Shown: in pieces, positions 1 through 31,038 of the stretch
How the letters are laid out: each line of letters opens with the position of its first letter
How positions within the stretch are numbered: the stretch's first letter is position 1
Assembly (NCBI GenBank): GCA_042218325.1
Contig: JBDGRE010000019.1
Span: forward strand, 1-31,038
DNA from: Candidatus Nanohaloarchaea archaeon
Lineage (GTDB): Archaea; Nanohalarchaeota; Nanosalinia; Nanosalinales; Nanosalinaceae
Direction: 5' to 3'
DNA: 31,038 nt
The notes under the pieces: generated by a model
Database searches by the model: none
Seen by the model: only the letters and a program-made list of their open reading frames with translations
Told to the model about the DNA's origin: nothing
Position numbers and translations under genes: made by a program

Positions 1-47
1 ATCTTTCCGGGAACGTCAGGAGAAAATCGACCGGAACGTACATGCTG

Positions 48-64
48 AAGCCCCGACCGAAATT
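48..64 (-). repeat. Degenerate copy of tRNA-Thr 3' end (att-like)
   Basis: AAGCCCCGACCGAAATT vs tRNA-end AGCCCCGCCCGGGATTT; AAGCCCCGACCG is identical to 2510-2521. Confidence 0.5.
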
Positions 65-207
65 ACTGTATCTAATTTGGTCTCCCAACACCTCTCGACT
101 GCCTTTTGTAATTTATTAGGCTCAGAACTCTATTAAAATTTCTTTGGATTTAAATCCGGTTCGCGGAAATTACTTGAATTTTTAATTATATTTGAGAAAT
201 CAACTAT

Positions 208-1104
208 ATGGCCTTGGACTGGTTCTTTTTTGCATTGTTAACCGGATTTATTTATGGCGGCGTAGAGTTATTTGACAAATTTGTTCTGAATCAGGAGGTT
301 TCCAGAGCCTCCATAAGTGCTATAGTTGCCAAAGTTCCTAACTTCTTAATTTTTGCCGCTGTAGGTATTATACAGACCGAAATTATCTTTTCACTAACTA
401 ACTTTATTTTAGGCTTCATTCTTGCCTCTCTGTACATAGTTTCTTCGTATTTCTACTACGAAGGCATAAGTCAGGAGGATGTATCTCGATTTATACCCAC
501 ACTTTCCGTAAATTCGGTATTTATCGTCATACTCTCATTCTTGTTTTTAGGCGAATCATTTGGAGTATCTGAATATGTTGGAATGTTTTTAACTATAGCA
601 GGAGCGATACTGATATCCGTAGAGAAACCTCAGAGAGGAATCCATATCTTTCAATCCCGTAAAGCGGTTTTGATGGGTATAATTGCAGCACTGCTTTGGG
701 CAGTACGAGACATATTTCTTAAAATAGGAACAAGCTCGGTCGATATATTCCTATTACTTTTCTGGATAGGTGTGAACGGCATATTTCTTACCCTGCTATC
801 CTCTGTATTCGCTTATCATAGAATGGAAGATTCGGAAATGAGAGGTTATGAACATCTCTTGATTATTGGTTCTTTGACAGCTATGGGATATCTTACATTC
901 ATTAAGTCTCTCAGTCTTGGTCCTGTTTCGTTAGCCTCAGTTATAGTAAAAATTGACTCTGCAATAGTTTTCGTGGGCTCTATTATTATTTCAAAATTAC
1001 ACCCTGGAATAATAAGGGAGAAATTAGATAGGGATGTTTTAATCCAAAAGGCATTGGCACTGCTAATGATTATAGCCGGAGTTATATTGATTCAGTTATT
1101 CTGA
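208..1104 (+). CDS. EamA/DMT family transporter
   Basis: 298 aa, about 10 hydrophobic helices in two repeats; motifs LSFLFLGE and GPVSLASVI. Confidence 0.85.
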   Translation: MALDWFFFALLTGFIYGGVELFDKFVLNQEVSRASISAIVAKVPNFLIFAAVGIIQTEIIFSLTNFILGFILASLYIVSSYFYYEGISQEDVSRFIPTLSVNSVFIVILSFLFLGESFGVSEYVGMFLTIAGAILISVEKPQRGIHIFQSRKAVLMGIIAALLWAVRDIFLKIGTSSVDIFLLLFWIGVNGIFLTLLSSVFAYHRMEDSEMRGYEHLLIIGSLTAMGYLTFIKSLSLGPVSLASVIVKIDSAIVFVGSIIISKLHPGIIREKLDRDVLIQKALALLMIIAGVILIQLF

Positions 1105-1108
1105 AAAT

Positions 1109-2317
1109 CTAATTTGTCGGCCAGCTTGTAAGTCTTTCTGACCTTGTCATGTAGGGTCTGGCTCTTCTCTGTTGTTCGGCTTCTTCTCCAAAGAGTTCGA
1201 ATTCGTTTGTTCTGTAACCTGTTCTATCGCTCATTATATGCATGATTTCGTATCCGTGCCATATGTTATCTCTTATGTCTAAGTCTTCGATTTCGCCGTA
1301 GAAATTTACATCGTGTGCAAGGTTGTTTCTTATTTCTCCAAGTTCTTCGAGTCGCTGTCTCGGGTCCTCAAGAGCGTTAGGATAGGCGGTTGATGGCAGT
1401 ATGTCTATTTGAGATATTATCTCTTCGTCAATCCAATCATTCAATGAGACTCCATTGATGGGTTGTGGGAGCTCATCAGGCAATATGCCTGTATTCAGGT
1501 TTTGGGATTCATACTCGTCCTCTATTATTTCCGGAAGCCGGGTTTCGAACCAGTTATACATCAGTATTGCTGAAGCTGGTTGAGCCGGATTATAACGAGT
1601 TGTATATCCGCCCCTATTCATTTCACTTAAATTTGGATGGCCTATGCCATGGTACATTCCGGATGCAATCGAGTTAAGATGGTTCACTCCTGTTGGATTT
1701 GGTTCAAATAAATCTGCGTGTAACGGTTCGTCGATTAGAGATTGAGAGTAAAATTCGTTGGGATTTCCATCTGGGAAAAATGCTGTTTCTGCGCTTCCTG
1801 AATTGGAATTGGTTATAGAATTTTCTTCGGGAAGTCCGAGAATCTCTTCGTATAGGTTTATGACTTCTTCTGGGCTGGTTTCAATGCCGCCTTCTCCCGT
1901 ATAGTCATTGAATTGTCCGTCTTCGTCTAATGGTTCGGATTCGAAATATCCTGGTCGGTGGCAAGCTGCATTTCTCAACTGTTGGAGGTCTTCAAGCACA
2001 TCTATAGTATTGTTAGAGCTTTCCGTAAGGTAGTCGGAATTGATGCTTGTTCTCTGGTTTAATTCCTGATAGTAATCGTTGAAGTTGATTCTCTCGCCGT
2101 CGATTTCAATGGCTTCGTATCCTCTACCTGTGTCTACAAATTCTGCGCCTTCATTTTCTAACTCGTTTTCTGTCCAGGTCTGGAAGAAAGGTTCAATGGT
2201 GGTTACAAGGCCGGTTATCCAGCCGTTCTCATAGCAGTATTCGACACTATCTCTGTGGTTGCTATACGCAGTTGCATCTAACCATTCCGGCAGTTCCAAA
2301 CTGCTTTTCGTATCCAC
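1109..2317 (-). CDS. Hypothetical acidic protein with two HEPN-like Rx4H motifs
   Basis: 402-aa ORF; LQQLRNAACH (R115) and LGEIRNNLAH (R330), each at the end of a helical segment; start uncertain (GTG 2317). Confidence 0.7.
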   Translation of the reverse strand: MDTKSSLELPEWLDATAYSNHRDSVEYCYENGWITGLVTTIEPFFQTWTENELENEGAEFVDTGRGYEAIEIDGERINFNDYYQELNQRTSINSDYLTESSNNTIDVLEDLQQLRNAACHRPGYFESEPLDEDGQFNDYTGEGGIETSPEEVINLYEEILGLPEENSITNSNSGSAETAFFPDGNPNEFYSQSLIDEPLHADLFEPNPTGVNHLNSIASGMYHGIGHPNLSEMNRGGYTTRYNPAQPASAILMYNWFETRLPEIIEDEYESQNLNTGILPDELPQPINGVSLNDWIDEEIISQIDILPSTAYPNALEDPRQRLEELGEIRNNLAHDVNFYGEIEDLDIRDNIWHGYEIMHIMSDRTGYRTNEFELFGEEAEQQRRARPYMTRSERLTSWPTN

Positions 2318-2359
2318 CTAAATTTTCAGTTGTCATAGTTATTTGTTACTCATCAATAG

Positions 2360-2367
2360 TATATAAA
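2360..2367 (-). promoter_or_regulatory. TATA box for the 1109-2317 gene
   Basis: TTTATATA on the minus strand. Confidence 0.5.
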
Positions 2368-2509
2368 CGTTTCGTAATCTGTCCTATAAATTACGGTCCA
2401 ACTTTCCTCGAATCAAATCTAGTCAACCGGTTTATAGGGCTGATAAAGGCTCTGTTTGGTGGAACCAAATCTGGTACAGTGCTGGAGGGTCTCCCGAATA
2501 AGCGTTAGT

Positions 2510-2531
2510 AAGCCCCGACCGGGTGCTGACC
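2510..2531 (-). repeat. Degenerate copy of tRNA-Thr 3' end (att-like)
   Basis: AGCCCCGACCGGGTGCTGACC vs tRNA AGCCCCGCCCGGGATTTGAAC. Confidence 0.6.
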
Positions 2532-2600
2532 TTAGACTTCATACCTTTGGGCTAAGATTCTATCAAAAATTTCCAGAAAGATTCGTGTCGATATTAGCTT

Positions 2601-3116
2601 ATGGTTAAAGTATCTCTGGGGACTGAAAATGACGCTAAAATAGAAGCTTGCAGAGTGGCTCTTGAGGAATTCTATGATAATTTCGATCTTAGGATGTTTG
2701 ATGTCGATGGAGGTATAGCACAACCAATGACTGCTGCTGAAAGCAGAGAAGGAGCAAGAAACAGAGCCAGAAGAGCATTTGAAAAATCGGATTCCAGTAT
2801 AGGGATTGGAATTGAAGGCCATGCTGAACCTATAGATTCCGAATATTATCTATCCAATTTTACAGCCATTCATGATGGGGAGCACTATTGGGAGGGAGCT
2901 TCTGGGAGAGCAAAGCTTCCGAAAGATTTCCAGGAAAGACTGAAGAAGCGAGATGAACTTGGCGATGTTATCTTGGATGAGATCGGCGATAATCTAAGTG
3001 AAAAGGGGGGAGCCATCAGAGTTCTCACTGATGGAAGAATAGAAAGAGCTGAACTAACTGCAAGATCGATTGTTTATGCTTTAAGCGATATGGAATATTC
3101 AAAAAATAAGAGTTAA
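2601..3116 (+). CDS. yjjX: Inosine/xanthosine triphosphatase (YjjX/DUF84 family)
   Basis: LGTENDAKIEA, QPM...GARNRA, GIGIEG, ELG, GAIRVLTDG..R motifs. Confidence 0.88.
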   Translation: MVKVSLGTENDAKIEACRVALEEFYDNFDLRMFDVDGGIAQPMTAAESREGARNRARRAFEKSDSSIGIGIEGHAEPIDSEYYLSNFTAIHDGEHYWEGASGRAKLPKDFQERLKKRDELGDVILDEIGDNLSEKGGAIRVLTDGRIERAELTARSIVYALSDMEYSKNKS

Positions 3117-3140
3117 GAGCTTGATTCAATTATAACTCAT

Positions 3141-3264
3141 AGCCCCGCCCGGGATTTGAACCCGGGATCTGTCCCTCTCTCGCGTTAAACCTTTTCCCGA
3201 AAGCCATGCACGCAACGGCAGGCGCTACGAGGGGACCGCTCTAGCCAGGCTGAGCCAGCGAGGC
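3141..3264 (-). tRNA. tRNA-Thr(CGU) with 49-nt intron at 37/38 (intron 3177-3225)
   Basis: Acceptor GCCTCGC/GCGGGGC with discriminator T; D arm GCTC/GAGC; anticodon stem GTCCC/GGGAC; anticodon CGT (3227-3229); T arm CCGGG-TTCAAAT-CCCGG; BHB helix CTCG/CGAG with 3-nt bulges. Confidence 0.95.
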
Positions 3265-3288
3265 CTGTGATTTTTACACCTCTGGAAA

Positions 3289-3296
3289 CTTTTTAA
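3289..3296 (-). promoter_or_regulatory. TATA box of tRNA-Thr
   Basis: TTAAAAAG about 25 nt upstream of tRNA G1. Confidence 0.6.
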
Positions 3297-3357
3297 CCCA
3301 GTAGGTTTCCGGGAACTGATTTAAACCGGACTGGGTAATTTGGCTGTAAAGGTGCAT

Positions 3358-3558
3358 ATGATGGACGAAATGATAGGTGAGATAGCTGGAGAAGTCTGGG
3401 ATTTCCTTGAGGAAGAGGGAGAGGCCTCTGTTTCCGCCATAGTCAATGCTGTGGGCGCCCCCCGGTCCAAGGCCTGCATGGCGATCGGGTGGCTCGCGCG
3501 AGAGGACAAGCTGAGTTTCGATGACGGGGGCAGGGGCAGCACGGTCAGCCTCGGGTAG
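3358..3558 (+). CDS. Small winged-helix protein (DUF2582-like)
   Basis: IGEIAGEVW...MAIGWLAREDK signature; ATG at 3358. Confidence 0.8.
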   Translation: MMDEMIGEIAGEVWDFLEEEGEASVSAIVNAVGAPRSKACMAIGWLAREDKLSFDDGGRGSTVSLG

Positions 3559-3590
3559 CGTTTTATTTCTGCCTCCGCCAGCTGTTTTTT

Positions 3591-4556
3591 ATGTCGCTTC
3601 GAGAGGGCGCGGAAACCATAGTCAGGCAATGCCTCGACGTTTCCACCGGGGAGGAAGTCGTTGTAGTCGACGACGGTAACGACCCGGACCTTGTAGCGTC
3701 GCTGCTCCAGGTCCTCGACGAGACCGCGGCGTACAGCCATCTCGAATACGAGGAGCCGGAGAACCACGGCGAGGAACCGCCACAGGCGGTCGCGGAGGCG
3801 ATGATGGAGGCCGATGTCTTCATAGCCCCGACCAGAAAGTCGATAACACACACCAGGGCCCGGGTGGATGCCTGCGAGAACGGGGCGAGGGGAGCGACCC
3901 TTCCGGGAATCACGAAGGAGATCTGGAACACGTCGCTGCAGGCGGACTACGAGCGGGTGAAAGAGCTTTCAGAGAAAGTTTACCGCATGCTTGAGGACAC
4001 CTCGAAGGTGACGGTTGAGACACCTTCCGGTACCGGCCTGCGGTTCGATGTCGAGTTCGACTCTTTTTACACGGACACAGGGATGGCCCACGACCCGGGG
4101 CAGTTCACGAATCTCCCTGCTGGCGAGGCTCACGGCGGCGTCGTGAACGCCTCCGGTGAACTCGTGGTGGACCACATGCCCTTCGTCCCTGAAGACAGCG
4201 AGGGCGCAGTCCTCGAGATAGAGGATTCTCGTGTCACAGGCTGGAGGAATCTCGAAGAGGACGCGAAGCTCGCACACGCCATGAAAGAGGTGGAAGGAGC
4301 CCGGAACGTCGCCGAGTTCGGGTTCGGGACGAACCCTGGGGCCGCGGTGATCGGCAATATCCTGCAGGACGAGAAAGTCCTCGGCACGGTCCACATCGCC
4401 ATCGGCGACAACACTCACTACTTTCCGGAGGGCCACAGCCGGAGGAACGGCAGCGACATACACTGGGACGCTGTCTGCCTCGAGCCCACTGTCTTCTTCG
4501 ACGATCGCGAGGTGATAGCCCGCGGTGAGCCGGTGTTCCTCGAAGAAGACTTTTAA
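3591..4556 (+). CDS. Aminopeptidase, M29 (thermophilic metalloprotease) family
   Basis: NLPAGE, AEFGFGTN, DEKVLGTVHIAIG, IHWD motifs. Confidence 0.88.
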   Translation: MSLREGAETIVRQCLDVSTGEEVVVVDDGNDPDLVASLLQVLDETAAYSHLEYEEPENHGEEPPQAVAEAMMEADVFIAPTRKSITHTRARVDACENGARGATLPGITKEIWNTSLQADYERVKELSEKVYRMLEDTSKVTVETPSGTGLRFDVEFDSFYTDTGMAHDPGQFTNLPAGEAHGGVVNASGELVVDHMPFVPEDSEGAVLEIEDSRVTGWRNLEEDAKLAHAMKEVEGARNVAEFGFGTNPGAAVIGNILQDEKVLGTVHIAIGDNTHYFPEGHSRRNGSDIHWDAVCLEPTVFFDDREVIARGEPVFLEEDF

Positions 4557-4732
4557 AGTTGCGTATCGAATCCAAGTATCGATGTCAAAGCCTTGCTCGA
4601 CCTGGCGAAATGTTTCCGGATGCACAGGGAGAGCGGCGGCTATCTCCAAGTTCGGTTTTAATACGAATTTCACCGGGACCAAGTTCATGAAGTAAAAAGG
4701 TCCCGGAGCCACTTTCTCGAGGTTTCTGCACC

Positions 4733-5434
4733 GTGGTTCTGGAACAGCTCAGTGATGGCGCTTCACGGCATCTGTCGGCTTTCGACGCGGATACGCGCAG
4801 GCTTGTTTTCATCCTCTGCCTGCCACTGATCGATGGGGTGTTCGCCACGCTGCTCGTGACAGGTGCGGTGCAGACCTTCTCGGATATCCTCGCGGTAGCC
4901 CTGACAATCTTCACCGGTGCGGGCGCTCTCGCGGTGCTCTACTCCTCCGCCGACAGCTTCGGGGAGGCTGCGGGGATGGTCACGAAGGCCGCCCCTGTGC
5001 TGCTACTTGGTGCCGCTGTAGTTGCGATGACATCCCCGATATACGAGCAGCTTTTCTACGTGGAGAGACTGCGTTACGCTGCAGGTATAGCCCTGCTAGT
5101 GATCGCTGCCGATATGCTTGACCTGGAAGTAGTCGAGTACTTCCCGGTTCCCGCGGTACTGGTGACGGGTATGGCGGTCTCGCTGAGAAACCCGGGCGCG
5201 CTCGAGTTCACACTCGCCTACTTGCAGCCCGCCCTGTTGACCGCGCTGGCCTCGATAGCAGGGCTTTACGTGGCGGCGACGCTCGCGTCCCGCGACCTGG
5301 ACCTCGGTTACGTCCGGCGTGGAGGCTCGGCGGTGCTCTTCATAATCGGGCTCTCCCAGTTCGGTCTCCAGCTTCCATCCGGGCTTGGGCTTGCGGTTTT
5401 CGCCGCATCTGTCGCCGCTTCTCTACGGCTCTAG
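4733..5434 (+). CDS. Multi-pass membrane protein, DUF5794-like (haloarchaeal)
   Basis: LPLIDGVFATLLVTGA N-terminal motif; many TM segments; start uncertain. Confidence 0.65.
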   Translation: MVLEQLSDGASRHLSAFDADTRRLVFILCLPLIDGVFATLLVTGAVQTFSDILAVALTIFTGAGALAVLYSSADSFGEAAGMVTKAAPVLLLGAAVVAMTSPIYEQLFYVERLRYAAGIALLVIAADMLDLEVVEYFPVPAVLVTGMAVSLRNPGALEFTLAYLQPALLTALASIAGLYVAATLASRDLDLGYVRRGGSAVLFIIGLSQFGLQLPSGLGLAVFAASVAASLRL

Positions 5435-5820
5435 AACGTTCCTATCTCGAAGCGGAAGCTGGAGCTCTCCTTGAACCTCTTCGCCAGCTGCGCGACTATC
5501 CTTTCCCTCAGGGGCCGGAAGGCGAGCAGGACGCCCATGAGGTCGGTCACGAGCCCCGGGCTCAGCAGTAAAAGGCCTGAAAGCACAAGCATCGTGGCCT
5601 CTATGAAGTTACGCGACATCTCCTCCGCCGTGACCGAGGACCGGAGCTTCCTGAGCACGAACCGGCCTTCTCTCCGCACTATCTCCGCCCCGATGAGACC
5701 TGTCAACAGCACCACCGCGAGCGTCTTCCAGAAGCCTATGGCCGAGGCGACCTCCATCAGCAGCCAGAGGTCCATGAAAGGGAGCACGAGCAAAAGTATC
5801 AGGATGTACCGGAGACGCAT
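5431..5820 (-). CDS. fxsA: FxsA family membrane protein
   Basis: IGFWKTLAVVLLTGLIG..VRREG and LLLLSPGLVTDLMG motifs. Confidence 0.85.
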   Translation of the reverse strand: MRLRYILILLLVLPFMDLWLLMEVASAIGFWKTLAVVLLTGLIGAEIVRREGRFVLRKLRSSVTAEEMSRNFIEATMLVLSGLLLLSPGLVTDLMGVLLAFRPLRERIVAQLAKRFKESSSFRFEIGTF

Positions 5821-5870
5821 ACCGGTCCATGTGAAATGAGGATTTAAAGATGCCCTACATACTTTTCCAC

Positions 5871-6914
5871 ATGAAGGAGCTTCTGAGGGAGCTTGTGGAG
5901 ACGCCCGGGATAACAGGTAACGAGGTAAAGATAAGAGAAGTACTGAGAGAGAAGGTCGAGGGCCACGCCGACGAGGTGGAGGTCGACGACTTCGGCAACC
6001 TCATAGCCAGGAAAGGTGAGGGCGAGAAGAAGCTGATGATAGACGCCCACATGGACCAGATAGGAATGGGTGTGAGACGTATCGACGACGAGGGCTTCCT
6101 CCGCGTATCGCCCCTCGGCGGCGCGTATCCTATATCCATAGTCAACCAGAGGGTCAACGTGCACGCCTCGGAAGGCGAGGAAGAGGTAACAGGTGTCATA
6201 GGCGCCAAGCCCTCCCACCTGCTCGAGGACGAGGAGGAAGGCCTCCCGCAGATGCAGAAAGCCTTCGTCGACATAGGCGCCGAGGACGCGGAAGACGCCC
6301 GGGAGAAAGGCATCAGGGTCGGCGATTACATATCCTTCGAGCGCGATTTCAGGGAGCTGGAGAACGACTACGTCACCGGCCCGGCGTTCGACAACAGGGT
6401 CGGATGTGCGATGGCCGTCGAGGCGCTGAAGCGCTTCGATGACGAGGGTTACGAGCTGGCGGTCGTCTTCTCCACACAAGAAGAAGTGGGAGGTAAGGGC
6501 GCGAAGACGGCGGCCTTCGGCGAGGAACCTGATGCAGCGGTGGTCCTTGAGGTCGCGAGGGCGGGCGACGTGCCCAACATGGATATAGATGAGTCAGACG
6601 AGCAGACTGGCGAGGGCTTCGGCATAACGATGGTCGAGGCCGGCGGGAGAGGTGTCATAGCCCCCACAGAGATAAGGAACTGGCTGCTGGACACCGCCCG
6701 CGACAACGACTTCGACTTCCAGAGGAAGCTATACGACAAGGGGAAGACCAACGCCGCCGCCATCGAGGTCTCCAGGACCGGCGTCCCGACAGGAGTCGTC
6801 GTCATCCCGACCAGGCACCTGCACAGCCCCGTGGAGGTCATCAACATGGAGGACGCAAGGCAGTCCGTCAAGTTCCTCCAAAAGGCGCTCCAGGACTTCG
6901 AGGACTACTTTTAG
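5871..6914 (+). CDS. M42 (TET/FrvX) aminopeptidase, paralog 1
   Basis: DAHMD, FDNR, QEEVG, HLHSPVE; start MKELLREL at 5871. Confidence 0.9.
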   Translation: MKELLRELVETPGITGNEVKIREVLREKVEGHADEVEVDDFGNLIARKGEGEKKLMIDAHMDQIGMGVRRIDDEGFLRVSPLGGAYPISIVNQRVNVHASEGEEEVTGVIGAKPSHLLEDEEEGLPQMQKAFVDIGAEDAEDAREKGIRVGDYISFERDFRELENDYVTGPAFDNRVGCAMAVEALKRFDDEGYELAVVFSTQEEVGGKGAKTAAFGEEPDAAVVLEVARAGDVPNMDIDESDEQTGEGFGITMVEAGGRGVIAPTEIRNWLLDTARDNDFDFQRKLYDKGKTNAAAIEVSRTGVPTGVVVIPTRHLHSPVEVINMEDARQSVKFLQKALQDFEDYF

Positions 6915-7003
6915 CCGCGGTTACCTGGAAAGGTTGAGGCGCACCAGGGATCTGTGGCGACGCGGATGGAAGCTTTAAACCGTTTTATCACAATCTCTAC
7001 TGT

Positions 7004-8038
7004 ATGAAAGAACTTCTGAGAGAGCTGGTCGAGGTAAAAGGCGGTTCAGGCGATGAAAAAAGAGTCAGAGAGCTTATCCGCGAAAAGGTGGAAGACAAGG
7101 CGGACGAGATATCGGAGGACAATTTAGGGAACCTGATTGTCAGGAGAGGTTCCGGCGACAGGACACTGATGGTCGCGGCACATATGGACCAGATAAGCGC
7201 CTCGGTAAGAAAGATAGATGAAGAAGGATTTATCCACATGAAGAAGATGTGGGGTATAGATTCCCGCGAACTTCTAAATCAGCGTGTCGAGATAAATGCG
7301 TCAGACGGCGACATGGTGCCTGGCGTCATCGGCCAGCCGCCCGTACACATCCAAGAGGAAGAGGAAAAGGGAAAGATACCCGACATGGAGGATTTAGTAG
7401 TGGACATCGGTGCCAAGGATGAGGAGGCCGCTGAGGAGCTCGGAATCCGGGTGGGGGATTACATCTACTACGACAGAGACCTTAGGGAGCTAGCAGATGA
7501 CTTCGTGACAGCTCCCGCTTTCGATGACCGTGTAGGATGTGCGATACTTATCGAGCTCGTCGAGAGGTTTGACGAAGACTACGAGCTGGTTGCGGTCTTC
7601 ACGTCGCAGGAAGAGGTCGGGACGAAGGGAGCGCAGACCTCGGCCTACAGCATCGAACCGGACGCCGGTCTGGCTATCGACGTAACTATAGATACCACCC
7701 CTCCAAATATCGAGACATCGAAGTACGAGGCGGAGATAGGTGCTGGACCTCACATCGAACTTGTACAGACCTGGGGTCGAGGCGCTATAGTCCCTGAGAG
7801 CGTTAAGGACTGGCTGATAGAAACCGCGGAAGAAAACGACCATGACTATAACCGGCGTTTGGGTGGAGGGAACGACGCCCGGGCGATATACATGACCAAG
7901 TCGGGGATTCCCACGGGTTCTATAGGAGTACCCGCGAGGAGCATACACTCCCCGGTGGAAGTGGTCAAGATGTCAGATATAGAGGCGACCACGGACTTCG
8001 TGGAGGACGCGTTCTCGACGATGGAGGATTACTTCTGA
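7004..8038 (+). CDS. M42 (TET/FrvX) aminopeptidase, paralog 2
   Basis: AAHMD, FDDR, QEEVG, AIDV, IHSPVE. Confidence 0.9.
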   Translation: MKELLRELVEVKGGSGDEKRVRELIREKVEDKADEISEDNLGNLIVRRGSGDRTLMVAAHMDQISASVRKIDEEGFIHMKKMWGIDSRELLNQRVEINASDGDMVPGVIGQPPVHIQEEEEKGKIPDMEDLVVDIGAKDEEAAEELGIRVGDYIYYDRDLRELADDFVTAPAFDDRVGCAILIELVERFDEDYELVAVFTSQEEVGTKGAQTSAYSIEPDAGLAIDVTIDTTPPNIETSKYEAEIGAGPHIELVQTWGRGAIVPESVKDWLIETAEENDHDYNRRLGGGNDARAIYMTKSGIPTGSIGVPARSIHSPVEVVKMSDIEATTDFVEDAFSTMEDYF

Positions 8039-8040
8039 AT

Positions 8041-8839
8041 ATGGACAGGGCAACGGTCTCCAAGGTCATCCAGAAAGATTTGGAATGTGGCATGGGATCC
8101 TTTACGAATTTAGTTTACAGGAGAGATAACTGGGTTGCCGCTTTGAGTACCGATGTATCGAATCCGAGGTGGAACAGATTGGTTCCGCTGCCAGACGAGA
8201 GTTCAGGAAATTTCCAGCAGGTGCCCAGGTGGCTCAAGGAGATATGTTCGGCTGTCGGGCATCAGCTCACTCTCTACGGAGAGACCGACTGGATTGACGA
8301 GGTCAGGGAAGCCCTCGAGCCAGATCTGAGTAAAGAATACGAGCTGACATACCTAATTCCAACTGCGGAGACATTTCAGAGAGAAGTTCCGGCAGATCTG
8401 AGCTTCAGGGAAGTTGGCTCAGGTGAAGTAAAGAAAGATTTTCTTCGTACTTGGAAAGCGGCTTTCGAAGAGGAGTTTGACGGAGGTATTCCTGAAGATG
8501 TAGAAGAGGGAGTGTGGAGGATGCTGGAAGACAGGTGGTTCACAGGTGAAGAGATTTCTATAGTAGGATACTCGGAGAGCAAGCCAGTATGCGCAGGAAC
8601 CTTAGCAATCAAGAACGGAATCTGTTTCCCTTATAACGTCTCTGTGCGCCCTGGGCGCCAGGGAGAAGGACTAGGAACAGCGATTACAATAAGGATACTT
8701 GAAGAGGCCAGAGAGAGGGATAGAGGATAATAAAATCTATATCGGGAGCGAACCCGGTACCGGAGTAGAAAAATTTTACAGAAAACTGGGGTGCGAGGAG
8801 GTTTTCATGACAAAGGGGCTAAAAGGGGATTTGATTTAG
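8041..8839 (+). pseudogene. GNAT acetyltransferase, frameshifted near 3' end
   Basis: Motif A VRPGRQGEGLG; frame stops at 8730 but the +1 frame continues ERGIEDNKIYIGSEPGTGVEKFYRKLG to TAG 8837-8839. Confidence 0.7.
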
Positions 8840-8843
8840 AGGA

Positions 8844-9182
8844 CTACTTCTGAACCTCCTTCGCGATGATCTCCAGCTGGCCGCGGTAGAGCGCGACCCG
8901 GCCGGTCACGTTCACATCCTCTCCTTCTCTTAGCTGCAGCTGCGAGTCGAAATCGACGACCTGTATCTCTCCGGTGGAGTCGTTGACCTGGAAGAAGGCG
9001 TGGCCCGAGGACCTCGAGAAGCTGGTGACCTCGCCGGAGATTTTCACGTTTTTCCCGGACCAGCTCTTCTCGATTTCGCCGATTTCAACGTGTTCCAGTG
9101 AGATGTACAGCGAGGCGAAGTACATCAGCGTCAGGCCGATGACCGCGAAGAATACGCTGGCCTTGTAGACCTTATTTTTCAT
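8844..9182 (-). CDS. Membrane-anchored OB-fold protein
   Basis: N-terminal TM helix, then VKISGEV..HAFFQVNDSTGEIQV..VTGRVALYRGQLEI. Confidence 0.75.
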   Translation of the reverse strand: MKNKVYKASVFFAVIGLTLMYFASLYISLEHVEIGEIEKSWSGKNVKISGEVTSFSRSSGHAFFQVNDSTGEIQVVDFDSQLQLREGEDVNVTGRVALYRGQLEIIAKEVQK

Positions 9183-9718
9183 CCCAGCTCGACCTCCCTG
9201 ATGACCCGGTACTCAGAGCCTTTACCAGTCAGCCGGCTCTCGAAAAGCTTCACAGCGTCGACCTCCAGGGTACTGAAGCTGTGGCCGGAGAACTCCTTCA
9301 GCACCCGCTGCAGCTTCCGCATCTTGGAGGACGAGACGTCCTTCACGCGGGCCAGCGTCACGTGAGGGTGGAAGTCGTGTCCGCTGTCTTCCGGTACTTG
9401 GTGCGACTCCGACACCTTCTGGTACAGCTCCCCGAGCTTTTGCTTCTCCGCGCCGGCCCAGACTACACGTATGTAATCCTCAGAAGGGAACGCACCCACT
9501 CCGCTTATCTCGGCGGCAAAAGGTTGCGTAGAGATGGTTCCCAGACCTTTTTCTATAGCTTCAAGTTGCCTCTGGTCGACCTCCTCGAAGAACTGGAGAG
9601 TGATGTGCATCTTGTCTTTCGGAACTGGATTGAATCCCAGGTCGACTTTTTCCCGGACCCGCTCCAGTTCCGCGAGTAACTCCTCGTTTTCTATGTCGAC
9701 GGCGGAGAAAATCCGCAT
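9179..9718 (-). CDS. thpR: RNA 2',3'-cyclic phosphodiesterase (2H family, LigT/ThpR)
   Basis: Two HxT motifs (MHITL, PHVTL), GAFP, RVVWAG; start MRIFSAVDI. Confidence 0.92.
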   Translation of the reverse strand: MRIFSAVDIENEELLAELERVREKVDLGFNPVPKDKMHITLQFFEEVDQRQLEAIEKGLGTISTQPFAAEISGVGAFPSEDYIRVVWAGAEKQKLGELYQKVSESHQVPEDSGHDFHPHVTLARVKDVSSSKMRKLQRVLKEFSGHSFSTLEVDAVKLFESRLTGKGSEYRVIREVELG

Positions 9719-9765
9719 ACAGATTTTTAATGTTCCCTCTCTCATAAAGCTGTATAGGTGTGAAG

Positions 9766-10026
9766 ATGGCAAACAAACCGCGCGCCAAGGAGCTCGTTGG
9801 CAAGACGATAGTATCGGAAGAACACGGCAAAAAATTCGGAGAGGTAGAAGACATCTCGTTTGTCGGTGATACCGGCGAGCTGATGAACCTTCTCGTAACG
9901 GACACGACCCAGCACCTTGACGAGGTAAAGCTCCAGGAAGACAGGAAAGGCAGGCACATCATCCCGTTCAGCGCGGTCAGGAGCGTCGGCGACTTCGTGA
10001 TAGTCTCCGAAGACGACATAATGTGA
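9766..10026 (+). CDS. PRC-barrel protein (CdpB-like cell-division candidate)
   Basis: AKELVGKTIVS..GKKFGEV..IPFSAVRSVGDFVIV. Confidence 0.85.
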   Translation: MANKPRAKELVGKTIVSEEHGKKFGEVEDISFVGDTGELMNLLVTDTTQHLDEVKLQEDRKGRHIIPFSAVRSVGDFVIVSEDDIM

Positions 10027-10399
10027 GGTATCCGGTTCTTGGAACTGGCGTCGGATGCGCTAAAAGCTGTAGAAGACGAGTTCTGGAACTAATTTCTCTC
10101 GAAGGACGAAGTCACGAACCCGGATGTCGAGAGGCACCCCTCGGGCCAGGCGGTATATGTTTCTTGGGGCCGATCAGGGACTGGAAAGAGCCGTATACGC
10201 ACTTGATTCCCGCGGCCAGCGGGTTTCGCTCGGCGTGATAGCGGCCGAAAAGCATTCCGCGGGCAGGCCCTGTGAGGTGCGTGAAGCTGTCGGCGAGGTT
10301 TATCCCGTCGACATGGATGTGCATATAGACATGGCATACGGCATGGTCAGCGGCTACGGGCCCGGCGATATCGAAAAGGTAGAAGAGACCTTCCTGTAG
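10027..10399 (+). pseudogene. Probable decayed hypothetical gene
   Basis: Acidic protein-like segments (ELASDALKAVEDEF, SKDEVTNPDVERHP, LGADQGLERAVYALD...DIEKVEETFL) broken by a stop at 10090-10092 and a frame change. Confidence 0.4.
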
Positions 10400-10400
10400 C

Positions 10401-11348
10401 TCAGGCGTCGATGATGCCGCGGTCCTTGACCTTGAAAACGGCCTCTCCCTCGGGCATGTAAGGGCTGTCGACCAGTCTCGCTATACGTTTATCCTTCTTG
10501 CTCTTTCTCAGGTAGACTCTTACCGCTGAGTTATGTGCCACGATGTGGCCTCCTATCGCGCTGGTAGGGTCGCCGAACATCTGGTCCGGGTTGGCCATGA
10601 CCTGGTTCGTGACAACTACCGCGGCGTTGTGCGCGTTCGCCAGCCTGAGAAGCGTGTTCATGTGCCTGTTCAGTTTCTGCTGCCTCTTGGCCAGCTCTCC
10701 TCTTCCGACGTAGTCGGAGCGGAACTGTGCGGTCAGGGAGTCCACCACGATGAGGCCGATGTCCTCGCGCTGGCAGATATCCTGCGCCTCGTCGGCGAGC
10801 AGCATCTGGTGGTCGCTGTTGAAGGCCCGCGCCACGTGTATGTTCTCGAGCACCTCCTCCGCGTCCATGTCGTCGTACCTTTCGGCCATCTGCTCGATTC
10901 TCTCCGGTATGAAGGTGTCCTCGGTGTCGATGTATACCACGCCGCGGCCGAGCCCTCCTTCACCTTCCGGTCTCTGGACGTTGACGGAGAGCTGGTGTGC
11001 TATCTGTGTCTTCGCCGAGCCGTACTCTCCGTAGAACTCCGTGATGGCCTGGGTCTCTACTCCTCCGCCCAGTATCTCGTCGAACTCATCTGAGCCCGTC
11101 GCGATACGTTTCATCTCTTTCCGTACTTCGTACTTGTCCTGCCCGGTCTCGAATCCGATGTCCAGCTCCTGGCGGGCTGATGTGATTATCTTCTGGGCGC
11201 TGTTCTCTCCCAGGTCGGCGACCTCCGCAAGGTCGCCTGCGCTCATGGTCGCGATAGACATTATATCGTCGTATCCCGCATCCTTGAGCTTCTCTGCGGT
11301 CTTTTCTCCTACTCCTTTCAGGTCCTCGAGCTCGAGTTCATCTGGCAT
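10401..11348 (-). CDS. radA: DNA repair/recombination protein RadA
   Basis: N-terminal HhH; Walker A GEYGSAKT; IDTEDTF; VVDSL; TNQV; no intein. Confidence 0.97.
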   Translation of the reverse strand: MPDELELEDLKGVGEKTAEKLKDAGYDDIMSIATMSAGDLAEVADLGENSAQKIITSARQELDIGFETGQDKYEVRKEMKRIATGSDEFDEILGGGVETQAITEFYGEYGSAKTQIAHQLSVNVQRPEGEGGLGRGVVYIDTEDTFIPERIEQMAERYDDMDAEEVLENIHVARAFNSDHQMLLADEAQDICQREDIGLIVVDSLTAQFRSDYVGRGELAKRQQKLNRHMNTLLRLANAHNAAVVVTNQVMANPDQMFGDPTSAIGGHIVAHNSAVRVYLRKSKKDKRIARLVDSPYMPEGEAVFKVKDRGIIDA

Positions 11349-11353
11349 CTTCT

Positions 11354-12358
11354 TCAGGCCTCCATTGTCTCCATAAGGTTTTCAATCTCCTGCTCGGCAT
11401 CGACTTCTCCCATGTCGTTCGCTATCATCTCGAGCCTCCCGAAGTAATCGTTGTAACGGGTACGGCCCTCTATCATGAGTTCTTTCCCGACAGCGTCGGC
11501 GGCCGCGTCCTCTACCGCCTCGATATCTCCTTCTTCCTCGACTTCCTCGTCTACGCCCAGCATCTCGCGGGCCAGGTCGCGGAAGAACACTACACGTATA
11601 TTGCCGGTTCCGTCGTCGATCACGCCCGAAACCGCGAGCGCCTTGTCAGGTTCCTCGATCTCGCCGTGGTCCTCGCATATCATGTTGCCGTCGTCATCCT
11701 CCCTTATGGATGTCCCGCATTCAGGGCAGCGGTTGTAGAACGGGTTGCTGGTGTATATGTTCACGAGAAGGCCCCTGACACGGTACGACGCGTTCTCCGA
11801 CCTTACGTCCCTTATGGACGCGTCCTGGGTCTCCCCACCCGATCTGGAGGAGGAGTCGATTTCCGGCACCTCGTCATCGTCCGTCATCTTGACCTGGGAC
11901 TCGTCGCCCAGTCTCAGCTCCGCGTTGCCACGATCATCCTCGACCGTGTAGGCGTTCTGCACTTCTATCGCGTCGCCTTCCTCGACCTTCTCGGCTATCT
12001 GTGTCTGCTCATCCCAAAGGGTAACACGGATGCTGCCGCTTCCATCCGCAAGCACGATGTTCTGTACCTTGCCCTCGCTGCCGTCATCCCGGTTGAAGGT
12101 GTTCGCGTCCAGTATATTCGTTATCCGGGCCTTGAGATTGACGTTCCTCATCTCCGGGACTATGTTATCGATTTCCAGGTCGTTGTCGCCTGCCTCCGCG
12201 AGTTCGACACCTTCCTCCTTCGCGACGAGGTGCAGCGCTCCTTCCTCCGATACAAGCCCGGAGAACTCGTCCATCTTCTCTTCGACTTTTTCCTCAAGTT
12301 CGTCCTCGTCCAAGTCCGTCTCATCAAGGACCTTCTTCACGACCTGTTCAGAAACCAT
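11354..12358 (-). CDS. rpa: Replication protein A (ssDNA-binding; OB folds plus Zn finger)
   Basis: DGSGSIRVTLWD and DDGTGNIRVVFF OB motifs; CPEC...CEDH. Confidence 0.9.
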   Translation of the reverse strand: MVSEQVVKKVLDETDLDEDELEEKVEEKMDEFSGLVSEEGALHLVAKEEGVELAEAGDNDLEIDNIVPEMRNVNLKARITNILDANTFNRDDGSEGKVQNIVLADGSGSIRVTLWDEQTQIAEKVEEGDAIEVQNAYTVEDDRGNAELRLGDESQVKMTDDDEVPEIDSSSRSGGETQDASIRDVRSENASYRVRGLLVNIYTSNPFYNRCPECGTSIREDDDGNMICEDHGEIEEPDKALAVSGVIDDGTGNIRVVFFRDLAREMLGVDEEVEEEGDIEAVEDAAADAVGKELMIEGRTRYNDYFGRLEMIANDMGEVDAEQEIENLMETMEA

Positions 12359-12394
12359 ACTGGGAGATTGTATCGAAAGCTTAAATCCGTGGCG

Positions 12395-12592
12395 CTACTC
12401 CAGCGCCTTCCGGATATCTTCTGCTCTAACGGTTTTTCTTCCGTCCTGCCGGGCGATGGCTATGGCCTCCTCCGCGACGTCGCCCGCGAACATCTCGAGG
12501 ACCTTCCTCATCTCCTCGGCGCTGTCACGGGAGACTCTCTTGTCGCCCTCGCTCTTAATCAGTTCCTTCATCTTGGATATAGAGAACTCCAT
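12395..12592 (-). CDS. Archaeal histone (divergent variant)
   Basis: 65 aa colinear with HMfB; RVS and GRKTVRAEDI. Confidence 0.88.
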   Translation of the reverse strand: MEFSISKMKELIKSEGDKRVSRDSAEEMRKVLEMFAGDVAEEAIAIARQDGRKTVRAEDIRKALE

Positions 12593-12709
12593 CTTCTCAC
12601 GTAGTAGTATTTTCCTCAATGATATAAAACGGAACGGCGGCGAAAAAGTATACTCTACTGCTTTAAAAAGTTTATTAAGGGAGCAACCAGAAGAATGAAG
12701 TGAAGGTTA

Positions 12710-12982
12710 ATGGGGGAGGAACTTGAGGAGTTTTTCCTGAATCGCAAACCAGTGCATATACTGGTCAGTCTACGGCAACAGACCACCGAGAACTACGCAT
12801 CGGCTATATCGAGCCAGGTAGACGCCACTTACTCTCACACCATCAAGGTCCTGCAGGAGATGAAGGCCCACGGGCTGGTGGATTTCGAGAAGAAGGGCAG
12901 GAAGAAAGTTATCGAGCTCACATCCCGTGGCGAGAATATCGCCGAGAAGCTCTCACATCTGCTCCAGGAACTCCGGGACTGA
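12710..12982 (+). CDS. Winged-helix (MarR-like) DNA-binding protein
   Basis: YASAIS..DATYSH..GLVDFEKKGRKKVIELTSRG. Confidence 0.85.
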   Translation: MGEELEEFFLNRKPVHILVSLRQQTTENYASAISSQVDATYSHTIKVLQEMKAHGLVDFEKKGRKKVIELTSRGENIAEKLSHLLQELRD

Positions 12983-13092
12983 AACTCCTGCCAGATTACC
13001 TGCGGGCTCTTCCGGATGCCTATTGATCATCCGTGTTTCTTGTTTGATGAGCGGTATTTGAGAGCCCCTGACTCACATCATAGATAGTGTCT

Positions 13093-13120
13093 TATTGGTG
13101 AACATCCAATATTTTTTAAA
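13093..13120 (+). promoter_or_regulatory. Inverted repeat TATTGG-N7-CCAATA abutting a TATA box
   Basis: IR 13093-13098/13106-13111 followed by TTTTTTAAA 13112-13120. Confidence 0.4.
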
Positions 13121-13220
13121 CCCTGTTGCCTTTACTGTCGAGTGAATAAGTGTTTTATGAGTGTTTCCCCGTGGCGAACAACCTTGGGTTTACTTATGTA
13201 TCCGCAGCTACGTTTCTGTC

Positions 13221-13448
13221 ATGAGGATTACTAACATCCAGGACGACGGCGAGAGATTCATAATACACGGTAGCTCGGGCCTGTACGGTAAGCTGCGCGA
13301 GACGTTCGACCAGATGGGCTGGGGGACCTCCGTCACGGAGTCCTCGAAGGCAGAGGCTAACATCCTGTACATCGAGAACAACAGAGATATCGTGCTCCGG
13401 GTGCTCCGCGAAAAGACTGAAGGCGAGATGCCTGACAGGGCCCCCTGA
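13221..13448 (+). CDS. Small hypothetical protein
   Basis: 75 aa, host-like GC3-rich codon usage and acidic composition. Confidence 0.6.
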   Translation: MRITNIQDDGERFIIHGSSGLYGKLRETFDQMGWGTSVTESSKAEANILYIENNRDIVLRVLREKTEGEMPDRAP

Positions 13449-13912
13449 GTGTTCGGTTCCACTAAACATTCTGGTTATTCCGGAGTTGTCCGGCAAAACC
13501 CTCCAACACAAAGGTCCTTTATACGATATATGGCCGAACGCGTTTTTCGGCATATCCTTCGCACTTAGGCAAGGGTAATCCAGACGGATATGGCATATAA
13601 TAAAGAAGATATAATTTCGCGGTCTCTGTGACGGCTGACTGGTTCACTGGTTCCTGATATACCTTCTTTGTTATGGTGTTTCTTGTTTTTCGGCCCCAGG
13701 AACCCGGGTTGTTCGACTTACTCAAACACTCATGGACCCGCTGTTCCTCCGCCGTTTGAACCGTTTCTCTCAAGATCCTCCTGGTACGTGGAGAAAAACA
13801 TCAGGTAGCCGGCGATCCCCAGCGCCTCCTCCGGAGTCATGCCGTTCTGCTCCAGTAGCTCTCCGGAAGGCTGGCTGTGGCACTGCTCCAGCTATTCCTC
13901 TAAGTAGTTCAT
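13445..13912 (-). pseudogene. Decayed hypothetical gene
   Basis: TATA about 25 nt upstream of ATG 13912; MNYLEE*LEQ...EEALGIAGYLMFF then a frameshift into RETVQTAEEQ...; 3' end approximate. Confidence 0.45.
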
Positions 13913-14130
13913 TATTTAGTAGTAGTCTCGATGCATTTTAAAGTAATTAGGATGTTTGGTTTTTGCGAACACTTGATTGTGGGTTAATTTTGAACACTCC
14001 GCGCCGGCCTGTGAGTTCTGGCCTTCCGGCGATTATTGTGGTCGAAGGCAGGTTACAGGCCTCAATGCCGGTTATAAAGAGTTCTTGGCCGTTTGGTGCG
14101 CTTGATGAGCACATCTGGAGGGTGCGTGAT

Positions 14131-14814
14131 ATGACAGGAGATGAGAGGGATACGTTGCAGAAAGCGAGGGACAGAGTTTCCTCCTGGTGGGGGGACAACT
14201 TCGTCCAAAACGAGGATAAAAACCTGGAGACAGCGGCCGGTCTACGGCGACGCCGGTGTCTCAAGAAGAGGATTCCTCAGGGCTATGGGAGCCGGCGGTG
14301 CGTTGCTTGTCGCAGGTGACCGGCTGGAGGACGGCCGGTGGGACGCTTACGGCCTGGCTGGAGGCAAGGCAGAGAACAGGGGAGATACCTCTCCGCCTGT
14401 TAATACATCCTCGCAAGGTAACCTTACGCGCACACCCACTCCGCGTGAGGATAACACAACACCAGCAGGAGATACGTCCCCTACCGGAAACGATACGTCA
14501 TCGCCGGAAACTACTCCTGCGCCCGGGAACACGACAGCAGGGAGTAAGAAAAGCGCGGTTACAGATGAGGAGCTTTACACTGTGACATTGGAAGGCCCGG
14601 GCAGAAGAGCTACACTGTAAGGGCCAGCCTCGACGGCGAGACCGTCCGCGGCACGGGCCAGGTGCTGGAAAGGCAGGGAAGCGGCAGCACTGGCGAGACA
14701 CCCGCGGGGATGTTCCATGCGCTTGCATTGTCCGGTCGGATGCTCCTGTCGCTGCTGGCAGGGCTCATAATCTCCGGCGGAGTCCTCTACCGGGAGACGG
14801 CCCTGAAACCGTGA
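14131..14814 (+). pseudogene. Frameshifted surface glycoprotein-like gene (twin-arginine motif, Thr/Pro linker, C-terminal TM)
   Basis: SRRGFL; repeated DTSP and NxT/S sequons; C-terminal MLLSLLAGLIISGGVLY; two frame changes (~14235, ~14600). Confidence 0.55.
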
Positions 14815-14815
14815 T

Positions 14816-15193
14816 TCAAGCGGAACGGGCGAGTATCTCGACCTCGTAGCCCTCAGGGTCCTTCACGAACGCGTAGTCGCCAGGGCACTCCTCCGGCGGC
14901 CTGTAATCCTCGCCTCCGGCCTCGACGGCTTTCTCGTACGCTTCCTCGAGCGACTGGTCTTCCTCGGTGTGGACGGCGATGTGGCCGAAGCCCTCACCTT
15001 TCTCGTACCTGTCGTCCTCGCCGTGGTTGTAGGTCAGCTCGAGCTCCGCTGTCTGGCCGGGATGGCCGAGGAAATACAGTGTGAACGTGTCCATCTCTTT
15101 CTTGCGTTTCAGCTCGAAGCCGAACGCGTCCCTGTAGAAGTCGATTACCTTTTCCGGGTCGGATACCCTGAGCATGGTGTGCGCGAGTTTCAT
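14816..15193 (-). CDS. gloA: Lactoylglutathione lyase / glyoxalase I (VOC family)
   Basis: HTMLRV, ELELTYN, GFGHIA, FVKDPEGYEVEI. Confidence 0.88.
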   Translation of the reverse strand: MKLAHTMLRVSDPEKVIDFYRDAFGFELKRKKEMDTFTLYFLGHPGQTAELELTYNHGEDDRYEKGEGFGHIAVHTEEDQSLEEAYEKAVEAGGEDYRPPEECPGDYAFVKDPEGYEVEILARSA

Positions 15194-15248
15194 GCAAAAA
15201 ATGGTATGCGCGGAGATTTATAGTTCTGCGTGGGTGATAGTTTTCCTG

Positions 15249-15839
15249 ATGACCGAGATATACCTGTGCCGGCACGGCGAGACAGACCACAACAGGGAGG
15301 GAGTTCTGCAGGGCCAGAAAGACACGGAGCTCAACGAGACCGGCGAAGAACAGGCAGGGAAGCTCGCGGACAGGCTTGCGAACCTGGAACTCGACGCGGT
15401 CTACTCCAGCGATCTCCAGAGGGCCTACATGACCGCGGAGAGGATAGCCGAGGCTGCGGGCGTACCCCACATAGATGATGTGAAGCTCCGCGAACGCTCC
15501 TACGGCGACTTCCAGGGTAAGGGACACGATGCCAGGTACGAAGAGATAGGTGCTGCGGATGAACTCGACGACTGGAAGCCGGAGGGAGGGGAAAGCGTGC
15601 ACGACGTTCGTGAACGGGCCTCGGAAGTGCTCGAGCAGATCGAAAGCGAGCACCCGGACGGAAGGGTGGCGGTCGTGGCCCACGGCTGGACCAACCGTGC
15701 GCTTCTGACCGAGATGCTGGACGCGCAGAACGCGAGGGCGCACAGCATCAAGCAGGATAATACGGCCGTGAACGTGCTCAGGAAGGAGGCTTACCGCGGC
15801 TGGCGTATCGTGAAACTCAACGACACGTCGCACCTTTGA
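15249..15839 (+). CDS. Histidine phosphatase (PGM family)
   Basis: RHGETDHN, YSSDLQRA, GGES, VAHG; SD GGTGAT upstream. Confidence 0.9.
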   Translation: MTEIYLCRHGETDHNREGVLQGQKDTELNETGEEQAGKLADRLANLELDAVYSSDLQRAYMTAERIAEAAGVPHIDDVKLRERSYGDFQGKGHDARYEEIGAADELDDWKPEGGESVHDVRERASEVLEQIESEHPDGRVAVVAHGWTNRALLTEMLDAQNARAHSIKQDNTAVNVLRKEAYRGWRIVKLNDTSHL

Positions 15840-15865
15840 TATACCACCTTTGTTAAGAAATCTGT

Positions 15866-16342
15866 ATGGCGGACGACGACAAGCATCCCTTCGTAGACGA
15901 GGAGGCCCGGAGATCTTCCACTATAGTCACGAAACATTCTATCGCGATACCCGAGGATCGCGAAAAATACAGGCTTAGCGACAGGGCCTGGAACTGGGAG
16001 AAGATAGTCGACCTTGTGTTCCCGCGGGAGCAGGCCGCGAAAAGGAACAAGTACGCCAAGATATTTCTCCGCGAGCTTAAGGAGGAGGGAGAGATAGACT
16101 CGGAAAAGCTGAACTCGTTCGATGAATGGGGGCACGAGAAGGGCAAGAGCAACCTTAAGAACAATATACTTCCCAAGCTCCGGCGTCTCGGGATAATACA
16201 GTACGAGTACCTGGAGTACCGTGACAGGAAGGAGGGTTCCCAGGGCCGCAGGAAGGTCGTCAAGCCCGCGAAATCTTTCACCTCGATGCTTGACTCTATG
16301 GCGAACGGCTGGGCTGCCTTCGAATCTGCCGCATACGAGTAA
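15866..16342 (+). CDS. Hypothetical protein, possible winged helix
   Basis: 158 aa; NILPKLRRLGII resembles a wHTH recognition helix and wing. Confidence 0.7.
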   Translation: MADDDKHPFVDEEARRSSTIVTKHSIAIPEDREKYRLSDRAWNWEKIVDLVFPREQAAKRNKYAKIFLRELKEEGEIDSEKLNSFDEWGHEKGKSNLKNNILPKLRRLGIIQYEYLEYRDRKEGSQGRRKVVKPAKSFTSMLDSMANGWAAFESAAYE

Positions 16343-16344
16343 CT

Positions 16345-16835
16345 TTACTGCTGGATACCGGCGGCTCTCAGCGGCAGCGATACCTCTACTGTTGCTTCAA
16401 GACAGTTCTAGAGCGCTGTTGCAGTGACGACTGTCGCTTCCGGGTGGAGCTCTGTCTCTCGTCGTGACGTCTCTGCGTCCTGAGCTACCAGCTCGGTCTC
16501 GAAGTCGCGTGTGTTCGCGTCGATTGTTGGCACCTTGTTGGTTCTTCGTTGTCATCGGCTTGAGGGTGTCGAAAAAGTTCCGGGGACGGGCACCACCGTG
16601 GCAGGCAGCACCCGTCCTTGGAAAGTTCTACGGTGTAGAGATGGCAGGCGAACTTTCCGTGTTGTTTTGGTCTCGTGGTCGGCAAGACTGGCTCCCGAAG
16701 GAGCCAAGGCGTCATCCCACTTTACGCCGGCAGAATAATGTGGAAAGCCTTGGCCTTGGTGAGGTTATAATTATCTCTCACCAGATCCACGGACACGTTT
16801 CCGGTGAGACTCCAGGTCGTGTTGACCAAGGCCAT
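16345..16835 (-). pseudogene. Decayed gene, possibly from a secreted protein
   Basis: TATA at ~16862 and ATG 16835 (MALVNTTWSLTGNVSVDLVRDNYNLT...*); downstream protein-like pieces in shifting frames with stops. Confidence 0.4.
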
Positions 16836-16879
16836 TTTTAACTACAGATTGCCGGCCGAGGTTTAAAAGCCTTCGGCTC

Positions 16880-17632
16880 CTACTGCAGATGCTTCCGGTA
16901 GGTCTCCTGCTCAAGCCGGCTATGAGCCTCTGATAGGAGCTTTTTCAGGTTCTTCGCGTCGTACCGGTTGTATTTCACCAGTTTGTCCAGCGCATCCTCA
17001 TCATCTTTCCTCTCGTACCTCTTCCAGAGCCGTATAGCTTCGCGGCCATCGATATCCTCCAGTTCGCGCTGGATGCCGAGTTTCTTCTCCACTTCCTTCA
17101 GGCCGCCGGAGATGCCGAGACGGCGGCAGGTATACATCAGGTCGAGATGTGGTGTCTCCATGTCGATACCGAAGCTTTTCTCCAGGAAAGGCTGGTCGAA
17201 ACGCTTGCCGTTGAAGGACACCAGCATCGAGGACTCGAACAGCTCCTTCTTGAGCCTTTCACGGGTCAGGTCCTGACCTCTCACCAGGGTCACGTCTTCG
17301 CCGCCACGGTGGAAGCTGACGGTCGTTACCTTGTTGCTGCTCGCGTCTAGGCCCGTGGTCTCTATATCGAAGAAGCAGACGTTGTCGCGGAAGTTCTCGT
17401 ACATCCTCCAGAGCTCACCCGAGGGCAGCTTGTCGCCGAAGAACACGGTGTTACCGACCTCGAGGTTCGTCCTGGCCTTTTCGAGGAAATCTATCGTCTT
17501 CTGGCGGCGGTTCTCGCTGACCAAGTCGCACTCATCGATATGGTCCCAGTGCGTGAAACCGTTTCGCCAGAGCTTTTTCTCCGTCTTCTCGCCGATCCCC
17601 GGTGCAAGTATGAAACTGTTTTCGATCCGCAT
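16880..17632 (-). CDS. RNase H-like (YprB/DEDD) exonuclease with N-terminal HhH
   Basis: PGIGEKT; FFDIETTGL; SFNGKRFD; GGLKEVE; YNRYD. Confidence 0.88.
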   Translation of the reverse strand: MRIENSFILAPGIGEKTEKKLWRNGFTHWDHIDECDLVSENRRQKTIDFLEKARTNLEVGNTVFFGDKLPSGELWRMYENFRDNVCFFDIETTGLDASSNKVTTVSFHRGGEDVTLVRGQDLTRERLKKELFESSMLVSFNGKRFDQPFLEKSFGIDMETPHLDLMYTCRRLGISGGLKEVEKKLGIQRELEDIDGREAIRLWKRYERKDDEDALDKLVKYNRYDAKNLKKLLSEAHSRLEQETYRKHLQ

Positions 17633-17669
17633 GGATAATTCGGTATGAAGAAAGAAGGATAAAAAGGTG

Positions 17670-17867
17670 TTACCGGGAGGCCTTGATGTCGTCGGCCTGC
17701 ACGGTCTTCCGGTCCGCGTGCTCCGCGTACTGCTTGGCCTCGCGGGCCCGGTCCTGCGCGTGCTCCTCGAGCTCGTCGCGGAGCTCTTCTACGGCTCCCT
17801 CGGCGACTCTTGAAGCGCCTGCCTGCTTGATAATGCGCTTGACCGGTGCGAGTGGTAGTTCTGCCAT
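17670..17867 (-). CDS. Archaeal histone (HMf-like)
   Basis: MAELPLAPVKRIIK..RV..HADRKTVQADDI; SD GAGGTGAT. Confidence 0.93.
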   Translation of the reverse strand: MAELPLAPVKRIIKQAGASRVAEGAVEELRDELEEHAQDRAREAKQYAEHADRKTVQADDIKASR

Positions 17868-18009
17868 CTTCTTAATCACCTCTGATACAGCTACATTGCT
17901 TTCGCATTATTAAAAGCCCTTTTGTGCTCGATGCGTTATCGAGGCTTTTAGAGCAGGGCTTGTCGCGCTAAAGGCGAGCATATTCCTGGCTGTGTGGGAC
18001 ACAGCTTTT

Positions 18010-18666
18010 CTAGAGCTTTTTCATCTCGATCTCGACACCTTCTTCTATCTCCGCGACGGCGTAGCGACCCTCCATGACCGGGCCCGGGTTGACTACCGGG
18101 GTTCCGGAGAGCTGGTCCTGCCCCGCGGACTCGTGGATGTGGCCTGTCAGCACGAGGTCGAAATCATGGTCCTCTATGAGTTCGCGGACCTCTTCGCTGC
18201 CGACGTGGTCGCCGTCCGCGACATCGAGGGCGGTGTCCTTCGGTGGCTGGTGGATGACCGCCACCTTTTTGTCCGACGTCATCCGGCCGTAAAGCGTCTC
18301 AAGCGCCTGCTGTATATCCGCGCCCGAGGGCTCGAAAGGGGTGCCGAACGGTGTTATGCCGCCGCCGTAGCCGACGGCCTCGAAGTTCCCGATCGACGCT
18401 ATCTTCTTGTGCAGGTTCATCCGGGTCTGCATCAGTTTCCGGACGCAGTCCTCCTCCGGGTCCATGTTCCCCGGGACCGCTTTGACCAGCTTTTCCTTCC
18501 TGTCGAACGCCTCAAGGACGTCGTCCAGCTTCCCCGTGTAATCTTCGAACTCCCGCGCGTCTGAAAGATCCCCGCCGCAGAGGACCGCATCGTAATCCTC
18601 CCTGTCCAGTATCTCGTTCAACTTTTCTACGTCGCCGTGGATGTCTGTCACCAGTAGAACTCTCAT
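18010..18666 (-). CDS. Metallophosphoesterase
   Basis: DIHG, GGDL, PGNMD, HQPP, GHIHE. Confidence 0.9.
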   Translation of the reverse strand: MRVLLVTDIHGDVEKLNEILDREDYDAVLCGGDLSDAREFEDYTGKLDDVLEAFDRKEKLVKAVPGNMDPEEDCVRKLMQTRMNLHKKIASIGNFEAVGYGGGITPFGTPFEPSGADIQQALETLYGRMTSDKKVAVIHQPPKDTALDVADGDHVGSEEVRELIEDHDFDLVLTGHIHESAGQDQLSGTPVVNPGPVMEGRYAVAEIEEGVEIEMKKL

Positions 18667-18741
18667 ATCCAACTTGTTCCCCGGCCCGAGTTTTATGGGT
18701 TGCCCCAGTCCTTCTTAACTTTCGCAACAACAAGTCCGGGT

Positions 18742-21141
18742 ATGAAACGCAAAATACAGGTCATAGACGTCGACTACACCATAAAAGACGACGCGCCGGA
18801 AGTGCGGGTGTTCGGGAAGACCGCCGGTGGCGAGAACTTCCTCGGGGTCGTGAACGACTTCCGGCCCTACTTCTACGTGGTGCCCGCGGATATCGAACGT
18901 GCGGAGGAGCAGCTCCGGGAAGCAGAGTTCGAGGAAGACGGCGAGAAGCTGCCCGTGACGGGTGTGGAACAGGTGGAGAGAAAGGAAGGCAACGAGGAAA
19001 AAGAGCTGCTGAAGATTTACACCACGGTGCCCCCGAAGGTCCCGAAGCTGAAGGACGAGGCCTGGGATCTCGACTCGGTTGAGGAGTGCCGCGAGTTCGA
19101 CATACCGTTCTACAAGCGGTTCCTCATCGACACCGGTATCAGGCCCGCGGAATGGATACAGGTGGAGGGAGCGAAGCTCGAGAGAGATGGTTTCGATGCA
19201 GCGGTGGAGGTCGAAACCATTGAGACAGGGGTCGAAGACGGAGAACCTGACTTCGAGAAGATGGCCTTCGATCTTGAGGTGTACGACGGCGAGGTCATCA
19301 TGGCGTCGATATACTCCCCGGATTTCCGGAAGCTGCTCACCACGGAAGATATCGACCGCGACTACGTCGAACAGGTAGAAGGCGAGGAAGAGCTGATAAA
19401 GAGGCTGATGGAGGTCATAGAGCAGCGGGATGTCGATGTCCTTGAGGGATACAACACCGACGAGTTCGACTTCGACGTGCTAAGAGATAGAGCGGAGCAC
19501 TACGGCTTCGAGCTGTCGCTGGGCCGTAACGGTGAAAGGATGAACTTCAACCGCCGCGGCCGATTTTCTGGTGCACGGCTGAAGGGCAGGATGCACCTCG
19601 ACCTTTACCCCTTCGTGGCGCACGTGCTGGCGCCCGGCCTCGAATCCGAGACGCTCGACCTCGACTCGGTAGCGGAGGAGCTTCTCGGCCGGAACAAGGA
19701 CGAGATGAGCTGGGAGGAGATGAAGGAGTCCTGGCGCGCGAAGGAAGAACTGGAGAGGTTCGCGGATTACGCCATGAAGGACTCGGAGCTGGCGTACGAA
19801 CTGGGAGAGGAGCTGGTGCCGCAGATACTTGAGCTTTCCCGCATCGCGGGCCTGATACCGTTCGACGCGTGCAGGCTGACCTACGGCCAGCTCACCGAGA
19901 ACTACCTGCTGAGGGAGGCCCACGAGCGCGGGATGGTCGCGGCGAACCGCCCATCTCGGGACGAGCGTTCGACCAGGAGGAGGCAGCAGCCGTACGAGGG
20001 CGGGTTCGTCTACACTCCGGAAGCGGGTTTACACGACGACATAGTGCTGCTCGACTTCCGGTCGCTTTACCCGACCGTGATGGTGGCGCACAACATCTCG
20101 CCCGACACACTGGATGTCGAGGACTGCGACGAATTCCTGGAGCTGGAGGAGTTCGAATACAGCTTCTGCCAAGACTTCCAGGGCTTCTTCCCGGAGCTTG
20201 TCGAGGAACTGGTGGAGGGCCGGTACGAGCTCAAGGAGGAGATGAAGCAGGTTGATAAGGGTTCACGCGAGTACAGGTCGCTGGATTCCCGGCAGCAGGC
20301 GGAGAAGATACTCGCCAACTCTTTCTACGGCTACCTCGGCTACACCGGCGCGAGGTGGTACTCCCGGGAGTGCGCGGAGGCCACCACGTACCTCGGCAGG
20401 AAGCACATCCAGGAGGCGCTGGAGAAGGCCGAAGAGAAGGGCTTCGAGGTAGTGTACGGGGATACCGATTCCCTGTTCCTGAAGGGCGAGGACATCCGGG
20501 AACGCATCGACGGCTTCCTTGAAGAAGTCAACCAGGAGCTGCCCGAGTTCATGGAGCTCGAGTTCGAGGGCTACTTCAGGAGAGGCTTCTTTACGTCGAC
20601 TGACTCCGGCGAGGGCGCGAAGAAGAAGTACGCGCTGCTGAAGGAAGATGGCGACCTGAAGATAACCGGCTTCGAGCAGGTGCGCAGGGACTGGAGTCCT
20701 GTTGCGAAGGAGACCCAGGAGAAAGTGCTGAGAAAGGTGCTGAACGAGGAGGTCGAGGAGGCCGCGGAACTGGTGAAGGACACCATCGAGAGGATGAAAG
20801 AGGGTGAGGTGCCGGTGGAGAAGCTGAGGATCTACACGCAGATGAAGAAGAAGCCGGAGAACTACGAGTCGACCGCTCCACACGTGGAGGCCGCGAAGAA
20901 GGCAATCGAGCGCGGCGAGGAAATTTCGCCGGGGGACACCATCGACTACGTCATCACCAGCGGCGCCGGTAATATCTCCTCGAGGGCGGAACTGGCGAAG
21001 TACGCGGAGGATTACGACGCGGATTACTACATCGACAACCAGATAGTACCGGTCTCGATGCGTGTGCTGAAGGTTTTCGGTTACACCTCCGACCAGCTGA
21101 AAGGCAAGGGGAAGCAGAGCGGGCTGGAACGGTTCGGCTGA
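18742..21141 (+). CDS. polB: Family B DNA polymerase (PolB3-type), intein-free
   Basis: Exo FDLE, YNTDEFDF, YAMKD; pol DFRSLYP, KILANSFYGY, YGDTDS, KKY. Confidence 0.96.
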   Translation: MKRKIQVIDVDYTIKDDAPEVRVFGKTAGGENFLGVVNDFRPYFYVVPADIERAEEQLREAEFEEDGEKLPVTGVEQVERKEGNEEKELLKIYTTVPPKVPKLKDEAWDLDSVEECREFDIPFYKRFLIDTGIRPAEWIQVEGAKLERDGFDAAVEVETIETGVEDGEPDFEKMAFDLEVYDGEVIMASIYSPDFRKLLTTEDIDRDYVEQVEGEEELIKRLMEVIEQRDVDVLEGYNTDEFDFDVLRDRAEHYGFELSLGRNGERMNFNRRGRFSGARLKGRMHLDLYPFVAHVLAPGLESETLDLDSVAEELLGRNKDEMSWEEMKESWRAKEELERFADYAMKDSELAYELGEELVPQILELSRIAGLIPFDACRLTYGQLTENYLLREAHERGMVAANRPSRDERSTRRRQQPYEGGFVYTPEAGLHDDIVLLDFRSLYPTVMVAHNISPDTLDVEDCDEFLELEEFEYSFCQDFQGFFPELVEELVEGRYELKEEMKQVDKGSREYRSLDSRQQAEKILANSFYGYLGYTGARWYSRECAEATTYLGRKHIQEALEKAEEKGFEVVYGDTDSLFLKGEDIRERIDGFLEEVNQELPEFMELEFEGYFRRGFFTSTDSGEGAKKKYALLKEDGDLKITGFEQVRRDWSPVAKETQEKVLRKVLNEEVEEAAELVKDTIERMKEGEVPVEKLRIYTQMKKKPENYESTAPHVEAAKKAIERGEEISPGDTIDYVITSGAGNISSRAELAKYAEDYDADYYIDNQIVPVSMRVLKVFGYTSDQLKGKGKQSGLERFG

Positions 21142-21171
21142 TTTTTTAACTGCCGTGGCGCAAACTTTGAC

Positions 21172-22278
21172 ATGGTTCTCGGGTTCACCGGCCTGCTGCC
21201 GAACGCCGCGATAGGGCTGGTTTCGGTTATCTTCCTGGTTTTCGGCGCGGAGAACGTCGTCCGGAGGATGGAGGCTGTCTCGAAGGCTTACGGTGTTTCG
21301 GAAGTGGTCATCGCCATGACCATAATATCTATCGGTACCAGCCTGCCGGAGCTTTCTCTTCACCTTGTGGGGTCGTTAGAGATACTTGCGAACTCGGGTA
21401 ACGTGGCGAAGTACCAGACGGTGTCGGCGACGGTTCTCGGAAGCAACATAGGCTCGGACGTGGTGCAGCAGACCCTGGTGCTCGGCCTTGTACTGGTGTT
21501 CGCGGCGGTCTCGGGAGCAAGGAAAGGCTTCAAGTTCTCGGAGAAGTTCCTGCTGCGTGACTACGCCCCGATGATGGGTACTACGCTTCTCACCCTGATA
21601 CTTGCGTGGGACGGCACTCTTTCGAGGATCGATGGCTTCATCCTTTTCGGCTCGTTCCTGCTTTATATGTACTATCTCTACACGACGAAAGACGAGAAGC
21701 TGGAGAGGCAGGGCGACACCGGACCCAGCCAGAGGCCGAGATGGGATCTCTTCACAGGTGTCCTGTTCATGGTGATGGTGGTGTACTCCGCGGACGTGTT
21801 CCTGAAGGTCGTGGAGATAGGGGTCGAGGCCACGGGTCTCTCCGGCTCGATGATAGGTGTCGCAACTGTAGGAGTGGTATCGGCGTTCCCCGAGATGATA
21901 ACAGCGATACAGGGCCTGAGACAGGGCGCCGAGGGGATATCGCTTGGCACCCTTGTCGGCAGCAACATAACCAATCCACTGCTCGCGATAGGGCTGGGCT
22001 CGCTCCTATCGACCTACGCTGTGCCGAGACCGCTGGTGCTGTGGGATCTGCCGATGGAAACCGTTACAGCCGGTGTACTCCTGACATACGTGTTCGGCCG
22101 TGAGGAGCTTGGAAACTTCCTCGCTACTGTGTTCCGCGGTATCGGTATGGAGTCGGCGGCGGAAAGGTTCGACAGGGCCGAGGACAGGGTCCTGACGGTC
22201 GCCGGCGCCCTGCTGCTCGCGGCGATGTACTTCGTGTACCTCTACGTCAGGTGGACCTATTTCCAGGCCGACTTCTGA
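21172..22278 (+). CDS. Na+/Ca2+ (CaCA) antiporter family
   Basis: Alpha repeats GTSLPE...GSN and SAFPE...GSNITN. Confidence 0.9.
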   Translation: MVLGFTGLLPNAAIGLVSVIFLVFGAENVVRRMEAVSKAYGVSEVVIAMTIISIGTSLPELSLHLVGSLEILANSGNVAKYQTVSATVLGSNIGSDVVQQTLVLGLVLVFAAVSGARKGFKFSEKFLLRDYAPMMGTTLLTLILAWDGTLSRIDGFILFGSFLLYMYYLYTTKDEKLERQGDTGPSQRPRWDLFTGVLFMVMVVYSADVFLKVVEIGVEATGLSGSMIGVATVGVVSAFPEMITAIQGLRQGAEGISLGTLVGSNITNPLLAIGLGSLLSTYAVPRPLVLWDLPMETVTAGVLLTYVFGREELGNFLATVFRGIGMESAAERFDRAEDRVLTVAGALLLAAMYFVYLYVRWTYFQADF

Positions 22279-22311
22279 CTTATTAAAGAGTCAGCTCTGA
22301 ACATGTATGCG

Positions 22312-22548
22312 ATGAGTGCAGCAGAACAGTCCGAGAAAGATGTGGAAGAGATACTTGATAGCTTCATGGAGGGAAAGATGCCCTACGACGACATAGTGCT
22401 GGAGGTCCAGGCTCGCAGGGGAGGTGGAGTTCCACCTTCAAGGATCGAGGCCGTGCTCGAAGAGGCCTATGAACCCGCCATAGTCTGGGAGGAAGACGGG
22501 GACGGCGGTTACACTCCCCGGAAGGGTTACAGCCCGTCCACTACTTGA
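22312..22548 (+). CDS. Small acidic hypothetical protein
   Basis: Acidic ORF with TATTAAA upstream; start 22303 or 22312. Confidence 0.5.
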   Translation: MSAAEQSEKDVEEILDSFMEGKMPYDDIVLEVQARRGGGVPPSRIEAVLEEAYEPAIVWEEDGDGGYTPRKGYSPSTT

Positions 22549-23200
22549 AGACTTCCCCGGTCTCCATCGACCACAGGACGAGGTCGAACGTCTGGACATC
22601 GATCCCTGTTTCCTCCGCAAGGCCCTGTATCTCCTGCTCGACCTCGAGGTACTCTTCCCTCCCCGACGGCAGGCTTGCATCCTCCAGGACGCCGAGGTCG
22701 GAGAGCTTGCTAGTTATCCGGCTGGAAACGATAGCGAAGCTGTTACCGTAACCGATGTTTCTCAAAAAGTGTGAAGCGCCTTTCCATCCTATTCCCTTCA
22801 TGTCGGCCACGAGCAGCTCACGGGAAGCATCAAGGTTTTCCGGGTCGACCCGTTCCCTGAGCTTGAGGTCGCCGGAAGAATCTTTCAGTGTCGGCTGCGA
22901 CAGTTTCCTCCTGTTCTCGACTATGTAACCTGCCTTGTTTTTCTCGTACCGGATGTCGTGCGGGGCCAGTACCTCCGCAATCCTGTCCTTGTCTCCGTCG
23001 AGCAGGAGGCCGAGATTGTCCAGTTCCTCGGCCGCCTCCCAGCACTTTTTCGCCGGGCTACGGGATGTGAGGATGACGAAAACGAGCTCCTTGAACCATC
23101 TTTCATCAGTCGCGTCACGCAACTGCCGGAACTCTTCAATACGCGACTGTATCTCTTCCCTGTTATCCCTGTAGTGCTGCTTTATCTCTTCTATTTCCAC
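22541..23200 (-). CDS. ogg: Ogg2-type N-glycosylase/DNA lyase homolog (8-oxoG)
   Basis: FKELVFVILT; HhH KGIGWKGASHFLRNIG; C-terminal DLVLW..ETGEVFK. Confidence 0.85.
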   Translation of the reverse strand: MEIEEIKQHYRDNREEIQSRIEEFRQLRDATDERWFKELVFVILTSRSPAKKCWEAAEELDNLGLLLDGDKDRIAEVLAPHDIRYEKNKAGYIVENRRKLSQPTLKDSSGDLKLRERVDPENLDASRELLVADMKGIGWKGASHFLRNIGYGNSFAIVSSRITSKLSDLGVLEDASLPSGREEYLEVEQEIQGLAEETGIDVQTFDLVLWSMETGEVFK

Positions 23201-23212
23201 TTGGAAAACCTT

Positions 23213-23485
23213 CTACCCGAGATCGAGATGCGTCTCGTACATCAATGCGACACCGGTGTCGAACTCCTCGAGAACCTCTATCACCGCAGTGCGGATCTCT
23301 TCCGAAGTCACGACGTCATCCTCGTGCTCCTTTAGCCATTCGAGGACTCGCTCCTTGGCCTCATCCGCAAGTTCCACGGCCTCTTCGTCGCTGTAGTGTG
23401 ATTCACGTGCAGGGTAGTACATGGAGTTCCAGAGCTTCCCCTCGTCCAGTTCCTCTTTGCCGCCTGTTTCCTTCGCGACTTTCAT
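23213..23485 (-). CDS. Stand-alone ATP-cone domain protein
   Basis: V.K..G.KEELDEGKL..S and VTSEEIRTAVIEVL. Confidence 0.75.
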   Translation of the reverse strand: MKVAKETGGKEELDEGKLWNSMYYPARESHYSDEEAVELADEAKERVLEWLKEHEDDVVTSEEIRTAVIEVLEEFDTGVALMYETHLDLG

Positions 23486-23486
23486 C

Positions 23487-23678
23487 TCAGCACCTCGACC
23501 TCTCTATGAACTCGTCCGCCACGATATATGATACGAGGAAGAACATCGTGGTGCTGAAAACTGCCACTGCGCCTTCGAACCCGTTCTGGTTGCCGAAGAC
23601 TATGCCGGCGTAGGCCCCGAACAGGCCCCATAGAGTCGCGAGGATTTCCCTCGAGTCGATTTTTTCTTCAAGTCTCAT
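23487..23678 (-). CDS. Small two-helix membrane protein
   Basis: 63 aa with two hydrophobic segments, tightly packed in the gene run. Confidence 0.6.
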   Translation of the reverse strand: MRLEEKIDSREILATLWGLFGAYAGIVFGNQNGFEGAVAVFSTTMFFLVSYIVADEFIERSRC

Positions 23679-23681
23679 GGG

Positions 23682-24413
23682 CTATCCGAACCTCACGATG
23701 CCGGTAGCCAGGAGCAGGAGTATCCAGCCGAGGAACACCATCAGCAGTCCCGCGGCCATCCTCATCCTGGCCCTGTTCATGTGTTTCCATTCTTTCATGT
23801 CCTGGACCTTGTAGACGCCGAAGTACGAGAAGACCACTATCAGGATGAGCGGCATCACGAATATCAGGTTGTACAGCGCCATCATCGCGAGCGCAATCAT
23901 CGGGAAGCCCGCCGAGCCCTGGACCAGTGTCTGCTGGATAACTGTCAGGATCGCAAGATACGGTCCGCCGGTACACGGGAGCTCTACCGCGGCCACGAAG
24001 ATACCCAGTAGTACTGCGGCTGGTGTAGTGACATCCTCCATCCTCTCCGCGATCTTCTCTGAGTACTGTTCCGGTATCATCAGAGAGGAGCCCTTGCCGT
24101 ACCAGTAGAAGTCCTTTATCTCCAGTATGCCGCCGGATATCACTATCAATGATACGAAGACGGTCACGTAGTTGGCTATCTGCGTCGACACCGATGCGAG
24201 CGCGTAGATTATGCCGAGGCCCGCCAGGAAGTATGTTATGTAGACCGCCGCGACGTAGATTATGCCGACTTTAAGGATATCCCGGCGGCGGTCCTGTTTC
24301 ACGAGCGTCGCGACAAGAAGTAAAGCGACTCCTATCGCGCACGGGTTGATGGAGTCGACCGCTGCGGTCACCAGTACCGCTCCCAGTGTCGGGAGTGCTG
24401 CTTCAACCGCCAT
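23682..24413 (-). CDS. CcdA/DsbD-like transmembrane redox protein
   Basis: DSINPCA and ELPCTGGPY cysteine motifs; YNLIFVMPL; start 24413 (alternative TTG 24470). Confidence 0.8.
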   Translation of the reverse strand: MAVEAALPTLGAVLVTAAVDSINPCAIGVALLLVATLVKQDRRRDILKVGIIYVAAVYITYFLAGLGIIYALASVSTQIANYVTVFVSLIVISGGILEIKDFYWYGKGSSLMIPEQYSEKIAERMEDVTTPAAVLLGIFVAAVELPCTGGPYLAILTVIQQTLVQGSAGFPMIALAMMALYNLIFVMPLILIVVFSYFGVYKVQDMKEWKHMNRARMRMAAGLLMVFLGWILLLLATGIVRFG

Positions 24414-24466
24414 ATCGGCCCCCCTCGATGCTGCTTGCAGAAAATCCCTGATTTTCGAATGCTGCT

Positions 24467-25363
24467 TCAACCTCCATATCCGCTTCCCTCCTTTGTCAGG
24501 CCGAAGCCGCTGTATTCGTTGTCTTCCCGTACATCGGCCAGTGCCTGTTCAAGGGTTTTCGAGTCATATACTATGAATATATCGTCGAGGTTCGGTCCCC
24601 TCGAGTAGGGCGATACGACGTATCCCGAAGGCGAGTTCGCGTATCCACCGGTGTACTGGTTCCGGCATCTTTCCTCCTGCGGGACGACGTCGCCGATGGC
24701 GCACCAGCGCCTGTTGCCGGCTACTCCGCGGTGGACGAGTATCTTCAGCGTCCTGTTACCGCTGTTAGTCTTTTCCACGACACCGTCGTTCGTCGGGAAG
24801 ACGAGCTTGCTGTTGCTCAGCTCGCCGTTGAAGGTGTCGAAGAAGGCTGCGAGGGATGCGTCTTCCATAGTCTTGAACGTGCCCTCGAGGTGGATGCGGT
24901 CGTCGTTGTGCTCGTGGTACTCCTTGAGCCCTGTCCTGTCGTTAAGCTTGCACATGAGGCTGGACTGCCCGGTGGCCGTCTTGCAGAAAACACCGGGGTC
25001 CGCGAGATCCAGTTCCCGGAGCTCGCCGCCATCCTCGACGAGTACCTCGAAGTCGGCGTGGTAATGTATCTCTCCGCCGCTCCAGGAGGTCTGGCTCTGG
25101 TGCACGAAGGCTCCCGCGGTATAGAACGAGGGTACGAGTATGGCGACGAGGAAGCCGTTCATCAACATTTTCTTGTCGTGGAGGGTGAGGTCGTCCTCGC
25201 TGTGGAACGATACTGCTGCGAGCGCCAGTGTCACTATGAGGCCGGCCCCGACGACCGGTATGACGTACTGGACAAGTTCAAGACCCGGAAACATACCTAC
25301 AGCTGCACCTGTGAGTACCGCGGCTACGATGGCGCTGTAGAGTATCCTCCGGAGTACGTTCAT
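24467..25363 (-). CDS. Membrane protein with His-rich extracytoplasmic domain
   Basis: Three N-terminal TM helices; HYHADF and HEHNDDRIHLEG; four Cys. Confidence 0.7.
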   Translation of the reverse strand: MNVLRRILYSAIVAAVLTGAAVGMFPGLELVQYVIPVVGAGLIVTLALAAVSFHSEDDLTLHDKKMLMNGFLVAILVPSFYTAGAFVHQSQTSWSGGEIHYHADFEVLVEDGGELRELDLADPGVFCKTATGQSSLMCKLNDRTGLKEYHEHNDDRIHLEGTFKTMEDASLAAFFDTFNGELSNSKLVFPTNDGVVEKTNSGNRTLKILVHRGVAGNRRWCAIGDVVPQEERCRNQYTGGYANSPSGYVVSPYSRGPNLDDIFIVYDSKTLEQALADVREDNEYSGFGLTKEGSGYGG

Positions 25364-25367
25364 AAGT

Positions 25368-25547
25368 TCAGCAGAACTCGCAGACCTCGTCCTCGTCGGG
25401 CTGCTCTTCGTCGTGGTACTGCTCTTCGTGTTTTTCACAGCAGAAGTAGACGGTGTCCTCGTCTTCCCTCGCACTCGGTGCTTCTTCAGGGTCTACCTCT
25501 TTGCCGCATACGTAGCATTCTGTCTCGCTGCTTGATAGCAGGCTCAT
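25368..25547 (-). CDS. TRASH/YHS-like metal-binding small protein (not in ORF track)
   Basis: 59 aa MSLLSSSETECYVCGKEVDPEEAPSAREDEDTVYFCCEKHEEQYHDEEQPDEDEVCEFC. Confidence 0.8.
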   Translation of the reverse strand: MSLLSSSETECYVCGKEVDPEEAPSAREDEDTVYFCCEKHEEQYHDEEQPDEDEVCEFC

Positions 25548-25572
25548 GTTCGATTCTGCGGTGCGCCGGTTA

Positions 25573-28257
25573 TTAAAGCTGTCGAGCCTCGAACACGCGG
25601 TCGAAAACCTTGCTCATGCCGTACGTGAGGCCGATGAACCCGAGTACTGCGGCGGCTATCCACGTCCAGCCCTGCACCCCCACCGCCAAGGTGCCGAAGT
25701 AATCTTTCAGCGGCGTGTAGAGCACCAGAAGCTGCAGGATGAGTGAGGAGGCGAGCGCCGCGACCAGCCAGTTATTGGACAGTACCGACTGCCCGTAACG
25801 GCTCCTGATTGTCTGGATGCGGACCATCTCCACCGCCACCAGGAACGTGAACAGCAGCGTCTGCGCCACCACGAGGCCCGGCCCGGTTACTGCGTGGAAG
25901 AAGAGGGGAAGCCCGGCGACCGCCATCAGCGCACCCATACCGAATATAGACGCCATCATCCGACGGTTGATGACCGGCTCTTCCTTTCCTCGCGGCTCTC
26001 GCTGCATGATACCCTCCGACTTCGGGTCTGTCCCGAGCGCGAGGGCCGGTAGACCGTCCGTGACGAGATTTATCCAGAGCAGCATAACAGGCGTGAGTAT
26101 CAGGGCCTCCGAGTTCGAGCTGAAGATGCCAGGGAACATTAAGCTACCTATCAGGACGCCGAGGAACACGACGAGTACCTCGCCGGCGTTCGCGCTCAGA
26201 AGGTAGTTGACGAACTTCCGTATGTTGTCGAATATGCCGCGACCTTCGGCTATGGCATCCCGGATGGTAACGAAGTTGTCGTCCTGTAGCACCATGTCCG
26301 AAGACTGTTTTGCCACGTCGGTACCTCTTTCTCCCATCGCTATCCCCACGTCCGAGTTTTTCAGCGCCGGAGCGTCGTTCACGCCGTCGCCGGTCATCGC
26401 CACGTTGTGGCCCTTGGCCTTGAGAGCCTCCAGTATCCTTACCTTGTGCTCCGGTGATACGCGGGCGAAAACCTCGACATCCTTTACCCTTTCCTGTAGC
26501 TCCTCGTCCCCGAGCTCTTCCACCTCGTCCCCGGTCATCGCGCCCTCCGGGTCGAATCCTATCTCCTTGCCGATAGCTCTCGCTGTTTCCACGTTGTCGC
26601 CGGTCGCCATCACGACGCGTATCCCGGCGTTGCGACAGTCCTCGACCGCCTCACTGACTTCTTCCCGCGGCGGGTCTATCATTCCCTGCAGACCGAGGAA
26701 GACCATGTCGCTCTCCAGCTTCTCCGGGTCTGTACCTGAATCCTCCACCTCCTTCCGTGCGAAACCAAGCACCCGGAGCGCATCGCGGGCGAACTCGCTG
26801 TTCTTCTCAAGTATATTATCACGCATCTCGTCTGTGAGTTCTTTCTCCTCCCCGTCGATCAGGACGCGGTCGCACTGCTCCAGCACGACCTCTGGCGCGC
26901 CCTTCATGAAAGCCTGGTTCTTCGAGGTGACTACGGTCATGCGCTTCCTGTCCGAGGAGAATGGCACGCTGTTCACCCTGTCGATGTTCGACTCCAGGCC
27001 GGCCTTCTTCGCCGATACCAGGAGCGCGATTTCGGTCGGGTCGCCGTAGAAGTCCTTCTCCTCGCCCGCCGGGGCCTCTTCCGCGTTGTTGCATACCAGG
27101 CCGCACTCGAGCAGCGGCGACAGGTAGTCCGGGTCGGTCTCGTGGCCGTCCTTCTCGAACTTTCCAGACTTCTCGGTGCCGCGGCCGGTGACATCGAATG
27201 TCTCACCAGAGAAATACAGTTTCTCGACCGTCATGGTGTCCTCTGTCAGGGTCCCGGTCTTGTCCGTGACTATAACGTCCACGCTCCCGAGCGACTCTAC
27301 GACAGGTAAACGGCGGACGAGCGCGTCCTTTTCCAGCATCTTTTTCGAGCCGAGCGCAAGCGTCAGGGTCACGACCGCGGGAAGCCCCTCGGGAACCGCT
27401 GCCACCGCGAGTGTTATCGCCACCAGCAGCACCGAGACCGGCTCTGCGGAGGTGAACATGAACTGTAGCAGCCCCACCACGAGGATGACAGCGGTTATAC
27501 CGTAGCCGATGTTCTTGCCGAGTTCGTCGACCTCCTGCTGGAACGGGGTCTTTTTCTCATCGGCCTCCTGTATCTCCGTCGCTATACCGCCGACCTGTGT
27601 ATCCATCCCCGTCTCCACGACCACCGCGGTCGCTCTGCCCTTCACTACTGTGGTGTTCATGTAGACCATGTCGGCCCTTTCCGCGAGCGGGGCGTCCTCC
27701 GGGAGAGCCTCCGGGTCCTTCGAGACCGACGTGCTTTCTCCTGTCAGCGATGATTCGTCTGTTTCAAGGTTCTGTTCCTCGATGATGCGTGCATCCGCGG
27801 GAACGGCGTCTCCCTGCTCCAGGAATATCACGTCGCCCGGTACCACCCCGGTGGAGTCGACCTCTCGCTTCTGTCCCTCGCGTTTCACGGTGGCGTTCGG
27901 CGTGGACAGCTCTTTCAGGGCCTCTATAGATTTCTCGGCCTTGTAGTCCTGTATGAAACCAAAGATGCCGTTGCCGACGAGTATAAGGGATATCAGCGCC
28001 GCGTCGACGTATTCCGGCTCGTGGCCCGGCAGGAAACCGATGCCGAGCGAAAGCAGGGCAGCACCTATCAGCAAGTATATAAGGAAGTCGCGGAACTGGT
28101 CGACGAATATCTTGGCCGGCGACACGCCCTCTCCATCGGTTATCTCGTTGGGCCCTTGCTCCTCAAGGCGTTTTCTGGCGTCCTCCTGGTCGAGCCCGGA
28201 TTCGCTGGATTCCAGTTCTTCGAGGACCTCTCCAGGGGTTTTCGCGTGCCAGTCCAT
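25573..28257 (-). CDS. P-type ATPase, P2A (Ca2+-type)
   Basis: [45 protein letters not shown]. Confidence 0.95.
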
Positions 28258-28292
28258 GGCGGGTATTTTGTTCTACCGGTTTAAAGAGATGA

Positions 28293-29657
28293 CTAGCTAT
28301 CCCTGTCTTCCAGGTCATGTACCTCCTGTTTGACTTCCTCCTCAACTCTTTCAGCCTCTTCCTCCATTTTCTCGACCTCGTTCTCTATGGGCTCTCTTTC
28401 GAGGTACAGGAACTCGAAGACTATCAAGGCGGTGAAAATCGATACTATGTGGAGCAGTGTCGTGGGCTCAGTTACGTAGAGGTGGTGGATGACGATAGGG
28501 AGCGCAACGAGCGTTCCTGTGAAGCCGAGTAGAGGTATTAGAGGATTGGAGTCTGTCTTTTCGTAGAGGCGCAGGTTGGCGAAGTTCGCGGCGCCGTCCG
28601 CTACCAGGAACGCGACTGAACCGAACTCGGTTATCTGCTCCAGGCTTCCGAACCAGGTGAATACCACCGTGAGAGACCCTGTTATCAGCAGGGCGTAAGT
28701 CGGGATCCCTTTCCTGTTGCGGAACGAGAAGACTCTCGGCAGTTCTTTCTCGGTCGCAATCCTGTGGGCCAGCCTCGAGGAACCGAATAGCGTGGCGTTT
28801 ATGCCGGAGGCCGTGCTCTGTATCGCGGTCACGACGACCAGCGCGAAACCCAGCTGCCCGAGGTACGGCGTCACGGCTTTCGCCAGCGCGTATTCCTTGT
28901 GCTGTGCGATCATCTGGGGAGTGAGATGGAGAGTGGCCATGTAGGAGACGGAGACATATACCAGGATGGCAGTTACTATCGCGGTGTACATGCCGTACTC
29001 AAGGTTCTTTTCCACGTTCTTGATATCGCTGTAGTCGTAGCAGAGGAGCTGGAATCCCTCGTAGGCCACGAATATCACCGCGAAACCGACTACAGGGTTG
29101 ACCGGGTCCTGGATCAGGCCGGCGAATATATCCGGGTAGCTGCCGTCGAACAGGAATATGCCGATGCCTGCGATAGCGAACAGGAAAGCTGCCTTGAGGT
29201 ACACGAGCACGTCCTCGAGCAGGCCCGTCTCTCTGACGCCGACCAGGTTCATACCGACCAGCCCCGCGACTATACCGGCAGATATCAGCTTCCGGTAGAT
29301 CGAGTTCGCCCCGAGTTCGAAGAACCCGGCGGTGTACGCCCCGAACGCGAAGGCATACATCGCCATGACACCGATATAGCCGACTATCAGCACCCACCCG
29401 AAGAAGCCGGCGATATGGCGGTTCTCCACAGTGTGCTCTATGAAGGAGAACGCTCCTCCGTTCTCCCCGTAGTAGAGAGTCAGCTTGATATACGAGTAGG
29501 CGGTGAGCAGTGTGATGGCGCCCGCGATGAGGAAAGACACCGGTACCGTGTTCCCGGCCTGCTGCATCGCGACACCGAGAACAGCGAAGATACCGCCGGA
29601 TACCATGCCGCCGACCCCCATCGCCACGACTTCCTTGAATCCGAGCTTCTCTGACAT
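28293..29657 (-). CDS. APC-superfamily amino acid permease
   Basis: GVGGMVSGGIF; about 12 TM helices; AYEGF; SSRL..IA..KELP. Confidence 0.9.
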   Translation of the reverse strand: MSEKLGFKEVVAMGVGGMVSGGIFAVLGVAMQQAGNTVPVSFLIAGAITLLTAYSYIKLTLYYGENGGAFSFIEHTVENRHIAGFFGWVLIVGYIGVMAMYAFAFGAYTAGFFELGANSIYRKLISAGIVAGLVGMNLVGVRETGLLEDVLVYLKAAFLFAIAGIGIFLFDGSYPDIFAGLIQDPVNPVVGFAVIFVAYEGFQLLCYDYSDIKNVEKNLEYGMYTAIVTAILVYVSVSYMATLHLTPQMIAQHKEYALAKAVTPYLGQLGFALVVVTAIQSTASGINATLFGSSRLAHRIATEKELPRVFSFRNRKGIPTYALLITGSLTVVFTWFGSLEQITEFGSVAFLVADGAANFANLRLYEKTDSNPLIPLLGFTGTLVALPIVIHHLYVTEPTTLLHIVSIFTALIVFEFLYLEREPIENEVEKMEEEAERVEEEVKQEVHDLEDRDS

Positions 29658-29661
29658 CTAT

Positions 29662-31038
29662 CTACCCTGTGTGTACTGATTCGCCTTTAGCGGCCTCGCA
29701 GGCCTCCTGGAACGCCTCCGGGAAGGTCGGATGCGCGTGGATTGTGTTCGCCACGTCGTCGATATACGCCTGCATCTCCAGCGCCAGGGTGGCCTCCGCT
29801 ATCATGTCCGAAGCCCGGGGCCCGACCACCTGGACGCCGAGCAGTTTTTCGTCGCCCGAGGCCACCACCCGGACGAATCCCTCGCTGTGGTTGGTGGTCA
29901 GTGCGCGGCCCGAGGCGGACATCGGGAACCTGCCTACGAGCACTTCCTCGTACTCCTGCTCTGCTTCTTCCGGTGTCATGCCGACCACCGCTATCTCCGG
30001 GTCTGTGTATATCACCTTGGGGATGTACTGGCTGTCGAACGCCGCCGGCTCCCCGGCTATGACCTCTGCGGCGACCCGCCCCTCCCGGTACGCCTTGTGC
30101 GCCAGTAACGGGTGCCCTGCCGCATCCCCTATCGCGTATATGCCGTCGTCCGAGGTCTCCATCCGCTCGTCGACATCGATGAAACCGTCCTCGTCCAGCT
30201 CGACTTCCGTGTTTTCAAGGCCGAGCTCTTCGAGAACAGGCCCCGGTGTCCGGCCCGCCGCGACGAGAACGTAGTCGCCCTCCACCTCGAGTTCTTCACC
30301 GTCCTGTTCCGCGGTCACGACTGCCTTGTCACCTCTCTCTTCCAGGCCTTCCGCCTTCGCCCCTGTGTATATCTCGTCCTCGTAGCACCCGGAGACCTCC
30401 TTTATCTCTTTCACCAGTTCCTCGTCGAAGTTCGCCAGCACGCGGTCGCGGGCCTCGAGCACCTTCACGGTCGACCCGAACTTGCAGAACTTTGTGACCG
30501 CCTCCATCCCGATATAGCCGCCGCCGACCACGACCAGCTCGTCGGGCACCTCTTCTAGCTCTAGCAGCTCGCGGGAGCTTATAACACGGTCTTTCTCGAA
30601 CTCGAAGCCGTCAAGTTCCACGGGCACGCTCCCGGTCGCTATCACAGCGTTCTCGAACTCTATCTTCTCCGCATCGTGTTCCTCTTCGACTCTCACAGTG
30701 CTCGAGTCCTCGAAGACCGCCTTGCCCTGCACCAGCTCCACACCCCGGGCATCGAGCAGCCGCTCGATACCGGACGTCAGCTTTTCGCGCACCCCGTCCT
30801 TCCAGTCCTGTATCTCCTCGAAGTCCACGCTCAGTTCCTCTGTGTGGATGCCTATCTCCTCCCAGTGCTGGATGTCTTCCTGGAAGCCGGCCGCGTGTAT
30901 CAGCGCCTTCGCGGGTATGCAGCCGTGGTTCAGGCAGACACCGCCTACGCCCTCCTTGTCGACCAGCACCACATCTTGGCCTTTCTGCGATGCTCTCAGC
31001 GCGGCGGTGTATCCGCCGGGCCCGGCGCCGATGACCAC
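29662..31038 (-). CDS. lpdA: Dihydrolipoyl dehydrogenase (5' end beyond window)
   Basis: GAGPGG; GGVCLNHGCIP; GGGYIG; HAHPTFPE. Confidence 0.93.
   Translation of the reverse strand: MVIGAGPGGYTAALRASQKGQDVVLVDKEGVGGVCLNHGCIPAKALIHAAGFQEDIQHWEEIGIHTEELSVDFEEIQDWKDGVREKLTSGIERLLDARGVELVQGKAVFEDSSTVRVEEEHDAEKIEFENAVIATGSVPVELDGFEFEKDRVISSRELLELEEVPDELVVVGGGYIGMEAVTKFCKFGSTVKVLEARDRVLANFDEELVKEIKEVSGCYEDEIYTGAKAEGLEERGDKAVVTAEQDGEELEVEGDYVLVAAGRTPGPVLEELGLENTEVELDEDGFIDVDERMETSDDGIYAIGDAAGHPLLAHKAYREGRVAAEVIAGEPAAFDSQYIPKVIYTDPEIAVVGMTPEEAEQEYEEVLVGRFPMSASGRALTTNHSEGFVRVVASGDEKLLGVQVVGPRASDMIAEATLALEMQAYIDDVANTIHAHPTFPEAFQEACEAAKGESVHTG

Follow-up and report, generated by a model that had tools for sequence, protein, structure and literature searches.

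A tandem-HEPN protein from a salt-lake nano-archaeon, probably a self-contained RNase of genetic conflict or defence

A low-GC insertion beside a tRNA-Thr gene

The stretch of DNA analysed in the current study (hereafter the window) comprises 31,038 nucleotides of a Candidatus Nanohaloarchaea contig and carries, close to its left end, a low-GC insertion of 3,092 bp (positions 49–3140; 37–44% GC, compared to approximately 57% for the contig). The insertion harbours an EamA-family transporter gene on the plus strand (208–1104; Pfam EamA, E 1.2e-18), an open reading frame on the minus strand (1109–2317, stop codon included) which specifies a protein of 402 aa from a GTG start and is the subject of this analysis, and an NTPase_I-T (DUF84) gene on the plus strand (2601–3116; Pfam PF01931, E 1.3e-33). 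The central gene, termed the tandem-HEPN gene below, is convergent with the transporter gene, from which it is separated by 4 nt, and divergent from the NTPase gene.

The original prediction had placed this gene in a tRNA-linked island, and this location is borne out. Once introns were allowed for (ARAGORN -i), a tRNA-Thr(CGT) gene with a 49-nt intron (3177–3225) was identified on the minus strand at positions 3140–3265, its 3′ end abutting the insertion, whereas neither ARAGORN in its default mode nor Rfam with gathering thresholds had returned a tRNA in the window. The intron is confirmed by contigs of runs X2 and X4, which join 3176 to 3226 and thereby skip exactly 3177–3225. A 12-nt direct repeat (48–59, plus strand) that resembles the 3′ end of the tRNA forms the left border of the insertion, and a second exact copy of it lies between the tandem-HEPN and NTPase genes (2510–2521, plus strand); the 12-mer is found only at these two positions in the 1.07-Mb genome. 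An 11-nt pattern which includes the tRNA copy, and which was picked post hoc, has three matches against 0.12 expected, a number that was reached in none of 100 shuffles.

Run X1, the probable source sample, contains a 103-nt contig (depth 6.4) that joins position 48 to 3141 with seven shared letters, in addition to the form with the insertion (depth 19), and the insertion is missing from part of the same population. Since the island-bearing X1 contig differs from the window at positions 31, 32, 36 and 41, the filled and empty forms may belong to different strains instead of reflecting a recent excision. The contigs of run X4 have a different left flank at 46/48, and over its first 55 nt the window contig itself overlaps the end of a second contig, whose GC content is normal. 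Among the traits of a tRNA-targeted integrative element, the position at a tRNA 3′ end, the repeat and the empty site are present while an integrase is absent from the insertion: none was detected within 49–3140, and the seven integrase matches of the genome are all located on other contigs. In all three contexts with sufficient flanking sequence the tandem-HEPN gene is found downstream of a tRNA 3′ end (Thr, Pro and Arg, respectively), at a distance of no more than 2.7 kb, and no repeat of at least 10 nt of the adjoining tRNA 3′ end was found downstream of the homologues in loci L003 or L009. This 3.1-kb insertion, carried by some cells of one sample and missing from others, is a concrete case in which genes come and go in the manner of a cassette at the tRNA genes of nanohaloarchaeal symbionts.

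The tandem-HEPN gene is present as a single copy in the 96%-complete genome, has a GC content of 43% against approximately 57% for the genome as a whole, and encodes an acidic product (pI 4.1; 19.7% D+E). The GTG at 2317 is favoured over the database form, which starts at residue 7, because the start region of the homologues retains the xxTKSS sequence and two of them possess an ATG at residue 1. Purifying constraint is apparent from contigs of other samples, as, of the 27 listed variant sites, 18 fall at third codon positions (binomial P = 0.0004) and 17 are synonymous; the ORF is a real gene under constraint. When the upstream regions of the window and of loci L002 and L003 were aligned, the last 65 or so columns proved to be conserved while the remainder was not. 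This region, which accompanies the gene (2318–2382, minus strand), contains a TATA-like box (reverse complement of 2360–2367) and, 19 nt ahead of the GTG, a conserved ATG in a different frame, and by virtue of its spacing it is likely to constitute the promoter.

The stand-alone status proposed for the gene is borne out: its neighbours differ in four of four contexts, and no constant partner accompanies the homologues. Neither RNA-processing genes nor a ParA-type Pfam family occur among the neighbours scanned (four in the window and 19 around homologues). The transporter and the NTPase were considered as functional partners and rejected, neither being found alongside homologues; of the two genes carried together with it, one for a transporter and one for a house-cleaning-type NTPase, neither is defence-like, and no known defence gene is adjacent. 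The absence of an MNT antitoxin, Cas genes and CRISPR arrays from the vicinity, as originally reported, also holds: the window contains no CRISPR-like array, no Cas1 was detected in the 96%-complete genome, and the five NTP_transf_2 matches of the genome all lie off this contig, with no MNT beside the homologues scanned.

Motifs, predicted fold and packing of the two halves

The two Rx4H motifs from which the idea of a dual-HEPN protein arose lie where they had been assigned when the translation is counted from the start at 2317, namely RNAACH (R115–H120; 1958–1975, minus strand) at the C-terminal end of helix 104–120 and RNNLAH (R330–H335; 1313–1330, minus strand) at the C-terminal end of helix 319–335. 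The flanking strings quoted with them as signs of an internal duplication (VLEDLQQL/RLEELGEI, PGYF/VNFY and IDGERINFNDY/INGVSLNDW) are likewise all present. This duplication is detectable but weak at the sequence level: comparison of an N-half profile with a C-half profile aligns residues 103–132 with 318–347 (P = 0.0017 for this single comparison, at a probability of 15%). When the protein was shuffled 100,000 times, Rx4H strings numbered 0.44 per shuffle on average and at least two occurred with P = 0.066, while at least two strings of the form RNxxxH occurred in 0.055% of the shuffles (P = 0.00055); a polar residue after the arginine is reportedly a criterion for the Rx4-6H motif in the 2013 HEPN classification. 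The protein also contains a third Rx4H string, RDNIWH (349–354), which had previously been overlooked. It was discounted as an active-site element, being conserved in the long subfamily only and its residues not being named in the predicted interface.

Conservation of the arginine and histidine residues was upheld in large part. R115, N116, R330, A334 and H335 are invariant in all ten aligned members, down to 26% identity, whereas H120 is kept in eight of the ten and replaced by N in the distant members P0011 and P0012, and A replaces R330 in a homologue outside the 10-sequence alignment, that of M3_22. The dual-HEPN idea withstands this comparison, although the replaced catalytic positions (H120 to N, R330 to A) imply that some members of the family may be inactive.

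The whole-chain AlphaFold (AF2) model (pTM 0.79, built from 10 sequences) suggests an N-terminal HEPN domain at approximately residues 8–190 (1748–2296, minus strand), with a pLDDT of 70–93 over most of its length and a beta-hairpin insert at 59–72, and a C-terminal HEPN domain at approximately residues 205–370 (1208–1705, minus strand), which contains helices 211–223, 246–271, 319–335 and 346–363. All structural matches obtained with VIA-align scored below Z 8, the caution line of that program, under which scores can come from common helical arrangements. The N half (residues 1–170) matched Csm6 (4rgp_B, Z 7.7, 146 residues aligned, rmsd 3.6; 6tug_A, Z 7.3; 5yjc_B, Z 6.3), HepT-type toxins (5yep_B, Z 7.2; 7ae2_A, Z 6.1) and also MtlR/YggD (Z 6.2–5.8), which are HEPN-like regulators without catalysis; judging by their titles and by the 2013 classification, the top 14 rows of this search (Z 7.7–5.1) are presumably all members of the HEPN superfamily. 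The C half (residues 208–368 of the whole-chain model) matched HEPN proteins more weakly (Z 5.0–3.7), the matches including 1wwp_B (Z 5.0), the HEPN toxin 8xdj_A (Z 4.7), 1jog_A (Z 4.4) and AbiV 9bj5_A (Z 3.7). Because the C-terminal domain folded alone (four sequences) reached a pLDDT of just 39 and a pTM of 0.36, rendering that model unusable, support for its HEPN fold is confined to the whole-chain model. At the level of these models, the proposal that each half adopts a HEPN fold survives.

Sub-threshold matches to four Pfam HEPN-related families, each recurring in two to five of the ten members, are distributed over both halves: HEPN_Cthe2314 (residues 72–146; 15.8 bits against a cut-off of 27.1) and DUF6548 were recorded for the N half, where a sub-threshold PADLOC Csx1 match also falls, and HEPN_RiboL-PSP (299–360; E 0.0085, 16.5 bits against a cut-off of 28.4) and HEPN_Swt1 (320–340) for the C half. 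A search of the ESM Atlas by features, taken as a lead only, placed the nearest clusters at 0.90–0.87, one of them being named RiboL-PSP-HEPN. No curated HEPN profile exceeded its own Pfam threshold and NCBIfam gave no match; Foldseek against the PDB yielded nothing at E ≤ 0.001, with fumarases heading the list (E approximately 0.8) and Csm6′ at rank 25 (probability 0.38), and a structure-based search of the ESM Atlas produced meaningless matches throughout (every TM ≤ 0.31). A profile search of PDB sequences gave just three rows, all of them aldolases (E approximately 0.85), which were taken as chance hits.

The halves were also folded as two separate chains, for which the ipSAE was 0.87 compared to 0.00 for the best of three controls; 58 out of 80 solved complexes attain the mark applied to this score, as do two out of 110 mismatched pairs, and the pass may mirror a resemblance to solved HEPN dimers. 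The two-chain runs share at least 73% of contacts, with a partner pLDDT of at least 74, and the predicted interface includes residues 115, 118–126, 328 and 331–341. Both motif segments would thereby be located in the inter-domain interface, as a composite HEPN site would require, which is consistent with the suggestion that the two motifs face each other.

The sub-threshold profile scores, the Z-scores under the caution line and the Foldseek and Atlas results would all suit a lineage-specific helical protein that is not a HEPN protein, in which the two Rx4H strings and the likeness to a helical bundle are coincidental. We consider this very unlikely, given that the independent weak signals agree on one superfamily and on one helix per half, that no positions in the family are better conserved than the motifs, which fall within the predicted interface, and that two RNxxxH strings would so seldom arise by chance. 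A more serious challenge, albeit one that we still judge unlikely, is that the two HEPN domains serve in RNA binding or sensing and that the protein is no nuclease. Inactive HEPN pairs are indeed described for ParA-linked genes (10.64898/2026.10.19.760177) and for Swt1 (PMC3710099), one catalytic position is replaced in three members of the present family, and MtlR/YggD are among the structural matches. Against this, the four R/H residues and the N after each R are kept in the present protein and in most relatives, a retention that would be surprising if the family could do without catalysis, and the scanned neighbours include no ParA-type family.

Two further segments are strongly conserved although predicted to be disordered. 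A loop at approximately residues 220–247 (GMYH...GYTTRYNPAQP; 1577–1660, minus strand), found in the long subfamily only, has columns G220–P247 invariant in homologue alignment A1 with a pLDDT below 50 at 225–241, and is missing from the short distant members. The C-terminal tail (residues 371–402; 1112–1207, minus strand) has invariant residues N371...W399 in alignment A1 and a pLDDT below 50 for 365–402, and is likewise lacking in the short distant members; it is a candidate partner-binding or autoinhibitory segment.

Distribution of the family and its probable function

The family is very small: three database-wide searches (5.8 billion proteins) returned six, seven and eight matches. Among 70 genomes of the class, of which 28 are at least 90% complete, five contain a match at E ≤ 0.001 and three a full-length copy, the closest full-length relative in the genome collection being that of 'Candidatus Nanohaloarchaea archaeon M3_22'. 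No relatives were detected by tblastn in phage and plasmid collections, PHROGs contains no family for the protein, and 67 pattern matches in viral contigs yielded no confirmed case.

This distribution bears on the possibility that the protein serves nanohaloarchaea as a housekeeping endonuclease in RNA processing, for example in the maturation of rRNA or of intron-bearing tRNA. Such a role would find a parallel in Las1, a housekeeping HEPN enzyme of eukaryotes (PMC3710099), and would fit both the purifying selection on the gene and the 26 intron-bearing examples among the 42 tRNA predictions of the genome. It is nevertheless highly improbable in view of the small number of class genomes with a full-length copy, the absence of the gene from part of the population, its deviating GC content and the lack of RNA-processing genes among its neighbours. 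A conflict role is preferred over a housekeeping one because the gene is rare and patchily distributed, has no fixed neighbours, possesses its own conserved, putative promoter region and resides in a strain-variable insertion at a tRNA gene.

A CRISPR-related identity, either as a degenerate or miniature Cas13-type effector or as an accessory RNase of the Csm6/Csx1 type, was also weighed. Cas13 likewise carries two HEPN domains per chain, and some of its chains align over both domains of the present protein (9fcv_A, Z 4.9, 212 residues aligned; 6aay_A, Z 3.9; 5xwp_A, Z 3.8), albeit weakly; moreover, PADLOC Csx1 matched residues 19–121 below threshold (E 0.00099), and homologue P0007 bears a precomputed Csm6 Pfam tag. 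That tag was not reproduced at E ≤ 1, however, and neither an array in the window nor Cas1 in the genome accompanies the gene. As two HEPN domains and their loops fill all 402 residues, neither a crRNA-binding lobe nor a CARF domain could be accommodated, and no CARF Pfam family was matched by the protein at E ≤ 1. The chance that this reading is correct appears minimal.

Fold, conservation and packing predictions together favour the original reading of a compact single-chain dual-HEPN protein. We propose, with a probability of roughly 0.6, that it is a single-chain pseudo-dimer of two HEPN domains which functions as a partner-free endoribonuclease in genetic conflict. Two diverged HEPN domains of one chain would pack as an intramolecular pseudo-dimer with a common cleft, into which each brings one RNxxxH motif, and the resulting active site, formed without a partner subunit, would be that of a metal-independent endoribonuclease whose role is presumably that of an abortive-infection-type or toxin-type effector. 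Loop 220–247 and tail 371–402, present in the long subfamily only, might act as sensor or autoinhibitory elements, although this is a guess. A more elaborate version of this proposal, in which duplication locked the HEPN dimer into one chain of 400 residues and the resulting minimal, self-sufficient tandem-HEPN RNase travels between nanohaloarchaeal genomes as a mobile promoter-bearing cassette adjacent to tRNA genes and is switched by the loop and tail upon sensing an infection or stress cue, is tentative and, taken as a whole, doubtful. On this version the protein would be a novel immune or addiction effector of archaea that acts alone, and a surviving instance of the type of fused HEPN pair that could have given rise to Cas13-type effectors.

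The family represents a new, compact and CRISPR-independent group of tandem-HEPN proteins, for which we infer RNase and defence roles. If this is true, the fused HEPN architecture arose independently of, or earlier than, Cas13. At 402 residues and free of CRISPR components, it would offer a very small scaffold for structural work on, and engineering of, composite HEPN sites. Nanohaloarchaea possess reduced genomes with few recognised defences, and a comparable protein has not been described for them in the literature searched; the present protein adds a candidate conflict system to this group.

Comparison with known HEPN systems

HEPN RNases occupy a central place in toxin-antitoxin modules, abortive infection, type III CRISPR signalling and Cas13. 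With few exceptions two subunits are required to form the active site, HepT and Csm6 acting as homodimers, while a single-chain HEPN pair has been regarded as a hallmark of Cas13. The tandem-HEPN protein resembles Cas13 in having two diverged HEPN domains per polypeptide, each with an Rx4H motif, and presumably a single composite RNase site. It differs in size (402 aa, compared to 1057–1199 residues for the matched chains), and it comes with no recognition lobe, CRISPR array, Cas genes or detectable sequence relation to Cas13; the family is an exception in being CRISPR-independent. With the HepT/MntA (HEPN-MNT, type VII) system it would share the small fold of a HEPN RNase whose motif is placed where the two domains meet, as the matches to 5yep_B, 7ae2_A and 8xdj_A suggest, yet HepT is a single-domain homodimer neutralised by an adjacent MNT, whereas here the domains are fused and no MNT is adjacent. 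The HEPN domains of Csm6/Csx1 are the best structural matches of the N-terminal domain; in contrast to those proteins, the present one is without a CARF sensor or type III context, its residues 8–190 being predicted to form the first HEPN domain, and the second HEPN domain is provided by the same chain rather than by a second subunit.

Two HEPN domains in one protein are also described for CnuE of CoCoNuT type III-A, which belongs to multi-gene McrBC-type systems and whose second motif is shortened to RxH (PMC11090510), while the eukaryotic Swt1 has an inactive HEPN dyad fused to a PIN domain (PMC3710099). The tandem-HEPN protein is distinguished from both by standing alone and by possessing two full RNxxxH motifs, even though sub-threshold Swt1-like HEPN matches were recorded in three of the ten members. 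A parallel among small-genome archaea is the ParA 'dual HEPN' system of Nanobdellati, in which two HEPN genes lie beside ParA and have lost their catalytic residues (10.64898/2026.10.19.760177). Both cases concern paired, fast-evolving and previously unclassified HEPN domains; NCBI taxonomy places Candidatus Nanohaloarchaea outside Nanobdellati, and the present protein is set apart as one gene, without ParA, in which the catalytic residues are kept.

A maintained gene of a very small family

The tandem-HEPN gene (1109-2317, reverse strand; 402 residues from a GTG start) lies on contig C11, whose opening 31,038 bases form the window, in a genome of 1.07 Mb in 35 contigs, rated 96% complete, and its product is strongly acidic (pI 4.1, D+E 19.7%). 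The database version of the protein begins only at residue 7; since the residues ahead of it (xxTKSS) are kept in all homologues and two of these have ATG at position 1, the GTG at 2317 is preferred as the start. Translation of this ORF placed RNAACH at R115-H120 (nt 1958-1975) and RNNLAH at R330-H335 (nt 1313-1330), exactly where the original prediction had them, and the similar strings said to flank both motifs are present. Shuffling the protein 100,000 times produced at least two Rx4H motifs in 6.6% of cases and at least two RNxxxH motifs in only 0.055%. A third Rx4H, RDNIWH (residues 349-354, nt 1258-1275, reverse strand), lies in the last helix of the C domain; it is invariant across the long subfamily, including the M3_22 homologue in which R330 is lost, and is missing from short members.

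The ORF is a maintained coding gene. Contigs of other samples revealed 27 variant sites within it, 18 of which fall at the third codon position (binomial P = 0.0004) while 17, each taken singly, are synonymous. Seven of the 10 non-synonymous variants are conservative (Q/E, I/L, D/E, E/D and three N/D), the remainder being L283R, G236S and N166K.

The family has very few members: a word-indexed search returned six matches among 5.8 billion proteins, a profile search gave eight, and HMMER, run exhaustively over 1.84 billion cluster representatives, found seven, of 179-400 aa, with no fused form longer than 400 aa among them. Five of the 70 class genomes, own genome counted, carry a match at E <= 0.001 and only three a full-length copy: the own genome, G042 and 'Candidatus Nanohaloarchaea archaeon strain M3_22' (G053), whose protein, at 55% identity, is the closest full-length relative in the genome collection. 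This relationship points to a nanohaloarchaeon-like source organism of small genome, and not to Haloferax. The weak matches include one in G013, one in G003 and one at a second M3_22 locus; the latter two, on translation, are single-HEPN proteins. The second M3_22 locus (L010 6829-8545, reverse strand) is an apparent operon of three genes (150, 223 and 199 aa), the middle product being a single-HEPN protein with the motif RNDYAH, a weak match to the N domain of the family and sub-threshold Swt1-like HEPN and DUF4145 matches, while the outer ORFs (150 and 199 aa) have no Pfam family.

In a ten-sequence alignment with identity down to 26%, the invariant columns are R115, N116, E157, S167, E177, N255, R330, A334 and H335, and since motif residues are among them at such low identities the motifs form the core of the family. 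The expected conservation of the R and H residues is thus borne out within this alignment for R115, R330 and H335, whereas H120 is replaced by N in the distant members P0011 and P0012; outside the alignment, R330 is replaced by A in the M3_22 homologue, which retains H335. A loop at residues ~220-247 (GMYH...GYTTRYNPAQP) and a tail at residues 371-402 are nearly invariant in the long subfamily, missing from distant members (234-320 aa) and modelled at pLDDT < 50.

Evidence for two HEPN domains in one chain

No curated profile matched the protein above threshold, and neither NCBIfam nor PHROGs held a family for it; the sub-threshold matches are nevertheless mutually consistent. On the first motif helix they are HEPN_Cthe2314 (72-146) and DUF6548 (82-132), on the second HEPN_RiboL-PSP (299-360) and HEPN_Swt1 (320-340), with PADLOC Csx1 on residues 19-121 (E 0.00099, sub-threshold), and the same families were seen again in 2-5 of the 10 family members. 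An AlphaFold2 model built from the ten-sequence alignment (mean pLDDT 71, pTM 0.79) has one order of elements common to both halves, namely two long helices, an insert, a helix, a long helix ending in Rx4H, a short helix and a final long helix.

A Foldseek search of the PDB with this model gave nothing at E <= 0.001. Exhaustive VIA-align comparison matched residues 1-170 to the HEPN domains of Csm6 (4rgp_B, Z 7.7, 146 aligned, 3.6 Å; 6tug_A, Z 7.3; 5yjc_B, Z 6.3), to HepT-type toxins (5yep_B, Z 7.2; 7ae2_A, Z 6.1) and to AF_0298, YutE, MtlR/YggD and the AbiA HEPN domain. Going by their titles and the 2013 classification, the first 14 rows are all HEPN-superfamily proteins. Z values below 8 can stem from common helical arrangements, and the weight of the result lies in the uniformity of the match list rather than in any one score. 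Residues 208-368 matched 1wwp_B (Z 5.0), the AMPylated HEPN toxin 8xdj_A (Z 4.7), HI0074 (Z 4.4) and AbiV (Z 3.7), and three Cas13 chains span both domains in alignment (Z 4.9, 3.9 and 3.8; rmsd 5.9-7.5 Å). The proposed HEPN fold thus has structural matches with Z up to 7.7 for the N half and weaker ones, of Z 5.0-3.7, for the C half, which gave a pLDDT of 39 when folded alone from a four-sequence alignment. The internal duplication that had been suggested is retained in part: comparison of N-half and C-half profiles aligned 103-132 on 318-347 (P = 0.0017, probability 15%), a genuine but weak signal that does not extend beyond the motif helix.

Residues 8-190 and 205-370 were also folded as two chains, with three controls. 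Their packing scored an ipSAE of 0.87 against 0.00 for the best of the three controls, a mark that 58 of 80 solved complexes attain, as do 2 of 110 mismatched pairs. Between runs, 73% or more of the contacts agree, and partner pLDDT does not fall below 74. In the first half the confident interface takes in residues 115 and 118-126, in the second 328 and 331-341, and in each half the first helices as well; this is a result at the level of residues in contact, not of R-H side-chain distances. The RDNIWH residues are not named in it. Each motif segment is thus predicted to lean on the opposite domain in a roughly two-fold arrangement, as in a HEPN dimer. This pass may instead come from likeness, as both chains derive from one protein and solved structures include many HEPN dimers. 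We place the probability of a two-HEPN architecture in one chain at roughly 85%, the structural reading resting on a model from 10 sequences.

A low-GC insertion at tRNA-Thr and the contexts of homologues

The GC content is 35-45% over positions 1-3200 and 43% in the tandem-HEPN gene, compared to 59-61% in the next genes and 56.7% in the contig. To the left lies a convergent EamA-type transporter gene, 4 nt away, and to the right a divergent DUF84 NTPase gene, beyond which a tRNA-Thr(CGT) gene (3140-3265, reverse strand) with a 49-nt intron (3177-3225) was found once introns were allowed, confirming the proposed tRNA linkage; default ARAGORN and Rfam at gathering thresholds had missed it. In three other samples, contigs lack 48 or 49 nt at this point (3176 to 3226 in X2 and X4, 3176 to 3225 in X3), which shows the same tRNA without intron in other organisms. 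With introns allowed, 26 of the 42 tRNA predictions of the genome bear one, some being doubtful (a 2,886-nt 'intron', 'tRNA-Stop', 'tRNA-???').

A 12-mer resembling the tRNA 3' end has two exact copies (48-59, 2510-2521), the only ones in the genome, the copy at the tRNA end itself (3140-3151) being identical at 10 of 12 positions; an 11-nt pattern including the tRNA copy has three matches against 0.12 expected, the pattern having been picked after seeing the data. The repeats split the insertion (49-3140) into two units, one with the EamA and tandem-HEPN genes and the other with the NTPase gene. This layout suggests that cassette-like units inserted at this tRNA twice in succession; among the contigs listed, none joins 48 to 2510 or 2521 to 3141.

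The first 55 nt of the contig overlap the end of another contig of the genome (C15 1-55), where GC is normal (0.57-0.63) and a gene begins ~34 nt past the overlap. Nine pairs of contig ends in the assembly, the present pair included, have exact 55-nt overlaps, indicating that contigs were broken at assembly-graph branch points; the branch point at the window start coincides with the insertion border. In X1, a possible source run, a 103-nt contig (depth 6.4) joins 48 directly to 3141, with seven letters shared and 3,092 nt skipped, while the insertion-bearing form has a depth of 19. This junction contig is short, its shorter side having 30 letters; it represents the empty site, with the flank joined to an intact tRNA end. 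The insertion-bearing X1 contig departs from the window sequence at 31, 32, 36 and 41, and the insertion-free contig matches window 1-48 exactly, so the filled and empty forms may come from separate strains, with window 1-48 possibly following the one that has the empty site. Insertion-covering contigs from another study's run (X4) have a different left flank from 46/48.

No integrase was found inside the insertion, all seven tyrosine-recombinase matches of the genome being on other contigs. Six short contigs (C3, C20, C21, C26, C27, C33) have a GC content of 42-47% against ~57% elsewhere in the genome; C26 carries a tyrosine recombinase and C3 a tRNA-Arg pair resembling that upstream of the G042 homologue, and these contigs could represent additional foreign islands or have been added during binning. 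A second GC dip, with few long ORFs, lies at 12500-14000 (0.49 versus 0.55-0.60 around).

Comparison of homologue neighbourhoods yielded no common partner gene, none being shared among the window, M3_22, G042 and a 2.1-kb metagenome contig. The M3_22 homologue has an HD hydrolase and unknown ORFs upstream and an ATP-grasp protein and PTS genes downstream; that of G042 neighbours a GNAT acetyltransferase and an ABC transporter; on the metagenome contig the divergent neighbour has an N-terminus that, read by eye, is twin-arginine-like. Three contexts have enough flanking sequence, and in each of them the gene follows the 3' end of a tRNA on its downstream side; the distance is 823 nt to tRNA-Thr in the window, 148 nt to tRNA-Pro in M3_22 and 2.6 kb to a tRNA-Arg pair in G042, chance proximity being ~0.1 per locus at ~42 tRNA genes per megabase, a back-of-envelope figure rather than a test. 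In line with the original prediction, the window has no CRISPR-like array, the 96%-complete genome no Cas1 match, and its five MNT-type nucleotidyltransferase matches lie elsewhere. No relatives were found in phage, plasmid and viral-contig collections.

Of the intergenic DNA, only ~65 nt directly upstream of the start are conserved between the window (2318-2382, reverse strand) and the homologue loci L002 (875-939) and L003 (9936-10000), whose contexts are otherwise unrelated. Because this stretch and its TATA-like box (2360-2367, reverse complement) are conserved across contexts, the gene seems, judging from sequence, to travel with its own promoter. A conserved ATG lies ~27 nt downstream of the box centre, 19 nt before the GTG and out of frame with it; transcription starting at this ATG would mean that a leaderless upstream ORF of 24 codons, which overlaps the start, is translated ahead of the gene.

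Predicted function and comparison with known two-HEPN systems

The reading we favour is that the two HEPN domains of the single chain build one composite RNase site, and the protein is somewhat more probably than not an active RNase. A defence or toxin role, which we consider possible though slightly short of an even chance, is suggested by the rarity of the family and its patchy distribution, by the gene being present or absent within one sample, by foreign GC and lack of fixed neighbours, and also by what the 2013 survey PMC3710099 describes of prokaryotic HEPN proteins in general. The conserved disordered loop (220-247) and tail (371-402) could be candidates for a switch that would hold a constitutively assembled HEPN pair harmless.

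No description of this family was found in full-text searches of openly accessible papers. PMC11090510 describes CnuE of type III-A CoCoNuTs as having two HEPN domains, the second with a motif shortened to RxH, whereas the protein studied here is the product of one small gene without partner genes and has both motifs intact. Table 1 of PMC3710099 lists Swt1 with an inactive HEPN dyad, in contrast to the two intact motifs kept here. The 'archaeal dual HEPN system', as outlined in a preprint of October 2026 (10.64898/2026.10.19.760177), consists of ParA and two HEPN genes whose catalytic residues are lost, unlike this single gene, which lacks partners and keeps its motifs. Set apart from these systems by their descriptions, the tandem-HEPN protein would represent a new family and a new architecture inside the HEPN superfamily.
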